A DNA stretch of 64,000 bases from Thermoproteota archaeon (GCA_030550585.1 JAUQPB010000001.1:674525-738524); one strand, 5' to 3'. Counted from the stretch's first letter, positions 1 to 64,000 are shown. The notes: generated from the sequence alone by a model not told the origin. Numbers and translations are program-made.

Positions 1-1
1 G

Positions 2-328
2 GAGGTATTCGCTCCAGTAGCCATAATGACAAGTTTTAGAGAGCTTGACGAAGCCATAGAGCTGGCAAATGGTAGGAGATATGGTTTAGATGCAGCAATA
101 TTTGGAGAGAATATGACTAAGATCAGGAGGCTCATAAGATATTTGGATGTGGGAGCCATATACATAAATGATATGCCTAGGCATGGAGTTGGCTACTACC
201 CATTTGGTGGCAGGAAGGACTCTGGGATTGGTAGAGAGGGTATAGGCTACTCCATAGAGTATGTAACAGCATATAAGACTATTGTCTACAACTATAGGGG
301 TAGAGGAGTCTGGAGATACACGCTATAA
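2..328 (+). CDS. Aldehyde dehydrogenase superfamily protein, C-terminal ~108 codons only (5' part outside window); a GapN-like non-phosphorylating GAPDH is plausible
   Basis: Frame is open from the window edge to TAA at 326-328. C-terminal ALDH-type segment: YGLDAAIFG...[16 protein letters not shown]. Confidence 0.75.
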
Positions 329-338
329 AATAAACTAG

Positions 339-3008
339 CTAGCTAATTTTTATCCCCAAAACCTTTCTTACTTCATCAACTATTATTATGACTATTGGCG
401 CTAGGAATAGAATGGGCCATACCTTAATATCTATTGGTACTGTATGGAAATATTTGTTCAAGGGTGTGTATATTGCTAACAGCTGAAGAGCTAGCGACGA
501 TAGGAGAGCTGGTGCAAGCCACTTGTTTCTCGGTAGCTTCCAAAAGTTCTGCTGCTCGCTTCTAGATGACAAAGCTCTTCCAAACTCAGATAAAACAATT
601 GCTGTAAAGGCAGCTGTTCTTGCAAACTCTAGTGAGACCCCCCTAAACATGCTGAATATCCATAGCGTTGTTACCCCTATCAGCGAGCCCATAGCGATGT
701 AGTAACCAAGTTTTCTTCTCGTCACAAACCTTTCTCCTGCTGGTCTAGGAGGCCTATCCATAATGCCTGGCTCTGGAGGCTCAACACCTAAGGCGGCAGC
801 TGGCAAAGCATCTGTGACAACATTTATCCATAGAAGGTGCACGGGCTCTAGCGGTGATGGCATTAGAAGGAGTTGTGATCCGAAGATTGTTGCCACTTCG
901 CCCATATTAGCCGTCAAAAGATAGTTTATAGGCTTCTTCAAATTCTCGTATATGATTCTACCCTCTTTAACAGCCTCCACAATAGTAGCATAATTGTCGT
1001 CTAGAAGTATTAGCTGTGAAGCCTCTTTCGCAACATCTGTTCCCCTAACACCCATGGCAATCCCAATGTGGGCTTCTTTCAAAGCCTGTGCATCATTTAC
1101 ACCATCCCCAGTCATAGCAACTCTATAGCCCTTTCTCTTAAGTACCCTCACAATCCTAGCCTTGTGCTCTGGGGTCACACGAGCAAATACAACTACCTTG
1201 TCAATTATTTTAGCCAGCTCATCGTCGCCCATTCTATCCAGTTCTCTCCCCTCAAGAACAAGCCCATTATCGACATCAAGCCCGATCATCCTTGCTATGG
1301 CCATGGCAGTTAATTTGTGGTCTCCTGTTACAATAATAGTTTTTATCCCAGCCTTCTTAGCAATTTTAATAGCTTCTGCAACCCCCTCTCTAGGGGGGTC
1401 GATAATGCCTAGAACAGCATAGAAAACCAAATCCTTTTCAACATCTTCTACAGGTACATCATCAGAGAAATTGTCTAGAGTCTTAAATGCTATGCCATAG
1501 GTTCTATATCCCTGGGATGCAAGCTCCTCGATATACCTAGCAACAGTTTTTCTGATTTGCTCATCAATGGGTTTGATATCGCCGTTAGAGTATATCATCT
1601 TCGATATCTCTAGGAGTCCTTCTGGAGCACCTGAAACAATGGCTATGTATTTATCCCCAAATCTGTGGATAGTTGATTTCCTCTTTCTGAATCTGTCAAA
1701 CGGATATACCTTCACAAGTTGTAGCTCTGAAACAGCTTTCTCAACACCTTCTCTGCCAAGACCCTTATAGGCTAAAACCAGAGCAGCGCCCTCGGTCGGG
1801 GAACCCACAACCCTCCAGATACCCTTATCATTAACAAGTTTGACATCGCTGTATGTATGTGCAGCGATAAACCTTAGGAGATCTGTTACATTGCTATTGT
1901 TGCTGCATCTGATCATTCCCTCTGGGCTGTATCCAGACCCATCAACATTGCACACATCGTCATAGGTTCTCACAATCTTTACAGTCATCTCGCCCTTGGT
2001 GATAGTACCGGTCTTGTCTGTGCAAATGACATCAACCGACCCAAGGGTTTCAACAGCTGCAAGCCTCCTTACCAAAGCGTTTTTCTTAGCCATTCTATGA
2101 GCACCTATTGCTAGAACAGCTGTTGCTATTGCTGGAAGACCCTCTGGTATAGCGGCTACGGCAAGCGCAACAGATATCATAAATGATTCTAGAATCCCTG
2201 CCCAGCCCTCAATAAGAGAAGTTGCAAAAACAACTGCGGCAATGCCTATTATCACAACACCTATCTTCTTGCCAAAATCGTCTAACTCCATTTCAAGTAT
2301 GGTCTTCTCTTCTTTAGCTTCTGCAACAGCCTTTGCAATCCTGCCAAGCTCTGTGGAGATCCCAGTTGCAACCACAACCCCCTTGGCAAATCCCTTAACG
2401 ATGTATGTCCCCATAAAAACCATGTTAGACCTTTCACTAACAATTGTCGAGGGGTCTAGCACAACGCTAGCATCTTTTTCAATAGGTGTTGACTCGCCTG
2501 TCAATGGAGACTCGTCAACCTCTAGATCAACAGCTTCAATGAGTCTTATATCAGCTGGTACCCTATCACCCTCTCTGAGAATTACTATGTCCCCAGGCAC
2601 AAGCTCTGTAGATGGTATCTCAACTTCTTTGCCATCTCTGATAACCCTGCAACGCGGTGTGGCAAGCCTCTTTAGAGACTGTATGATCTTCTCAGATCTA
2701 TACTCTTGGATAAAGCCGAATAGAGCCATCATAACAACTATTATGGCTATGGTAACAGCGTCGAAGAGCTCGCCAAGAAAGGCTGAAATAGCTGTTGCAA
2801 TGAGTAGGATTATAATGAGTATGTTATTGAACTGACCAATAAACATTTCAATAGGTGTTTTGGTCTTTGCCTTTATCTCATTTCTTCCAAACAATCTAAG
2901 TCTTCTAGCTGCTTCTGCCTCAGTAAGCCCGCTGGTAATGCTTGTGCCAAGTTTCTTAACAGCATCTTCTATTGTTAGTGAATGCCATGGTAGACTATCT
3001 GCGTTCAT
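339..3008 (-). CDS. P-type cation-transporting ATPase (P2-type, Ca2+/cation pump-like)
   Basis: 889 aa. Motifs: TGES (PLTGEST), DKTGT phosphorylation site (ICTDKTGTIT), PEGLP, hinge TGDGVNDAQALK. Multiple TM helices at both ends. Confidence 0.95.
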   Translation of the reverse strand: MNADSLPWHSLTIEDAVKKLGTSITSGLTEAEAARRLRLFGRNEIKAKTKTPIEMFIGQFNNILIIILLIATAISAFLGELFDAVTIAIIVVMMALFGFIQEYRSEKIIQSLKRLATPRCRVIRDGKEVEIPSTELVPGDIVILREGDRVPADIRLIEAVDLEVDESPLTGESTPIEKDASVVLDPSTIVSERSNMVFMGTYIVKGFAKGVVVATGISTELGRIAKAVAEAKEEKTILEMELDDFGKKIGVVIIGIAAVVFATSLIEGWAGILESFMISVALAVAAIPEGLPAIATAVLAIGAHRMAKKNALVRRLAAVETLGSVDVICTDKTGTITKGEMTVKIVRTYDDVCNVDGSGYSPEGMIRCSNNSNVTDLLRFIAAHTYSDVKLVNDKGIWRVVGSPTEGAALVLAYKGLGREGVEKAVSELQLVKVYPFDRFRKRKSTIHRFGDKYIAIVSGAPEGLLEISKMIYSNGDIKPIDEQIRKTVARYIEELASQGYRTYGIAFKTLDNFSDDVPVEDVEKDLVFYAVLGIIDPPREGVAEAIKIAKKAGIKTIIVTGDHKLTAMAIARMIGLDVDNGLVLEGRELDRMGDDELAKIIDKVVVFARVTPEHKARIVRVLKRKGYRVAMTGDGVNDAQALKEAHIGIAMGVRGTDVAKEASQLILLDDNYATIVEAVKEGRIIYENLKKPINYLLTANMGEVATIFGSQLLLMPSPLEPVHLLWINVVTDALPAAALGVEPPEPGIMDRPPRPAGERFVTRRKLGYYIAMGSLIGVTTLWIFSMFRGVSLEFARTAAFTAIVLSEFGRALSSRSEQQNFWKLPRNKWLAPALLSSLALQLLAIYTPLNKYFHTVPIDIKVWPILFLAPIVIIIVDEVRKVLGIKIS

Positions 3009-3172
3009 TGCAACCCAGCCCAGCTGTAGTTAGTTGAATAGGGAAAAAAGTTTTTGAATGCAAGTTGTGGAAGTCCATTTTAGCATGTCCACTAGTTGAA
3101 AAAGTTTTCTTCTGCTTGATTTGGTAGCAATTTTAAATATATAGAGAATGCAACAAAATCTTTGGTGCAAAC

Positions 3173-3559
3173 ATGAGTAAAAGAAACATTATTTTGAATG
3201 AAAACCTCGCAGAAAAGCTTTCAATAGCTTCGAAGAGGCTTGGCATAGACGTAGACACACTTGTTAACAGAGTTTTGGATGAGTGGGTTAAGAATAATAA
3301 GAAGCTTGTGGTATCATTTGACGATGTATTGAATGAATATGAAGCCAGTTTAAGTGGATACTCTGACAAAACTAAGAAGACAAAGATTAGGGTTGTAAAA
3401 GGATTTGTAGAGTGGTGTGAGGCTAATGGCTTTGAGCCGAGCGAGGAGGTTTTGGAAAAGTATGTTAGCGACATCTCATCCAAGTACTCCCAGTCGTATG
3501 TTCAACATGCTAGGTCGGCAATCAAAGACTTTGTTAATTGGTATAAAGAGAGATTTTAG
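3173..3559 (+). CDS. Small DNA-binding protein: N-terminal ribbon-helix-helix plus a domain resembling the SAM-like core-binding N-terminal domain of tyrosine recombinases; no catalytic domain
   Basis: RHH-like start (RNIILNENLAEKLSIASKRLGIDVDTLVNRVLDEWV). C-terminal part (KTKIRVVKGFVEWCEANG...SQSYVQHARSAIKDFVNWY) follows the integrase N-terminal SAM-like pattern. Ends 4 nt inside the convergent XPD gene. Confidence 0.5.
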   Translation: MSKRNIILNENLAEKLSIASKRLGIDVDTLVNRVLDEWVKNNKKLVVSFDDVLNEYEASLSGYSDKTKKTKIRVVKGFVEWCEANGFEPSEEVLEKYVSDISSKYSQSYVQHARSAIKDFVNWYKERF

Positions 3560-5415
3560 AGTTGTTCATAAAACATCTTAACAACTTTTGCAACGTCCTC
3601 TAAGCTTTTTGTAACAAATCTTATCCTGAGGCCTAGTCTAGGCGTTATAGAATTTCCGAGGAATCTTCTATCAGCTAGAATAACTAGTGCATAGTCTTTA
3701 TCGGATCTTACTGCTCTTCCAACAGCCTGGAGAATTCTAATTGTGGCTTGCTCCCTAAAATAGTCTATGGATTCTCCACCGCTCTTCTCAATCTCATTTG
3801 CAATAGCGTTTGTATAGTCGTCTGGCTGTGGATAAGGTATGCCAACAACAATCACTGTTTTTATCAGGCTTTCACCATTGGCCACAATTTCAATACCTTC
3901 AGAGAGTCTGCCTCCAGCAACAGCGTTTAGAACAACCTTGTCAAAGCTCTTCACATTTTCGACAATCTCTGAAAGTGGCTCCGAACCTTCGGAGATCATA
4001 TTATCGACGTTGGTAACATATCTTAGAATAGACTTCATGACCTCATAGCTTGGGTAAACAGCCATTATAACCCCCTTTCCAGAGAACCTGTAAACAGTTT
4101 CTACGATGTTTGCATATGTTCTATAAACATTCTCGCCTCTAAGCCTATAGCTCGTAGTTGCGCCAGTGAATATAACTGCTGTTGTATTCTCCTTGAGAAA
4201 GTTTCTAGAGCCAAAATCCTCAACATCAACCCTAATAACGTTTTTAGAGACTCTAACAACATTTCTCAGAAACTCGTTTGATGGTGGTGTAGCGCTCATC
4301 AACACAATGCCTGCAAACCTCTCAAAGATGTTCCTGAGAAATTCGTAGGATGTGGGCATAGCAGACAACAAAATATCTCCACCCAAGCCCCTAGCCAAAA
4401 ACAGCTCATAATCCTCTTGTACAGCAACATCTGCAAAGTTGGCGACCTTAGATAGAGATGCCACTAGCTTTTCAACTTTCTCCACATCGGTATCAGAGCC
4501 TCTAAGCAATCTAGTCATTGAGTTGAAGACTGTTGCCTCAAGTTTATCAACTAGAGTCTTGTCCAATCCAATAATGCTTTTGTCTATATGTTTGTAGCCC
4601 CTTGCACCACTTTCTACTGCTAGGGAGCTGAGTTTCTTAAGAAACTCAATTGTATCACTATCTACAGAAAGGCTCTCAGCCTCTTTAACAGCATCTCTAA
4701 CACTATTGATGGATATGCTCTCCCCTGCAATACCACCAATATTCAAAAGATTGTGCGCCTCATCAATAACAAGAACAGCTCTCGAAACATCTTTGTCGCT
4801 AAATATAGCGTTCCATATCCTCTCCTTGAATATGTATGGATATGTAGCTACAAAGAGCTGTACATAGTCGAATAGGCTTATAGAGGAGAAGTATGGGCAG
4901 ATGCCAAGATTATCGGCAAGACTCTTTGCGATGCATACATGATCTCTACAGCTAGAAATGGCAGAAGCTACAATGGGTTGCGGTAAAGTGTTGGTTCTTG
5001 AACGGTATGGGCATTTTCCTTGGATGCTGAGAGCATTGCATATAAACCAGAAGCCCTCAACAGAAATGCTACTGTTTCTGACAATTGGACACATCCTCCT
5101 AGCGCTATATAGAACAGCGAATCTGAGCCCAAGCAAGCTGACCTCTCTAATAACGGGGTCGATTTCATTTCTAGTTCTCACAACATATAGAATCTTATCG
5201 AAAACATCCTTGTCTAGCAGTATCTTGAGCGAGTATAGGATAGATATAGTCTTGCCAAAACCTGTGGGAGCAGAGAAAACTAGTACATCCCCCACACCAA
5301 ATCTGCTAGAAACAAACCTCACAAACTCAGCTTGGCCAGGCCTAGGCCTCTGATATGGAAAATCTCCAAGCTCTATACAAAACACCGCATCAAAATATGA
5401 ACACAGAAAACACAA
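3556..5415 (-). CDS. xpd: XPD/Rad3-family 5'-3' DNA helicase (FeS-cluster SF2 helicase)
   Basis: 619 aa. Walker A APTGFGKT, DEAH box (VIDEAHNL), and a Cys cluster between motifs I and II (CPIV...C...CPY...C) typical of the XPD FeS domain. Confidence 0.85.
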   Translation of the reverse strand: MCFLCSYFDAVFCIELGDFPYQRPRPGQAEFVRFVSSRFGVGDVLVFSAPTGFGKTISILYSLKILLDKDVFDKILYVVRTRNEIDPVIREVSLLGLRFAVLYSARRMCPIVRNSSISVEGFWFICNALSIQGKCPYRSRTNTLPQPIVASAISSCRDHVCIAKSLADNLGICPYFSSISLFDYVQLFVATYPYIFKERIWNAIFSDKDVSRAVLVIDEAHNLLNIGGIAGESISINSVRDAVKEAESLSVDSDTIEFLKKLSSLAVESGARGYKHIDKSIIGLDKTLVDKLEATVFNSMTRLLRGSDTDVEKVEKLVASLSKVANFADVAVQEDYELFLARGLGGDILLSAMPTSYEFLRNIFERFAGIVLMSATPPSNEFLRNVVRVSKNVIRVDVEDFGSRNFLKENTTAVIFTGATTSYRLRGENVYRTYANIVETVYRFSGKGVIMAVYPSYEVMKSILRYVTNVDNMISEGSEPLSEIVENVKSFDKVVLNAVAGGRLSEGIEIVANGESLIKTVIVVGIPYPQPDDYTNAIANEIEKSGGESIDYFREQATIRILQAVGRAVRSDKDYALVILADRRFLGNSITPRLGLRIRFVTKSLEDVAKVVKMFYEQL

Positions 5416-5543
5416 TTAAAAGCAGCCACTCCAATAACTGGACACAACATCTCGATTTTTATTCCCAGGCTCATGAAGTATAGTATTGAACATTCGGCTG
5501 CTTTAATCTGTCAGAAGCTATGGAGATTCTCACAAACTGTCCA

Positions 5544-6539
5544 TCACTTTTGTTCTATGTATGTACATACTGTTGGCAGAGCCTCTGCTACTATACTCTC
5601 TATCTTGTCTATTATGCCATCCAGTTTAGCGTATATGTTTATTGTTGTCGGATATGCTAATAGTGTATAATACTCTCTCGCTATTTTTGCTCTCGACCCC
5701 TGCAACTCTCCTTTTTCATGATATGCCAAAGCCCTTATGTTTATTTTGAATGGCAGTTTTATCACTATTGTTGCTACTAATGGTATCGGTTTTGACAGCT
5801 CTACCCCTAGTCTTCTACTCAGATAACTGATAACCTCAACGACTTTCTCCACTTCGCTAGCTTTCGACGATACATCTACTTTGTTTTGGGTTATCTGCAC
5901 CCCTAGTCCATGGATCTTTGTTGTTATATACTGCAACTTTCCAATGGATTTGATTTCTGCTCCAAGTGTTTGTGAAGCATATGCTATGTCTATTTGGTTT
6001 CTAAGGGGTTTTGACACCCATCTAACAAGGGTTTTCCCCCTACACCCTCTAATCTCCTGTATAAGTGCATAGACAGATGATGTTACTGAAGAACCTTCAT
6101 AACCTTGAACAACAGACTCTATAGCCTTTATTATCTCTTGAGGCTCTCGACCAATTCTTCTAAAACATCTATATGTAGCCAATCCAGCTAGCCCCGCCAA
6201 ATCATATGCTCTCGCCTCGTGGACATCTATCTCATCTGCAAGCCTCTTCCTAAGAATCCTCCCTATTATCTGAGCCCCGTCAGAGCCCCAAATACCACTT
6301 AAAACGCTTTCAATCTCAGAGTAGCTAGTGCCACACAAGCTTCTCTTCAGATATAGCTTGAGAAGCTCTACAAGACCAGGCACAATGCTATTTATAATCC
6401 TCTCAACAGCCTCTTCATCAGGACATGCATCAACATTCCACGACACACCATCTGAAAACTCTAGAGGACTCTCATCGACAACCTCACCAGTCTCAGAATC
6501 AACTAAAAAGCCCTCTCTAGTCCTAATTTTCCTGCCCAT
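5544..6539 (-). CDS. Hypothetical protein (331 aa), no confident family
   Basis: Long ORF with protein-like composition. The overlapping plus-strand ORFs are low-complexity shadows. Only a weak helical segment (LATYRCFRRIGREPQEIIKAI) recalls cyclin/TFIIB-fold helices. Confidence 0.5.
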   Translation of the reverse strand: MGRKIRTREGFLVDSETGEVVDESPLEFSDGVSWNVDACPDEEAVERIINSIVPGLVELLKLYLKRSLCGTSYSEIESVLSGIWGSDGAQIIGRILRKRLADEIDVHEARAYDLAGLAGLATYRCFRRIGREPQEIIKAIESVVQGYEGSSVTSSVYALIQEIRGCRGKTLVRWVSKPLRNQIDIAYASQTLGAEIKSIGKLQYITTKIHGLGVQITQNKVDVSSKASEVEKVVEVISYLSRRLGVELSKPIPLVATIVIKLPFKINIRALAYHEKGELQGSRAKIAREYYTLLAYPTTINIYAKLDGIIDKIESIVAEALPTVCTYIEQK

Positions 6540-6677
6540 TGGATCACACTATCCTCTGCAATCAGAAAACAGAGTCTTATGCCGAATATAAGCACACTGG
6601 TTATTATTGCTCCCTGCGAAAGTTTTATCTAGCCCCCACTGCAATAGAATCCTTCTAAATAAGAGTGTTGACACAGG

Positions 6678-6998
6678 GTGGCAGCTTTGGACGCGGTTAT
6701 CGTGGAGAGAAACGGTTTTGTAATAGCTATAAAATCTCTTGATGGCGGTGTTAGAGAGGAGGACATTCCGCTGGTGATCAAAGCGGTTGAGACATTTCTA
6801 AACCAGCCGCTGGGGCATGCCACAAGCAGCTTTCCTGGAAATGGGCACAACAACGGCAAAAAGCTGAATGGCAATGGAGATACAAGAAAAGGTGTTTTAT
6901 ATTCGCCATGGCTTTTGACATGGCTTGCTGAAGCAAATGGCTATAGAGACCATTTCCACGCAGTTCTAAGTGTTTTTGCAAATAGCAAAAAGCAGTAG
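6678..6998 (+). CDS. Hypothetical small protein (106 aa); N-terminus weakly Roadblock/LC7-like
   Basis: GTG start, divergent from 5544-6539. Segment LDAVIVERNGFVIAIKSLDGGVREEDIPLVIKAVETFL fits the roadblock-type pattern only loosely. Competing antisense ORFs are Cys/His-rich junk. Confidence 0.35.
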   Translation: MAALDAVIVERNGFVIAIKSLDGGVREEDIPLVIKAVETFLNQPLGHATSSFPGNGHNNGKKLNGNGDTRKGVLYSPWLLTWLAEANGYRDHFHAVLSVFANSKKQ

Positions 6999-7179
6999 TC
7001 TTGTTTGTTTTCCATATTAATGCAATAATATAGAAATTTGCAGAGGTTTTTATTTGGCATAGACCACAAGTTGTCTAGATGCAGAGCTCTTTAATATGTA
7101 AATAATCTATGTAAAAACGTTTTTGTTTTCGCCATGAAATGCTTGTTCAAAAAATTAGTTTAGTGTTGCACAATTTCAA

Positions 7180-9198
7180 TTAGATTTGGGTTTTTATGAA
7201 TCTTAGTGCTATTGCTATGGCTATTATAGCTAATACCACTATTGCAAGGGTTATTATGTTGAATTTTTCCGATGTAGTGGGTACGACACTTTGTGCGACT
7301 GTGCATGGCGTTTGATATGTGTATACTTGTGTTTGTGTTGTGGTAACAGTTCTCTCTATTGTTACATAGCTATAGCTATAGACTATGCATGTACCCAAAC
7401 CCTGCTCAGCTCCCTTTGTTTGTGTAGCAGTTGTAGTGGGCTGAGCTAGTTGTTGTGCTGTCTCTATCTCTAGTATATTGTATATCGAAAGAAGCATTGA
7501 AAGCCTTGCCAAACTATATATCCTTGTCCCGGTGTCTCCAGTCGAGCTAAGCTCTAAGAGTAGTGGCACATCAATAGGTATTATATCGTCTAGTTTTGTG
7601 AGCAGAATCTCGACGGTGCTGTTCAATGCTTCTATAGATGAGTTCATATTCTCCATAAACATTGATAGCAGTGTTAGATACATGTATCCTATGGAGCTTA
7701 TTCCAAGGGCTATTCTCTCAATAGATGTGTTCACAGTCGACATTATGATATATCTAGCTTGAGCTTCTGAGAATATGTCTTGGGGTATCGATACAGATGA
7801 CGAAAACGCTATGATGTAGCTGTATATATTTTGTGCAAGTGCGGATATGACTGTTGCTAAAGAGTCTAGGTCTACCGGCTTTATGTAAACATTTGTCGAT
7901 ATATTCAAGCCTGTTAGGTTCTGCCAGAACATGGCTGTGTAGAGCCTTGCTGAGGCAAGTGCAAGATACTGTGTAGAGGTGTCTACATACCCTGTTGAAA
8001 GGCTGTTGTTCAGATATATATATGCCTCGTATAGCCTATCAAGAGTGTTTAAAATTGTTGACAGTTGTGATAGATCTATTGTCTTTCTAGAGATGGACAC
8101 AACATACGCTATATCTTTGTATATCTGGTTCCTGAGACTATCTGCAACACTTGGCACATAGCTGCTATTCAAAAAGGCATTTAGCAGGTAAAGCCTCCAA
8201 TATGCATAGATGAGTGCTTGGAAATATGAAGAGGCTGCTGAGTATAGCTGTCCCTGGCTTTCCAAGGCCTTTCCACTAGCGATATACCCGTTTAGGCTAC
8301 TGTCTATACTACTCAAAAGCTGGCGAACATAGTAGTTGTGAACTCTTGGCTCTAAAGCCTTGCTTTCATCAACTGTTCTATTGATCTCTTTCTTAATATC
8401 TGTAATCATATTCTCTAGTTGTGGTTTTAGAGCATCGTATATCTTGCTGATTTTATTTTCATAGCCTCCGACTGTATATGAGAACAGCCCATTTGTGAAT
8501 ATATGGAGAGCCTCATAGACATTTGCAACAGGTTTAACAACAACGCCTAGCCTAGCACCATAGGAGACGAGATCAACAGTCTGTGTGACAGTTCTATAGA
8601 CAGTCATAGGACCTATTCTTTGGGCCACTACAGTATATATAACATCTGTTGTCTGTCCATAGGGAACTAGAAACACCTTCGCACCTCTCGATGCAGCAGC
8701 GCCGAGCTTATAGTAAACCCCTCCAACAGGTCCGATACTACCATCAGGCATTATCATACCTGTCATAACAACACTCTCATTTAGTGGAAGCCTTAATAGC
8801 GCAGCTGCAAAGGCAACAGCTGTTACGCCGCTAGCACTAGGACCTCCGATTATGGGAGAGTCAGACCTTATAGAGGCGAAATAGTCGCAGCTCCAGAAGC
8901 TCTTATTTGCAACAGCGCTAGCAACAATTGCAGCAACTCTTGTTGATGCCTGCAGATCTATTTCTGATAGCGGATATGTCTCGACATATACATGTCCTTG
9001 GCCAGGGCAAACAACTCTCACGTAGAGATCTGCTGCAACGCCTATGTACGAGTTGTTTGGAAGCTGTGAAACGGCCACTATCGTAACATGTCTAGACTCG
9101 TCAACTGTATATCCCTGTGAAACAGTTGTATACAGCCCCAATACAAGTGCTATTGTAAGCACTGTTGATAGTATGCCATATACTCTATTAAAAGCCAT
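7180..9198 (-). CDS. Membrane-anchored extracellular Lon-like (S16 fold) serine protease, archaeal COG1750-type
   Basis: N-terminal signal/anchor helix. Lon proteolytic-domain pattern GGPSASGVTAVAF...MTGMIMPDGSIGPVGGVYYKLGAAASRGAKVFLVP (Ser-Lys dyad positions). Long helical middle, Thr/Gln-rich stalk, and a C-terminal TM helix with a basic tail. Confidence 0.75.
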   Translation of the reverse strand: MAFNRVYGILSTVLTIALVLGLYTTVSQGYTVDESRHVTIVAVSQLPNNSYIGVAADLYVRVVCPGQGHVYVETYPLSEIDLQASTRVAAIVASAVANKSFWSCDYFASIRSDSPIIGGPSASGVTAVAFAAALLRLPLNESVVMTGMIMPDGSIGPVGGVYYKLGAAASRGAKVFLVPYGQTTDVIYTVVAQRIGPMTVYRTVTQTVDLVSYGARLGVVVKPVANVYEALHIFTNGLFSYTVGGYENKISKIYDALKPQLENMITDIKKEINRTVDESKALEPRVHNYYVRQLLSSIDSSLNGYIASGKALESQGQLYSAASSYFQALIYAYWRLYLLNAFLNSSYVPSVADSLRNQIYKDIAYVVSISRKTIDLSQLSTILNTLDRLYEAYIYLNNSLSTGYVDTSTQYLALASARLYTAMFWQNLTGLNISTNVYIKPVDLDSLATVISALAQNIYSYIIAFSSSVSIPQDIFSEAQARYIIMSTVNTSIERIALGISSIGYMYLTLLSMFMENMNSSIEALNSTVEILLTKLDDIIPIDVPLLLELSSTGDTGTRIYSLARLSMLLSIYNILEIETAQQLAQPTTTATQTKGAEQGLGTCIVYSYSYVTIERTVTTTQTQVYTYQTPCTVAQSVVPTTSEKFNIITLAIVVLAIIAIAIALRFIKTQI

Positions 9199-9392
9199 GC
9201 TCTTACACCTCTAACACAAGGACATAGCTCATGATACTGGTAACTTTATGTAATTAAAAAGGTTTTTGTGAAACAGCTTTTCCAGTATGGTGAAACACGA
9301 TGATCGAAAAACAGGGATTTAATTTGGTTAAGCTGTGGCGATAGCCAGCATCTTTACAACAGAAAGCATCGTCCTTTAGGGCGGGGAGGAGG

Positions 9393-9842
9393 TCAGAGGT
9401 TCTCAAGAACATTAATAACCTTGTCTATAGCATCATCAACGCCTTTGAGCATTGCCTTAAGATACTGTGGAGGCGAAGACTGTGAGAACTCTTTTAACAA
9501 CTTTGTATTCTGTATTAAGCTTCTGAACGCCATCGATGCCTCGAGAGAGAGTTTTTGTAGATATTCGTCAAAATTGCCTCTTCCCAGCTTTTCTCCATCC
9601 ACTGTAATGCTATCACCGAGCATCCTTCTAAGGGTTTGTATAATCTTGTCTAGTTTAAGCATGGTCATTGAGAAAGAATCATAGAGTTCTCTAAGTCTTC
9701 TATTGGCGATGTTGTAAAACGAATCAACCATTTCTTTCCTCACACCTAATAGAATTGCATAAGCTGCTAGAGCCTCTTCTTTACTAATCTCCGAAGTGCT
9801 TTTCCTTCTAATTCTCGTCAAAACATCTTTGAGAAATGCCAT
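9393..9842 (-). CDS. Hypothetical alpha-helical protein (149 aa)
   Basis: ORF with heptad-like helical composition. No motif recognised. Confidence 0.45.
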   Translation of the reverse strand: MAFLKDVLTRIRRKSTSEISKEEALAAYAILLGVRKEMVDSFYNIANRRLRELYDSFSMTMLKLDKIIQTLRRMLGDSITVDGEKLGRGNFDEYLQKLSLEASMAFRSLIQNTKLLKEFSQSSPPQYLKAMLKGVDDAIDKVINVLENL

Positions 9843-9914
9843 CTATACTCACATGTTTTGGTGGTTTCAGAAAAGGTTTTAAACATTTGGTAGATAGTTG
9901 TATACAGTAGTGGT

Positions 9915-10184
9915 GTGCTTATGGCTTTAAAGAGTAGAGACAGGGACAAGGTCATAAGATCCATTGCGAGATGGCTTGCAGGGTTAGAACCCCTCTTCGG
10001 TTCTAACCACTATTTCGAAAGATATTCAACAGCTAAGAGAGCCATTGAAAGGCTCTCACCCTATAGGGGTCTCCTCATATGCCCGTTCTGCAAGAAGAGG
10101 TTTTTGAGAGCCTCTGCATTTGTTACACACATTCTTAAGGCACATGATAAAGAACTTGAAGAGCTTATAGATACCGAAGCCTAG
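9915..10184 (+). CDS. C2H2 zinc-finger protein (89 aa)
   Basis: Canonical TFIIIA-type spacing C-X2-C-X12-H-X4-H in CPFCKKRFLRASAFVTHILKAH. ATG at 9921 is an alternative start. TATA-like TTTTAAAC lies about 30 nt upstream. Confidence 0.6.
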   Translation: MLMALKSRDRDKVIRSIARWLAGLEPLFGSNHYFERYSTAKRAIERLSPYRGLLICPFCKKRFLRASAFVTHILKAHDKELEELIDTEA

Positions 10185-10215
10185 TTAATTAAACATAAAA
10201 TCTGCATAGACATAG

Positions 10216-11208
10216 TTGCATTCGAGAGATGTAGCCATGTTTGTAAAGACTATCTTTCCGCAGTCAAGAATAGACATTGAAGAGGTTTATGTTAGATACC
10301 CCATAGAGAGGCTAGATAGCCAAGCAATCTTGGATTTCATTAACAATAGGGCGAGAACAATTCCTATGGATTCCGTATCAGCTCTATCAAAACTTGTAAA
10401 AGGGGATTTGAAGGGCTTTGTCGAGACTTTTATAGACACTACAGTATGCACTGAGGTTATATCTCTTTGTAGGGATCGGGGGCCAAGAATAAAATGCGGA
10501 ATAAACATTACTGAGAATGGCGTTGAAATATACTCTGAGTGCTTTGACCCAGAACTATTATCGCATATCATACTAGGGGATATCTCAATGATACTACAGG
10601 TTGCTAGCGGCTATAGAGATTTTGTTAGGTTTAAAAGTGTTGTAATACCAGACAAGCTTCTAACACAAGATGCAATAACGGCTATAGAAGAGGGTATATT
10701 GAGAAACAAGCTACAGACAAATACAGCTACACCTGAGAGGAGTATTGCAAAACAATTCTACGAGGAGCTTACTAGTGGTGGTCTAGGGTACTCAGAAGCC
10801 ATATTGATGGCCCCATGTCTTAGCAGCACATTGATAGAGATTCTCATTGATATAATGAAAAGTGCGGCAAAGAATTACAAGAGAGTCTACATCGCTACAC
10901 TGCCTCCATCCCAGGAAAACTCATCTTTTTGCAGAATCCAGTATAAAGATCAGTTATTGATGTATATACAACTAATTGAGGAGGCCAAGAAATATGGTTT
11001 CTTTGTTTGTGATAGCGAGGTTGTTAGTCTTGGCGCTATAGTTGATAGGTCACAGTATCTAATTTCAAATGATTTTGTATATAATGGAGAAACCTTTTTG
11101 ACTCCACTATCAGATTTGAAATATATCAACGACTATGCAGTATACATGCTAAAGCACTGTCTATGCTCAAATAACCTGTTGAGAGAGGATAGAAAGGCGA
11201 TTAAATAG
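10216..11208 (+). CDS. Hypothetical protein (330 aa)
   Basis: Long ORF 31 nt downstream of the zinc-finger gene on the same strand. No motif recognised. ATG at 10237 is an alternative start. Confidence 0.5.
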   Translation: MHSRDVAMFVKTIFPQSRIDIEEVYVRYPIERLDSQAILDFINNRARTIPMDSVSALSKLVKGDLKGFVETFIDTTVCTEVISLCRDRGPRIKCGINITENGVEIYSECFDPELLSHIILGDISMILQVASGYRDFVRFKSVVIPDKLLTQDAITAIEEGILRNKLQTNTATPERSIAKQFYEELTSGGLGYSEAILMAPCLSSTLIEILIDIMKSAAKNYKRVYIATLPPSQENSSFCRIQYKDQLLMYIQLIEEAKKYGFFVCDSEVVSLGAIVDRSQYLISNDFVYNGETFLTPLSDLKYINDYAVYMLKHCLCSNNLLREDRKAIK

Positions 11209-11211
11209 ATA

Positions 11212-12363
11212 CTAGCATTTCACACTTTTTAGAGAAACCCTAAGTCTAGTTGCAATAGAGATATGCCAGGCAATCTCCTTAGAAATTCCTCTGCTATCTT
11301 CACAAATCTTCATTAAAACCCCCTTTTCATCAAATTGAATGTCAAACCTCTTAACACCTCTAAACTCTAGGTAATCGCCTATATCGCTTTCAGATATCTT
11401 TTCCTTTCTGCTAGGATCTCCGCATGGCCCCAGAGAACACATGTTGCAGAATTGGCCGTGGGAAGCGATGTTCGCAGAGCATGCCGATGGATATACTCTA
11501 TAACCCATGTCACGTGCTGTCGAGACAAGCCTCTTCTTTATATCGGATTCTTTTATTGTCACCTGATCCCCTCTACCTCTAAACGCTCTTGGAATCCTAG
11601 CCAAAATCGCGTCTATGTCAATACCCCTAGCTTCCAAACTCTTCAAAATTCTCTCCGTAACTCGCAGAGAGCCGAATACAACATCTCTAATCCCATAGTC
11701 CAAAGCCTTTGCAAGTATCTTCTCTCCTTCTCTATCTGTTACACTGGGTATTATCGGCCTTACAAACAATGTGACATTCAAGCCATTTTTAATGGCTATT
11801 GAGGCCCCTTCAAGTCTTTTAATCGGGTCTGGAGCTCTAGGCTCCAGCTCCTTGCTCTTATCGAGTGTGGCTATGGATAGGAGTATACTTATATTAGGCT
11901 CTGCAATGCTGAGCCGCTTAGCCAAGCCATCGTCTATAAAACTCTTTGTAGATACTTGGCTAAGCGGCTTAAGCCATTTGCTAACATTTTCAATATATTC
12001 CAATGCAAGGTTTTTTGTTATGGGGTGAAAAGGCTCTGTAACAGATCCATAGGCAAGAAGAGACTTCTCTGGTAGTACATAGGGGTTCGAGGCTATGGCA
12101 TAAGCCATTTCAAGAGGTTTTAAAGGGTATGGCCTCACCCTTCCAGGAAACCCCATATCGTATATGTAGCAATATGCACATGCATAATCACAGCCAACAC
12201 CTGTGTGAATTGTTAATCCGCATGGTCTGGGAACCCTCTTGCTATGGCTATCCAAAGAAGCTTTTCTAGCACCGTCCTCGCCGATTAGACTCTTCAGCCT
12301 TTCTATAATTCGAAGCTTTTTCTCATACAGCTCGGTTATTCTACTCAACGGATTACACCACAT
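11212..12363 (-). CDS. Radical SAM protein, SplB/'DNA repair photolyase'-like (COG1533-type)
   Basis: CX3CX2C cluster motif (GVGCDYACAYCY) near the N-terminus. Size and layout resemble spore-photoproduct-lyase-like radical SAM enzymes. Extra C-terminal Cys cluster (CNMCSLGPC). Confidence 0.75.
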   Translation of the reverse strand: MWCNPLSRITELYEKKLRIIERLKSLIGEDGARKASLDSHSKRVPRPCGLTIHTGVGCDYACAYCYIYDMGFPGRVRPYPLKPLEMAYAIASNPYVLPEKSLLAYGSVTEPFHPITKNLALEYIENVSKWLKPLSQVSTKSFIDDGLAKRLSIAEPNISILLSIATLDKSKELEPRAPDPIKRLEGASIAIKNGLNVTLFVRPIIPSVTDREGEKILAKALDYGIRDVVFGSLRVTERILKSLEARGIDIDAILARIPRAFRGRGDQVTIKESDIKKRLVSTARDMGYRVYPSACSANIASHGQFCNMCSLGPCGDPSRKEKISESDIGDYLEFRGVKRFDIQFDEKGVLMKICEDSRGISKEIAWHISIATRLRVSLKSVKC

Positions 12364-12366
12364 ACA

Positions 12367-12936
12367 CTAATAGCAAATCTCTTTAACAAGCCATATAACC
12401 CCATCAGATTCTTGGACAGGGTTGGAGCACCCCCTGACAAAGCAGAGTGCTGCTACAGCAGCTAGGAAGGCGTCTCTAATATCTTTGCTTCTTGTACTGA
12501 TTAAACTAGTATCAATTCCAAGTTTGTTGGCAAGATCTTCTAACGAATTGCATTTGCTGCTCTTGAGAACGCTTCTAGGATGGGTCTCTATAACCGTTAG
12601 GCCATACCCTATCAGCTTACCAACAATTGATATAGCCCTTCTAGTCAATTCCTTCATTTGATGTAGACCTGGTGGGAGAACTCTATAGCCCAGCGATATC
12701 ATTTTCCTGTCAACTCTTCTAAGATAGCCATCTCCAAAGCCAAATGGGGCGTCTACAGCAATAACAGCATTGTTATACCTCAAAACATTTTGTATGATCT
12801 CATCGTCTGTATTAAGGCACTTAGCTTCAATCACTTGGACGTGTTCCGTATCTGATATTACTACAAAACCTGTGCATCTACTTGGCTTGGCGGCTAGATC
12901 TAAGCCTATGTAGAAAACCTTAGCAGCTACTTGCAT
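12367..12936 (-). CDS. DUF429-like predicted RNase H-fold nuclease (COG2410-type)
   Basis: N-terminal YIGLDLAAKPSRCTGFVVI (the GxDLA...TG pattern of DUF429) and size ~190 aa. Assignment made from memory of the family pattern. Confidence 0.55.
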   Translation of the reverse strand: MQVAAKVFYIGLDLAAKPSRCTGFVVISDTEHVQVIEAKCLNTDDEIIQNVLRYNNAVIAVDAPFGFGDGYLRRVDRKMISLGYRVLPPGLHQMKELTRRAISIVGKLIGYGLTVIETHPRSVLKSSKCNSLEDLANKLGIDTSLISTRSKDIRDAFLAAVAALCFVRGCSNPVQESDGVIWLVKEICY

Positions 12937-13139
12937 ACGCTATCCAGTTCCTCTAGTCTCGCCCTAGCTTTTCTAAGCTCATTTTTAATATAGTTTCTTC
13001 TCATCTTCAACTCCTCGATCTGTTTATTCAGCTCCTCCAACTCTTTTTGAAGAACTTCAACCTTTCTCTGAAGCACATCTCTATCAAGGCAAATCTCTTC
13101 AATTAGTGTAACACTCTTTTTACCCAACCAGATATACAC
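12927..13139 (-). CDS. Small coiled-coil protein (70 aa)
   Basis: Continuous heptad-rich sequence (VEVLQKELEELNKQIEELKMRRNYIKNELRKARARLEEL). Abuts or overlaps both neighbouring genes on the same strand. Confidence 0.45.
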   Translation of the reverse strand: MYIWLGKKSVTLIEEICLDRDVLQRKVEVLQKELEELNKQIEELKMRRNYIKNELRKARARLEELDSVCK

Positions 13140-13547
13140 CTATAGCCTCTTTCTCTTTATATACTCCCTATACAGCTTATCTACTAAATAACTGTTAACA
13201 TATTTGCCATGCGGTCTCAAACCACCTGAGAAGCTCTTTGGTATGTGGAGAAGCTCATGGATAAACACCTTAATTTTCTCCTCAAGTGAAAGAGGATAGA
13301 AATTCCTCTCTATAACCTCTATGACATACATAGGCTTCAATCCCAGTACAAACCTCCAAACAGATGGGAGCATATATATCCTTGCAATTGCTTTTGATCT
13401 ACACCCCCTACAAACAACAATTCTAACACTGTCAACATCTATATGAGAAAAATAATCCTTTAAGGTATTCACAACATCTCTTAGGAGAATTTCAAGGCTT
13501 TGATCATAGTAGTGCTCGGTTCTTGCCAAGGCTGTTTTCCTAAACAA
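13140..13547 (-). CDS. Predicted zinc metallopeptidase, SprT/Wss1-like (COG4900-type)
   Basis: HExxH motif followed by a third His (FIHELLHIPKSFSGGLRPH). Basic C-terminus. 135 aa. Confidence 0.6.
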   Translation of the reverse strand: MFRKTALARTEHYYDQSLEILLRDVVNTLKDYFSHIDVDSVRIVVCRGCRSKAIARIYMLPSVWRFVLGLKPMYVIEVIERNFYPLSLEEKIKVFIHELLHIPKSFSGGLRPHGKYVNSYLVDKLYREYIKRKRL

Positions 13548-13549
13548 TT

Positions 13550-14836
13550 TTATTTAATATCATAGATTCTCTCAGCGTTCTCGTGCAGAAGCCCATTTGC
13601 AATCTCGATTGCTAGTTCCATGTCTATGTAGCCCTCATATACCATCTCCGATAGCACATAGGCTATCTGCCTCTTAGCCAACGCAGCCTTTCCATACACC
13701 CAGTCAGCCACATACGCATCGCTGAAAAAGCCGCATGACTTGTTGTATGGGAGCATCTGGAGTCTTAGCCTAAGATACTCCCTTATTATCGATGGGTACA
13801 TCGAATACCACCAGTATCCACTTACAAAGACATTTCCATAGTTCTTAGCCATAACTGTCAATGGGTGCAACAATCTCATGTCAGCTCCAATAACATCGAA
13901 TTTGACGTTGGGGTAAGAGGCAAATATATTTGCAAGATTCAGCAACTGATCGTAATTAACATGGGTTATGGCATAGTCTGGCGGTGAAGCGCCTGGAACA
14001 GGCCTCTCAACACCTATCATAAACTGGAAAACCTTTTTGTATTCATCGCAAAGATCTAGAAACTTCGTGAGTATATACGATGATAGAAGCTGCTTGGCTC
14101 TCAGGTCTATGTGACCTCTAGCCCTCAGATCCTTTAGATAGAGCTGTATCTCCGATGGTCTAACAAATCCGTATAGCTCCTCTGGAAGTGGACTTAGAGC
14201 CACTGCCACAATCTCGCTTTCAAATTTTTTGAATAGAGCTTCTATAGCCCTATCCAGATCCTCAGCCGTCTGTATCTCAATACCCACCGTCTTCTCTAGG
14301 CCAAGTAGACTATCTTTGCTTAGATACGTCACTAAATTGTCTATTCTAAGCACACCAGCAAAAACATCTTTTCTATAACCCCCAATATCTGCAAACGGAT
14401 TTAGAGTCAGAAACGATTTTCTGACTCTGCAAACCTTTGTAAGCACCTCGAAAGCCCTATTCTCATCGCCAGCTCTACTCTCTATAGCGCTAACCACATC
14501 CCTCCAGTTGCTCTCATCAATAGCTTTAACATCTAGGTTGTACAAATCCTTCAGAATCTGTCTAAGAGACCAAAACGTTGCTGTGTTCCTGATGTATCTA
14601 AAGTATTGAAGTGCATATGCAAGTCTATCAACACCCTTTCTCCTTTCAAACTCGTTTCTATTCATACCAGCTGTGGAAAGCTCGGTAACAATGTAGTGGT
14701 AAAACAGTATATCTTCGAAGCTAGAGTGAGAAAGCTTAGAGGGATTCAAATGCTCATGTATATCCACAAGAGGGGTCTCCAAAACCTCATCATAAATCTC
14801 ATTAAATATCTTATCAAAACTCGTGTTCACCACCAA
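13550..14836 (-). CDS. Amidohydrolase-superfamily protein, uronate-isomerase-like
   Basis: N-terminal metal-ligand-like HxH (LVDIHEHLNP) followed by an HY-rich helix, as in the UxaC-like subgroup. 428 aa. The specific activity cannot be told from the sequence. Confidence 0.5.
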   Translation of the reverse strand: MVVNTSFDKIFNEIYDEVLETPLVDIHEHLNPSKLSHSSFEDILFYHYIVTELSTAGMNRNEFERRKGVDRLAYALQYFRYIRNTATFWSLRQILKDLYNLDVKAIDESNWRDVVSAIESRAGDENRAFEVLTKVCRVRKSFLTLNPFADIGGYRKDVFAGVLRIDNLVTYLSKDSLLGLEKTVGIEIQTAEDLDRAIEALFKKFESEIVAVALSPLPEELYGFVRPSEIQLYLKDLRARGHIDLRAKQLLSSYILTKFLDLCDEYKKVFQFMIGVERPVPGASPPDYAITHVNYDQLLNLANIFASYPNVKFDVIGADMRLLHPLTVMAKNYGNVFVSGYWWYSMYPSIIREYLRLRLQMLPYNKSCGFFSDAYVADWVYGKAALAKRQIAYVLSEMVYEGYIDMELAIEIANGLLHENAERIYDIK

Positions 14837-14913
14837 AAGGTTCCCGGGGATTATACCTATTTAAAGTTTATCACCCTAGTCACAGTTCTCACCATATTTT
14901 GGAGTAACCAGCC

Positions 14914-15720
14914 TTGCAAATGGCTCGTCGAACACCTTGCAGAGAACTTGATATAAGGGATGTTGTCGAGGGAGACAGTTTATGCAGGGTCTTGTGTTAT
15001 CCAAGTGGCGATAGTATATGTTGTTACAATAGATTGGAGGAGCTTAGCAGACTCGGTATAACAGGTGTGTATAGCTTTGGGGATGTGCAGATAGAGAAAG
15101 GTGTGTGGGTAGTAGGCAAAGGACATGCAGCTATCGTTGCCTTGGCACAGCATATGCTCTACGGTCTTGTAGCTTTGAAGATTAGAAGAGTTGACTCTAA
15201 AAGGGATTCTCTTGAGGAGGAGGGCATGTTGCTAGAAACTGTAAGCAGATTAGGCTATGCCCCAAAACCGATAAGCTATAGCAAAAACTTTATTGCTAGA
15301 GAGTATGTTGATGGTTCAACGCTAGAAAGGATACTTAAAGAAGGAGATGGAGGAAAAATAAAAAAAGCTATTGTAAGCTTGGTTAAAGCAGCTTTTGCTA
15401 TAGACAGTATTGGTGTAGATGTTGAGGAGATAGTCAATCCAACAAAGCAGATAATATATTTATGCAACGATTTAGAGAAGCCGATGTTTATAGACCTCGA
15501 GTCAGCGAGGTTACGGCCGCATTCATCGAATGTAACAAAGATAATATCTTTTATAATTAGGATGATCTCTAAAGATAGGGTTGGATCGTCGGATATGTCA
15601 AGCAAAAGGATTGTACTGTTAGAATTAGCGAAGAAATACAAAGTAACGATGGATGTTAGGCAAAGAGAGGATATAGTAGGTGAATTGCTTATGTACATAC
15701 AAGAGCTGTTTGCTGGATAG
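14914..15720 (+). CDS. Predicted RIO-like/atypical Ser/Thr protein kinase (COG2112-type)
   Basis: Kinase N-lobe-like pattern VVGKGHAAIVALA...VALKIRRVDSKRDSLEEEGMLLE...REYVDGSTL. Confidence 0.55.
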   Translation: MQMARRTPCRELDIRDVVEGDSLCRVLCYPSGDSICCYNRLEELSRLGITGVYSFGDVQIEKGVWVVGKGHAAIVALAQHMLYGLVALKIRRVDSKRDSLEEEGMLLETVSRLGYAPKPISYSKNFIAREYVDGSTLERILKEGDGGKIKKAIVSLVKAAFAIDSIGVDVEEIVNPTKQIIYLCNDLEKPMFIDLESARLRPHSSNVTKIISFIIRMISKDRVGSSDMSSKRIVLLELAKKYKVTMDVRQREDIVGELLMYIQELFAG

Positions 15721-15874
15721 CCCAAGCCATATAGCAAACTCTGATGACATGCAATCGGCAATAGCTACATGTACTTAAACTGGTGTCATAATTCAGATAT
15801 TAATGCTGGAAGGGCGTGGATCGCTATAGTCTTTCACACAAAACCTTTTAGCTTCTTCTTTCTTCAAAAGCTTT

Positions 15875-17968
15875 GTGGAACCTATGGACTTTCCTTTGAA
15901 AATCTCAAATGCTAGTATAATCTATGCTGATGGTTCTAAAGAGGAGTGCTCTCTAGTCGAATCTAATGCCAAAAGAGAGTTGTTAAAATGTGAAGGCGCT
16001 ACTATAGAAATAGCTTTTGAAGGTGGTTTGATTGGCGTTGAAGTTAAGTCGTTAAAGCCTTTGAACAGCTTTATATTTGCGGAAATTGGTTTGGAAATCG
16101 GATTTAGCGACAGAGTTTTGGCTCTAACCCTCCATCCAGATGCAGCTTCGATATACTCACAAGCCTTTGCATACTATAATCTGCTGGCTGTTGATAGAAC
16201 CCCTACTACTCCAAGACCTAGTGATGCACCCCAATACCCTCCAAGCTTTGGCGATATAACGCACATAGAGTTTGCTAAGAGATCTCCGTGCTGGACATAT
16301 CCAGTGATAGTCAATGCAAATAGCATACCCAGTTACACAGTCTTTGTTTTGGGGGACATAGGAGGAGATTTCATAGCTGTTTTGCTTCTTAGCAATGGTG
16401 ATGTGACGGCCTATATGGGGAGGGGCTTAAAAGTCTCTCTATTCCTTGGAAAGGAGAGACTCTATGTTAGAAGATCTTGGATTATGTCGATAGGTATTTC
16501 TAGCAATCCCTATGAAGCCATTAGAAAAAGTGTTGAGTATGCATCTAGGAAAGCAGTTCTCAAGACTAGGGAAATGAAAAGAAGGCCGCTGTTTATAGAT
16601 AAACTTGGTTGGTGCTCGTGGAATGCCCTTTTAACAGATGATCTATCCCACGACAATGTCATCAAAATTGTTAAGGGTTTGATTGATAGGGGTGTTCCAA
16701 TTAGATGGGTTATAATAGATGATGGTTGGCAGAAAGAGGTTAGGAAGGGTGGGGAATGGTTTATGAGGGTTTTAGCCGATTTGAATGCTAATGAGAGGTT
16801 TCCAAATGGATTGAAAGCTGTTGTCGATGAATTGAAGAGGCTGGGCATCGAATATGCTGGTCTTTGGCATACTATAAACATTCACTGGGGTGGGTTTGAG
16901 AAACAGGTTTCTGAGAAGATTGGAGTTGAAGGATTTAAACTCCCCATTATAGATAGCTTTGTCCCTCCGCCACAAATAGAAAGGGCTTTGAAGTTCTATA
17001 CAGAGTTCCTCAAGTGGGTTAAGGGAAACGGGTTTGACTTTGTTAAGGTAGACAACCAGTGGTCTATACACGCCCTTTACTGGGGTGAGGAGACTGTTGG
17101 CGAATCAGCTAAAAATATTCAGATAGCTCTTCAAGTTGCAGCTAAAATCAATGGGCTAGACATATTGAATTGCATGTCTATGGCACCTGAAGACTATAGC
17201 AACTACTTCCTGAGCAATGCTATGAGGGTTTCAATAGACTATATACCGTTTTGGAAAGCAGATGCAAAGCTACATACAATGTTTAGTGTCTACAACTCTC
17301 TGTTGTTTAGCCACATAGCATATCCGGACTACGATATGTGGATAAGCTATGACCCCTATGCAACTATACATGCAGTTTCAAGAGTATTTAGTGGTGGACC
17401 CATATATATAACTGATAGACATCCAGAGAAAACAAACATTGATTTGCTGAAGAAAATTGTGCTACCAAGTGGGGAAACAGTCAAGGTTGACGAACCTGGT
17501 CTACCAACAAAAGACATCTTGTTTAGAGATCCATATAATGAAAATGTGTTGCTAAAGATTGCTTCAAGAATTAGAGATTCGTATGTATTAGCAATAATGA
17601 ATGTGAATAGAGATGGGATTGAGATAGAGGAGAGGGTGGGTCTCGATGTTTTACCATATAGTATAGCAGATGGGAGGTATGTATACTATATGGTGTTTAG
17701 TGGCAAAAGGGGGGTCATAGATAGGAGCGAAAGAGTTGATATTAAATTAAAAGAGCTTGAAGCTGAGGTGGTAGTATTTACACCTATAGAAAATGAAAAG
17801 GCTGTTATAGGGTTAAAAGAATATGTTTTACCACCATATCCAATAATGATATACAAACTGGGCAATAGGGTGTTTGTTAAGGCTAAGACCTTTGGAACCC
17901 TTGTGTATTATGCGAATGGGGTATTTAAGGAAGCGATTGTTGGAGAGGGGCAGGTATTAGAGATGTAG
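15875..17968 (+). CDS. GH36 alpha-galactosidase (raffinose-synthase/Sip1-like subgroup)
   Basis: LGWCSWNAL...VPIRWVIIDDGWQ and FVKVDNQ motifs characteristic of GH36/raffinose synthase-type enzymes. 697 aa. Confidence 0.85.
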   Translation: MEPMDFPLKISNASIIYADGSKEECSLVESNAKRELLKCEGATIEIAFEGGLIGVEVKSLKPLNSFIFAEIGLEIGFSDRVLALTLHPDAASIYSQAFAYYNLLAVDRTPTTPRPSDAPQYPPSFGDITHIEFAKRSPCWTYPVIVNANSIPSYTVFVLGDIGGDFIAVLLLSNGDVTAYMGRGLKVSLFLGKERLYVRRSWIMSIGISSNPYEAIRKSVEYASRKAVLKTREMKRRPLFIDKLGWCSWNALLTDDLSHDNVIKIVKGLIDRGVPIRWVIIDDGWQKEVRKGGEWFMRVLADLNANERFPNGLKAVVDELKRLGIEYAGLWHTINIHWGGFEKQVSEKIGVEGFKLPIIDSFVPPPQIERALKFYTEFLKWVKGNGFDFVKVDNQWSIHALYWGEETVGESAKNIQIALQVAAKINGLDILNCMSMAPEDYSNYFLSNAMRVSIDYIPFWKADAKLHTMFSVYNSLLFSHIAYPDYDMWISYDPYATIHAVSRVFSGGPIYITDRHPEKTNIDLLKKIVLPSGETVKVDEPGLPTKDILFRDPYNENVLLKIASRIRDSYVLAIMNVNRDGIEIEERVGLDVLPYSIADGRYVYYMVFSGKRGVIDRSERVDIKLKELEAEVVVFTPIENEKAVIGLKEYVLPPYPIMIYKLGNRVFVKAKTFGTLVYYANGVFKEAIVGEGQVLEM

Positions 17969-18054
17969 AAATGCAGTTTTGATAGCAAGGCAATCTCAAA
18001 GCATTTTTACTTCTGAATCTATGAAATCATATTTAGAATTTCGAGGCAGGGTTT

Positions 18055-21000
18055 ATGGAAGTAGGATATAAAGATGAGTTTTTCACTATAGACAATAAAA
18101 AGATGTTTCTGTTTTGCGGCGAAATGCACTACTTTAGAATTCCAAAGGGTATGTGGTTTGATAGAATTTTAAAGGCTAAGAGAGCTGGGCTCAACTGCAT
18201 TGCAAGTTACATTGCCTGGAATTGGCATGAACCCATAGAAAATCTTGTTATATTCGACGACTCTACCCCACCATCTCCATACGAGTCAAAGGCCTTTAGC
18301 AGAGATTTGGAAAGCTATATAAAGATTGTTAAGGATCTTGGGCTCTACTTCATAGCCAGACCAGGCCCATACATATGCTCTGAATGGGATAGTGGGGGAC
18401 ATCCAAACTGGCTTTACAACAAAGTAGCTGTTCTAAGGTCTCTAGATGAGAACTACATTAAGTATTCTGAAAAGTGGTACTCAACTATATTACCAATTAT
18501 AGCAAGGCATACTGTTCCAAATAATGGCCCCATAGCTGTTCTACAGATTGAAAACGAGTATTTTTGGGGAGATGCAAAATATCTCATGAAGCTATATGAA
18601 ATCGCCAGAAAATATATCAAGGACATTCCAATAATAACTAATGAGAATTGGCATGTTGAGGGGACTCCGATAATAAATACAATTGACGACTATCCATCAC
18701 CTTGGGATGTGAAGGGCTTTGACAATAAGGTTAGAAGCTATGTCAAGACCCAGCCTGGAATGCCGAAGATGTTCATGGAGCTAGAGGGTGGGTGGTTCTC
18801 CACATTTGGAGCACCTCTACCAACTAATAGAGGGAGCTTTCCAGCTGAATGGACCGAGGTATTGATTAAAACAGCTATTGGCATGGGGATAAACGGCATA
18901 AGCATATACATGTTCCATGGAGGTACAAACCCAGGTTACTACACAGGAAAATATGTAACAACAACCTATGACTATGAAGCAGCAATTAGGGAGTGGGGCG
19001 AGCTCTCTAAGAGATACTACACCATTAAAAGAGTTGCTCTATTTGTAAAGACGTTCAATGATTTTATAGCAGAGACTAAACCCATTGAGGATGGCGCTAA
19101 AGCGTCTGTGGAAGGTATAGATGTGTTTACGAGAGTTAGCGATGGTGGTTCAGCCTTAATTGTTTTGAGAAATCTTGGCCCAGCTCCCCAACAAGCAAAG
19201 ATAATTTTCAGAGACTCCACATATCCACTACAAGATCTTGTGAGAATTCCTAGGAGAAATGCAAAAATTGTTTTGGCTAATTACAATATAGCTGGAACAC
19301 CATTTAGACTGCTCTTCACATCTTCTGAACCTCTACTCATAAACGCCTTTGACAAGAAAGCTATTTTAATTGTTTATGGAGATCCTCTAGAGGTTGGAGA
19401 AATTGATGTTGAAGCTGAACAGCAAGTAGATGTTGTATTTGCAAGAGATGTCTACGTATCTCTGCAGGGTAACAGAGCTATTGTTGGCTATGTACATGGG
19501 GAAAGCGATAGAATAGTAGTCTTAAGATCTGGAGAATATGAGCTCTATATACTAGCCATTTCTAGGAGTAGAGCTGACAGGACTTGGTATATAGACGACT
19601 TTAAGCCTCCTATAATCATAGTCTCAAATATATACTTTGCTGGTGTTGCTAAAAGGGATGGGGAGAGGATATCAATAGAACTTGAACTAGACAGCTCTAG
19701 CTGTGGGCCCATAACAATAGTTTCTCCAAGACCCTTAACAAAGGTTATGCTTGGAGGAAGAGAGGTCGGCATTGAAAATCTCTACGGAATTCTATACACA
19801 TCAAAAATAGATTTTTGTAGAGAGCAGCAGAAAATTGTTGTAGATGTTGATGAAGAGCTGAGGATTGCTGAGGAAGGAGAGCAAAAAGACCTCATAGCTA
19901 TAGAGCCTAGAAAACCTCTAGAAGGCCTAGACATGCTTTTCAACGGATATGCTGTGTACAGCATAGAATTCAATTTAAGTAAAGAGGACATGGCTAGCTT
20001 AAAGAATAAAACAATTTATGTAAGCTACTTCAACGACTACGCCACGACAATACTAAACGGTGTCCCTCTGTCATCGGGTTACCACAGCATAGAGGCTGAC
20101 GCATCAAAAGCTCTGAGAGAAGGCCTCAACAGATTGCTCATAGTTTTAGAGTCTACTGGCCACACAAACGATGGTCTTCTGTATATCCCTAACGGGGTTG
20201 TGGGAGGCATATACCTGGGGAAGCTAGGGGAGATACACATCGATAAGTGGCTCTACATCGAGTACAGACCGCCTTATGGAAAAGACTTTAGCTTGACCAT
20301 GTTCCTCAGTAATCCAAGGGATATCGAGAAGCTTCTCCAAAAACCTGAAGCGCTTGGAAATGGTATTGAGGTTACCGGTGGTATACAGCGTGCCGGAATA
20401 TATGTTGGGAGGTTTGCAGCAGCCAAGAGCTTTGGGAGATTCATACTCGATCTCGGCAAAGGTGTTTACTACTCAAGACCTCTAATATTTGTGAACAAGA
20501 GATTTGCCGGTGTTTATCACGGTCCAATGGATGTAACAGAATATGTGGTTGATGGTGAAAACGAGATTGCGATTGCTGTTGAGTATACTCAAACAGCTCT
20601 GCACCCCGTAATCAAGGTCTACCACATGTATGTTAAAGGGTCTTGGAAAGTTAGCTACGGCACTCGAGGATTAAATGAGAAGTGGTTTGCAGAAGGCTAC
20701 AACGATAGTAGTTGGAGCAAGGTGAGGTTACCCATAGTGATCAAGGGTAAAGAGGGTAGCATAATATGGGTCAGAGGTAAGGTGCGCATAGAGTATGGAG
20801 ATGGGGTAGCATCTCCGCTAAAGTTAGTGCTGAGGGGTAGTGGGGTAAAGGCTTTGATATACTTCAACGGTCAATTCTTGGGTAGATATGTAGATGAGGG
20901 GCCTCAAATAGAATTCTATATACCAGAAACTCTTGTGCAAAAAGGTGAAAACGTAATAGCAATGATGCTTCATATTATAAGCGGCGAAGCATCGATAAAT

Positions 21001-21090
21001 GTAGTTGATGTAAAACCGTATTATACGCACATAAAAACAGAACTGGCATTGTTAACACTGCCAGAAAATGTAATAAAGTGGATAAAATAG
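18055..21090 (+). CDS. GH35 glycosidase (beta-galactosidase or exo-beta-glucosaminidase type) with a long C-terminal beta-sandwich region
   Basis: N-terminal GH35 pattern (MHYFRIPKGMWFDRILKAKRAGLNCIASYIAWNWHEP...LQIENEY). 1011 aa. Confidence 0.85.
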   Translation: MEVGYKDEFFTIDNKKMFLFCGEMHYFRIPKGMWFDRILKAKRAGLNCIASYIAWNWHEPIENLVIFDDSTPPSPYESKAFSRDLESYIKIVKDLGLYFIARPGPYICSEWDSGGHPNWLYNKVAVLRSLDENYIKYSEKWYSTILPIIARHTVPNNGPIAVLQIENEYFWGDAKYLMKLYEIARKYIKDIPIITNENWHVEGTPIINTIDDYPSPWDVKGFDNKVRSYVKTQPGMPKMFMELEGGWFSTFGAPLPTNRGSFPAEWTEVLIKTAIGMGINGISIYMFHGGTNPGYYTGKYVTTTYDYEAAIREWGELSKRYYTIKRVALFVKTFNDFIAETKPIEDGAKASVEGIDVFTRVSDGGSALIVLRNLGPAPQQAKIIFRDSTYPLQDLVRIPRRNAKIVLANYNIAGTPFRLLFTSSEPLLINAFDKKAILIVYGDPLEVGEIDVEAEQQVDVVFARDVYVSLQGNRAIVGYVHGESDRIVVLRSGEYELYILAISRSRADRTWYIDDFKPPIIIVSNIYFAGVAKRDGERISIELELDSSSCGPITIVSPRPLTKVMLGGREVGIENLYGILYTSKIDFCREQQKIVVDVDEELRIAEEGEQKDLIAIEPRKPLEGLDMLFNGYAVYSIEFNLSKEDMASLKNKTIYVSYFNDYATTILNGVPLSSGYHSIEADASKALREGLNRLLIVLESTGHTNDGLLYIPNGVVGGIYLGKLGEIHIDKWLYIEYRPPYGKDFSLTMFLSNPRDIEKLLQKPEALGNGIEVTGGIQRAGIYVGRFAAAKSFGRFILDLGKGVYYSRPLIFVNKRFAGVYHGPMDVTEYVVDGENEIAIAVEYTQTALHPVIKVYHMYVKGSWKVSYGTRGLNEKWFAEGYNDSSWSKVRLPIVIKGKEGSIIWVRGKVRIEYGDGVASPLKLVLRGSGVKALIYFNGQFLGRYVDEGPQIEFYIPETLVQKGENVIAMMLHIISGEASINVVDVKPYYTHIKTELALLTLPENVIKWIK

Positions 21091-21131
21091 CTTTAGGCTG
21101 GAAAAACAAGCAACTTTTGTGAGGTGATTGT

Positions 21132-21794
21132 ATGAGTCAGCAGGATATATTGAATCGAATTAAGGAGTCTCTAGCCAACTTGGATATGGATTCAACTTTA
21201 AACTATGTTAGAGAAGCTTTGAACAAGGGTATTGAGGTTAAAGATATAATCAACACCCTTGCAGAGGCTATGAGAATTGTTGGCGAAAGATATGAGAGGG
21301 GTGAATACTTTGTAGCAGACTTAATCGTATCTGCAGAGATATTCAATAATGTTATGGAGATCTTGAAACCAAAGATTATGGAGATAAGGAGAGAGGTTAA
21401 ACCCATTGGAAGAGTAGTCATAGGCACTATATACGGTGATATACACGACATTGGAAAGAATCTTGTAAAAACATTTCTAGAGGCAAACGGCTTCGAGGTT
21501 ATTGATCTTGGTACTGATGTGCCTCCAGAAAGGTTTGTAGAGGCCGTAAAACAGTACAATCCAGATATAGTTGGTATAAGCGCATTGTTAACATCGACAA
21601 TGGTGCATATGAAAGATGTTATAGAGGCACTTAAGAAAGAGGGTTTAAGAGAAAGGGTCAAGGTAATTGTTGGTGGGGCACCGGTAACAGAGAAATTTGC
21701 TAAGGAAATTGGTGCAGATGCGTATGGTGAAAACGCTTTTGTATCAGTAGAGATATGTAAGAAGTTGGTAGAAGAGTTGAGAAAAGGAAGATAG
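21132..21794 (+). CDS. Cobalamin-binding corrinoid protein (MtaC/MtbC/MetH-cap type)
   Basis: Helical B12 cap followed by a Rossmann B12-binding domain with DxHxxG (GDIHDIGKN), SxL (SALLT) and GG (VGGAP). SD-like GAGGTGAT lies 5 nt upstream of the ATG. Confidence 0.85.
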   Translation: MSQQDILNRIKESLANLDMDSTLNYVREALNKGIEVKDIINTLAEAMRIVGERYERGEYFVADLIVSAEIFNNVMEILKPKIMEIRREVKPIGRVVIGTIYGDIHDIGKNLVKTFLEANGFEVIDLGTDVPPERFVEAVKQYNPDIVGISALLTSTMVHMKDVIEALKKEGLRERVKVIVGGAPVTEKFAKEIGADAYGENAFVSVEICKKLVEELRKGR

Positions 21795-21869
21795 TTTTGA
21801 CATTACAGTTTATATTGGTTGTCACTCGGTTTTAGATGTAGAGAGAAGAGGAATTGGTTAGGGCCATAA

Positions 21870-22247
21870 CTATGTATGTAATGGGATATACCTTCTGTTA
21901 ACGCTTCTAACCTTGGAAATGTTGCTGTAGAACTTTGCTAGATCCGTTGAATTTCCTTGGACAATTATTGTGTATATGCATCTATTGTTTATGTGATAGT
22001 GACTATAATTTACAATCACCTCTTTATTTGATGATAATATCCTCTCAATCTCTGCATTCTCAGGCTCTTCAACTACTATGAGCCCACAACAGTTGTGATT
22101 TACTACGAAGTGGTTGAGGTCTCTCACATAGTTTTTCAAAGCCTCTTCAACAAAGTCGGATCTGTTGATGTTGAGGCTCTTCGCTATCTCGTCTATTTTT
22201 GAGTATAGTGTTGCCTCTATAGATATCCCAAACCTTTTCTTAGGCAT
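21870..22247 (-). CDS. NikR-like ribbon-helix-helix metal-responsive regulator
   Basis: N-terminal RHH (KRFGISIEATLYSKIDEIAKSLNINRSDFVEEALKNYV) plus a C-terminal His/Cys-containing ACT-like domain (HNCCG...HYH). Overlaps the 3' end of the permease gene by 8 nt. Confidence 0.65.
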   Translation of the reverse strand: MPKKRFGISIEATLYSKIDEIAKSLNINRSDFVEEALKNYVRDLNHFVVNHNCCGLIVVEEPENAEIERILSSNKEVIVNYSHYHINNRCIYTIIVQGNSTDLAKFYSNISKVRSVNRRYIPLHT

Positions 22248-23109
22248 GTTTTTTCGCCGAGAGAACCCTTGCTATTAGATATATAGAAAGAGTTATAAAT
22301 CCTATGCCACCCGCTGGTGCAATGTTGAGTTTTGTTGATAGCAATAGCCCGAGAAACGATGATGCAACTGCCGATACTACACTTGTGTGGAGGGCTTCTC
22401 TGGAACTTGAAGAGACTGCTGATGCTATTATTGCTGGTAGTGTTAGAAGAACATGCTCTAGTACGAAACCAACAATCTTTAGGAGGGCAACTGATGAGAT
22501 TCCCAATAGTGTGTATATCGCTGTGTCGTATAGCCAGATATTCCTGGCAGAGAGCTTTGCATGGTCTAGATCCACACCCATATAAATGCCAAACATATAC
22601 AAGTATACTGTGGCTAGAGCAGATGCCACAGCTATTATAGTTAGCTGGAGGGCTTCTTGGGATGTTACAAGCAGGGGATCCCCAAGAATAAATGCCCATA
22701 GATTGTATTGAACACTATAGAATGTTAAAACATAGTATGTTGCCACAACACTTCCAGAAGCAGTTAGAGAAACCATAACCGATGTTGCAACATCTGGGTC
22801 TACACCAGCTCTAATAAGATGGCCCACAACATTTATTAGAATAATCGATATTATTAAAGCCCATAGAAACTCATTCAAGAGGTTAGTTGTTTTGTATACC
22901 ACTATGCCTAGGACAACAGAAAATAGAGCCATGTGAGGAGCCTCCGTCGCTAGAAAAAATAGTCTTCTGGCAGCTATAACAGGGCTTATAAAACCGTAGA
23001 GAAGAGATGAAAAAGCGAATACCATAAACCATGTCAGCGGCATGTAGATAGCTGTGTAGATTGCGGCTCCAAGCGCTAGGATGGTGAGGACTATAGCAAA
23101 GGCTTTCAT
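22240..23109 (-). CDS. ABC-3 family metal (Zn/Mn/Fe) transporter permease
   Basis: About 8-9 TM helices, ZnuB/TroC-like size. The ATG at 23109 (MKAFAIVL) is preferred over the longer ORF-track start at 23145. Confidence 0.8.
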   Translation of the reverse strand: MKAFAIVLTILALGAAIYTAIYMPLTWFMVFAFSSLLYGFISPVIAARRLFFLATEAPHMALFSVVLGIVVYKTTNLLNEFLWALIISIILINVVGHLIRAGVDPDVATSVMVSLTASGSVVATYYVLTFYSVQYNLWAFILGDPLLVTSQEALQLTIIAVASALATVYLYMFGIYMGVDLDHAKLSARNIWLYDTAIYTLLGISSVALLKIVGFVLEHVLLTLPAIIASAVSSSSREALHTSVVSAVASSFLGLLLSTKLNIAPAGGIGFITLSIYLIARVLSAKKHA

Positions 23110-23113
23110 GGCA

Positions 23114-24109
23114 TCACACCACCCTCTTCTTAACAGCGAAAACAACTAGTGCTATGACGAGGATAGAGATTGCAATAATAGTGGTTATTGTATACAAATT
23201 TGTATGAGCTTCGGCAACAGATGTTTTTGTAGTTAGATTAGCGTTGTTTATGATTTGCGAAACCTTCTCCAGATAATCCAGGGTTCCATTGTATACCAGA
23301 GGATTTGGGAGCTCTACAAAGGGTTTTCCATATGTTCTAGCCATCTCCTCTAGTTTGCTAGAAGCTGTAGATCCTTGTGTTACAAGTACAACAACATTTT
23401 TGCTTGTCTTAATAATGTTCTCAACATTTTGATAATCTTGGGGCGTCACAGGAGTCTCCTCATCTCTTAGCAAAATATATGAGATATTCAGATCAAGCCA
23501 TGCAGCAACGTATTGAATAGGTGGTGTGTCTATGACTGCTATATAGCCTGATAACCTTCTTGTATTGTTGGTCAACTGTGTTAATTCTGCTAATAGCGTC
23601 TTTGCATTCTCTCTATAAACATTTGAACATTCCGGTCTTAAAGTCTCTAGAAAATTTTCAACATATTTTATAAAAACTTCATAGTTCTTAGGATAGAATA
23701 TCACGGCATGGTAGTTTATCTGACCAGTTTGAGGATGCTTTAAGAAGATTATACCAGGTATTTTAGTTATCTCAACAAGCGCTGCATTGAGTTCACCACT
23801 AGCAACAAGTTTCTCTATCTGCAATTCAAATGGTGCATGAGCTGTTGATATTACTAGACTTGCCACCTTAAGTGTGTCTATATCAGATGGTGTAAGCTGA
23901 TATTCATGCGGATCTATACCCGGCTTCACAAGAAGTAGAACAGAGTCTCCTTGGCAAACAAGCTTTTTAACATCGTTGTATAGAAATGGAAAGGTAACAA
24001 CAACTACAAGTCCATTTCCATTACTAGCTGTTGTATAGGGCGCTATAAGCATAGACAACAGTAGTATGATTATGGAAACCTGTTTCAGCACTTCCATAGC
24101 CCTCACCAA
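23114..24109 (-). CDS. Metal-binding solute-binding protein (ZnuA/TroA cluster-9 type) with C-terminal TM anchor
   Basis: DPHEYQLTPSDIDTLKVASLVISTAH matches the DPHxYxxxPxD motif of the family. N-terminal signal and a C-terminal hydrophobic helix plus KKR tail. ATG at 24097 is the likely start. Confidence 0.75.
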   Translation of the reverse strand: MVRAMEVLKQVSIIILLLSMLIAPYTTASNGNGLVVVVTFPFLYNDVKKLVCQGDSVLLLVKPGIDPHEYQLTPSDIDTLKVASLVISTAHAPFELQIEKLVASGELNAALVEITKIPGIIFLKHPQTGQINYHAVIFYPKNYEVFIKYVENFLETLRPECSNVYRENAKTLLAELTQLTNNTRRLSGYIAVIDTPPIQYVAAWLDLNISYILLRDEETPVTPQDYQNVENIIKTSKNVVVLVTQGSTASSKLEEMARTYGKPFVELPNPLVYNGTLDYLEKVSQIINNANLTTKTSVAEAHTNLYTITTIIAISILVIALVVFAVKKRVV

Positions 24110-24115
24110 TGTTTG

Positions 24116-24158
24116 TTGTGCACAAAACTATATAAGCTTTTCTAGACTCTGTGCACAA
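24116..24158. promoter_or_regulatory. Bidirectional promoter with two copies of the palindrome TGTGCACA(A) flanking a shared TATA element
   Basis: TTGTGCACAA at 24116-24125, CTATATAAG at 24128-24136, and TGTGCACAA at 24150-24158. The whole 51-nt divergent intergenic region lies between the SBP gene and the ATPase gene. Confidence 0.6.
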
Positions 24159-24160
24159 TA

Positions 24161-24937
24161 GTGTTGCATATGCTAAAGACAGTAAACCTAGACATTGGTT
24201 TTGACAAGCCACTAGTTAGAAATATTAACATCTATATCGAGAAGCCCTCTCTAGTACAGGTGATGGGGCCTAATGGTGCCGGCAAAACAACTTTTCTAAA
24301 AACCTTAGCAGGCTTGATAAAGCCATTGAATGGAAGGATTTATATCGATGACGTTGACGTGACTGGAAGTAGCGAGAAGGCCGGCAGGTTCATATCATTC
24401 TCTCCTCAGATAGTTACAACAAAACAAGGCGAGGCATTTCCAATTAGTGTGTGGGAATTTGTTGAATTTGGTGCTGATTTGTGCTATAGAAAGAGAGGAG
24501 TGGGCATAAGCAAAATGGAGTTAAGAAAAGTTGTTAGAGATGCTCTACAGTCTGTTGGTATTGGACAGGAGCTTTGGGGGAGGAGTATATGGAGGTTGTC
24601 TGGAGGACAGAGACAGAGGATTTTCATAGCTAGAGCCATTGCTTGTAACACACCTATTATCTTACTAGATGAACCCCTCTCATCAATTGATCCCGAGGGA
24701 AAAGCCGAGATAGCAAATCTCATCGGGTCTCTAAGCAAATCAAAAATAGTTATTGCAACATGCCATGATCCTGAGATGCTTCTGAGGTACACAGACCTTG
24801 TACTGCTTATTGGAAAGGGGAAATACGTTGCAGACAAGCCAGAAAATGTTCTAGTAGGCAACGTTCTTAGAGAATTCTATGGAGAATCGATAGTGGAATT
24901 CGCTAACCACATACATGTATGCGATTATCATGTCTGA
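24161..24937 (+). CDS. Metal ABC transporter ATP-binding protein (ZnuC-like)
   Basis: Walker A GPNGAGKTT, signature LSGGQRQR, Walker B ILLDEP, H-loop ATCHD. ATG at 24170 is an alternative start. Confidence 0.9.
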   Translation: MLHMLKTVNLDIGFDKPLVRNINIYIEKPSLVQVMGPNGAGKTTFLKTLAGLIKPLNGRIYIDDVDVTGSSEKAGRFISFSPQIVTTKQGEAFPISVWEFVEFGADLCYRKRGVGISKMELRKVVRDALQSVGIGQELWGRSIWRLSGGQRQRIFIARAIACNTPIILLDEPLSSIDPEGKAEIANLIGSLSKSKIVIATCHDPEMLLRYTDLVLLIGKGKYVADKPENVLVGNVLREFYGESIVEFANHIHVCDYHV

Positions 24938-24994
24938 TGATCGAACAAACCATGATAAATCATAGCATGTTTCTGGTTGGCGCCTAGAGTCACA

Positions 24995-26338
24995 TCATAT
25001 CTGGCATTTTTGCCTTATCTTCTGTGCATAGTCTAGAGATCTTTCTATCAATTCTTTGTAGTTGCCTAAATAGGTTCTATAATTCAATGCTTCTCTGATC
25101 TCCTCCTTTGATAGATACTTTGCAATTCTTTCATCTTTTAGCAAGACTGTATAGAAATCCTCTGATCCAATTCTAGATGCAAGCTCGGACAACAGCTTAT
25201 GTGCTTCATGTCTCGGCATACCCTTCTCAACGAGCTTAACCATGATGGCCTCTGCCATTATGCCCCCCTTGGTAAGCTCAATGTTTCTCTTCATAGCCTC
25301 CTCATCTATGTGTATAACGCTTAGCAGTTTGTCCATGTCTACGAGCATCTGGTCTACCACTAGAAAGATATGTGGTATCAGAATTCTTTCACTGCTACTA
25401 TTTGTCAAGTCTCTTTCATGCATAAGCGGAATGTTCTCTAGAGCTGCTAGTGCAAGCGCTCTTGCAATTTTTGCTAAACCGGATATCCTCTCTGCTGTAA
25501 CAGGGTTTCTCTTCTGAGGCATTGTACTACTACCAACTCTTTTAACAGCCTCGTAGACCTCCCCTATCTCTGTCCTAGAGAGCTCTCTAACCTCTAGAGC
25601 GAATCTGTCAAGCTGGCTAGCAAGTATGGCTAGGCTTAAAACAAGCTCTGCAAAGCCATCTCTCGGCGCAACCTGAGTTGATATGGCATGCGGCTCTAGC
25701 CCAAGCTCTTTAGATGCCACCGATTCTACTATCAATCCCCTCCCTCTCCACGCCGCCATGGTTCCAACAGCACCAGAGATTTTGCTTCTAACAACCCTCT
25801 TCTCTACTTCGCACAGCCTCTCCAACCCCCTGGAAAACTCGTATACATAGTTAGCAAATTTGAATCCAAGTGTAATCGGTATGGCATGCTGCCCATGTGT
25901 TCTACCAGCCATTATAGTGTCTACATACCTCTTACTCAACTCTGAAAGTCTATCAATAATCTTTTCAAGCCTATTCTTAATGACTCTAAGAGCATCCCTT
26001 ATGATTAGCGCCCACGCTGTGTCGACAACATCGTAGCTTGTTGCACCTAGGTGAACATACTTTCCGCACTCTCCACACCTCTCACCAAGAATATATGCTA
26101 GCGCAGCTATGTCGTGGCCCAGCACAGCCTCTCTCTCATATATCTCCTCTGGCTTCACGCTTTGTGCACAGATCTTAATGCTGTCTGCGCAACCTCTTGG
26201 TGCTAGTCCAGCCTCTTCCAAACCCCTCATAATGGCTAGCTCAACATCTATATATCTTCTGACAATAGAGTCCTGCCTAAAGATATTCTTCATCTCAGCC
26301 GATCCATACCTCCAATCGAAGACACATACGCTGTCCAT
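24995..26338 (-). CDS. purB: Adenylosuccinate lyase
   Basis: Fumarate-lyase signature SSTMPQKRNP. 447 aa with overall PurB layout. Confidence 0.95.
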   Translation of the reverse strand: MDSVCVFDWRYGSAEMKNIFRQDSIVRRYIDVELAIMRGLEEAGLAPRGCADSIKICAQSVKPEEIYEREAVLGHDIAALAYILGERCGECGKYVHLGATSYDVVDTAWALIIRDALRVIKNRLEKIIDRLSELSKRYVDTIMAGRTHGQHAIPITLGFKFANYVYEFSRGLERLCEVEKRVVRSKISGAVGTMAAWRGRGLIVESVASKELGLEPHAISTQVAPRDGFAELVLSLAILASQLDRFALEVRELSRTEIGEVYEAVKRVGSSTMPQKRNPVTAERISGLAKIARALALAALENIPLMHERDLTNSSSERILIPHIFLVVDQMLVDMDKLLSVIHIDEEAMKRNIELTKGGIMAEAIMVKLVEKGMPRHEAHKLLSELASRIGSEDFYTVLLKDERIAKYLSKEEIREALNYRTYLGNYKELIERSLDYAQKIRQKCQI

Positions 26339-26348
26339 TTTAGAGACC

Positions 26349-27476
26349 CTATGTCACAACATCTTCTAGGCATTTGTTTTCAATGCATTCTCTAATCTCC
26401 ATAGCTATTCTCCTCCCCATACTCACTGGCTTACCGAAGTAGAGTTTGCTATACTGTCCACCTATACCCATGTGAACATTGGTTCCACCACCAATTCTAA
26501 AAGCAACATCAAATACAACTACATCCATATCGGATGTGACAAAGAGCTGGAGTGTGAAGGGCCCTATTATGCCTGGAGGCTCGGCTTTTTTGCATGCCTC
26601 GGCAAATCTATCGCCTATCTCAAATAGTTTTTCAAGCATGCTTTCTCTTATGGTAGCCATTTCATGGCCTATCTCAATCATTTCAATGTCTATATATTCA
26701 CTTAGCTCTGTTTGAATATTTGCAGGGAGTCTTAGAAAACCATCTAAATTTGTTTGAATCCTTCTATCAATAGATATTATCTCAACATCTCTTCTGGCAA
26801 TGCTTGCAAAATAGTTTACATTGAAGTGGGCCCCAATAACAAGCTCTTCTATAGATGCTTTAGGCAAATCATCTTCTCTTACAACACCATCTGAAACAAG
26901 CTTCCTAAACTTTTTCCAGAAATCGTCTCTGTCGATAGCAACGAAAAACCCCCTCTCGACCCTCTTTTTGGCATGGGGCATTTTGACCATGACAGGCCTA
27001 TCTATTTCATCTGGGCTCGAAAATGTCTTAGGTCTTCTAATGCCAGCCTCATCCAAGATCCTATAGTATGTCTTTTCCCCGACCCTCTCCTCATATCTAA
27101 GAAGATATCTATTGCCGAATATGGGCACAGAGAAGATCTTCTCTATGTTGTCATAGCCTACATAGACAGAGAAGCTTCTATTGGGAACAAATATCGTGTT
27201 ATACCTTCTCAGAAGCTCTATATTCTCTTGTCTAACAACATCAGCAAACTTGTCTAGGATCATTGGAACATCAACAACTCTCTTAAATCTTAGATATGGC
27301 TTCTCCCTTCCCTTCTGACAAACAGCTATAGTCTTAAAACCTTCATCCTTAGCACCATCGAATACATCCAAGGCAGAGTGGCTAGCTATTGCAGCAATGC
27401 TTATATCGCTTAATTTATAGCCATTCAAAAGCTCTTTAACATTTAGTCTTCCGCTCATACTTAACCCAATACACAT
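26349..27476 (-). CDS. purP: 5-formaminoimidazole-4-carboxamide ribonucleotide (FAICAR) synthetase, archaeal ATP-grasp type
   Basis: N-terminal IAAIASHSALDVFDGAKDEGFKT pattern typical of PurP. ATP-grasp size. Adjacent to purB. Confidence 0.85.
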   Translation of the reverse strand: MCIGLSMSGRLNVKELLNGYKLSDISIAAIASHSALDVFDGAKDEGFKTIAVCQKGREKPYLRFKRVVDVPMILDKFADVVRQENIELLRRYNTIFVPNRSFSVYVGYDNIEKIFSVPIFGNRYLLRYEERVGEKTYYRILDEAGIRRPKTFSSPDEIDRPVMVKMPHAKKRVERGFFVAIDRDDFWKKFRKLVSDGVVREDDLPKASIEELVIGAHFNVNYFASIARRDVEIISIDRRIQTNLDGFLRLPANIQTELSEYIDIEMIEIGHEMATIRESMLEKLFEIGDRFAEACKKAEPPGIIGPFTLQLFVTSDMDVVVFDVAFRIGGGTNVHMGIGGQYSKLYFGKPVSMGRRIAMEIRECIENKCLEDVVT

Positions 27477-27612
27477 AGATTCTAATCAAATATATGCTTT
27501 ACGTTTAGAATGTGCATGTAATTTAGATCTTTTCACCTCCTCAAAGAAGAGAAGGTATGCAAAACAGCTGTGCTAAAGCCCATCGCCCATTCGATGAACA
27601 GCATCACATATG

Positions 27613-28617
27613 CTACACCTCTATTATTTCATAATTATCCCTCTCAATTCCAAAATCATTAACTATTCCCAACAGCCATTTTCTGCACGTCTCAACTCTG
27701 TGTAGCGAAAGCGTTTTTGGCACATAGTGAAGAAAAACCTGTTTAGAGAGCTTGTCATAGCCCAATACAGCAACCCATCTAATCCCCAAAACAGTGTTTC
27801 CAATCACTTCAGAATTGACAAGCTTGAATATGGCGTAACTAGAATTCTCCATATAGTCGTCTATGAATATACATTGCATGCCGTGTTCAGCTATAAAGCA
27901 GTTGTCTTGTTTTAGCCTCATGGAGTTTGGGACCAATGCAAATAAATCGCCTCTTGCAAATAGATACACAGAAGGGTCTCTGCAAACCCTGTTTGCATAG
28001 ATACCACCTATGCTGTCTCCAAAGAATTTTTTGAGAATTGTATGAGCATCATTAACACATTCTGAGTGGTATATCGCACTAATTCTAAACGTGGGTATTT
28101 CGAAACCTTGTGGAAAATACTCATAGAATTTGTCTAAGATCCTCATCGTTCTATTCGAAAATCTCGTATATAGAGCTTTTCTTCCCCTATCTCTCAGTCT
28201 GTCGAGAACCCTCTGAATATAGTTTACCCACATCTGTACAGATGCCAGGCACTTCTCCAGGCCATTGAGACAGTTGGAAACAACATTGTTTGCTATCCTC
28301 TCAATGCATTCCCTTGTACGGCAGTAAATATGCGTAGCATAGCCTAGATCCACCAGCCCTTCTACTAGGCTCCAGAGCTCGTTGCTATAGTTATAAACAT
28401 GGTATACCCTACCACTATATCTGTAAGTGTGTATATACTGTATGTGTATTGCATTGAACACTCTTCTAAATAGTTCATCAACCTTCCAAGCCTCTGCTAC
28501 AATCAACATGACTCCACGTTTTTTCCTAGCAACACACGAAGATGTTATCTTATCGCATTGCAATATTTCATAGCTTCTAGTATATGGAGATCCAAAGCCT
28601 ACATGAATATATCTCAT
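27613..28617 (-). CDS. Hypothetical Cys-rich protein (334 aa)
   Basis: Long ORF with no recognisable motif. Lies between purP and a conserved kinase gene. Confidence 0.45.
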   Translation of the reverse strand: MRYIHVGFGSPYTRSYEILQCDKITSSCVARKKRGVMLIVAEAWKVDELFRRVFNAIHIQYIHTYRYSGRVYHVYNYSNELWSLVEGLVDLGYATHIYCRTRECIERIANNVVSNCLNGLEKCLASVQMWVNYIQRVLDRLRDRGRKALYTRFSNRTMRILDKFYEYFPQGFEIPTFRISAIYHSECVNDAHTILKKFFGDSIGGIYANRVCRDPSVYLFARGDLFALVPNSMRLKQDNCFIAEHGMQCIFIDDYMENSSYAIFKLVNSEVIGNTVLGIRWVAVLGYDKLSKQVFLHYVPKTLSLHRVETCRKWLLGIVNDFGIERDNYEIIEV

Positions 28618-28663
28618 AATTTATCGACGCAGAGGATGAAGATTGTTGATTTACGGATTCTGC

Positions 28664-28978
28664 TTAGTCAACTGGTCTTGCACTCTCTAGAAGCCAGTCT
28701 CTAACAAATCTAAGTACATATATCCCCGGCTCTATTTCGAGTGCAGGATGTTGATCATGTACAATTTTCGTGTTTTTATGCACAATGACATAGGTTTGAG
28801 ATAAGCCATCTCTACAAACCTCTGCTTCGAGCAGGTGTCTGTGACCCGTTTCACCGGGTATTTCAAGCTTATTTGATGTGGTGTTGCAGAACCTTTTTAC
28901 GGTATCGCCACTCAAATCAATCTTTTCCAGTATCACATCTCCTTGTCTATATAGCCTTCTCGTCATTGTCCTACCCAC
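28664..28978 (-). CDS. Hypothetical small beta-rich protein (104 aa)
   Basis: Motif series RQGDVIL...GETGHRH...HDQHPALEIEPGIYVL. I recall similar RQGDV/GExTGHxH patterns in small phage-encoded proteins but cannot name a family. Confidence 0.45.
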   Translation of the reverse strand: MGRTMTRRLYRQGDVILEKIDLSGDTVKRFCNTTSNKLEIPGETGHRHLLEAEVCRDGLSQTYVIVHKNTKIVHDQHPALEIEPGIYVLRFVRDWLLESARPVD

Positions 28979-29054
28979 TAATTGTATAGGATATATATAG
29001 TGTGCTTCAGCAACCAGTTTGCTTGTTTATGTAAACAGGGGCATATTTGGAGGG

Positions 29055-29645
29055 CTATCCTCTATGCATCTCAATAAAATGTAGCAATGTTTGCAAATCC
29101 TCGTCTGAGAGTCTTGATGTCCAGTCTATTGAGTATCCATAGTATGCCGGTTTATCACCAAAGATTATGTCAATAATCTCTTTTGCAAGGTCATCAAAGT
29201 TTTTCGATGTTGTGTCAACCTCGATTACCATGTCTTCTCCAAGCTCTTCAACAGCATTTGCTGTACATATTCCAACAAGCTCTGCTTCAACATTTTCAGC
29301 TATTTTCTTGGGGCTCCACCCCCTATCCTCAAGCACCTTTATGATTTCGATGGGGTTTCTTCTAAGAACTAAAACAACTTCTAGAACATCTTTTGGTATA
29401 ATCTCTACGTAGTGTCCAACAACTATAATTGGTCCCGTCCTCTTAGCCATGTCCCCGATAGCCTTGCTCAACCTATCTTCATCTATTATGTAGCTACCTC
29501 TAGCATCGTCATATGCAATCACATAGCTGTTTCTTATGGCAAACTCGCTAAGCTCTACAACCTCAATACCAAGATATTGCGATAGCCTCTTTGCAAGCTG
29601 GGACTTCCCAGTTCCTGGAACACCAGATATGCCAATGGATTTCAT
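29055..29645 (-). CDS. AK6/Fap7-like adenylate kinase (nucleoside-triphosphatase)
   Basis: P-loop GVPGTGKS right after the preferred start (MKSIGISG at 29645). About 195 aa, as for archaeal Fap7 homologs. Confidence 0.7.
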   Translation of the reverse strand: MKSIGISGVPGTGKSQLAKRLSQYLGIEVVELSEFAIRNSYVIAYDDARGSYIIDEDRLSKAIGDMAKRTGPIIVVGHYVEIIPKDVLEVVLVLRRNPIEIIKVLEDRGWSPKKIAENVEAELVGICTANAVEELGEDMVIEVDTTSKNFDDLAKEIIDIIFGDKPAYYGYSIDWTSRLSDEDLQTLLHFIEMHRG

Positions 29646-29818
29646 GGACCACCAGCTAAGGCTCGTTTGCACCACAAAATTCAGAATTTATAAAGCTTTA
29701 AGCCTTTTAACATCATCTATAATCATACCATTCAAGAATATAAGTGGAATGGCTAGAGCAATTTGCCCAGACCCTTATATATTATGATTATTGTATATTG
29801 ATTCTCGGGAAAAAACAC

Positions 29819-30481
29819 ATGGTCTCAATGTCTGACTTCGAAAAAAGATGGGCTGGAGGCCCATCAGTTGGCGAGAAATTTAAGGATCTCTTCAGGAAGA
29901 AGGAGCCTATAAAGCAGAAGCTGGTTATGGCAGACTATAAGATAAGAGCCATGGTAAGCAGATTAGAGGTGTTCATTGAGAGGCTTAGGGAGAGAGATAG
30001 AACGCTGTTCGAGAGGGTTGTTGATGCCCTTACACAAGGTGATGAAGTTAGAGCTGCTATGTATGCAAATGAGATAGCAGAGATCAGAAAAATGGTAAAG
30101 CAGTTGACAATAACTCAAGTGGCGCTTGAACAAGTGGCTCTAAGACTAGACACTGTGATTACAATGGGCGATGTTATGTCTGGTCTAATACCTGTTGTAG
30201 GTGTTATAAGGGAGTTAAGAGGAATAATAAAGGGCATAATGCCTGAGATGTCCCTCGAGCTATCAGAGGTTGAGGAAGGTCTGAGAGATGTTGTGATATC
30301 AGCTGGAGAAGCGCTTGGACTACCAGCAGGAGACATATACACAACGCCAGAGGCTAGAAAGATACTAGACGAGGCTAGGGTGATAGCAGAGCAGAGAATG
30401 AAGGAGAAGTTCCCAGAGCTACCATCAACGATCACATCAGCTGCTCAAAAAGCTACAGCACCAGCAACTGGATCAGCATAA
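29819..30481 (+). CDS. ESCRT-III (Snf7/CdvB family) protein
   Basis: Helical-hairpin Snf7-like core (KIRAMVSRLEVFIERLRERDRTLFERVVDAL...AAMYANEIAEIRKMVKQL) and an acidic/Pro C-terminal tail. TATA-like TTATATATTA at 29775-29784 favours the ATG at 29819. Confidence 0.75.
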   Translation: MVSMSDFEKRWAGGPSVGEKFKDLFRKKEPIKQKLVMADYKIRAMVSRLEVFIERLRERDRTLFERVVDALTQGDEVRAAMYANEIAEIRKMVKQLTITQVALEQVALRLDTVITMGDVMSGLIPVVGVIRELRGIIKGIMPEMSLELSEVEEGLRDVVISAGEALGLPAGDIYTTPEARKILDEARVIAEQRMKEKFPELPSTITSAAQKATAPATGSA

Positions 30482-30602
30482 ATAAACCCAATTAATACAA
30501 TGTTTTTGAATTAGTAGCAAAGCTTTTTTCTCCTCCAAATCCACTTTTCTTGTTGGCATACCCTCAGCTATATCAATATCGCTGACACACCTCATACTAG
30601 AC

Positions 30603-30896
30603 GTGGGGTGGGTTGCATTGACCAATGGTTTTAAGGTCTTCGGAATAATTAAAGGTTTTAGAAGAGGTGGTGGAAGACAGTACAACGATCATGTCTTAGT
30701 ACAGCTCCTAGCAGACGCAAAAACAGTGGGAAGTTTAGTTGGTGCAAAGATTAGGGTTGTGGATAAATATGGAAATGTTTACAATGGGAGAATAGTGAAG
30801 ATACATAGCTTCAGAAACTCTGTCGCAATAGCCAAGTTCAGCAGAAACCTACCCGGCCAAGCAATTGGGACATTAGCTGAGATTGCTAAGCGTTGA
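30603..30896 (+). CDS. rpl35ae: Ribosomal protein L35Ae (eL33)
   Basis: GFRRGGGRQ...GAKIRVVDKYGNVYNGRIVKIH...AKFSRNLPGQAIG matches the L35Ae pattern. The real start may be TTG at 30618. Confidence 0.85.
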   Translation: MGWVALTNGFKVFGIIKGFRRGGGRQYNDHVLVQLLADAKTVGSLVGAKIRVVDKYGNVYNGRIVKIHSFRNSVAIAKFSRNLPGQAIGTLAEIAKR

Positions 30897-30898
30897 GT

Positions 30899-30970
30899 AT
30901 TTAGTGTTTGTCAGAGCAACTCTGACTAATCACATATTCATTTTTGCCGGGTTCTCATCATCCATTAAAT
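30899..30970 (-). ncRNA. Candidate C/D box sRNA
   Basis: On the minus strand: C box AUGAUGA (30961-30955), 13-nt spacer, D' AUGA (30941-30938), 4-nt loop, C' GUGAUUA (30933-30927), 12-nt spacer, D box CUGA (30914-30911). A 5-bp terminal stem AUUUA/UAAAU closes the RNA. Confidence 0.45.
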
Positions 30971-31028
30971 TAGCTGTGTATCTAGTTATAAATCTGTTTG
31001 GCTATATAATACCATATGTGGTGCTTAG

Positions 31029-32837
31029 ATGGAGTTTTCACTAGTTGCTCAAACTCTTGACATCCTAGAGAAGACTTCGAGTAAAATCCAACAGGCAGCT
31101 ACACTAGCTTCGCTGTTTAAGAAGACTCCTGCTAGTGATATTGACAAGGTCGTCTACATTATTCTAGGCATATTATGGCCTGATTGGAAGGGAATGCCCG
31201 AGATTGGGATTGCTGAGAAGGGTATTCAGAAAGCCATTGCAATGGCTACAAACACTAATGAAAGCGAGGTTGAAAAGCTTCATAAGTCTCTAGGCGATTA
31301 TGGTGCTGTTGTCGAGAAGCTTAAACTGGGGAAGCAGGGAAAGTCTGCAGGGCTAGCAGCATTTATTAAGAGCGTTAAAAACGAGCAGAAGAAGCTTGAC
31401 GTTGCAACAGTCTATAACACCCTTGTGAAGATTGCTATGTTGCAAGGAGAGGGTAGCAGAGATATGAAGCTTAGACTGCTAACAGCGCTTCTCATGGATG
31501 CTGATGCCAAGGAGGCTAAGTATATTGTTAGATTTGTTGAGGGCAGGCTTAGACTGGGCGTTGGAGAGGCTACGGTGATGGACGGCTTGGCAACAGCTTT
31601 TGGAGCTTCTAGAGACCTTGTAGAGAGGGCCTATAACATCTTCCCTGATCTGGGTGCAATAGCGAAGATACTTGCTGAGAAGGGTGCCGGAGAGTTGAAG
31701 AACATTAAGCCTACTCCCGGCATTCCCCTAAGACCAATGCTGGCAGAGAGGGGCAGCGATCCTGTGGAGATTCTAAACAAAGCTGGTTTTCCGGCATTAG
31801 CAGAGTTTAAGTATGATGGCGAGAGGGCGCAGATACATAAGAAGGGCGATAAGATTTGGATATTCTCTAGAAGACTGGAGGAGATAACACATCAATACCC
31901 AGATGTTGTTGAAGCGGCTCTGAAACGCATAAGAGCTTCTGAAGCTATTGTAGAGGGGGAGATAGTTGCCATAGACCCTGAGACAAGCGAGTTCAGACCT
32001 TTTCAAGAGCTTATGCATAGAAAGAGGAAGAAGGACATTCACGAGGCTGCCAAAGAGATTCCAGTTGTTGTGAGGTTATTCGACTGCCTTTATGTCGATG
32101 GTGTTGACCTTACCACAAAGCCTCTTCCAGAGAGAAGGGAGTATCTAAAGAAGATAGTCGATGAGGGTGAAGAGTTTAAGATTGCTGAGGGGGCCATTGT
32201 CAAGGATAGTAAAGAGCTTGAGCAACTATTTCTAAAAGCCATTGAAAGTGGCTGTGAAGGACTTGTTGTAAAGTCTCTTGGAAGAGACTCTGTTTACCAG
32301 GCTGGTGTAAGGGGATGGCTATGGATAAAATACAAGAGAGACTATAAGAGCGAACTCACAGACACTGTCGACCTTGTGGTTGTTGGCGCATTTCATGGAA
32401 GGGGTAAGAGGAGTGGAACCTATGGGGCACTCCTCCTAGCGGCATACGACCCAGATACAGACAGATTTGTCACGGTTTGTAAGGTTGGGACAGGATTCAC
32501 AGACGAGGAACTTGCACAACTACCCAGAAAGCTAGAACCATATAAACTGCCCCATAAACACCCAAGAGTAGACAGCGACATAGATGCTGATGTCTGGTTC
32601 GAGCCAGCTCTGGTCATGGAGGTTACAGGTGCTGAGCTCACACTATCTCCTGTACACACGTGTTGCAAAGGATGGGTGAAACCGGGTGCTGGAATATCGA
32701 TAAGATTCCCAAGGTTCATAAGATGGAGAGAAGACAAATCCCCGACAGAGGCTACAACAAGTAAGGAAATCTATGAGATGTATTTGAGAAGACTTAAGAA
32801 GATAGAGAAGGTAGAGCCCAAGGCCGAGGAGGCCTAG
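31029..32837 (+). CDS. lig: ATP-dependent DNA ligase
   Basis: Adenylation motif I EFKYDGERAQIH. 602 aa with the three-domain archaeal Lig layout. Confidence 0.95.
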   Translation: MEFSLVAQTLDILEKTSSKIQQAATLASLFKKTPASDIDKVVYIILGILWPDWKGMPEIGIAEKGIQKAIAMATNTNESEVEKLHKSLGDYGAVVEKLKLGKQGKSAGLAAFIKSVKNEQKKLDVATVYNTLVKIAMLQGEGSRDMKLRLLTALLMDADAKEAKYIVRFVEGRLRLGVGEATVMDGLATAFGASRDLVERAYNIFPDLGAIAKILAEKGAGELKNIKPTPGIPLRPMLAERGSDPVEILNKAGFPALAEFKYDGERAQIHKKGDKIWIFSRRLEEITHQYPDVVEAALKRIRASEAIVEGEIVAIDPETSEFRPFQELMHRKRKKDIHEAAKEIPVVVRLFDCLYVDGVDLTTKPLPERREYLKKIVDEGEEFKIAEGAIVKDSKELEQLFLKAIESGCEGLVVKSLGRDSVYQAGVRGWLWIKYKRDYKSELTDTVDLVVVGAFHGRGKRSGTYGALLLAAYDPDTDRFVTVCKVGTGFTDEELAQLPRKLEPYKLPHKHPRVDSDIDADVWFEPALVMEVTGAELTLSPVHTCCKGWVKPGAGISIRFPRFIRWREDKSPTEATTSKEIYEMYLRRLKKIEKVEPKAEEA

Positions 32838-32931
32838 ACAAGCAGTTGCAGTAAACCAGAAACCATTTTATGTCTAGCCAGCATTAAAATTCTTTTCATC
32901 TGGTAACAGTTCTAGTTTTTGGTGTAGAAAT

Positions 32932-34278
32932 ATGCGAGATCCTTTGCCTGGCTATGCAGGCGCTGTGCGAGAGTCTTTAGAAAGACTTGGGGCTGCAGTT
33001 GGATGCAGAATTAGGTTAATGCTACAAAATAACGTCATATTCGAAGGCGTTTTAATGCCACACCACGAGTTTAGCGAAGCCGATATAATCGTTATTAAAC
33101 TAGACAATGGGTACAACATAGGCATTTCGATTAGCAGAGTCTCTAAAATAGATGTTGTTGAATGTAAAGAGAGAGCAGAGGCGAGAACACAAGGTGTGAA
33201 CCAGTTCCAGAAACCTATTGTTAAAATCCTTGGATGTGGAGGGACTATAGCCAGCAAGGTTGAATACGAGACGGGAGCTGTCAAGCCTGCTATGAGCCCT
33301 GCAGAGCTGATGGAGATAATCCCCGAGCTGAGGAGTCTTGCTGGCTACGATGTTGAGGTTCTATTCAATATTCTTAGCGAGGATATGACACCAGCACATT
33401 GGAAATCAATTGCAGAATCCGTCTACAAATCTATTGTTAGCAGCGTTGATGGCGTTGTTGTTACCCATGGCACTGACACAATGAGTTATACAGCAGCGGC
33501 TTTAGCATTCTCCATACAGGGTCTGCCAATGCCTATAGCTCTTGTCGGCGCTCAGAGGAGTAGCGATAGACCAAGTACTGATGCGGCACTCAACCTCTTG
33601 GCAGCTGTGTTAACAACTCTCAAAGCACCTTTTGGAGAGGTTGCTGTTGTCATGCATGCAACACCATCTGATGCAGATGCATATGCTCATAGGGGTGTTA
33701 AGGTGAGGAAGATGCATAGCAGTAGAAGAGATGCTTTCCAAAGCATCAATGATATTCCATTAGCAAGAATAGACCTGATGAAAATGGAGATAGAGACTAT
33801 AAACAGCAGATATATCCCAAGGTCTAAAGGTGTAGACGAGATAAGATTCTTCGCATCATTCGACGATAGAGTTGCTATGGTTAAGGCATATCCAGGTTTC
33901 CAAAGCGAGATAATAGATTTTCTTGTTGACAGAAAATTCCATGGGATAGTAATCGAGGGGACTGGGCTGGGGCACATAGGAAGCTATGCCATAGAATCCA
34001 TTAGAAGAGCTGTCGAAGAAGGAATAGCAGTTGTTATGACAACACAAACACTGTTCGGAAGGGTGAATATGAATGTGTATACAACTGGCAGAAAGCTTCT
34101 AGAGATAGGGGTTATACCAGGAGATGACATGCTACCTGAAACCGCCTACGTGAAGCTCTCATGGGTGCTAGCCCAAACAAGAGACTTGAAAGAGGTTAGA
34201 AAAATGATGCTCACAAACTATGTTAACGAAATAAATCCTATTCACACACACCAGCTCTACCCAACATGGGTTCACTAA
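32932..34278 (+). CDS. gatD: Glutamyl-tRNA(Gln) amidotransferase subunit D
   Basis: Asparaginase-type motifs GCGGTIAS and THGTDTM preceded by the GatD-specific N-terminal domain. 448 aa. Confidence 0.9.
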   Translation: MRDPLPGYAGAVRESLERLGAAVGCRIRLMLQNNVIFEGVLMPHHEFSEADIIVIKLDNGYNIGISISRVSKIDVVECKERAEARTQGVNQFQKPIVKILGCGGTIASKVEYETGAVKPAMSPAELMEIIPELRSLAGYDVEVLFNILSEDMTPAHWKSIAESVYKSIVSSVDGVVVTHGTDTMSYTAAALAFSIQGLPMPIALVGAQRSSDRPSTDAALNLLAAVLTTLKAPFGEVAVVMHATPSDADAYAHRGVKVRKMHSSRRDAFQSINDIPLARIDLMKMEIETINSRYIPRSKGVDEIRFFASFDDRVAMVKAYPGFQSEIIDFLVDRKFHGIVIEGTGLGHIGSYAIESIRRAVEEGIAVVMTTQTLFGRVNMNVYTTGRKLLEIGVIPGDDMLPETAYVKLSWVLAQTRDLKEVRKMMLTNYVNEINPIHTHQLYPTWVH

Positions 34279-34354
34279 ACTTTTCATCTCTGGCAAATCA
34301 TTTCTAATAAATTTATATTGTGTACAGCTTTTTTGGATTCTTAAGGTGCGTTAG

Positions 34355-35389
34355 TTGAATAGAACATTGTTGATTATTATAATAGCTGTTATAGCCATAG
34401 TTGTAGCAGGCTTGCTATACTTCATGGACTTGATTAAGAAGCCTGGCAGTGCATGTAGTATTGAAAGTGATAACACCTTCTTTGTGGTATACTATAGTGT
34501 TCCGCCAAATGAGACAACATTTAAGCTTTTGATGAACAATATGCAGAACTTCATAGCATCTAATACGAGTGGCTCCTTAAACTTAACATTCTCACTATGC
34601 ATAAAGAAATACTCTGAGCTGGATGACAACACCAAAAATGTTTTGAGCAAATACAAATCATTTCCTGTGATGGGCATCTACACATCGAAGGACTTATCAT
34701 CTGCAAAGGCAAGTTCGCAGCTATTCGATGTTAATGGGAGATATTATGTTGTTAAAGAGAATGTTGCCATCGGTGTCTACAGCTATTTAGCATATTATGG
34801 TGTCCCCATTCTTAAAGAGCCTAAGGTGTTGATAGAAACCCTTAGAGAGCCTCATATTCAGTTGAATGAAACTCCTGTTGTAGGCTCTCTAAATGCAAAA
34901 TACTATCTGTTTATATATGAGGATGCTTGGTGCCCATATTGTGCAAAATTCTATAGCGATTCCATGCCAGTAATAGAAAATCTTTTAAACAATAACACCT
35001 TTGCCATAGTTTTGAAGAACCTGCTTATACATCCAGGTGTTGAAAATATCCATAGAAACATCACGGCTTTGTATATAACCACCAGAAATGCTACAGCTGT
35101 TTTCAGCATTATGAAGAGCATCTATGCCTATGTAGCTAGAGGCACAGATCCATCGCCTGAGAACGTAACTGCAATGATAAAGAATGTTACAGGTGTAAGC
35201 GAATTCAATGTTAATTTAACTGTTGTGGATAATATTATAACTAAGGATATTCAAGAGGCCCAAGAATATGGAATTTTCGGGACACCGGGGTTTGTGATAT
35301 GGAATAGAGAGAGTGGTAGGGGAATTGTAGTAGTAGGCTATACCTCTGCTAACGACCTCTTAAACATTGTCAGATCATATTTAAAATAA
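34355..35389 (+). CDS. Membrane-anchored thioredoxin-fold thiol:disulfide oxidoreductase (DsbA-like)
   Basis: N-terminal TM helix. CxxC active site (WCPYCAKF) and a cis-Pro-type motif near the C-terminus (GTPGFVIW). Many N-glycosylation sequons. Confidence 0.6.
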   Translation: MNRTLLIIIIAVIAIVVAGLLYFMDLIKKPGSACSIESDNTFFVVYYSVPPNETTFKLLMNNMQNFIASNTSGSLNLTFSLCIKKYSELDDNTKNVLSKYKSFPVMGIYTSKDLSSAKASSQLFDVNGRYYVVKENVAIGVYSYLAYYGVPILKEPKVLIETLREPHIQLNETPVVGSLNAKYYLFIYEDAWCPYCAKFYSDSMPVIENLLNNNTFAIVLKNLLIHPGVENIHRNITALYITTRNATAVFSIMKSIYAYVARGTDPSPENVTAMIKNVTGVSEFNVNLTVVDNIITKDIQEAQEYGIFGTPGFVIWNRESGRGIVVVGYTSANDLLNIVRSYLK

Positions 35390-35419
35390 ATGTTTTTCAA
35401 TATTTATTCAAAATCAATT

Positions 35420-36184
35420 CTATGTTAGATCGCCACAACTACATGTAAACTCATGTACAATTCTATGGAGTTCTTCAAGTCCCTGCATATTCTTTGCAGA
35501 TACCTTTGGAACCCTAGTCGCTTTTGCATATAGCCACAGAATATCCATGATCTTTGCCAGCATTTCTCCATATAGCCCACTTTTCCTCAACCTCTCTGTG
35601 ACGAGATCCACATCGCTTACCACATCCCCCATCAACTCCAGATTTGGGGCTATATCGTATTTGTTTATGGCTGGAACTACATCAACCCCTAGTCTGGCTT
35701 GTAAGGCAACAGACATTATAGATATGAATGCATAGTCCTCAAATCTCTTGATAACCTCCCCATCCAGTACAAACAATGCTAGGACATCCTTGGAAACTCT
35801 TTTTATGGCCTCAAAAATTTTGGGGGCAACATCCCTAAATATGAATACCTCCATCTGGCCTGGAGTATCAACCAGAACAAAATCAGCGTCAGCCTTTCTA
35901 ATAGCATCCTCAACTATATCCACACGCTCTGCCAGAATATCCATAGACTTCACAAGAGCGCCGTTGGGACCGAGGCCAAGTTCCTTGGCAATTCTATGGG
36001 CATCTATATAAACCCTCACATCAAAATCTGGTACATAGGGAATATACTCAGCTGCTGTATCGAGATTAACCTTGTACACCCTCGCACCAACTTCTTTTTC
36101 AAGCCACATCGAATAGGCAGAGAGTAGAGTGGATTTGCCCGAACCTGCAGAACCAACAAAAACAACTGTGGTCTTGTTTGGCAC
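35420..36184 (-). CDS. GPN-loop GTPase
   Basis: P-loop GSAGSGKST and the eponymous GPN motif (LGLGPNGAL). 254 aa. Confidence 0.85.
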   Translation of the reverse strand: MPNKTTVVFVGSAGSGKSTLLSAYSMWLEKEVGARVYKVNLDTAAEYIPYVPDFDVRVYIDAHRIAKELGLGPNGALVKSMDILAERVDIVEDAIRKADADFVLVDTPGQMEVFIFRDVAPKIFEAIKRVSKDVLALFVLDGEVIKRFEDYAFISIMSVALQARLGVDVVPAINKYDIAPNLELMGDVVSDVDLVTERLRKSGLYGEMLAKIMDILWLYAKATRVPKVSAKNMQGLEELHRIVHEFTCSCGDLT

Positions 36185-36281
36185 TTCTTCAATCCCTTAT
36201 TGAAGTCCCTCGTAGTTAGTTTCTATATGCTTTATCTAGCTAAAATGCTTAAAAACTAATCAAGAAAGAAGAGTTAGAGAC

Positions 36282-36306
36282 TTCTATAAAATGATCTCCA
36301 GATCAT
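36282..36306 (+). promoter_or_regulatory. TATA box (TATAAAA, 36285-36291) immediately followed by the 16-bp palindrome ATGATCTCCAGATCAT (36291-36306)
   Basis: Read directly from the sequence. Lies 25-31 nt upstream of ATG 36316 (a 16-codon micro-ORF) and about 200 nt upstream of the transketolase/shikimate operon. Confidence 0.45.
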
Positions 36307-36488
36307 GTAACTATTATGATTGTGTTATTATGGAGTTATACTAGCCTTTGGCATGCTAAAACATGAAATTAGTTATACTGTGGTTTGATATTGTCATATT
36401 ATTGCTTGGGACTTTTATCTTTTTTAACAGGTTTTATCGTGTTTATGTAGAGAGTTAGGTTTTTAAGCCTGTTTCATGAAAAGTTTCT

Positions 36489-37313
36489 TTGTTGTTAGGT
36501 GGTTTTGATGGAATTCGAGCTACTCCAATGGTGAAGGGAGATGCAAAGCCAATATTAAAAATTTTAAGTCTAGAGAAAGATGTTGAAACTATTGAAAAGC
36601 TTAGTAAGGCTGCCTATGAAAATCTTCTGGTAATGTATAAACAGGATAAACACACGCATCTAAGGTCATCTCAGACCTGTCTAAAGATATTGTCTGTGCT
36701 AATGACAAGGTATGTCAATAGAAATGGTAGTGAAGTGGATAGAGACTGGTTCATACTGAGCAAGGGTCATGCAGCACCAGCTCTCTACGCTGTTCTTGCT
36801 GAGCTTGGCTCTATACCCAAGTCCGAGCTTGCTAAGATAAACACTATTGGGTCTTTGCTTCAGAACCATCCTGAGATATCTATGCCTAGTGTTGATGTGT
36901 CTACAGGTAGTCTTGGGCAAGGTCTTAGCATCGGTGTTGGTATTGCAGCTTGGATTAAGAAGGCTGGTGGTAGGGGAAGGGTATATGTTGTGGTCGGTGA
37001 TGGTGAACAGGATGAGGGTATTGTGTGGGAGGCTATAACACATGCTGCAGCATTAAAGCTGAATAATCTTATTGTAATTGTTGATTGGAATGGTTTTCAA
37101 CTCGATGGGGATACAGAAGAGATTAAGCCGAAGAGCTACCTGCCTCTTGTGTGGAAGATTGTTGGCTGGAAGGTTCTATGGGCTAATGGAGTAGATGTTG
37201 TTAGCCTGATAACAGCTTTGGAAGAGGCTATGGATTCCGACAAACCAGTTGTAATATTTGCTCAAACACGCAATGCTGTAGAGTCTAGTGGGGCTATAAA
37301 CAATGCTCACTAG
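36489..37313 (+). CDS. Transketolase, N-terminal subunit (split archaeal type)
   Basis: [27 protein letters not shown] and the ThDP-binding [10 protein letters not shown] motifs. ATG at 36528 is an alternative start. Confidence 0.9.
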
Positions 37314-38259
37314 CATAAAGAGCTTTAGAGATGCCTTAGGGGAGCTACTTGTTGAGATAGGTGAAGAGGATCAGAACGTCGCTGTTGTCACAGCCGATGT
37401 AGGTAAGTCTACAAGGGCTATAAAATTCGGCGAGATTTTCAAAGATAGATATTTCAATGTTGGCATATCAGAGCAGCATATGATCACATTTGCAGCAGGG
37501 CTTGCGAGAGCAGGGGCAAAACCCGTTGTAGTTGCATTTGCAGCATTCATTATGAGGGCCTGGGAGCAGATAAGAAATAGTGTTGCCAGAATGAATCTAA
37601 ATGTGAAGATAGTTGCTACACATGCTGGCTATAGCGATTTTGCAGATGGCTCTAGCCACCAGATGCTAGAGGACATAGCACTGATGAGAGTATTGCCAAA
37701 CATGAACGTTGTTGTACCAGCAGATGTTGGTGATCTTAGGAGATGTCTGAAGAGAATTGTTGTTGAGGTGAAGAACCCTACATATGTAAGGATAGGCAGA
37801 GACTATTCACCACCTGTAACAGAGGATATGGACTATAGATGCGAGCTTGGCAAGGCCTATGTGTTGAGAGAGGGTCATGATGTCGCTATAATGGGCTCTG
37901 GACCAATACTATATGAAGCACTTCAAGCTGCAAAGGAGTTGGAGAAGATGGGCATTAGTGTGGCTGTTGTAAATGTCTTGTCTGTTAAGCCCATAGATAG
38001 AGAGGCTATTGTGAAAATTGCCAAGAGCGTTGGTAGGATAGTAACTGTGGAGGAGCATATGGTTTTCGGTGGGGTGGGGAGCGCAATTGCAGAGGTTGTC
38101 GCTCAAGAATATCCAGTTCCGATGAAGATGATTGGAGCCACAACATTTGGTAGATCAGCTAGGAGTCAGCAAGAGCTTCTGGAGTTCTTTGGACTGGATA
38201 GAAAAGCTATTGTGAAAGCGTGTTTGGAGGTGGTTAAGAATAGAGATAGAAATGCTTAG
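37303..38259 (+). CDS. Transketolase, C-terminal subunit
   Basis: [15 protein letters not shown] pyrimidine-binding motif. Overlaps the N-subunit gene by 11 nt. Confidence 0.9.
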
Positions 38260-39298
38260 GGAGGAAATAGATAGGATAGACGATGAAATTGCCGAGCTCA
38301 TTGGGAAGAGAATTGAGCTTGTTAAGAGAATAGCCGAGTTGAAGAGGAGAAGAGGTGTGGCAATAACAGATATTGAGAGAGAGGCGGAGGTCATTCTAAA
38401 ATGGAGAAAGAGGTTAGCAAAACATGGTGTGCCAACAGATGTTGCAACATCAATAGCGAGAGACATTATAGCATCTTCGAAAGTTGTTGAAATAAAAGCG
38501 ATGGTTGTTAACCCACCTAAAGACAGGGGTATATGCATAGTTGGCTACGGTGCTATGGCGAAGACCCTTGTGCTAAGCTTTAAAAACGAAGGATATAGAA
38601 TCACAATAACAGGTAGAGATGTAGAGAAAGCTACGGCTGTTGGAAGAGAGCTTGGAGTAGATGCAAAACCAATACATAGTGCGCTAGATTGTTGCAGTAT
38701 TTCAATTCTAGCTCTGTCGATGGACGCCTTTACAAGCGGTTTTATAGACTCTATAGCCGGCTATATGAAGGGGAAGATCGTTATGGACATTCTCTCATCT
38801 AAACAGAGGGTGTTTAAACATTTGGAGAGTTTGTCAAAGGATATCGGATTCAGATATATCTCTACGCATCCGCTCTTTGGACCATATTCTTCTCCCACGG
38901 GTGAGAAGGTCGTGTTGATACCAAGTGAGACAGGGTATAGCGCAATAGATGAGGCAATGTCTCTTTGGCTCTCGATAGGTGTAGAACCGGTTGTAGCAAC
39001 ACTGGATGAGCATGAAAAGGCCATGGCAGTTGTCCAAACTTTGACGCATTTTCTTCTAATGGCTTATAGCAAAGCTGTTGAAAAGCTCTCAAAAGAGATG
39101 GGAGTTGATGTCACAAGATTTGCTACGCCAACATTTAGAGATGTGTATGCTGTTGTGGCTAGATTGAAAAAGATTTGCAATACTGTTGAAGAGATCCAGA
39201 GGGAAAATCCATATGCACATGAAATCAGATCACGTTTTTTGGATATATCAAGAGAACTGTCTTTTAATGCTGGTAGAGGTCTATGCTCTTCATCCTAA
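38252..39298 (+). CDS. tyrA: Bifunctional chorismate mutase / prephenate dehydrogenase
   Basis: N-terminal AroQ-type CM ([35 protein letters not shown]...DIEREAEVI) followed by a Rossmann GxGxxA ([10 protein letters not shown]) PDH domain. Confidence 0.85.
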
Positions 39299-40275
39299 AA
39301 AGCAATTCAGATCCATCGCAATTAGTAGAGAAGATAGTAGCTAGATCAGCATCTTATAGAGTGGTCGACCTATATGGAAGGAGAATAGTTGTTGCATGGC
39401 CAGATAAACTAGTTGAAGATATTGTTGATGACAGTGTCGAGGTGAGGGTCAAGTCCTCTAGACCATACCAGCTAGCGTCTAGTGAGTGGAAGAGGGATAA
39501 AACCATAGTCGATGTTGACGGTGTTGAGATTGGTGGTAGAAGCGTTGTTGTTGCTGCAGGACCCTGCGCGATAGAGGATGAGGAGCTAGCTATAGAAATT
39601 GCAAAAGCTGTGAAAAGAGCTGGCGCAAAGATGTTCAGGGGCGGAGCTTACAAGCCTAGGACAAGCCCATACAGTTTCCAGGGTCTTGGGGAAAAAGGGC
39701 TCGAGATTTTGAAGAGAGTTTATGAGGAAACTGGGTTGCCCATAGTGACAGAGGTTATGGATACTAGAGACGTTGAGAAGGTGGCTAGATATGCCCACAT
39801 GCTTCAGATAGGCGCTAGAAACTCTCAGAACTTTCATCTGCTTAAAGAAGTTGGGAAAAGCCGCAAGCCAGCGCTACTCAAAAGGGGTATGGCAATGACC
39901 GTTGAAGAGTGGTTGTTGGCGGCAGAGTACATGCTTCTAGAAGGGAATGGAAATGTGGTTCTATGTGAGAGGGGGATAAGATCGTTTGAGAAAAGCACCA
40001 GATTCACACTCGACATAGCGTCGGCTGTATATACGAAGACCGTTACACACCTACCAATAGCTGTTGATCCCAGCCACCCTGCTGGAAGGAGAGACTTGGT
40101 AGAGCCTCTTGCCCTAGCAGCTGTTGCGGCGGGAGCGGATATGCTGATTATAGAGGTTCATCTATCGCCTGAAAAGGCTTTGAGCGACAACGAACAGCAG
40201 CTAACAATAGATATGTTCGAGAAGCTTATGACAAGGTTAAAAGCTGTTGCAGAAGCTGTTGGAAGATCGATATGA
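39283..40275 (+). CDS. 3-deoxy-7-phosphoheptulonate (DAHP) synthase, type I-beta, with an N-terminal ferredoxin-like regulatory domain
   Basis: AAGPCAIE and RGGAYKPRTSPYSFQGLG motifs. An ~80-aa N-terminal extension as in Thermotoga-type enzymes. Confidence 0.9.
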   Translation: MLFILKSNSDPSQLVEKIVARSASYRVVDLYGRRIVVAWPDKLVEDIVDDSVEVRVKSSRPYQLASSEWKRDKTIVDVDGVEIGGRSVVVAAGPCAIEDEELAIEIAKAVKRAGAKMFRGGAYKPRTSPYSFQGLGEKGLEILKRVYEETGLPIVTEVMDTRDVEKVARYAHMLQIGARNSQNFHLLKEVGKSRKPALLKRGMAMTVEEWLLAAEYMLLEGNGNVVLCERGIRSFEKSTRFTLDIASAVYTKTVTHLPIAVDPSHPAGRRDLVEPLALAAVAAGADMLIIEVHLSPEKALSDNEQQLTIDMFEKLMTRLKAVAEAVGRSI

Positions 40276-41345
40276 GGGTCTTAAGCAAGGTTTTGTGCTG
40301 TCAAGAGACGAAGGCGTTTATAGGGAGGGGGGCGCTGGAGAAGGCTGCTGAGGAGATTCCGGAAAAGGCTAAGATACTTCTCGTCAGACAAGATGTTTTA
40401 GAGCCCTCACCCATTCTAAAGGTTTTTAGGAACATTGTTGACGAAGTTGTCTTGAAAGGCGGTGAAGAGGCTAAGGATATAGAGGTTGTATTGAAGATTG
40501 TAGAGAGAATGCATGAAGCAGGCATTCAAAGAAGTGACTATGTAGTGGCCTTTGGGGGTGGGACACTAACAGATGTAACAGGATTTGCGGCATCCATATA
40601 TCTTAGAGGCGTCAACTTTGTTGCCATACCAACGACCCTTCTCGGCATGGTAGACGCCGCTGTAGGCGGGAAGAATGCTGTAAACTTTAAAAATGTGAAG
40701 AATGTTCTTGGCACATTCTACCAGCCTAGAATCATAGTAGCCGACACAAGGTTTCTTGATACACTTCCACAGCAGGAGTATGTAAACGGCTTAGCTGAGG
40801 TAATAAAATATGGGCTCGCCTTAGACAAAGAATTGTATGAATTTCTCAGGGGCAATAGTGAAAAGATTCTTAGCAGAGATGAGGAGGCGCTTGAAAGAGT
40901 TGTTGAGAGGTCTATAGCTGATAAACTGTTTGTGGTGGAACAGGATGTTTTTGATGTTAAGGGCATTAGAATTGTGTTGAACTTTGGGCATACTGTAGGC
41001 CATTTAATAGAGTCTCTATCAGGCTTTTCTATAAGCCATGGAAAAGCTGTGGCAGTTGGCATGGCCTACGAATCTCTGGTTTCAGCTTTGATGGGCCTCT
41101 CAAGCTATGATGTGCATAGAGAAATAGTTGAAATGCTCAAGATGTATGGTCTGCCAGCAAGTCTTAGAGACCTTGGCATCGAGCTACCTAGAGACCCGAG
41201 TACTCTGAAAAGCGTTGTGGCTAGAGATAAGAAGGCTGGTTGGAGAGGTCTAACAATACCAATTGTAACAGAAGTTGGTAGGTGGAGGTCTGTGACAGTA
41301 GATGTGGATAGCTATGTAGAGGCTCTGGTAAAATGTTTTGGATAG
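40272..41345 (+). CDS. aroB: 3-dehydroquinate synthase
   Basis: GGGTLTDVTGFAAS nucleotide-binding motif and the NFGHTVGH metal site. Confidence 0.9.
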   Translation: MRVLSKVLCCQETKAFIGRGALEKAAEEIPEKAKILLVRQDVLEPSPILKVFRNIVDEVVLKGGEEAKDIEVVLKIVERMHEAGIQRSDYVVAFGGGTLTDVTGFAASIYLRGVNFVAIPTTLLGMVDAAVGGKNAVNFKNVKNVLGTFYQPRIIVADTRFLDTLPQQEYVNGLAEVIKYGLALDKELYEFLRGNSEKILSRDEEALERVVERSIADKLFVVEQDVFDVKGIRIVLNFGHTVGHLIESLSGFSISHGKAVAVGMAYESLVSALMGLSSYDVHREIVEMLKMYGLPASLRDLGIELPRDPSTLKSVVARDKKAGWRGLTIPIVTEVGRWRSVTVDVDSYVEALVKCFG

Positions 41346-42136
41346 ACTCTTCAACAAAAATATTCGGTATCTTGGGAAGGAACATAGGCTATACACTCTC
41401 CCCAGCTATACACAACTACATCTTTAGAGAGGTTGGCTACAACGCTGTTTATCTCGTTTTTGATGTTGCTGAAGAGAAGTTCGATTATGTTGCCAGGGCC
41501 CTTATAGACATTTGCGAGGGGCTCAATGTGACGATACCGTATAAAGAAAGGATTATGCAGTATCTAACCTCGTTCGACGCTTCTGCAGAGAGGGTTGGCG
41601 CTGTCAATACTGTGTATAGAGGTAGGGGCTATAACACAGACTACATAGCATTGAAAAAGCTTGTCGAGCCTCATAGGGAGCTTCTCAAGAATGGGGTTTG
41701 CTATGTTTTTGGGGCTGGGGGAGCAGCTAAAGCTGTTGTATTGGCACTGGGAGAAAGGGGCTGTAGGATAAGGATTGTCAACAGATCTAGTGATAGAGCA
41801 GAGAGACTGGTTAAGGAGCTTAGAAAATATGTTGATGTGGAGATGTCCAGTGCTTCAGCATGTAGAGAGGCAGCTGTAGTTGTTAACGCTACCCCAAACC
41901 CAGACTTTGTACCGGATAGCTGTTTCCATGGGGGCCTCAAGCTAGCTATAGAGCTTGTCTATAGACCTGTGGAAACATCTGTTGTTAGAAGAGCCAGAGG
42001 CGTGGGGGCAGCTGTGATCAATGGGCTGGAGATACTTGTTGGCCAGGCTCTTGAAGCACAGAGGATATGGCTTGGAATAGACTTTCCAAGCGAAAAGGTT
42101 GTGGCGCATCTCCATGCCAGGAAACTCATTTGGTAA
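41333..42136 (+). CDS. aroE: Shikimate 5-dehydrogenase
   Basis: SPAIHN and LNVTIPYK motifs. [12 protein letters not shown] site. Confidence 0.9.
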
Positions 42137-43286
42137 AATGTTTAGAATTACAACATTTGGCGAAAGCCACGGGCCGCTAATAGGGGTTGTCGTAGATGGT
42201 GTTCCAGCTGGTCTGCCAATATCAGAAGATGACATAAACTTTGAGCTATCATTTAGAAGACCTGGCTATGCATATACATCGCCGAGAAGGGAACAGGATA
42301 GAGCTAAGATTGTCAGCGGGGTCTTCAACGGCAGAACCACTGGAGCGCCAATAGCAATTGTTGTTGAGAACACAGATGTTGATTCTAGTTACTACGAAAA
42401 GATGAAATACACCCCGAGGCCTGGGCATGCAGATCTTCCATACATATTTCGCTATGGCTTTGAGAACTGGGATTATAGAGGTGGTGGAAGGGCTAGCGGC
42501 AGAGAGACTGTGGCAAGGGTTGCAGCAGGAGCTATAGCCAAAAAGCTTCTCATGTTGCTAGATACGAAAGTGGCTGGCTGTGTAGAGGCTGTTGACGGCA
42601 CTAGAATCAAAGAGGGTATAACATTTGAAGATGTTCTCAAATCTAGATGCAGAAGATTCAGGGCTTGTAAGGAGGAGTATGAAGTGACATTCCAAAAGAT
42701 TTTGGAAGAGGCCATTAAAGAAGGTGATAGTGTGGGGGCGCTAGTTAGAGTGGTTGTAGATGGTGTTCCAAGGGGTCTGGGGGAACCTGTTTTCGATAAA
42801 CTCAAAGCCGATCTAGCCAAAGCAGTCATGTCAATACCTGCTGTTATCGGCTTCGAACTTGGTATAGGGTTTGAAGCCGCCTATAAGAGGGGTAGTGAGG
42901 TGTCTGACGAGCTCATAGTTGTTAACGGCGATATCAGGTGGAGGAACAATTTCTATGGGGGGATAGTAGGCGGTATATCAACTGGGGAGCAGATAGTTTT
43001 TAGATGTGTCTTCAAGCCGACAAGCTCGATCAGAAAACCGATAAAGACAGTCGATATTAGAACACTTGAGGAAAAAACCATTGTTGTTGAGGGAAGACAC
43101 GATCCGTGCATTGGTATTAGAGGTGTTGCTGTTGTAGAGGCCATGACTGCTATAACCCTGGTCGACCACGCTATCAGATCTGGTCTAATACCTTCGACAC
43201 GGCTTAGCCAAAAAGATGTTGATGTTGTTGAGGATAGGTGGAAGAGGTATAGGGAGATATGTCAGCATGGGGAGGGATATCAATAG
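42114..43286 (+). CDS. aroC: Chorismate synthase
   Basis: N-terminal [17 protein letters not shown] signature. The ORF-track start at 42099 is probably too far upstream. Confidence 0.95.
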
Positions 43287-44056
43287 TTAATGCCATACCC
43301 TCTGGCCTAGGATCGGCAGCGGCCATAGATATGAAGACACGGGTAAAGATTAGATCTTGTGGCGATGCTGCGACAAATACATCGAGACTTGTTGAAACAA
43401 TAATAAACTATTTCACAGCTAGATATGGATTGCCCAAGGTGTGTGTGGAAATAGAATCTGATGTGCCGATGGGAAGCGGTTTAAAGAGTAGTAGCTCGGT
43501 GGCAGTAGCGCTAATAGATGCTCTGAGAAAGCACTTTTCGCTAGAAGAGCTTGATGTTCCTAGACTTGCAGCAGAGCTATCGAGAATAGCGGGAGTGTCT
43601 ATAACGGGCGCCTTAGACGATGCAGCTGCGGCGTACTATGGTGGAATTGTATTCACAGATAATACAAACATGAAGATTCTGAGGGTTGTAGACAACAAAT
43701 CTGAGCTTGCAGCAGTTGTTCTTCTGCCAAAAAATGTTCAAAGACCTCAAATAGATGTTGAGAAACTTAGAAGGTTTTCCCACATATTTGTAGAGGCCTA
43801 CAACATTGCTGTGCAGGGGGAGATACTAAAGGCCATGACCATAAATGGGCTTGCCATAGCCAGGCTTCTAAACTATCCAGAGGATATCCCGAGGAAGGCC
43901 CTCGAACTCGGTGCTCTGGCAGCAGGGGTCTCGGGCAACGGCCCTGCGATCTTCGCTGTTTGTAGGCTTGGCGACGAAGGGCCTGTGTTAGATCTCTTTG
44001 GCAGGTATGGTGAGGTATATATGCATAGATTTGTTAGACTAGGTGAAAAACCTTGA
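43259..44056 (+). CDS. aroK: Shikimate kinase, archaeal GHMP-kinase type
   Basis: GHMP motif [15 protein letters not shown]. Position inside the shikimate operon. Confidence 0.85.
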
Positions 44057-45288
44057 GGGCTGTGATAAGAAAGTCTATCATACGTGGAAAAGTCTCTGCA
44101 CCACCATCGAAAAACTATGCAATTAGACTAGTATTCTCATCGCTATTCACAGACATTGCTCTTGACAACCTTATGCTATCTGACGATGTTGCAGACGCAT
44201 TAGATGCTATATCTGTTTTTGGTGTTAGATTCGATGGGAGGAGATTCATAAGGCCAGAGAGAATTGCTCTGCACAGTGATAGGATATATTTAAGGGGTTC
44301 TGCAACTGTTTTAAGAATGCTGATACCGATTGCAGCTGTTGTTGGTGGTAAAATCTATATAGATGGCGGTGAGTCGCTTAGGAGGAGGCCCATCAAGGCT
44401 GTGGTAGAAGCTTTGTCTAGCAGGGGGGTCGCGTTTTCAAATAATTCTCTGCCTACTGTAATTGAGGGGAGGCTTAGAGATACGTACATAGAGATTTCTG
44501 GTCATGAGAGTAGCCAATACATAAGCGGGTTTATGATAGCATTTGCTATGGTGGGCGGCGGGACAATAAAGATTATCCCGCCTTTGGCTTCAAGGAGATA
44601 CGTAGAGCTGACGGCAGAGGTTCTAACTGTCTTGGGGGTGGATGTCAAGATGTATGAAAATAGAATAGATGTTAATGTTGCTGAGAAGCTGAGGGGGTAC
44701 ACAGGTAGTGTGCCAGGCGACTACCTGTTAGCATCATTCTATGTATCCTCAGCCCTTTTGACAGGAGGTGAAATAGTTGTTGGCAACCTAGCTAATCTGG
44801 CTGGCGATGCAAAGCCCCATAGGGTGGTTGATGCATATAGAGAGATGGGTGGATATAGCCTGTACAGCAATGGGGTTTGGCATGCAAAAGCATCTGACGA
44901 CTATTCGGGTATAAGAATCAATGTTTTCGATGACCCGGACCTAGCAGTGTCTATAGCGCCTCTAGCGGCTGTGGCAAGGGGTGAGACTGTTATCGAGGGT
45001 ATAGAGAATTTGAGGATAAAGGAAAGCGATAGAGTCGAAACTATAGTGTCGACGCTTAGAGCCTTTGGCGTGGATGCGTATACAAGGGGCAACGCCATTC
45101 ATATAATTGGTGGGGAGCCTCGCGAGACAAGCATCTATTGTCCTGACGACCACAGAATCGCCATGATGTTTGCAGCAATAGCCCTTAGGGCTGGGGGCTC
45201 CATAGACAAGGCTGAGTGTGTCAATAAAAGCAATCCGGGCTTCTGGAGAGACTTAATATCGTTGGGTGGAAATATAGATGTGTTCTAG
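44053..45288 (+). CDS. aroA: 5-enolpyruvylshikimate-3-phosphate synthase
   Basis: LRIKESDR and DDHRIAMMFA motifs. 411 aa. Confidence 0.9.
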   Translation: MRAVIRKSIIRGKVSAPPSKNYAIRLVFSSLFTDIALDNLMLSDDVADALDAISVFGVRFDGRRFIRPERIALHSDRIYLRGSATVLRMLIPIAAVVGGKIYIDGGESLRRRPIKAVVEALSSRGVAFSNNSLPTVIEGRLRDTYIEISGHESSQYISGFMIAFAMVGGGTIKIIPPLASRRYVELTAEVLTVLGVDVKMYENRIDVNVAEKLRGYTGSVPGDYLLASFYVSSALLTGGEIVVGNLANLAGDAKPHRVVDAYREMGGYSLYSNGVWHAKASDDYSGIRINVFDDPDLAVSIAPLAAVARGETVIEGIENLRIKESDRVETIVSTLRAFGVDAYTRGNAIHIIGGEPRETSIYCPDDHRIAMMFAAIALRAGGSIDKAECVNKSNPGFWRDLISLGGNIDVF

Positions 45289-45931
45289 CAGGGTAGGTGC
45301 ATCAACTAGACGCCCACTTGTTGTAGCATCTATTCCCATAAAAAGCCTAGAGGATCTCGAGACAGCTCTCTCAATCAGCGATGCAGACTATGTCGAGATT
45401 AGGCTAGACTACTTCGATAACCCTAGCAGTATAGACTACACCGTGTTCAGGGGTAGGAATGTCATAGCAACTCTCAGGGAGTACAGTGAGGGGGGTGCAA
45501 AAATATTTGATCCAGAGTTGAAGAAGAGGTTGATAAGGCTTTGGAGAGAACTTGGCATACTATACGATGTTGAAATAAGCTTTGTGGAGAGACATGGCAT
45601 CGAATATGAAGACGCTATTGTGTCTATCCATCTATTTGATAAACCGAGGTCGCTTCTCGAAATAAAAAACAGTGTAAAAAAGTATGTTGACAAGGCATTT
45701 GCTGTAAAGATAGCTACAACACCTTTCAAAGGCTATAAAAAGTTCTTGGCCAGCCTACTTGAGTTAGGCGACAACATAGCTGTTATGCCCATGTCAACAG
45801 ACCCTGTAGAGAGAATAGCTTTCGCATTACTAGGCTCAAAACTTGTCTACGGCTATGTGACAGAACCTACAGCCAAGGGTCAGATGCATTACAGAAAAAT
45901 CCTAGAGATAATCAAAACTCTGTTTACATAG
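45278..45931 (+). CDS. aroD: 3-dehydroquinate dehydratase, type I
   Basis: Type I layout with ADYVEIRLD and the Schiff-base Lys region (AFAVKIATTP). Last gene of the operon. Confidence 0.85.
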   Translation: MCSSRVGASTRRPLVVASIPIKSLEDLETALSISDADYVEIRLDYFDNPSSIDYTVFRGRNVIATLREYSEGGAKIFDPELKKRLIRLWRELGILYDVEISFVERHGIEYEDAIVSIHLFDKPRSLLEIKNSVKKYVDKAFAVKIATTPFKGYKKFLASLLELGDNIAVMPMSTDPVERIAFALLGSKLVYGYVTEPTAKGQMHYRKILEIIKTLFT

Positions 45932-45934
45932 TCG

Positions 45935-46125
45935 TTACCCACAGCACCAACCACATACGCTTCAACACCTAGACGAGCACACCCAACAGCCCGATTCGCC
46001 TCCTGCCCCAGATAAACAGCGTAGCCATCGCCAACAACAGTTTCATCTAGCCGCAGAAACCTCTTCACCTTAACATAGAAACCAGCGTGTATACTGCCGA
46101 CAACAGCTAGCCCCTGCTCCTGCAA
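45935..46125 (-). pseudogene. PfkB/ribokinase-family kinase, decayed N-terminal ~60-codon fragment
   Basis: LAVVGSIHAGFYVKVKRFLRLDETVVGDGYAVYLGQEANRAVGCARLGVEAYVVGAVGNDY follows the ribokinase N-terminal pattern. The GGKGAN anion-hole motif is degraded to GQEAN, and the ORF runs into the antisense of the aroD stop. Confidence 0.6.
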
Positions 46126-46211
46126 TAGCTACAGTTTTCTAGTCCACTAAAACATAAAGCAGATGTCTTGCAATCCAGTTAAACTGTTTTTTTATGGAGA
46201 AGATAATTCTT

Positions 46212-46250
46212 TGGCGTGGCGACCGGGATTTGAACCCGGTTAGAACTGCT
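46212..46250 (-). other. Orphan tRNA 3' half (T arm, acceptor 3' strand, discriminator, encoded CCA); att remnant or split-tRNA half
   Basis: Minus strand reads ...GCAGU UCUAA CCGGG UUCAAAU CCCGG UCGCCAC G CCA. No matching 5' acceptor strand (GUGGCGA) lies within 300 nt upstream. Confidence 0.7.
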
Positions 46251-46534
46251 ATACAATCAAAGTTCCTAGGATGTATGAGATCTTTACAAGAGCAAGCAAT
46301 AAGGTTTTCTCAAAAGTTAAATGCTTTATTGTAGTCTACGACCCTAAGTGAGAATTTCTAGTTCATGCAAAGTTTTGTAATTTATCATGTCTTCTTAGAG
46401 AGAATGGTCTACCGTGGGAAAGAGCTAATGAAGAAAGACACTATGCCTCCTAGATCTAAAGAGGCGGATCTAAATGAATATAGGAGGTGTAGAGATGCTT
46501 AATCTATGGGATGACATGTCAAGGTCTCTCCAAA

Positions 46535-46771
46535 CTATTTAGCCCTCTTCTTTTTCTCAAACCTTTGTACTATTGGCATTACAATAGACATAAACGCTGC
46601 CCACACAAGGGCTTGAAGTATTGAGTAGTTGAGTGGCTGTGGCTCTATATACCTCACATAGTGTGGGAGAATACTTAATACTAGCACATAAACAGGAATT
46701 GCCACAATAAGACCGCTAATAAACCACAAAACACATAATTTGATATATAATTTTAATTGAAAAAGCTTCAC
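46535..46771 (-). CDS. Small membrane protein (78 aa, 2 TM)
   Basis: Two hydrophobic helices and a basic C-terminus. Starts 1 nt after the stop of the upstream ABC ATPase ORF. Confidence 0.4.
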   Translation of the reverse strand: MKLFQLKLYIKLCVLWFISGLIVAIPVYVLVLSILPHYVRYIEPQPLNYSILQALVWAAFMSIVMPIVQRFEKKKRAK

Positions 46772-46772
46772 C

Positions 46773-47429
46773 TTACCACCTCAGCCAAGCGGGTAGCTTA
46801 GCGAATATCCTAAGACCACCAAGCCAACCACCAATTTTAGCGAGTAGAGGACCAGTAGCGGCGCCTATTGCAACATCTCTATCGTATTTTTTAATCAGGT
46901 CTCTAACATATATGCTTTTCTCAACGTCTAGTCCGGTTGTTGGCTCGTCTAGTATTAGGAGTTTTGGTTTGGAGGCTAGAACAGTTGCGACGGCGAGTAT
47001 TCTTTTCATGCCCTTGCTATATGTTCTAATAGGCTTTTTCAAAGTGTTTCCGAGATCGCATATTTTGGCAGCTTCTTCAACAGCTTCTTCAAGCTTTGTA
47101 CCACCAAACCTCAGAGAAAGCATAAACTTTATGAAGTCATAGCCAGTCAAATCTCTGTATGCACCAGCCTCTTCAGGCAGGTAGTTGATCATAGACCTAA
47201 CACGAAGAGGCTCTTTAACAACGTCAACACCATAGACATAGACACTACCTCTAGTAGGCTTAATCAAAGTAGCTATAATCCTAAGAGTAGTTGTCTTACC
47301 ACTCCCATTAGGCCCAACCAAAGCATATATCTCACCATCGCCAACAGTAAAAGAAAGGCCATCAACACCTACAGACCCCCTACCATAGACCTTAACAAGA
47401 TCCCTAACAACAACAGCAGACACAACCAC
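46773..47429 (-). CDS. ABC-2/DrrA-type ABC ATPase, C-terminally degenerate (no H-loop)
   Basis: Walker A GPNGSGKTT, signature YSKGMKRIL, Walker B LLILDEPTTGLD. The last ~50 residues contain no His and end in a Trp/Gly/Leu-rich tail. Confidence 0.75.
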   Translation of the reverse strand: MVVSAVVVRDLVKVYGRGSVGVDGLSFTVGDGEIYALVGPNGSGKTTTLRIIATLIKPTRGSVYVYGVDVVKEPLRVRSMINYLPEEAGAYRDLTGYDFIKFMLSLRFGGTKLEEAVEEAAKICDLGNTLKKPIRTYSKGMKRILAVATVLASKPKLLILDEPTTGLDVEKSIYVRDLIKKYDRDVAIGAATGPLLAKIGGWLGGLRIFAKLPAWLRW

Positions 47430-47524
47430 CCAAACAAAAGGCCGTCAAAACCCAGATAAACGGTTACAAAACACCAAACAACTGCCTAAACATCCCAAAA
47501 CACAGATAGGCCAAATACATAACA

Positions 47525-47965
47525 TTAGCTAACACAATACTTTCTAGCCAACAATGTGAGGATGGCAATGATGGCCAGAAGAAGTGCAAATACGTAGACC
47601 AGGAAGACAATGATAGCAAAACTGATATCTGTATTGAGTAGTCTCTCTAAAACTAGTTTCGCATACCATGCAAATTCAGGCGATAGTACGCCTGTAATAG
47701 GCACAACTAGTGTATATAGTTTGAAGCTGATCCTCATCACTCCAAGCCCACAAAATAATATAAATGTATATGCCATTGCTAGGGACATTAATAAAAGCAC
47801 TGCAAACGCCACCCAATACCCAAAAGCCTTTATCAAAAGCAATGAAAACCAGGGAAGGGAAAACCCAACAGCCACAACTATTGCACCATCAATAAACAAA
47901 AGTAGGAGCACAATCTTCAAAGACAGCTCTTTCCCCGAAACCTGCTGCACCATACAATACATCAC
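47525..47965 (-). CDS. Polytopic membrane protein (146 aa, ~4 TM)
   Basis: Hydrophobic helices throughout. Same strand as the neighbouring cassette genes. Confidence 0.5.
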   Translation of the reverse strand: MMYCMVQQVSGKELSLKIVLLLLFIDGAIVVAVGFSLPWFSLLLIKAFGYWVAFAVLLLMSLAMAYTFILFCGLGVMRISFKLYTLVVPITGVLSPEFAWYAKLVLERLLNTDISFAIIVFLVYVFALLLAIIAILTLLARKYCVS

Positions 47966-48161
47966 CTAAATATTGAATATTAATAAAAAATTATTAAGTT
48001 CTTATCTCTGTCCCCTAGCCAAAGGACATTGCTTTTACATACAAACCACTTGTTCTACCATGATTCACTGTATATATTGTCTATATTGTATTGTGCCACG
48101 ACGCAAAAACCAAGATATTTATTTTTCGCTGGTTTGCTAACAAGAAATGTGATAGGTGTGG

Positions 48162-48644
48162 CTATGGGATGTTTTTGCGGTTTTGGCACACCGACAACTT
48201 TTTGAATATAAACACGAAGATCGTGTTCATCAGTATAAGAAAGGCGAGGAAGGGGGCCATAACAGTAAATGATTTGACAATGTCTTCAGCAAGGTCTTTG
48301 ACGTCTGTGAGCTCCTCTAAGCTAAATGTAACGCCATTCACAGCCACAACTGCTAATGCAAGAATGAGATACTCCACAAAATTACTTATTTCGAGTGTGA
48401 AAGGTTGACAAAATGCTGAAACTGCTACCAACAATGCAAGTACATACATCAATGACATGGCCAGGAACAGCATTATCAAAAACGTTGGCCAAGAACCCAA
48501 AGAATCGATAAGTAAATAGATAAACACCCTTGAAAATAAGACAATTGCTATAAACAATGCAGCGGCGATCAACACAACACCAAGCAACTTAATCTCTTTA
48601 TTTTTAAGAGGTTGCCGAGCCATAAACAACACCAAAAAAGTCAA
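48162..48644 (-). CDS. Polytopic membrane protein (160 aa, ~4-5 TM)
   Basis: Hydrophobic helices throughout. The antisense ORF 48091-48408 is judged a shadow. Confidence 0.5.
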   Translation of the reverse strand: MTFLVLFMARQPLKNKEIKLLGVVLIAAALFIAIVLFSRVFIYLLIDSLGSWPTFLIMLFLAMSLMYVLALLVAVSAFCQPFTLEISNFVEYLILALAVVAVNGVTFSLEELTDVKDLAEDIVKSFTVMAPFLAFLILMNTIFVFIFKKLSVCQNRKNIP

Positions 48645-48659
48645 TTAAAAATAAAATTT

Positions 48660-49337
48660 TTAAGTTTTTGTTGTTTTGTTTTTGAACCAGTAGTTTGCTA
48701 GTGTGAAGACATAGCTATATCCGCTTCCATCTGGTGTTAGTTCGCCGATTGTAGTAACATATATTCTGTGGGTGGTGCTAACATTTCTGGTTAGCCCTAT
48801 CAGGATGTAGTTGGCTATACTGTCGCTATAGTTTGCCTTCACCTCTCTCCAGTACATGACTGTGTTGCTGTCAATGCTCTTGTTGTATACTGGGCCTAGC
48901 CACAGACTCCAGCTGCTATCGTTAGACATGTATTCGAGTCCCATGAACAGACTGTTGTTGACATATATGTATATGCCTGTACTGTTAGAGACTGTAGAGA
49001 CGTTTAGCTGCCCAGATCTAATCTCGTTTCTTATGTCAATAGCGATCTTAGTTAGATTCAGCACCAAGTTGCTGTCTAGATAGGGCTGGTTGACGAGAGC
49101 CATAGAGCCGTTTCTATAGATGTATAGTGTGTGGAAAAGCTCATACCTCTCAACCTGGTCTAGAGGCATGTTGCTCAAAGCCATAGCCAAAATCGATAAC
49201 ATTATAAGCTTGAATTCGTCAGACCCATCGTCAGCTCTAACAACTCTGAAGACAGCTGACACTGGAGCTAGGCTATAGATTGTTATGGCTACTGCAACCA
49301 CTATTGCTATTGATTTGAACAACAGATTTCTACTCAT
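48660..49337 (-). CDS. Signal-anchored extracellular glycoprotein (about 225 aa)
   Basis: Preferred start MSRNLLFKSIAIVVAVAITIYSL (signal/anchor). Beta-rich, with many NxS/T sequons (NLT, NVS, NST, NNS, NDS, NKS, NYS, NKT). Confidence 0.5.
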   Translation of the reverse strand: MSRNLLFKSIAIVVAVAITIYSLAPVSAVFRVVRADDGSDEFKLIMLSILAMALSNMPLDQVERYELFHTLYIYRNGSMALVNQPYLDSNLVLNLTKIAIDIRNEIRSGQLNVSTVSNSTGIYIYVNNSLFMGLEYMSNDSSWSLWLGPVYNKSIDSNTVMYWREVKANYSDSIANYILIGLTRNVSTTHRIYVTTIGELTPDGSGYSYVFTLANYWFKNKTTKT

Positions 49338-50192
49338 TTGAAACACCAAAGAGTGGTAGGAGTATCCTCGATATATATATCGCTCAAAAAAGAGTTGAAA
49401 CAAACACGAAAAACAATTGAACAACACAAAACATAAACATATAAAGAGTATTACTGCGAGATAATATGGCGCTAGAATAGATATGTTAGCTGCATCGAAT
49501 CTTTGTACATAGCACTAGCTATAATTATGTATTTACATTGGCGAGTCATCGGCAGGTGTTTGCAATTTGTGCATACCTAGGCTACGTTAAAACAGGTGGA
49601 AGTGGAGGATATATATCAACAGCATACCACGGATAGCCAAAGCATTATTCTTTTTACTTTGATCGGTGCACCAACCTTTTTTTAAGTTTTTAGCCAGCTT
49701 AGCTATTCGCGCCTTAGCTTCCCCACCCTTACTGCTTGTACGCATCATATGTTTAATTAAATTAAATCTTTTGGAATTTACTAAGGCCTTGAAGAATCTA
49801 AGAAAACTCCTTTAGAGTACATGTTGATAATGCATATTACTTCTATTAGCCATAGGCCTAGCCTATGCTTCGACATTCAATGTGTTGATAAGGATGTCAG
49901 GCAACATATTAGGTTAACGACCTAGCTGCAAAAGAGCCAAAACAGTACTTAGGGTCTTCTAGAGCTGTCTCAGCCACCACCATCCATAATCCTTTGACAG
50001 CTGCTTTCCTTGAGATTCTGTGTGTTCCTGGTGGCCGGGGTCTACTCACCTTCTAGACCTTTTGAAGTTGGATAGTCTGAGAGAAGTCGATATGGGTACC
50101 CCCACGCAGTGTCCACAGGAAAAATTAAGAGTCTTTGTGTAGTCGCAACGCATTAATGGGAGCCATCTACATGTTTGATGGATAAGCAAAAC

Positions 50193-50200
50193 TTATATAG
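50193..50200 (+). promoter_or_regulatory. TATA box (TTATATAG) of the trp operon
   Basis: About 47 nt upstream of the trpB ATG (50247). A GAGGGG Shine-Dalgarno-like element sits at 50227-50232. Confidence 0.5.
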
Positions 50201-50246
50201 GACTTATCACTAAGGATAGCTATCTTGAGGGGTTGAACATGAGCCA

Positions 50247-51542
50247 ATGGTAAATAACCTAGATCTTATAAAATATAGAGATGAGATTCTACCAAAGTAT
50301 TGGTATAACATAATCCCTGATTTGCCAAAGCCGTTGCCGCCTCCGATGGATCCAAAAGACGGGTTCTCAAGAATAGAACTGTTGCAGAAGATACTGCCGA
50401 GAGAGGTTCTCAGACAGCAGTTCACTGTCGACAGATTCATTAGCATTCCTGATGAGCTTCTAGAGAAGTACACTATAGTTGGTAGGCCAACACCGATCTT
50501 CAGGGCTATTGGTCTAGAAAAGTATTTGGATACCCCGGCGAGGATCTACTTCAAGTATGAGGGGGCTCTTCCAACAGGCTCTCACAAGATAAATACTGCT
50601 ATTGCACAGGTTTACTATGCTTATAGCGATGGTGTAGAGGGGGTTACTACAGAGACTGGCGCTGGTCAGTGGGGGTCTGCTGTAGCTCTTTCAGCGTCTC
50701 TCTATGGGCTAAAGTCATTTGTGTTTATGGTGAGGGTTAGCTATGAGCATAAGCCCGGTAGAAGGGGTCTTATGGAGTTCTACGGCGCTGAGGTGATTCC
50801 AAGCCCATCTAATTTAACTAGATTTGGGTCTGAGTTGCTTAAGAAGGATCCCAGCAACCCTGGTTCGCTTGGCATAGCCATTAGCGAGGCTATAGAGTAT
50901 GCCCTTGACCACGGCTATAAATATGTCATGGGAAGTGTGATGGATGTTGTCCTACTGCATCAAAGTGTCATAGGGCTAGAGGCTATGAAGCAGATGGAGA
51001 TCATTGGTGAGGAGCCAGATGTTATAGTTGGTTGTGTTGGTGGTGGAAGCAATTTTGCTGGCCTTGCCTATCCGTTCATAGGTCTTAGGGGGAAGGGGAA
51101 AAGATTTGTTGCTGTAGGCTCGGCGGAGGTTCCAAAGTTTAGCAAGGGTGTGTACAGATATGACTACCCAGACGCTGCCGGCATTCTGCCAATGCTGAAG
51201 ATGATAACACTTGGGAAAGACTTTGTCCCACCACCTATATACTCTGGTGGCCTGAGATACCACGGTCTCGCACCATCGCTTAGTCTGCTGGTTAAGGAGG
51301 GTGTTGTCGAGTGGGTTGAGTATAGAGAGCCAGAGATATACAGGGCTGCAGCAATATTTGCTAGAACACAGGGGATTGTGCCAGCACCAGAGTCTGCACA
51401 TGCTGTAAAGGCTGTTATAGACATTGCTCTAGAGGCTAAGAAAAGGAATGAGAAGACTGTGATACTATTCAATATGAGTGGCCATGGACTGCTCGACATA
51501 GACAACTACAGGTCTATGATGATGAGGTATGGAAGGCTGTAG
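50247..51542 (+). CDS. trpB: Tryptophan synthase beta chain, TrpB2 (long) type
   Basis: TrpB2-type N-terminus ([23 protein letters not shown]), PLP lysine motif [16 protein letters not shown] loop. Confidence 0.95.
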
Positions 51543-51568
51543 CGAGGAAGAGGACTGGTGGTCTGTCT

Positions 51569-52300
51569 ATGAAGAGGATACTCGTAGCTTATACCACACT
51601 TGGCTATCCATCAAAAGAGAGGTTCCTAGAGTTTGTTTCAAAGGCTGGGAAATTTGGCGTAGACTATCTAGAGATTGGCATACCCCCAAGCTTTGCAAAA
51701 TATGATGGGCCTGCTATTAGGAGAAGCTATGAACATGTCAAGAAACTTGGCATAGACACTAGAGAAGCTCTTAGGGCTGTAGCTAAAAATGCTAGTGCAC
51801 CCATTATAGCATTGACCTATCTAGACGACTATGCAACTGTGCTAAACAGATTTGCTGAAGAGTTGAGCAGTATCGGTATAGAGTATCTTCTTCTGCCAGA
51901 TCTGCTAATAGACTATCTAGACTCCTACAAAGAGGTTCTAGAGACTCTTAGAGCCTGTGGTGTGAAGCCCACACTATTTGTATCGTCTTCAATGCCCGAT
52001 AGACTCATAGAGGAGGTTTCGAAGCATTCAGAGCCGTTTCTATACCTCGGCATAAGACCGGCTACAGGTATTCCGATTCCCGTTGACCCTGTTGTCGTGG
52101 TCAGAAGGGTTAGAAAACTTGTTGACAACACTCTCGTTGTCGGCTTTGGGCTATCTATAGACGACATAGCTAATGCTGTGAACGCTGGGGCAGACGGTAT
52201 TGCTGTTGGGACGGCGATTATAGAGGCTATTGAGAGGGGTGGTATTGAGGAGGCATTCAAGTTGTTGACCAAGCTTAGAGGTGTCCTCAATGAGCTATAA
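51569..52300 (+). CDS. trpA: Tryptophan synthase alpha chain
   Basis: YLEIGIPPSF...DGPAI active-site region. TIM-barrel size. Operon context. Confidence 0.9.
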   Translation: MKRILVAYTTLGYPSKERFLEFVSKAGKFGVDYLEIGIPPSFAKYDGPAIRRSYEHVKKLGIDTREALRAVAKNASAPIIALTYLDDYATVLNRFAEELSSIGIEYLLLPDLLIDYLDSYKEVLETLRACGVKPTLFVSSSMPDRLIEEVSKHSEPFLYLGIRPATGIPIPVDPVVVVRRVRKLVDNTLVVGFGLSIDDIANAVNAGADGIAVGTAIIEAIERGGIEEAFKLLTKLRGVLNEL

Positions 52301-53324
52301 CACAGCTCTTAGAAGGGTTGTGGAAGGCTATAGCCTGTCTGAGGAAGAGGCTAGAGAGCTGGCAACAGGCATAATAAACGGTGCAATACCAGACGTCATC
52401 GTATCGGCTATTCTAGTCGCTTTGCGAATGAAGGGAGAGTCGCCTGAGGAGATCGTGGGGTTCGCCAAGGCTATGAGGGAAAAGGCTCTGAGGATAGAGG
52501 CTAGCCATGCAATAGATGTTGTTGGCACAGGTGGGGATGGGATCGGCACACTAAATGTTAGCACAGCCACAGCCATTCTAACATCAATTGTTCATCCAGT
52601 TGCCAAGCACGGGAATAGAGCTGTTAGCGGTAGAAGTGGTGCAGCAGATGTTCTAGAGGCTCTTGGCTATAGAATCGATGTAGAGCCTCAACAGGCTGCA
52701 GAGCTTCTAAGAAAAACGGGGTTTGTATTCCTATTCGCCCCTAGGTATCATCCGGCAATGAAAAATGTTGCGCCAATTAGAAAGGCGCTGGGGATTAGAA
52801 CGATATTCAATGTTCTTGGCCCCTTGACCAACCCCGGTGGCACTAAGAGACAGGTTATAGGTGTGTTCTCAAACAGCTTTGCAAGGACTGTTGCTAAAGC
52901 TGTTCGAAGGCTGGGCTACGAACATGTTGTGGTGGTACATGGAGAGCCTGGGATGGATGAGGTTAGCCCGGCTGGGAAGACACATGTATACGAGGTTAGA
53001 GGAGACAAGGTGGAGTACTACACTGTTGAGCCAGAGGACTTCGGTGTTAGCAGAATATCGGTGGAGAGGCTAATTGTGTCAGATCCCACAGAATCTGCTG
53101 TAAGGATATTGAGGGCTTCGAAAGGTCTTGACAAATATGCTGAGATTTTCATAAAGCTGAACACGGCATTCGCTCTATATGTAGCACATGTTGTTAGAGA
53201 TCCTAGAGACGGTTTTGAGTATGCAGATCAGCTTTTGCCGATGCTAGTAAATAGGATTGAAAGTCTCGTAAAATACAATGGGGATGTACGGAAATTCGAG
53301 GAGCTGATGAGGATGATACAATGA
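52281..53324 (+). CDS. trpD: Anthranilate phosphoribosyltransferase
   Basis: GTGGDG and KHGNRAVSG motifs. Confidence 0.95.
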   Translation: MSSMSYNTALRRVVEGYSLSEEEARELATGIINGAIPDVIVSAILVALRMKGESPEEIVGFAKAMREKALRIEASHAIDVVGTGGDGIGTLNVSTATAILTSIVHPVAKHGNRAVSGRSGAADVLEALGYRIDVEPQQAAELLRKTGFVFLFAPRYHPAMKNVAPIRKALGIRTIFNVLGPLTNPGGTKRQVIGVFSNSFARTVAKAVRRLGYEHVVVVHGEPGMDEVSPAGKTHVYEVRGDKVEYYTVEPEDFGVSRISVERLIVSDPTESAVRILRASKGLDKYAEIFIKLNTAFALYVAHVVRDPRDGFEYADQLLPMLVNRIESLVKYNGDVRKFEELMRMIQ

Positions 53325-53920
53325 GGGTAAAGCTCAAAATATGCGGTGTTGCAAACATCGACGACGCTATTGAAATTGATAGAATTGGCGTTGACTTCAT
53401 AGGGATGGTAACAGATCCGATAAGCCCTAGGTACGTGCCGGAAGACATCGTTGCAGAGATTAGGAAACATGTCTCTACACCAGTTGTTAGTGTAAAGGTC
53501 CGCGGATCTCCTGCGGAACTCGCCAACAGCTTTGCCGATTACGTGCAGGTGCACAGAGTTTTGAGTATCGACGAGCTTGAGGAGCTTGCAAGCTTCAATT
53601 CAAAAAGGTTTATACTATATGTTCCCGCATCCCTCGACTACATAGACTATCTCAAAAAGGTTCAGAAATACTTCGACCTAGTACTGTTTGACTCTCCTGC
53701 CAAGGGACAGCCAAGCGATCCGAAGGTGCTGAAGACCCTTCTCGACTATCATCCAGGGGCTGGTGTGGCGGGTGGCATAACTCTTGAGAATGTTCATCTC
53801 TACCTAGCTTTGGAGCCTGGCTGGATAGATGTGTCGAGTGGTGTGGAGGTTAGACCCGGTAAGAAGGATTTGGACAAGGTTAGAAGATTGAGGGAGGTGG
53901 TCTACAAGTGGAGGTTATGA
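53321..53920 (+). CDS. trpF: Phosphoribosylanthranilate isomerase
   Basis: N-terminal VKLKICGV motif, ~200 aa TIM barrel, operon context. Confidence 0.85.
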   Translation: MRVKLKICGVANIDDAIEIDRIGVDFIGMVTDPISPRYVPEDIVAEIRKHVSTPVVSVKVRGSPAELANSFADYVQVHRVLSIDELEELASFNSKRFILYVPASLDYIDYLKKVQKYFDLVLFDSPAKGQPSDPKVLKTLLDYHPGAGVAGGITLENVHLYLALEPGWIDVSSGVEVRPGKKDLDKVRRLREVVYKWRL

Positions 53921-55185
53921 AGCTAGGCGATGTTGCTGGAATAGAGGATGTTGTTAAGTGTCTCTACGAGGAAGAGGATGTGTTTGCCGTGTACGAGGAT
54001 CTGACAAAGAGTCTTTACAGCATTGTTGCATGGGGCTCTAGAAACACTGTGAGTAGCAGTAGTAGCAACGCTATTGATGAGGTTGTGCAAGCTCTGAAAA
54101 ATGCTAGGAAGAGGGATTATCTCTACCCACTGGACATAGGGTTAATAGGCTATGTAAGCTACGATGCTGTGAGACTATGGGAGAGGATACCAGATATAAA
54201 GCCATATCCAGAGGAGTGGCCGCTAATCCAAATGTTTGAGCCGATTAACATGGCTGTGTACGACCATGGCAAAGGCGTTGTATATGTAGATGGAGATCCG
54301 AGTCTACTGAAGATCTGTAGAAGCAGAAGAGGAGACACAAACGCTGTACACAAGGTCAGTTTGTATGACTCTATGCTAGATGGAGACAAATTTGTTAGAG
54401 CTGTTGAAGAGACTCTAAAATATGTTAGAGACGGCTATGCGTTTCAGGTAGTTATATCGAGGTTCCAGAGATATGTCTACAGCGGCGATCTCACACAGTA
54501 CTATTTGAATCTGAGAGCGATTAATCCATCGCCATACACATACTTCATAAAATTTGGTGACAGAGCACTGATTGGTGCTAGTCCAGAGCTTCTATTCTCT
54601 CTTAGGAGAGGGGTTGTCGAAACATATCCTATTGCGGGTACTAGGCCTAGGGGCAGAACAGAGGAGGAGGACAAGGCTCTTGAGAAAGAGCTTATGGAGT
54701 CTGAAAAGGATAGGGCTGAGCATCTAATGCTCGTCGATCTGGCCAGAAACGATATTGGAAAGGTTTGTGAGCCGGGGACTGTGAGGGTAGAGAACCTCAT
54801 GTACATAGAGAAGTATAGCCATGTGCAGCACATAGTATCTCGTGTTGTGGGAACCCTAAGAAAGAGGTTTACAGCAGTTGATGTGCTGAAAGCCGTTCTG
54901 CCTGCGGGGACTGTGAGCGGAGCTCCAAAGCCATTTGCCATGAAACTGATTGAAGAACTTGAGGAGTATAAGAGGGGGCCATATGCAGGCTCAGTAGGGT
55001 TCTTCACAACATCTGGAGAAGCCACAATGGCGATAGCGATAAGAACAGCGTTTGTGTTTAAAGACCTTATCAGGCTGCAGGCTGGTGCAGGCATTGTCTA
55101 CGACTCCAACCCGTATATGGAGCTGGAGGAAACAGAGCACAAGCTGGCTGCTTTAAAGAAGGCTCTCGGCATAGGCGGTTGGTGA
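53908..55185 (+). CDS. trpE: Anthranilate synthase component I
   Basis: [12 protein letters not shown] and GTVSGAPK motifs. 425 aa. Confidence 0.95.
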
Positions 55186-55772
55186 GCATAGTGGACGTTG
55201 TCCTCATAATAGACAACTACGACAGCTTTGTCTACAACATTGCTCAGATAGTTGGAGAGCTTGGCGCAATGCCAATTGTTGTGAGAAACGATGAGATTTC
55301 GATTTCAGCTGTTGAGAGAATCAACCCCGATAGAATAATCATTTCTCCTGGCCCTGGATCGCCGGAAAAGGCCGAGGATGTTGGGATTTCCACTGAAGTT
55401 GTTAGAAGATTCTATAGGAGCATTCCAATTCTAGGCGTTTGTCTGGGGCACCAAGTGATAGGCTATGCATTTGGCGCGAAGATTAGGAGGGCTAGGAGGA
55501 TAATGCATGGAAAGATATCAACAATAAAGATTGTGAATAGGACAAACCTGTTTAGGGGTGTCCCAGAGGTTTTCAAGGCCACGAGATACAACAGCCTTGT
55601 AGTAGACTCTCTACCAAACAACCTTGTTCTAGACGCCATATCTCTAGACGACGGTGAGATCATGGCTATTCACCACATAGAGTATCCAGTCTATGGGGTG
55701 CAGTTCCATCCGGAAAGCATTGGGACGGAGTATGGAAAGGCTATACTCAGAAACTTTCTGGATTTGGTGTAG
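55179..55772 (+). CDS. trpG: Anthranilate synthase component II (glutamine amidotransferase)
   Basis: Class-I GATase triad region GVCLGHQ and QFHPES. Confidence 0.95.
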
Positions 55773-55775
55773 CTG

Positions 55776-56537
55776 ATGGGCAGGGCTCTTCCAGAGTGGT
55801 TGGAGAAGGTAATTAGATATAACATGTCTAGACCGCCAATGAAGATGAGCAGGTTTAGAGCTGTTCACAGTCTCAGATCGAGAATCGAGGAGTTTTACAA
55901 CGCTGGCAAAACAGCTGTTATAGCTGAGTACAAGACCAGGTCCCCATCCGGTTTGCATGTGGAGAGGGATCTGATGGACTATATAAGAACTGTTGAACTG
56001 CATGCAGTTGGTTTGAGTGTTCTAACCGAGGAGCTATACTTTGGAGGCTCTTACAGCAATCTTGTTAGAGCGGCTTCTGCAACCAGCATACCTATACTCA
56101 TCAAAGATATTATTGTTTCGCACAGCCAAATAGAGACGGCTTATAATGTTGGGGCAGACGCTGTTCTTCTAATAGCGTCTATACTAAGTGATAGAGAGCT
56201 TGACAAACTATATGAAGAGGCTAGGGGATATGGTCTAGAAGCCCTTGTAGAGGTTCACACAGTTGAAGAGGCTAGAAACGTTGTGGAGATGGGCTATCCG
56301 ATGATTGGTGTAAACTCTAGAAACCTGCTAACACTAGAGGTTAGCGTGGTCCATGCATACAAAGTTCTAGAGACAATACCAAATAGGTTCACTAAAGTTG
56401 CTGAGAGTGGTATTAAGAGTAGAAGCGATATCGAGTATCTCAGGAGGGTGGGGGCAAAGGCTTTTCTAGTTGGGACAGAGCTTATGAAGAACCCTCTAAA
56501 GATATTCGATCTAGCATCTCCATTCCAGCTGCATTAA
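55776..56537 (+). CDS. trpC: Indole-3-glycerol phosphate synthase
   Basis: VIAEYKTRSPSG motif. TIM-barrel size. Confidence 0.9.
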   Translation: MGRALPEWLEKVIRYNMSRPPMKMSRFRAVHSLRSRIEEFYNAGKTAVIAEYKTRSPSGLHVERDLMDYIRTVELHAVGLSVLTEELYFGGSYSNLVRAASATSIPILIKDIIVSHSQIETAYNVGADAVLLIASILSDRELDKLYEEARGYGLEALVEVHTVEEARNVVEMGYPMIGVNSRNLLTLEVSVVHAYKVLETIPNRFTKVAESGIKSRSDIEYLRRVGAKAFLVGTELMKNPLKIFDLASPFQLH

Positions 56538-56551
56538 TATTAACATTTTTA

Positions 56552-57640
56552 ATGTTGTCAAAGCTCTTTAGTGTGTGGCTGGTCATATTGGAATGCAAAA
56601 ACGTTGAGTGTATTCTTGACGAGGTCGACCAAAAAATTTTTGAGAAGATTGCTAAGCGTGTAAAGGCTTTGCAGAGTCTTGGATATGACCAGGCCAAGCA
56701 GATTCTCTTGTCGAGAAGAGAGAGGGTTGCCGAGATCGTTAGCCAGGGGAATGGGCTTCCCAAAGAATCTGCCAAGCTGCTGCTCAGCTACATAGACGAT
56801 CTAACACTTCAACTCATAAAGCCTTTGACAGTCGCTTTCCTCGGCCCTAGAGGCAGCTTCACGGAGGAGGCAACACTAAAAATCTTCTCTGGTGCCGGTG
56901 TCAAGCCAGTTCCATACCCATCAATCTCAGATGTTTTTAGAGCTGTTGAAAATGGTGAGGTAGACTATGGTGTTGTACCCCTCGAAAACTCTACCGAGGG
57001 TAGTGTGGGGGAGACCCTAGATATGCTGGCCACATCATCTGTCAGAATCTGTGGGGAGACTGAGGTGAGGATAGTCCACAACCTAATAGCCAAGCCGGGT
57101 ACAAGGCTAGAAGATGTCAAGGTTGTTCTAAGCCACCCAATGGCATTGGCACAGTGCAGAAACTTCATATATTCGAGGCTCAAAGGCGTTAGGATAGAGA
57201 CGAGGGCCAGCACAGCAGAGGCTGTTAAAGAGGCTGTTGAAACAGATGGTGTAGCCGCCATAGGGTCTGAGCTGGCAGCCAGAATCTATGGCGGGGAGAT
57301 AGTTGCTAGGGGTATAGAGGACAACAAAGAGAACTACACAAGATTCATAGTAATAGGCTTCAAACCCCTCGAAAAAGGCACAGAAACAAAAACATCAATA
57401 ATATTCACAGTTAAACACATTCCAGGAGCGCTATACAAAGCCCTAGAACCATTTGCAAGCAGAGGCATAAACCTAACGAAAATCGAGTCCAGACCAATAA
57501 AGGGAAAGCCATGGGAGTACATGTTCTTCCTAGACCTCCAAGGCACTCTAGACGACCCAAAAGTGGCAGAAGCAATAGACGAACTGAAAAACAGATCAAC
57601 ATATATAAAAATCCTAGGATCATACAAGAAAATACAGTAG
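56552..57640 (+). CDS. pheA: Prephenate dehydratase with C-terminal ACT domain and an N-terminal chorismate-mutase-like helical extension
   Basis: PDT core (VAFLGPRGSFTEEA...TRF) and ACT region (GALYKALEPFASRGINLTKIESRP). The first ~90 aa resemble an AroQ domain. Confidence 0.9.
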   Translation: MLSKLFSVWLVILECKNVECILDEVDQKIFEKIAKRVKALQSLGYDQAKQILLSRRERVAEIVSQGNGLPKESAKLLLSYIDDLTLQLIKPLTVAFLGPRGSFTEEATLKIFSGAGVKPVPYPSISDVFRAVENGEVDYGVVPLENSTEGSVGETLDMLATSSVRICGETEVRIVHNLIAKPGTRLEDVKVVLSHPMALAQCRNFIYSRLKGVRIETRASTAEAVKEAVETDGVAAIGSELAARIYGGEIVARGIEDNKENYTRFIVIGFKPLEKGTETKTSIIFTVKHIPGALYKALEPFASRGINLTKIESRPIKGKPWEYMFFLDLQGTLDDPKVAEAIDELKNRSTYIKILGSYKKIQ

Positions 57641-57723
57641 AAAACAGAGCAACACATCACAAACAATCCATCCACCACCTCAACAAACCTAATAAGAGCC
57701 TTAAACTGCAAAACCAATACAAA

Positions 57724-57802
57724 GGGCCCGTAGCTCAGCCAGGATAAGAGCGCCGGCCTTCGGAGCCGGTGGTCGGGGGTTCGAATCCCCCCGGGCCCGC
57801 CA
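57724..57802 (+). tRNA. tRNA-Arg (anticodon UCG), CCA encoded, no intron
   Basis: Folded by hand: acceptor GGGCCCG/CGGGCCC, D stem GCUC/GAGC, anticodon stem CCGGC/GCCGG with loop CUUCGGA, variable UGGUC, T arm GGGGG-UUCGAAU-CCCCC, discriminator G, CCA. Confidence 0.9.
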
Positions 57803-57820
57803 CAAAATATTTATAGAATT

Positions 57821-57833
57821 GATGGTATTTCCA
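57821..57833 (+). repeat. Left copy of direct repeat GATGGTATTTCCA (right edge of attL)
   Basis: Exact 13-mer also present at 62186-62198. Confidence 0.85.
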
Positions 57834-57958
57834 ATAAGTTTTATATCTGCCCCCTTGTCACAAACACATGGGAGTTCACGGGACAGTGCATACGTGAAGA
57901 CCAGACGTGGCAAGCCCTGCTCTACCTACATGGGCAGAGAGGGTATAGTGTCAAGGAG

Positions 57959-58273
57959 TTGGCACGTTGGCTTGACATCGGCAAGTCCACTGTCCACAAG
58001 GTTCTGCAGGGGAGCGACGACCACTGCCCGGAACTGCGCATTAAGCTCCACGAAGTATTCTCCGAGGAGCTGCTCCGCATACTGAAGGGCCTTCAGATAC
58101 TCCGCCACTACGGCTTAGTTGATGAAGAGGAGCGCTTGAATAAGACCGTTGTCTTAGCCGTATTCAACGCGCTAATGCAGGATGAGACATTAAAGGAAGA
58201 CGTACTCAACCATTTTCTCAAGTGCTATAAGCAAGACATAATGGAGAGGATATGCGAGCAACCCCCTCTCTAG
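57959..58273 (+). CDS. HTH-containing ORF, probably a 5'-truncated gene (candidate Int(C)-type remnant)
   Basis: The ORF track starts at TTG 57959, but the frame is open back to 57734 (through the tRNA) with no ATG/GTG/TTG. HTH-like segment GYSVKELARWLDIGKSTVHKVL straddles the nominal start. Confidence 0.45.
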   Translation: MARWLDIGKSTVHKVLQGSDDHCPELRIKLHEVFSEELLRILKGLQILRHYGLVDEEERLNKTVVLAVFNALMQDETLKEDVLNHFLKCYKQDIMERICEQPPL

Positions 58274-58488
58274 GAGACTCAAACATCCTATCAACCAATA
58301 TGCACGAGAGCTCTCGTGGATAATCACTACAGCTCCAAGCCTACGTCATTAACCAGTAGCGACATCAGCCAACTAGGGAAACTTCTTTATCCTATTGAAA
58401 GTGTTTCTAGTTTTTTGAACGATTTCAATTTAAAGTCTTATATACCAGGCACCTATAGGATAGGCGGTTAGATGAAGGTGGGTGTAGC

Positions 58489-59922
58489 TTGATGGAAGTG
58501 GCTAAACATAAACATGTTTCCTTTTTTACTGTTCTCATCTTTGGACTGTTGCTCGTTTCTTCTCTCTCATATGCTACACACGTATATACATCCTCTGATA
58601 TGGTTGAAGAACACCAGTTGAAGTTGCTATACAATTTTGAAGGCTACGCTATCTTAGCCTATAGTAATCTCACACCGGTGAAAGTCAAGTTTGAACTTGT
58701 GGAGCGGCCGCTCGAGTACATCTTTTTTTCTACTGACTCGAGGGCTCTCATCGACTACGTTAAGGGCACTGACATCTACAGCAATATTTCTCGTATTTTA
58801 GAAGGCGTAGAAATGGTTAAAGTGATATTGTCTTGTAAATACAACGTGAATAGTAGCGACATAATGGTTTCGCGAAGCAACGATACTATAGTAATAACAT
58901 TGCCAGCCGGCCCCTGCATTACTGCCGAGTCTCTACCAGTCCTACTAGGGGTGAAGGGTGGGGTTTACGTTGGACATAGTGGTAACGATACGGCCTTTGT
59001 CAGAATTGTGGTAAATGCTACACCACTGATTAGAGAGGGCTGGAAGATAGTGGCAGACGACCCGTTGCTGAGAGCACTCTTATGCGGCTCTGTAGAAGAT
59101 GTAGCCTGTACTCCAAGAACTATAGAGCTCTCAAGCCCACTGTATAAGATCGTGGGGAGCGAAGTCTATGAAGAGTCGGAGAAAGTGGGGAGCTTCTTCC
59201 CATTCTACATTGGCTACCCCAGAAACGCTACAGAAGTGAAGTCTGTGGTTGAGAACAAGGCAAAGCTATACTATTATAACATAAGTGGCTCAGTCTACAT
59301 GGTCAAGTACCTTAAGAAGTTCGCGAAGTACGGTCAAATGCCTGAAGTCAGAGAAGTCTCAGAAATACATGTATCTCTAATAGACCCCTACTACATATCT
59401 CAAGTGAAAGCCGCAATGGAGCGCCTTGATCCTCTAAGCTTAAGCTATACTTCCATTAAATACTTTATCCCCAATATTTTTGCTATTGCGAATCCCGATG
59501 AAAAGTTGTTTCGGTTAGTACAAGACTTTATTGTAGATGTGTTGCTAGGCAAGAAGCCGCAGATAAGCTTTACTACGACAGAGAGCACGGAACGACCCCC
59601 GTATACAAGTTTCGTAGGCACGAATTCAGAGCCTGAGGTGCAGTACATTTACAGCTATCCAATTGCCATGAGGTTGGTACCGTTAAAGGTTTTGGCACCT
59701 GGATCCGCAGGCAACTCCTCGTTCTTTCTCCACATAATATTCTTGGAGAACATTCACTACGAAGAAATCGACCCATACTCTATTTACATAGGCTACTACG
59801 AGGTTCCACGCGAAGCTGCTGATTGCTGGCTATGCAGGTGGATACCGATAGTTATCACCTTGTCTGCTCTGATCGCTACTGTAGCACTGATTGCTTACTT
59901 TAAAAAGAGGAGATCGTCATGA
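58489..59922 (+). CDS. Surface-anchored extracellular protein (477 aa)
   Basis: N-terminal signal peptide (VSFFTVLIFGLLLVSSLSYA), beta-rich body with several NxS/T sequons, and a C-terminal TM helix plus KKRRSS tail. Confidence 0.6.
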   Translation: MMEVAKHKHVSFFTVLIFGLLLVSSLSYATHVYTSSDMVEEHQLKLLYNFEGYAILAYSNLTPVKVKFELVERPLEYIFFSTDSRALIDYVKGTDIYSNISRILEGVEMVKVILSCKYNVNSSDIMVSRSNDTIVITLPAGPCITAESLPVLLGVKGGVYVGHSGNDTAFVRIVVNATPLIREGWKIVADDPLLRALLCGSVEDVACTPRTIELSSPLYKIVGSEVYEESEKVGSFFPFYIGYPRNATEVKSVVENKAKLYYYNISGSVYMVKYLKKFAKYGQMPEVREVSEIHVSLIDPYYISQVKAAMERLDPLSLSYTSIKYFIPNIFAIANPDEKLFRLVQDFIVDVLLGKKPQISFTTTESTERPPYTSFVGTNSEPEVQYIYSYPIAMRLVPLKVLAPGSAGNSSFFLHIIFLENIHYEEIDPYSIYIGYYEVPREAADCWLCRWIPIVITLSALIATVALIAYFKKRRSS

Positions 59923-60758
59923 GGGTTCTGCTACTAAATAAGATAGCGTTAGTATTCCTCGTAGTAGCACTAACTCTTACTGCATACGTTGCTACCGAGC
60001 CTGTAGCTGATATTGCATCGCGTTACTACGGCGTTGAATTCAGCAGGTTCTATAGTTTCGAATATATTCGTGTTACTGAAATACTGACTAGAGCGATTGA
60101 CGGCCCTCTACCGATCATTAGTAGAGGACTCACATCAAGTACGACGTTCAACAACCTCCTCCAAACGGCCTCTGATAAGTACCCTATTATTAGTAACGTG
60201 TACCGTGGAATAATCATTGGAGACGCCATCAATAGGTTTTACACCTTCAGCCTTCCAATGGCAATTATCTTTTCATCGATATTCTACGTGGTAGTCCTAG
60301 ACGCTATGAGTATACGCAGAATACTCCAGGTGATAGCGTCCATAGGCATAAGGAGGTACTGGTTCAACATCGTTATTCTCGCACTAATGTCAAGCCTAGC
60401 TTATGTAGCGACACTTGCTCTCCCTGTGTCACTTTATGTATGCCCCTCGTGTAGCTTGTGGGATAAATTCGTGGGTTTCTTCTCCTTGTTTACGCTGTTC
60501 TCGATAGTTCTCTTGTCAGAAGCTCTCGTATATGTGCTGGTCTGGAATGCCTTGCCAGCACTACTCGTGGGTATGTCAACCTCCATAGTTTTCTTAAGCT
60601 ACCCGGAGCAAGTGGCGGAAATTCTCAAGGACTCTATAAGACTGTTTGGATTAGAAGTTCAAGACCCCATATCGGTTCATACACTTCTAAACCTGGTCTT
60701 CTTGTTACTACTGTTTCTTGCAACATACGTAGTAATTGTTAAGAGGGAGGTGTATTGA
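59919..60758 (+). CDS. Polytopic membrane protein, ABC-2-type permease-like (279 aa)
   Basis: N-terminal TM, a large first loop, then about 5 more TM helices. 4-nt overlaps with both neighbours. Confidence 0.55.
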   Translation: MRVLLLNKIALVFLVVALTLTAYVATEPVADIASRYYGVEFSRFYSFEYIRVTEILTRAIDGPLPIISRGLTSSTTFNNLLQTASDKYPIISNVYRGIIIGDAINRFYTFSLPMAIIFSSIFYVVVLDAMSIRRILQVIASIGIRRYWFNIVILALMSSLAYVATLALPVSLYVCPSCSLWDKFVGFFSLFTLFSIVLLSEALVYVLVWNALPALLVGMSTSIVFLSYPEQVAEILKDSIRLFGLEVQDPISVHTLLNLVFLLLLFLATYVVIVKREVY

Positions 60759-61144
60759 GGAGGATACACTACTACTATCTCGCATGGATAGCTATACCCC
60801 TAGTCATACTCTCCACATCCCTTTTTGCTATTCACAATCATCTCTACTCAGAGACGTACTCCTATAGCTTGCAACTTGTCAGCAGTGAGGGTTATACTGA
60901 CGGCTTCCTCGCCTATATGCCACTAACCGGTACACTTCAAGTAAGCCTGGTGTGTCAAGGAGGGGGAGATATTAAAGTTAACGTAAGTGTGGTTGCCGAG
61001 ACGAGGACAAGCCTACACCTTTCCTGTAACAATACTGTTACAGTCAAGGTGGAGAAGCCTGGACTCGTCATGGTTTATGCGAGAGTGGAAGAGGTTAAGG
61101 GTGGAGGTGTAGAAGCATGGCTGAGAGCACAGGTAAAGCCGTAG
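60755..61144 (+). CDS. Membrane-anchored small beta-sandwich-like protein (129 aa)
   Basis: One N-terminal TM helix followed by a beta-rich ~95-aa domain. Translationally coupled on both sides. Confidence 0.45.
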   Translation: MRRIHYYYLAWIAIPLVILSTSLFAIHNHLYSETYSYSLQLVSSEGYTDGFLAYMPLTGTLQVSLVCQGGGDIKVNVSVVAETRTSLHLSCNNTVTVKVEKPGLVMVYARVEEVKGGGVEAWLRAQVKP

Positions 61145-61971
61145 TAGAAGTTGTTGACGTCGGAAAGAAGTATGGAGGTCGCTGGGTTCTGAGACATGTA
61201 AAGCTGCTTGTCAATCCCCGTGACAGGATTGTAATTATGGGACCTAATGGAAGCGGTAAATCAACACTCGTGAAAATACTAATGGGGCTCACAAGCCCGA
61301 GCGAGGGCTTCGTGAAAATACTCGGCGAGCGCGTTGGGAAAGCCGGCTTCGACAAATTGAGGCGTAGTATAGGGTATATGCCGGAGAAAACCACGCTTCC
61401 AGGCGAGATGAGAGTTGAGGACTACCTCTCTCTATTTGCCGAGTTAAGGGGGTGCACCTATGATGATTTAGCTGAATCCCTGGGGCTAAAAGCATTCTAC
61501 AAAGCCAAGATAAGTACCTTGTCGCAGGGCTACCAGCGCAGAGTAATGCTTGCTGCTGCACTACTTGGCAAACCACGGCTCATTATCCTCGACGAGCCAT
61601 ATGCCAATCTCGACATAGGCTCGCGATTTGCAATAGACGAGCTTCTCCAGAGCTACTCCAAGGACCTTACACTCATTATGACTACCCACGTGAAACCTGG
61701 TCTAAGTGGTTTTAGAACAGTACTGTTAATGAACGGTAATGTCATCGGCAGCGTACTGTATGAAGACGACTATGTTGAAATCAGCCTAACCTGTGGAAAT
61801 AAACGTGAAGTACTTAGGGTTTACGCCAAAGACAAGGGGCACTCAGAAAAAGTGATGGCATTCAATAAATTGATAAGAGAGGGGTGTATCATAGAAGACA
61901 TTGATGTGGTAACTTTCGAAAGCATCCTCCGCGAAATGCTATCTCATCAGGCTAAACCCACATCCTTTTAG
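61117..61971 (+). CDS. ABC-2/DrrA-type ABC transporter ATP-binding protein with an extra C-terminal domain
   Basis: Walker A GPNGSGKST, signature LSQGYQRRV, Walker B LIILDEP, H-loop MTTH. About 70-aa C-terminal extension. Confidence 0.85.
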   Translation: MAESTGKAVVEVVDVGKKYGGRWVLRHVKLLVNPRDRIVIMGPNGSGKSTLVKILMGLTSPSEGFVKILGERVGKAGFDKLRRSIGYMPEKTTLPGEMRVEDYLSLFAELRGCTYDDLAESLGLKAFYKAKISTLSQGYQRRVMLAAALLGKPRLIILDEPYANLDIGSRFAIDELLQSYSKDLTLIMTTHVKPGLSGFRTVLLMNGNVIGSVLYEDDYVEISLTCGNKREVLRVYAKDKGHSEKVMAFNKLIREGCIIEDIDVVTFESILREMLSHQAKPTSF

Positions 61972-62170
61972 CACACCACACTAGCATACCTGAGTTTTTA
62001 CAACACAAGCTCCAACATTAGGAGCAAAACTCCTTGAATACCCTGGCTGTGAGCCACTAGGCACAGTCCCGAAATCGATGCTGACAAGGAATGGGTATCT
62101 GTGATCGATATCCTCCACCCAGGCCCCGTTTTATTCACACAATCTCATTTTTTACCTGTTCAAGCCTTCT

Positions 62171-62198
62171 CTAGCCTTTGGAGCCGATGGTATTTCCA
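62171..62198 (+). repeat. Right att-like copy: decayed tRNA-Arg anticodon-arm segment fused to GATGGTATTTCCA
   Basis: CTAGCCTTTGGAGCCGATGGT matches tRNA positions 57753-57773 at 17/21. The following ATTTCCA completes the 13-mer repeat. Confidence 0.7.
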
Positions 62199-62399
62199 TT
62201 AAATAGTTCCCTGCGTATTATTCTCAATGATGCAGATAGTAATGGCTCTAGATTTTTTAGAAGATTGAATGGGGTTGAGTTCGACAGCTGAATAAACATC
62301 GCTTCTAGGGCTGTCAATCACTATTTACATGGAACGATGGAGTTAGTTATGTTGTCATGGAGGCGAAATGCTTATATATTGGTTTAGCCTGGTTTTACC

Positions 62400-62684
62400 T
62401 TGGGTGGGCTTGGTTTGGCTCTTAGGTTGAGGGTTGGGAGGAAGGGCTATATAATTTTGCCGAAGGCTGTTCGCGATGTTTTCGGTATTGATGAGGGTGA
62501 TGAGCTTATTGTTGAGATTAGAGATGGTATTGTTCTTAAGCCTGCTAAGAGGGGTGTAGACATTGAGAAACTCAGAGAGTCTCTGAGGAGGCATGTAGAA
62601 AAGCTTGCAAGTCTCCCCTCGAGAAAAGAGCCTAGGCCAGGGGAACTAGCGAAAATGTATCTTGAGGAGGAGTTTGAGGAGTGA
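62400..62684 (+). CDS. vapB: VapB antitoxin, AbrB/SpoVT-fold
   Basis: Swapped-hairpin pattern RKGYIILPKAVRDVFGIDEGDELIVEIRDGIVLKP. 4-nt overlap with the PIN gene. Confidence 0.8.
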   Translation: MGGLGLALRLRVGRKGYIILPKAVRDVFGIDEGDELIVEIRDGIVLKPAKRGVDIEKLRESLRRHVEKLASLPSRKEPRPGELAKMYLEEEFEE

Positions 62685-63085
62685 AGGTCTTCATAGACTC
62701 CCCACTTCTCATATACCTCAACACCGTAGCAGATCCCAAGACTAGGATTATCTACGAGAACTTCTATATAGATATACTGACTAGGTATAAGCCGTATACT
62801 GATGTACTCGTACTCGATGAGCTAATCCACGTCTCTAAAAAGAAGTATGGCATTCCATACAACATAACAATAGAGTTTATAGAGTCAAATGTGCTTCCAT
62901 ACATATCTGTAATAAGCCTAGGCGAAGAGGAGTATAAGCAGGCGATAAAATTCCTACTAGACTACAACCTTAAACCATCAGACTCACTCCACCTAGGAGC
63001 AATGGTCAACAACGGTATAAACACCATTGTTAGCGAGGACAGCGAATTAGATAAAGTACCCATAGTGAAGAGGTTGTGGGTATAG
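62681..63085 (+). CDS. vapC: VapC toxin, PIN-domain ribonuclease
   Basis: GTG start. Acidic PIN residues in VFIDSPLL, VLDEL, PSDSLHL, VSEDSELD. 134 aa. Confidence 0.85.
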   Translation: MKVFIDSPLLIYLNTVADPKTRIIYENFYIDILTRYKPYTDVLVLDELIHVSKKKYGIPYNITIEFIESNVLPYISVISLGEEEYKQAIKFLLDYNLKPSDSLHLGAMVNNGINTIVSEDSELDKVPIVKRLWV

Positions 63086-63227
63086 CTAAATACCCTGCAT
63101 CTCACTATTTTTGTAGAAATTGTAGAAAATCGGAAAATCCGAGGAAGTATACAAGTCGGTGTTGCTATAGTATTTCATAGGGTAACCCGTTACTGTGAAG
63201 ATAGGGTATAGTTACTTTAACTAATTA

Positions 63228-63494
63228 TTGCAGCCATACATACTATTGGTTCCAGCATTAACTGTCAGCTCAAACCATACATACAGTGTTTCGGCGATTG
63301 ATAGGTACGGCCCTGTCGCCATCTACTCCGAGAATAGTGTAGCAATATACGCGTTTGGCGAAGAGCTCTTCAACTACACCTATAGAAATGTGTATGTCTA
63401 CATCAAAAGTAACTACATTATCGAGGGTGAAGACAAAATCCAAAACTATACGATATGGTCAATAGGTATCTGCCGGCAAACCAGTATGAATTAA
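63228..63494 (+). CDS. Hypothetical ORF (88 aa)
   Basis: TTG start, Tyr/Asn-rich beta-like sequence. Overlaps the next ORF by 40 nt in another frame, so a frameshifted larger gene is possible. Confidence 0.3.
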   Translation: MQPYILLVPALTVSSNHTYSVSAIDRYGPVAIYSENSVAIYAFGEELFNYTYRNVYVYIKSNYIIEGEDKIQNYTIWSIGICRQTSMN

Positions 63495-63724
63495 ACTTAA
63501 GCACTGTAAAAGCAGATACTTGGGGAGAAGAACAAATCGCTAACCTCTTCAACGAGAAAATAGGTTATCCAGTTGTTGAAGGAGCAAAAGAATATGGTAG
63601 CACACCTCTAGTAATTATAAAAGTAATTATAAAGAATACATGGGGTATGAGGTTTGGCAAACTCATTAAGATTGCTAGGAAAGTGGCGAGAGGTACAATG
63701 AAAGAGTGGAGATTATTGAAATGA
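63455..63724 (+). CDS. Hypothetical ORF (89 aa)
   Basis: ORF with a basic C-terminus. ATGA overlap with the following ORF. Confidence 0.3.
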   Translation: MVNRYLPANQYELNLSTVKADTWGEEQIANLFNEKIGYPVVEGAKEYGSTPLVIIKVIIKNTWGMRFGKLIKIARKVARGTMKEWRLLK

Positions 63725-64000
63725 ACCCATTTGAAGAGTTCTCTAGCGGAGAATACAATGAATCGCTGATAGCTTTGGAAATCATGAAAATTGTTGAGGA
63801 AAATGGTCTGGCAAATACTGTAACCGGTGTAGGTGTAAAGATTCCAGCACCTAAAATATATGCTGTCTTAGAACTCGACTCAGATGCGCTAGAAACCACT
63901 GCACAAAGTAAACACATCAATGCAAATAAGCTAATTCAATACATCATAGACAAGCTGAGGGAAAGAACACCTGAAGAAATACTACTATCCACCATCGTTA
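63721..64000 (+). CDS. Hypothetical ORF, 3' end outside window
   Basis: ATG at 63721 overlaps the upstream stop (ATGA). The frame stays open to the window edge (MNPFEEFSSGEYNESLIALEIMKIVEENG...). Not in the ORF track because no stop is reached. Confidence 0.4.
   Translation, partial: MNPFEEFSSGEYNESLIALEIMKIVEENGLANTVTGVGVKIPAPKIYAVLELDSDALETTAQSKHINANKLIQYIIDKLRERTPEEILLSTIV

Follow-up and report, generated by a model that had tools for sequence, protein, structure and literature searches.

The window, the 64-kb stretch of DNA that was analysed, contains a single tRNA gene, tRNA-Arg(TCG), as predicted by ARAGORN. The features that follow this gene, within the window and in its parent contig, are listed below.

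57724-57802, + strand: intact tRNA-Arg(TCG) gene (ARAGORN), the probable integration target and left junction (attL side)
57756-57804, + strand: att core, 49 nt, delimited by the common start of degenerate copies and by perfect repeats in intact family elements
57805-57877, + strand: probable element-derived spacer from the tRNA to the integrase start (end of homology to contig L091 at 57808; alignment with the L091 spacer)
57878-58273, + strand: integrase pseudogene, int' (six-frame reading, family HMM, BLASTP against homologue P0211)
58274-58488, + strand: junction and promoter region, common to the cassette copy of a relative (blastn and alignment against contigs L082/L083)
58489-59922, + strand: gene for an orphan 477-aa protein, predicted to be a beta-rich ectoprotein between N- and C-terminal transmembrane helices (hydropathy, AF2)
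59919-60758, + strand: gene for a 279-aa polytopic membrane protein, a putative ABC-2-like permease, overlapping its operon neighbours (hydropathy)
60755-61144, + strand: gene for a 129-aa protein with one predicted N-terminal transmembrane segment (hydropathy)
61117-61971, + strand: ABC transporter ATPase gene, a generic exporter-type (GldA/DrrA/CcmA-like) match (PF00005, E = 1.4e-29)
61972-62156, + strand: 3' end of the block common to the relative's cassette; homology ends at 62156 (..CTCATTTTTTAC)
62171-62198, + strand: degenerate att copy at the right junction of unit 1, a core remnant plus a spacer 13-mer
62391-63085, + strand: vapB (MazE/AbrB-type) and vapC (PIN) pair, the start of the next array segment (Pfam)
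L101 9120-9164 (68175 in extended window coordinates): fragment C1
L101 10080-10128 (69135 in extended window coordinates): fragment C2

The closest relative, contig L091, carries a tRNA identical to tRNA-Arg(TCG). Its PheA is 95% identical to that of the window at the amino acid level, and the two sequences are 92.2% identical at the nucleotide level over 6.7 kb. This homology stops at 57808, 6 nt past the tRNA end. At that tRNA, L091 contains a different integrase, which is likewise broken, and the contig ends 490 nt after the loss of homology. The comparison yielded no true empty site, which counts against the explanation preferred below: among close relatives, L091 alone has tRNA-Arg(TCG), and another element occupies that position. 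A PheA-anchored scan of species genomes returned relatives at 60-69% identity only, without synteny. In these, pheA adjoins aro genes and no tRNA is nearby, so they are unusable as an empty-site test. The exact 76-nt tRNA has no match in the JGI metagenomes, and an exact look-up of PheA from its longest ORF start gave no record.

The tRNA-adjacent tyrosine integrase gene is present as an N-terminal remnant only. This remnant, int', is unannotated and contains an N-terminal HTH and part of the core-binding region, approximately 135 of ~430 residues. It has no start codon (ACG where P0211 has Met1) and no catalytic domain. The annotated 104-aa ORF at 57959-58273, a "hypothetical protein" beside the tRNA, is the tail of int'. 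A local family HMM matches int' with E = 2e-41, its sole match within the window, and BLASTP aligns it with P0211 at 36% identity, G27 opposite G2. Pfam returns weak HTH matches, and a profile search returns 94 matches, among them proteins named integrase and one that carries PF16795. Within the segment, Pfam, six-frame Pfam and PHROGs detected neither a catalytic integrase domain nor a replicase or viral gene. Six-frame Pfam and two local family HMMs detected no integrase remains right of 62198 or near 46.2 kb. Far outside the window, at 13456-13622 of contig L102, there is a weak catalytic-like match.

In the window, the reading frame of int' runs without interruption from 57734, within the tRNA, to 58273, and a suicidal (SSV-type) reading, in which the ORF spans attP, was considered. 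This reading is rejected: the frame is closed in the spacers of two relatives (L092 and L095), and the integrase is intact in integrated elements. Self-excision of the window's unit appears unlikely because int' contains no catalytic domain.

The cargo downstream of int' is an operon of four genes. The 477-aa protein has no Pfam, NCBIfam, PHROG or PADLOC match, and only five homologues were found. Its AF2 model has a pLDDT of 72.8, and a Foldseek search of the PDB with this model gave nothing below E = 0.2. Compared with the relative, its gene is ~0.92 identical at each of the three codon positions, which is an equal divergence. The 279-aa protein has 5-6 hydrophobic segments with a long loop after TM1 by hydropathy, and has no permease or other family match in Pfam or NCBIfam. 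The best NCBIfam matches of the ABC ATPase are all below the family cut-offs. In Pfam, NCBIfam, PADLOC and PHROGs, nothing except the generic ABC ATPase points to a cargo function. Relative to L082/L083, the window lacks ~700 nt at 58454/58459 that carry gene 1 (226 aa) of a five-gene operon. The five-gene form is kept in a distant locus (L106).

Archaeal 'dark matter islands' contain operons in which an arCOG00194-type ABC ATPase is combined with a 6-TM permease and an extracytoplasmic protein of high divergence, and these operons are linked to mobile-element-rich islands (Makarova et al. 2014, PMC4158269). By description, the window's operon resembles them in its gene set and orphan-like divergence. 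Unlike them, it has two further small membrane proteins and is without gene 1.

The composition of the segment at 57.8-62.1 kb is foreign to the host core. CpG o/e per kb is 0.89, 0.74, 0.82 and 0.78 across 58-62 kb, with a window mean of 0.52, and no other 4-kb slice of the window reaches the value of the one that starts at 57751 (0.81, sd 0.08). CGN codons make up 20 of 55 CGN plus AGR codons in the four cassette genes (36%) versus 9 of 245 in 11 core genes (3.7%; Fisher p = 2e-10). These values bear out the CpG-rich, CGN-using segment of the preliminary description, and a decayed element would explain the anomaly.

In metagenomes, members of the same integrase family are generally found beside tRNA genes. 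A same-strand tRNA lies directly upstream of int in 48 of 80 loci, and it is a tRNA-Arg in 32 of these. Among the remaining 32 loci, the contig begins less than 250 nt before int in 24. The tRNA and int, which reads away from it, are separated by 57-77 nt; in L092, L095 and L091 the distance is 57-75 nt, matching the window. Of the 35 loci with 3 kb or more beyond the tRNA, three (L154, L176 and L186) have the 3' part of the tRNA repeated perfectly over 44-47 nt, 6.2-7.0 kb downstream. In the two that were examined (L154 and L186), an intact 415-441 aa integrase with PF16795 lies between the perfect att repeats, along with Prim-Pol or D5-type replicase genes. These intact relatives are plasmid-like, primase-type elements of 6-7 kb with int, a Prim-Pol or D5_N/DUF5906 replicase and wHTH regulators. 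They presumably resemble the small integrative Prim-Pol/D5-helicase plasmids of hyperthermophilic archaea (pRN-like/pTN3-like). In the window's unit, by contrast, all backbone genes have been lost and only non-backbone cargo is left.

The PF16795 catalytic domain is found in L092, L094, L154 and L186. The only Pfam catalytic match of family members is to PF16795, not PF00589, and they also match the integrase family phrog_5127. PF00589-type catalytic domains have the signature R..YxxR..Y; by eye, the catalytic part of the family contains a KxxR-like motif (KYVR in L094). Neither a single-protein nor a profile search found an integrase relative in IMG/VR viral contigs. The gene arrangements and domain matches indicate a PF16795 integrase lineage of classical, non-suicidal topology.

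The att core in the window extends from the last 3 nt of the anticodon-stem 5' strand to 2 nt beyond the CCA. The 62.17-kb copy, C1, C2 and a copy in L082 (~8938-8988) all start at the same point, GCCT directly after an A. The perfect repeats of intact family elements start 44-45 nt before the tRNA end and stop at the tRNA end +0 to +2 nt. This is not congruent with the 81-nt att site that had been proposed: the core is ~49 nt (57756-57804), and intact family cores are 44-47 nt. To the right of the core, the spacer at 57805-57877 contains the left 13-mer (57821-57833) and a TTTTATAT box (57839-57846). It aligns loosely with the L091 spacer, which requires an 11-nt indel.

The 13-mer GATGGTATTTCCA occurs in the window at positions 57821 and 62186 only, and 62171-62191 is identical to 57753-57773 at 17 of 21 positions, confirming both earlier observations. 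In the right copy, a core remnant at 62174-62191 (GCCTTTGGAGCCGATGGT) is fused to the spacer 13-mer at 62186-62198. The T arm, the acceptor strand, the CCA and 18 nt of spacer are absent. The surviving core remnant is only 18 nt, which counts against the preferred explanation given below. The start of this copy coincides with the core boundary of four other att copies, including C1, C2 and the L082 attR. The two in-core mismatches to the tRNA are CpG-destroying transitions (TTCGG to TTTGG and CCGGT to CCGAT), and the other two (CCG to CTA) are just outside the core boundary set by the other copies.

A direct exact repeat of at least 13 nt in the next 10 kb is present for 2.9% of 81-nt window segments, and an upstream 15-mer match of at least 12/15 within 100 nt is present in 0.13-0.25% of controls. 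The joint chance of the composite repeat is ~1e-4. A gapped local alignment of the tRNA plus flank against 57851-64000 scores 42.2 versus 29.9 +/- 3.3 for 300 dinucleotide shuffles. The maximum among the shuffles is 42.0. However, the best path of this alignment contains many gaps over ~62092-62224 in place of a single 53-nt gap. Homology to the relative's cassette runs out at 62156, 15 nt short of the att copy, and a strain breakpoint at 62391 lies 193 nt after it. Neither is exactly at the att copy, which also counts against the preferred explanation.

It is very improbable that the segment is an ordinary chromosomal operon of odd composition that lies beside a tRNA, with no mobile element and a coincidental repeat. 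Exact 13-mers are frequent, with 120 direct pairs in the window, and a catalytic integrase domain, replicase and viral gene are all absent from the segment. However, the reading is effectively refuted by int' in the canonical position (E = 2e-41), the synteny break at the tRNA end and the CGN/CpG contrast (p = 2e-10). The composite-repeat statistics and the common core boundary also oppose it.

The exact model of the preliminary description is unlikely. In this model, a single element has an 81-nt att identity (57753-57833), attR has been shortened by one 53-nt deletion and the sequence from 62199 onward is ancestral flank. The expected empty site is the tRNA followed by CAAAATATTTATAGAATTGATGGTATTTCCA and 62199 onward. 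One deletion accounts economically for the right copy, and the 7 nt after the core remnant (ATTTCCA) are those after the only G[AG]TGGT motif of the left flank. However, the perfect family cores of 44-47 nt extend no further than 0 to 2 nt past the tRNA end, and both L091 and C2 lose identity to the tRNA region at 57805-57808. The sequence at 57805-57877 belongs to the element itself, as the spacer upstream of its integrase, and has a homologue in the spacer of the other element in L091; more att copies lie 6-7 kb rightward. The 53-nt microhomology deletion itself is still the most economical reading of the right copy. The deletion had also been held to block excision. The loss of mobility would be independent of it, since int' has neither a start codon nor a catalytic domain.

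To the right of the att copy, contig L102, from a near-identical strain, is identical to the window from 62391 onward only and has different DNA to the left of this point, which makes 62391 a breakpoint at the population level. L102 is a doubtful candidate for an empty-site variant: it joins vapBC at 62391 to other DNA, but its left end has no tRNA or att sequence. Two fuller tRNA-Arg 3' fragments, C1 and C2, lie outside the window, 6-7 kb right of the 62.17-kb copy. With these further att copies present, the sequence from 62199 onward would not be the outer chromosomal flank, and the tandem neighbour that had been suggested as possible gains support. Two findings count against the preferred explanation. 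Six-frame Pfam and the family HMMs detect no integrase remnant right of 62198, so the postulated second element has no gene-level trace beside the junction. Neither C1 nor C2 is pure TCG; they are of the tRNA-Arg(CCG) type or hybrid, which suggests an array history beyond simple repeated integration into tRNA-Arg(TCG).

The block at ~58064-62156 is common to contigs L082 and L083, where it lies 7.4 kb from a tRNA-Arg(CCG). There, the cassette and a piece of the same int' are inside an island of ~13.4 kb that extends from tRNA-Arg(CCG) to a decayed copy of its 3' part. The int' truncation is identical in the window copy and the L082/L083 copy. Third-codon-position identity is 0.97-0.99 in three cassette genes, compared with 0.80-0.91 in core genes of the window and its 92% relative. 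Two near-identical strains differ by 26 SNPs, all 26 of which are inside the cassette, and 12 carry the relative's allele. The earlier view that the island is fixed is too simple, given nearly the same cassette in the tRNA-Arg(CCG) island of related metagenome contigs.

These patterns would also be expected if the cassette block were itself the mobile unit. It would have moved between existing tRNA-Arg(CCG) and tRNA-Arg(TCG) islands through recombination, either homologous or illegitimate, or with a related integrase supplied in trans, and 62171-62198 would be a leftover of the recipient island. The shared block, the excess third-position identity, the SNP distribution and the common int' truncation all favour this account. 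However, the L082-type contigs and L091 are possibly different organisms, so the excess identity has no secure calibration, and the window's int' is continuous with the spacer and the tRNA, as for an original attL. As a full account of the locus, such movement is improbable; it is compatible with the explanation preferred here and does not exclude it.

The 4.4 kb after tRNA-Arg in this Ignisphaera-like archaeon are probably the tRNA-proximal first unit in an array of decayed site-specific integrative elements. The decayed, tRNA-targeting element with a degenerate right att copy that was first described is supported by int', the L091 break at 57808, the composition, the core boundary and the downstream fragments. 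The order of events, the tandem integration and the deletion mechanism are inferred as follows. The original element would have been small (~6-7 kb) and plasmid-like, with a tyrosine integrase composed of an N-terminal HTH and a C-terminal PF16795 catalytic domain. Its attP would have recombined with the 3' 45-49 nt of the tRNA, which restored the tRNA and placed int ~75 nt downstream, reading away. During decay, the integrase would have lost its start codon and all beyond approximately residue 135, and the replication genes would have disappeared. The presumed remainder is the CpG-rich, CGN-using ABC-exporter-like operon, itself without gene 1. At the right junction there was probably once a complete core, after which came the spacer of a related element that had integrated earlier. 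This is suggested by the 13-mer, which is in the element's spacer and again at 62186, so that the right copy may once have abutted the spacer of a related tandem element. The right copy would then have been shortened by the loss of 53 nt between the microhomologies GGTGGT and GATGGT.

The finding itself is ordinary tRNA-linked gene capture, which is well known in archaea. tRNA-targeting archaeal integrases, att sites of 40-50 bp, integrase loss after integration and tandem integration have been described (PMC8371274). Similar loci are known as 'gene capture in archaeal chromosomes' (She et al. 2001; She, Brugger & Chen 2002; She, Chen & Chen 2004, as cited in PMC8371274). The window shares with these a tRNA border, an int remnant, a tRNA 3' direct repeat, cargo that outlasts the mobility functions and several remnants per locus. 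In the classic cases an SSV-type integrase is split by integration, whereas here it is unsplit and its death is by pseudogenisation and deletion. The window's integrase family is similar to the SSV-type class I (SSV, pTN3 and pT26-2; PMC8371274, PMC7253208) in PF16795 (Phage_integr_3), a tRNA 3' target and a core of ~45 nt. Unlike class I, attP is upstream of int and not inside it, int is intact and there is an extra N-terminal HTH. In the pNOB8-type class II (the lambda paradigm), int is intact after integration and beside att, as it is in L154 and L186, and HTH domains are reported in some pNOB8-like integrases (PMC8371274). The XerA/pNOB8-like families are assigned PF00589 and SAM-like domains (PMC8371274), whereas the window's family matches PF16795 and not PF00589.

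A broader proposal is possible but doubtful. The HTH-bearing family may form a hitherto undescribed branch within the PF16795 (SSV/pTN3/pT26-2) superfamily, one that is unsplit by integration and prefers tRNA-Arg isoacceptors. Its dead, att-bounded elements may still be movable between tRNA-Arg(TCG) and tRNA-Arg(CCG) loci and between lineages. The tRNA-Arg isoacceptors have a common left core part (GCCTYCGGAGCCGG), which is why such elements could still move between TCG and CCG loci, either by a related integrase in trans or by att-to-att recombination. If true, this would explain the truncated-integrase cassette at different tRNA-Arg loci, its near-identity at synonymous sites between organisms that are 8% different elsewhere, and the CCG-type and hybrid att copies downstream of a TCG tRNA.

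In the parent contig, the whole region from tRNA-Arg rightward to at least 69 kb is probably an integrative-element graveyard, whose cargo (ABC-type membrane systems and toxin-antitoxin pairs) would persist and be shuffled. Breaks in MAG contigs fall within this region or close to it, and two W-type contigs end at 62516 and 63181.

The feature at 57.7-62.2 kb is real: a decayed integrative element that stands first in an array of 11 kb or more at tRNA-Arg(TCG).

Features of the unit at tRNA-Arg(TCG)
57724-57802, plus strand: tRNA-Arg(TCG), the sole tRNA gene in the window
57878-58273: int', the integrase pseudogene remnant
58489-59922: 477-aa beta-rich ectoprotein with a putative transmembrane helix at both ends, first of the four cassette genes
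Within 58489-61971: 279-aa polytopic membrane protein
Within 58489-61971: 129-aa single-pass protein
Within 58489-61971: exporter-type ABC ATPase, by sequence match
62171-62198: degenerate att copy at the right junction (62.17-kb copy)

The 13-mer GATGGTATTTCCA is present at 57821 and 62186, as the preliminary description reported, and nowhere else in the window. The reported 17/21 identity between 62171-62191 and 57753-57773 is also borne out. Exact 13-mers are fairly common, with 120 direct pairs in the window, and 2.9% of 81-nt window segments have a direct exact 13-mer in the next 10 kb. An added upstream match of at least 12/15 within 100 nt is found in 0.13-0.25% of controls. From these two frequencies, the composite repeat is expected by chance in approximately 1 in 10,000 trials.

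The closest relative found, L091 (ENA sample ERZ1669411; PheA 95% amino acid identity), is 92.2% identical to the window over 6.7 kb that comprise the trp operon, pheA and an identical tRNA. Alignable similarity ends entirely at 57808, 6 nt past CCA. The post-tRNA DNA of L091 contains a different, A. pernix-like integrase with a stop codon and a frameshift.

Four other degenerate tRNA-Arg 3' copies start where the 62.17-kb copy does, at A|GCCT (equivalent to 57756). This common start places the att core at 57756-57804 (49 nt). The earlier reading as a decayed tRNA-targeting element stands, with this core in place of an 81-nt att. The 13-mer, earlier proposed to belong to the att repeat, falls outside the core; the divergence of L091 and the alignment of both spacers show that it lies in element-derived spacer. 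Inside the core, the sole differences between the 62.17-kb copy and the tRNA are two CpG-to-TpG/CpA transitions, which would be the expected product of decay in this CpG-depleted genome. ATTTCCA follows GATGGT in the 62.17-kb copy, as it follows the sole G[AG]TGGT of the left spacer. A 53-nt microhomology deletion, as previously proposed, explains the copy most simply. With the 13-mer being element spacer, the right copy would once have preceded the spacer of a related element, and the elements would have been in tandem.

tRNA 3' copies outside the unit and an element of the integrase family
L101 9120-9164 (extended window 68175-68219), plus strand: tRNA-Arg 3' copy, 97.8% identical to a relative's tRNA-Arg(CCG)
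L101 10080-10128 (extended window 69135-69183), plus strand: tRNA-Arg 3' copy, a CCG-like/TCG-like hybrid ending ..CCCGCCACAG
L082 ~8938-8988: attR of a relative's island, a degenerate tRNA-Arg 3' part
46196-46237, flank to 46169, minus strand: tRNA 3' fragment CCGGGTTCAAATCCCGGTCGCCACGCCA, without an ARAGORN call
L154 1522-7900 (metagenome locus): one of the 6-7 kb integrated elements

Both L101 copies belong to the window's own genome, past the window end. The spacer after the 46196-46237 fragment is homologous to the L091 post-tRNA spacer (..AGAATT.TCTTCT.TCCATAAAA..TTTAACTGGATTGCA), and the fragment is probably another att remnant. The MAG contig JAVYOM010000014.1 begins at 46188, by this fragment. 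To the right of the 62.17-kb copy, no integrase remnant is found by six-frame Pfam, family HMM or catalytic-domain HMM searches. A stretch weakly resembling an integrase catalytic domain (E = 0.013) is present at 13456-13622 of contig L102, approximately 3.8 kb past the second L101 copy. L102, another contig of GCA_038893675.1, matches the window identically from 62391 for more than 10 kb and differs in its left DNA. This left DNA (L102 1-2927) contains an adh_short fragment, a PDDEXK_10 gene and a PIN/MazE pair; the PDDEXK_10 protein shares 64% identity with the product of a gene just 3' of pheA in L005. L102 may represent another, or the ancestral, order of this DNA.

int' is a longer reading frame whose tail is annotated as a 104-aa ORF (57959-58273). 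The complete helix-turn-helix of this frame lies 5' of the annotated TTG start, and no in-frame ATG, GTG or TTG is present in it upstream of 57959. The frame is homologous to ORFs 3' of tRNA genes in related contigs. A profile of these ORFs retrieves 94 proteins, several of which are named "integrase" (Desulfurococcales, Zestosphaera, Ignisphaera and Aeropyrum pernix) and one of which has PF16795. The closest homologue of int' is P0211; int' aligns to its residues 2-123, with ACG (57878-57880) in place of Met1, and stops after approximately 135 residues. The family and catalytic-domain HMMs each find no further integrase pieces in the window. int' is a dead integrase gene. Immobility, previously attributed to the attR deletion, is therefore independent of that deletion.

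In a survey of 80 metagenome loci encoding this integrase, a same-strand tRNA is immediately 5' of int in 48 (Arg-CCG 10, Arg-TCG 9, Arg-GCG 9, Arg-TCT 4, Gly 9, Thr 4, Ser 2, Asp 1). Among the 32 loci without an upstream tRNA, 24 have a contig start less than 250 nt before int. In 35 of the loci, the DNA continues for 3 kb or more past the tRNA; three of these (L154, L176 and L186) repeat 44-47 nt of the tRNA 3' part perfectly 6.2-7.0 kb downstream. L154 and L186 were examined further, and there the repeats enclose an intact integrase (415-441 aa), a Prim-Pol or D5_N/DUF5906 replicase and wHTH regulators. The tRNA-adjacent int and the perfect repeats around it indicate that the native element is a small integrative plasmid-like unit. 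The integrase gene sits just inside attL and remains whole, which is the classical topology.

A recent review connects PF16795 with the "suicidal" SSV, pTN3 and pT26-2 families (PMC8371274). This family has the same domain but, unlike those self-splitting integrases, its int is unsplit in L154 and L186. A suicidal integrase, with an ORF spanning attP, was considered because the int' frame of the window is open across the tRNA; it is ruled out by closed frames in L092 and L095. In L092, L093 and L094, an N-terminal part of approximately 230 aa is followed by the PF16795 catalytic part. At one and the same Trp codon (..ISPETFG[W]LMEVVPSRSY..), integrase genes from two subfamilies have a stop, TGA in L092 (6658-6660) and L093 and TAG in L094 (748-750). 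This stop separates the HTH part from the PF16795 part, and proteins P0128 and P0145 likewise end at that codon. Two accounts fit: repeated inactivation at this codon, or an in-frame stop with a function. Numerous independent metagenome contigs, among them L096-L099 and much of L107-L186, have their start within the tRNA preceding int or shortly before it. Such starts fit assembly-graph branching at att sites, from island presence/absence or repeated cores.

The claimed CpG-rich segment is evident over 58-62 kb, where CpG o/e is 0.74-0.89 per kb versus a window mean of 0.52; the highest 4-kb value of the whole window starts at 57751. CGN arginine codons are likewise enriched as described, with 20/55 in the four internal genes versus 9/245 in eleven core genes of the aro, trp and pheA set (Fisher p = 2e-10). 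The four cassette genes overlap. No further cargo function is recognisable, PADLOC and PHROGs give no matches, and an AF2 model of the 477-aa protein (pLDDT 72.8) has no Foldseek PDB match below E = 0.2. The cassette resembles operons of an ABC ATPase, a 6-TM permease and a diverged binding protein that are reported to be frequent in archaeal "dark matter islands" (PMC4158269). Five genes make up the homologous operons of L082/L083 (large protein 83% amino acid identity) and of the distant L106 (44%). The window's operon lacks the first gene through a deletion of approximately 700 nt at 58454/58459.

The cassette is also present in L082, L083 and L095, with 94.6% identity over 58459-62155, and a fragment of the same truncated int' (77% nucleotide identity; HMM positions 96-125) lies before it. 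The L082/L095 type comes from sample ERZ27315072. The island there is approximately 13.4 kb. Its order is tRNA-Arg(CCG), another truncated integrase, thiE, thiM, YHS, copA, small ORFs, the int' remnant, gene 1, the cassette, two small genes and a decayed tRNA-Arg(CCG) 3' part. The preliminary description named a location of this 4.4 kb far from tRNA genes in related genomes as evidence against its reading; these copies are instead inside a tRNA-Arg(CCG) island. Contrary to its proposal of a fixed island, the cassette is not unique to this site. The cassette travels with integrase remnants within tRNA-Arg islands.

Third-codon-position identity is 97-99% in three cassette genes (versus the L082 type) and 80-91% in core genes (window versus L091). 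For the three genes downstream of the 477-aa gene, identity is 97-100% at every codon position. The 477-aa gene is approximately 92% identical to its L082 counterpart at positions 1, 2 and 3 alike, which suggests diversifying selection or relaxed constraint. Between the window and L090, a contig of a 99.8% identical strain (13.7 kb), all 26 SNPs are inside the cassette (58872-61746), and the 10 kb that hold the trp operon, pheA, tRNA and int' have none. Of the 26, 12 share their allele with the 94.6% copy in L082. These patterns suggest that lineages or loci recently exchanged the cassette, with the caveat that the L082-type contigs may come from another organism than L091.

The example itself is new, and the phenomenon, tRNA-linked gene capture in archaea, is well known (She et al., as cited in PMC8371274). 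More work might be worthwhile only on the PF16795 integrase lineage, with its unsplit int, and on the apparent shuffling among tRNA-Arg isoacceptor loci.

A low-GC block at 46535-49427 (minus strand), with membrane proteins and an ABC ATPase (46773-47429), sits between the aro operon (ending at 45931) and trpB (50247). In the distant relatives L002 and L005, pheA is directly after the aro genes; by comparison, this block and the location of the trp operon appear to result from rearrangement or insertion.
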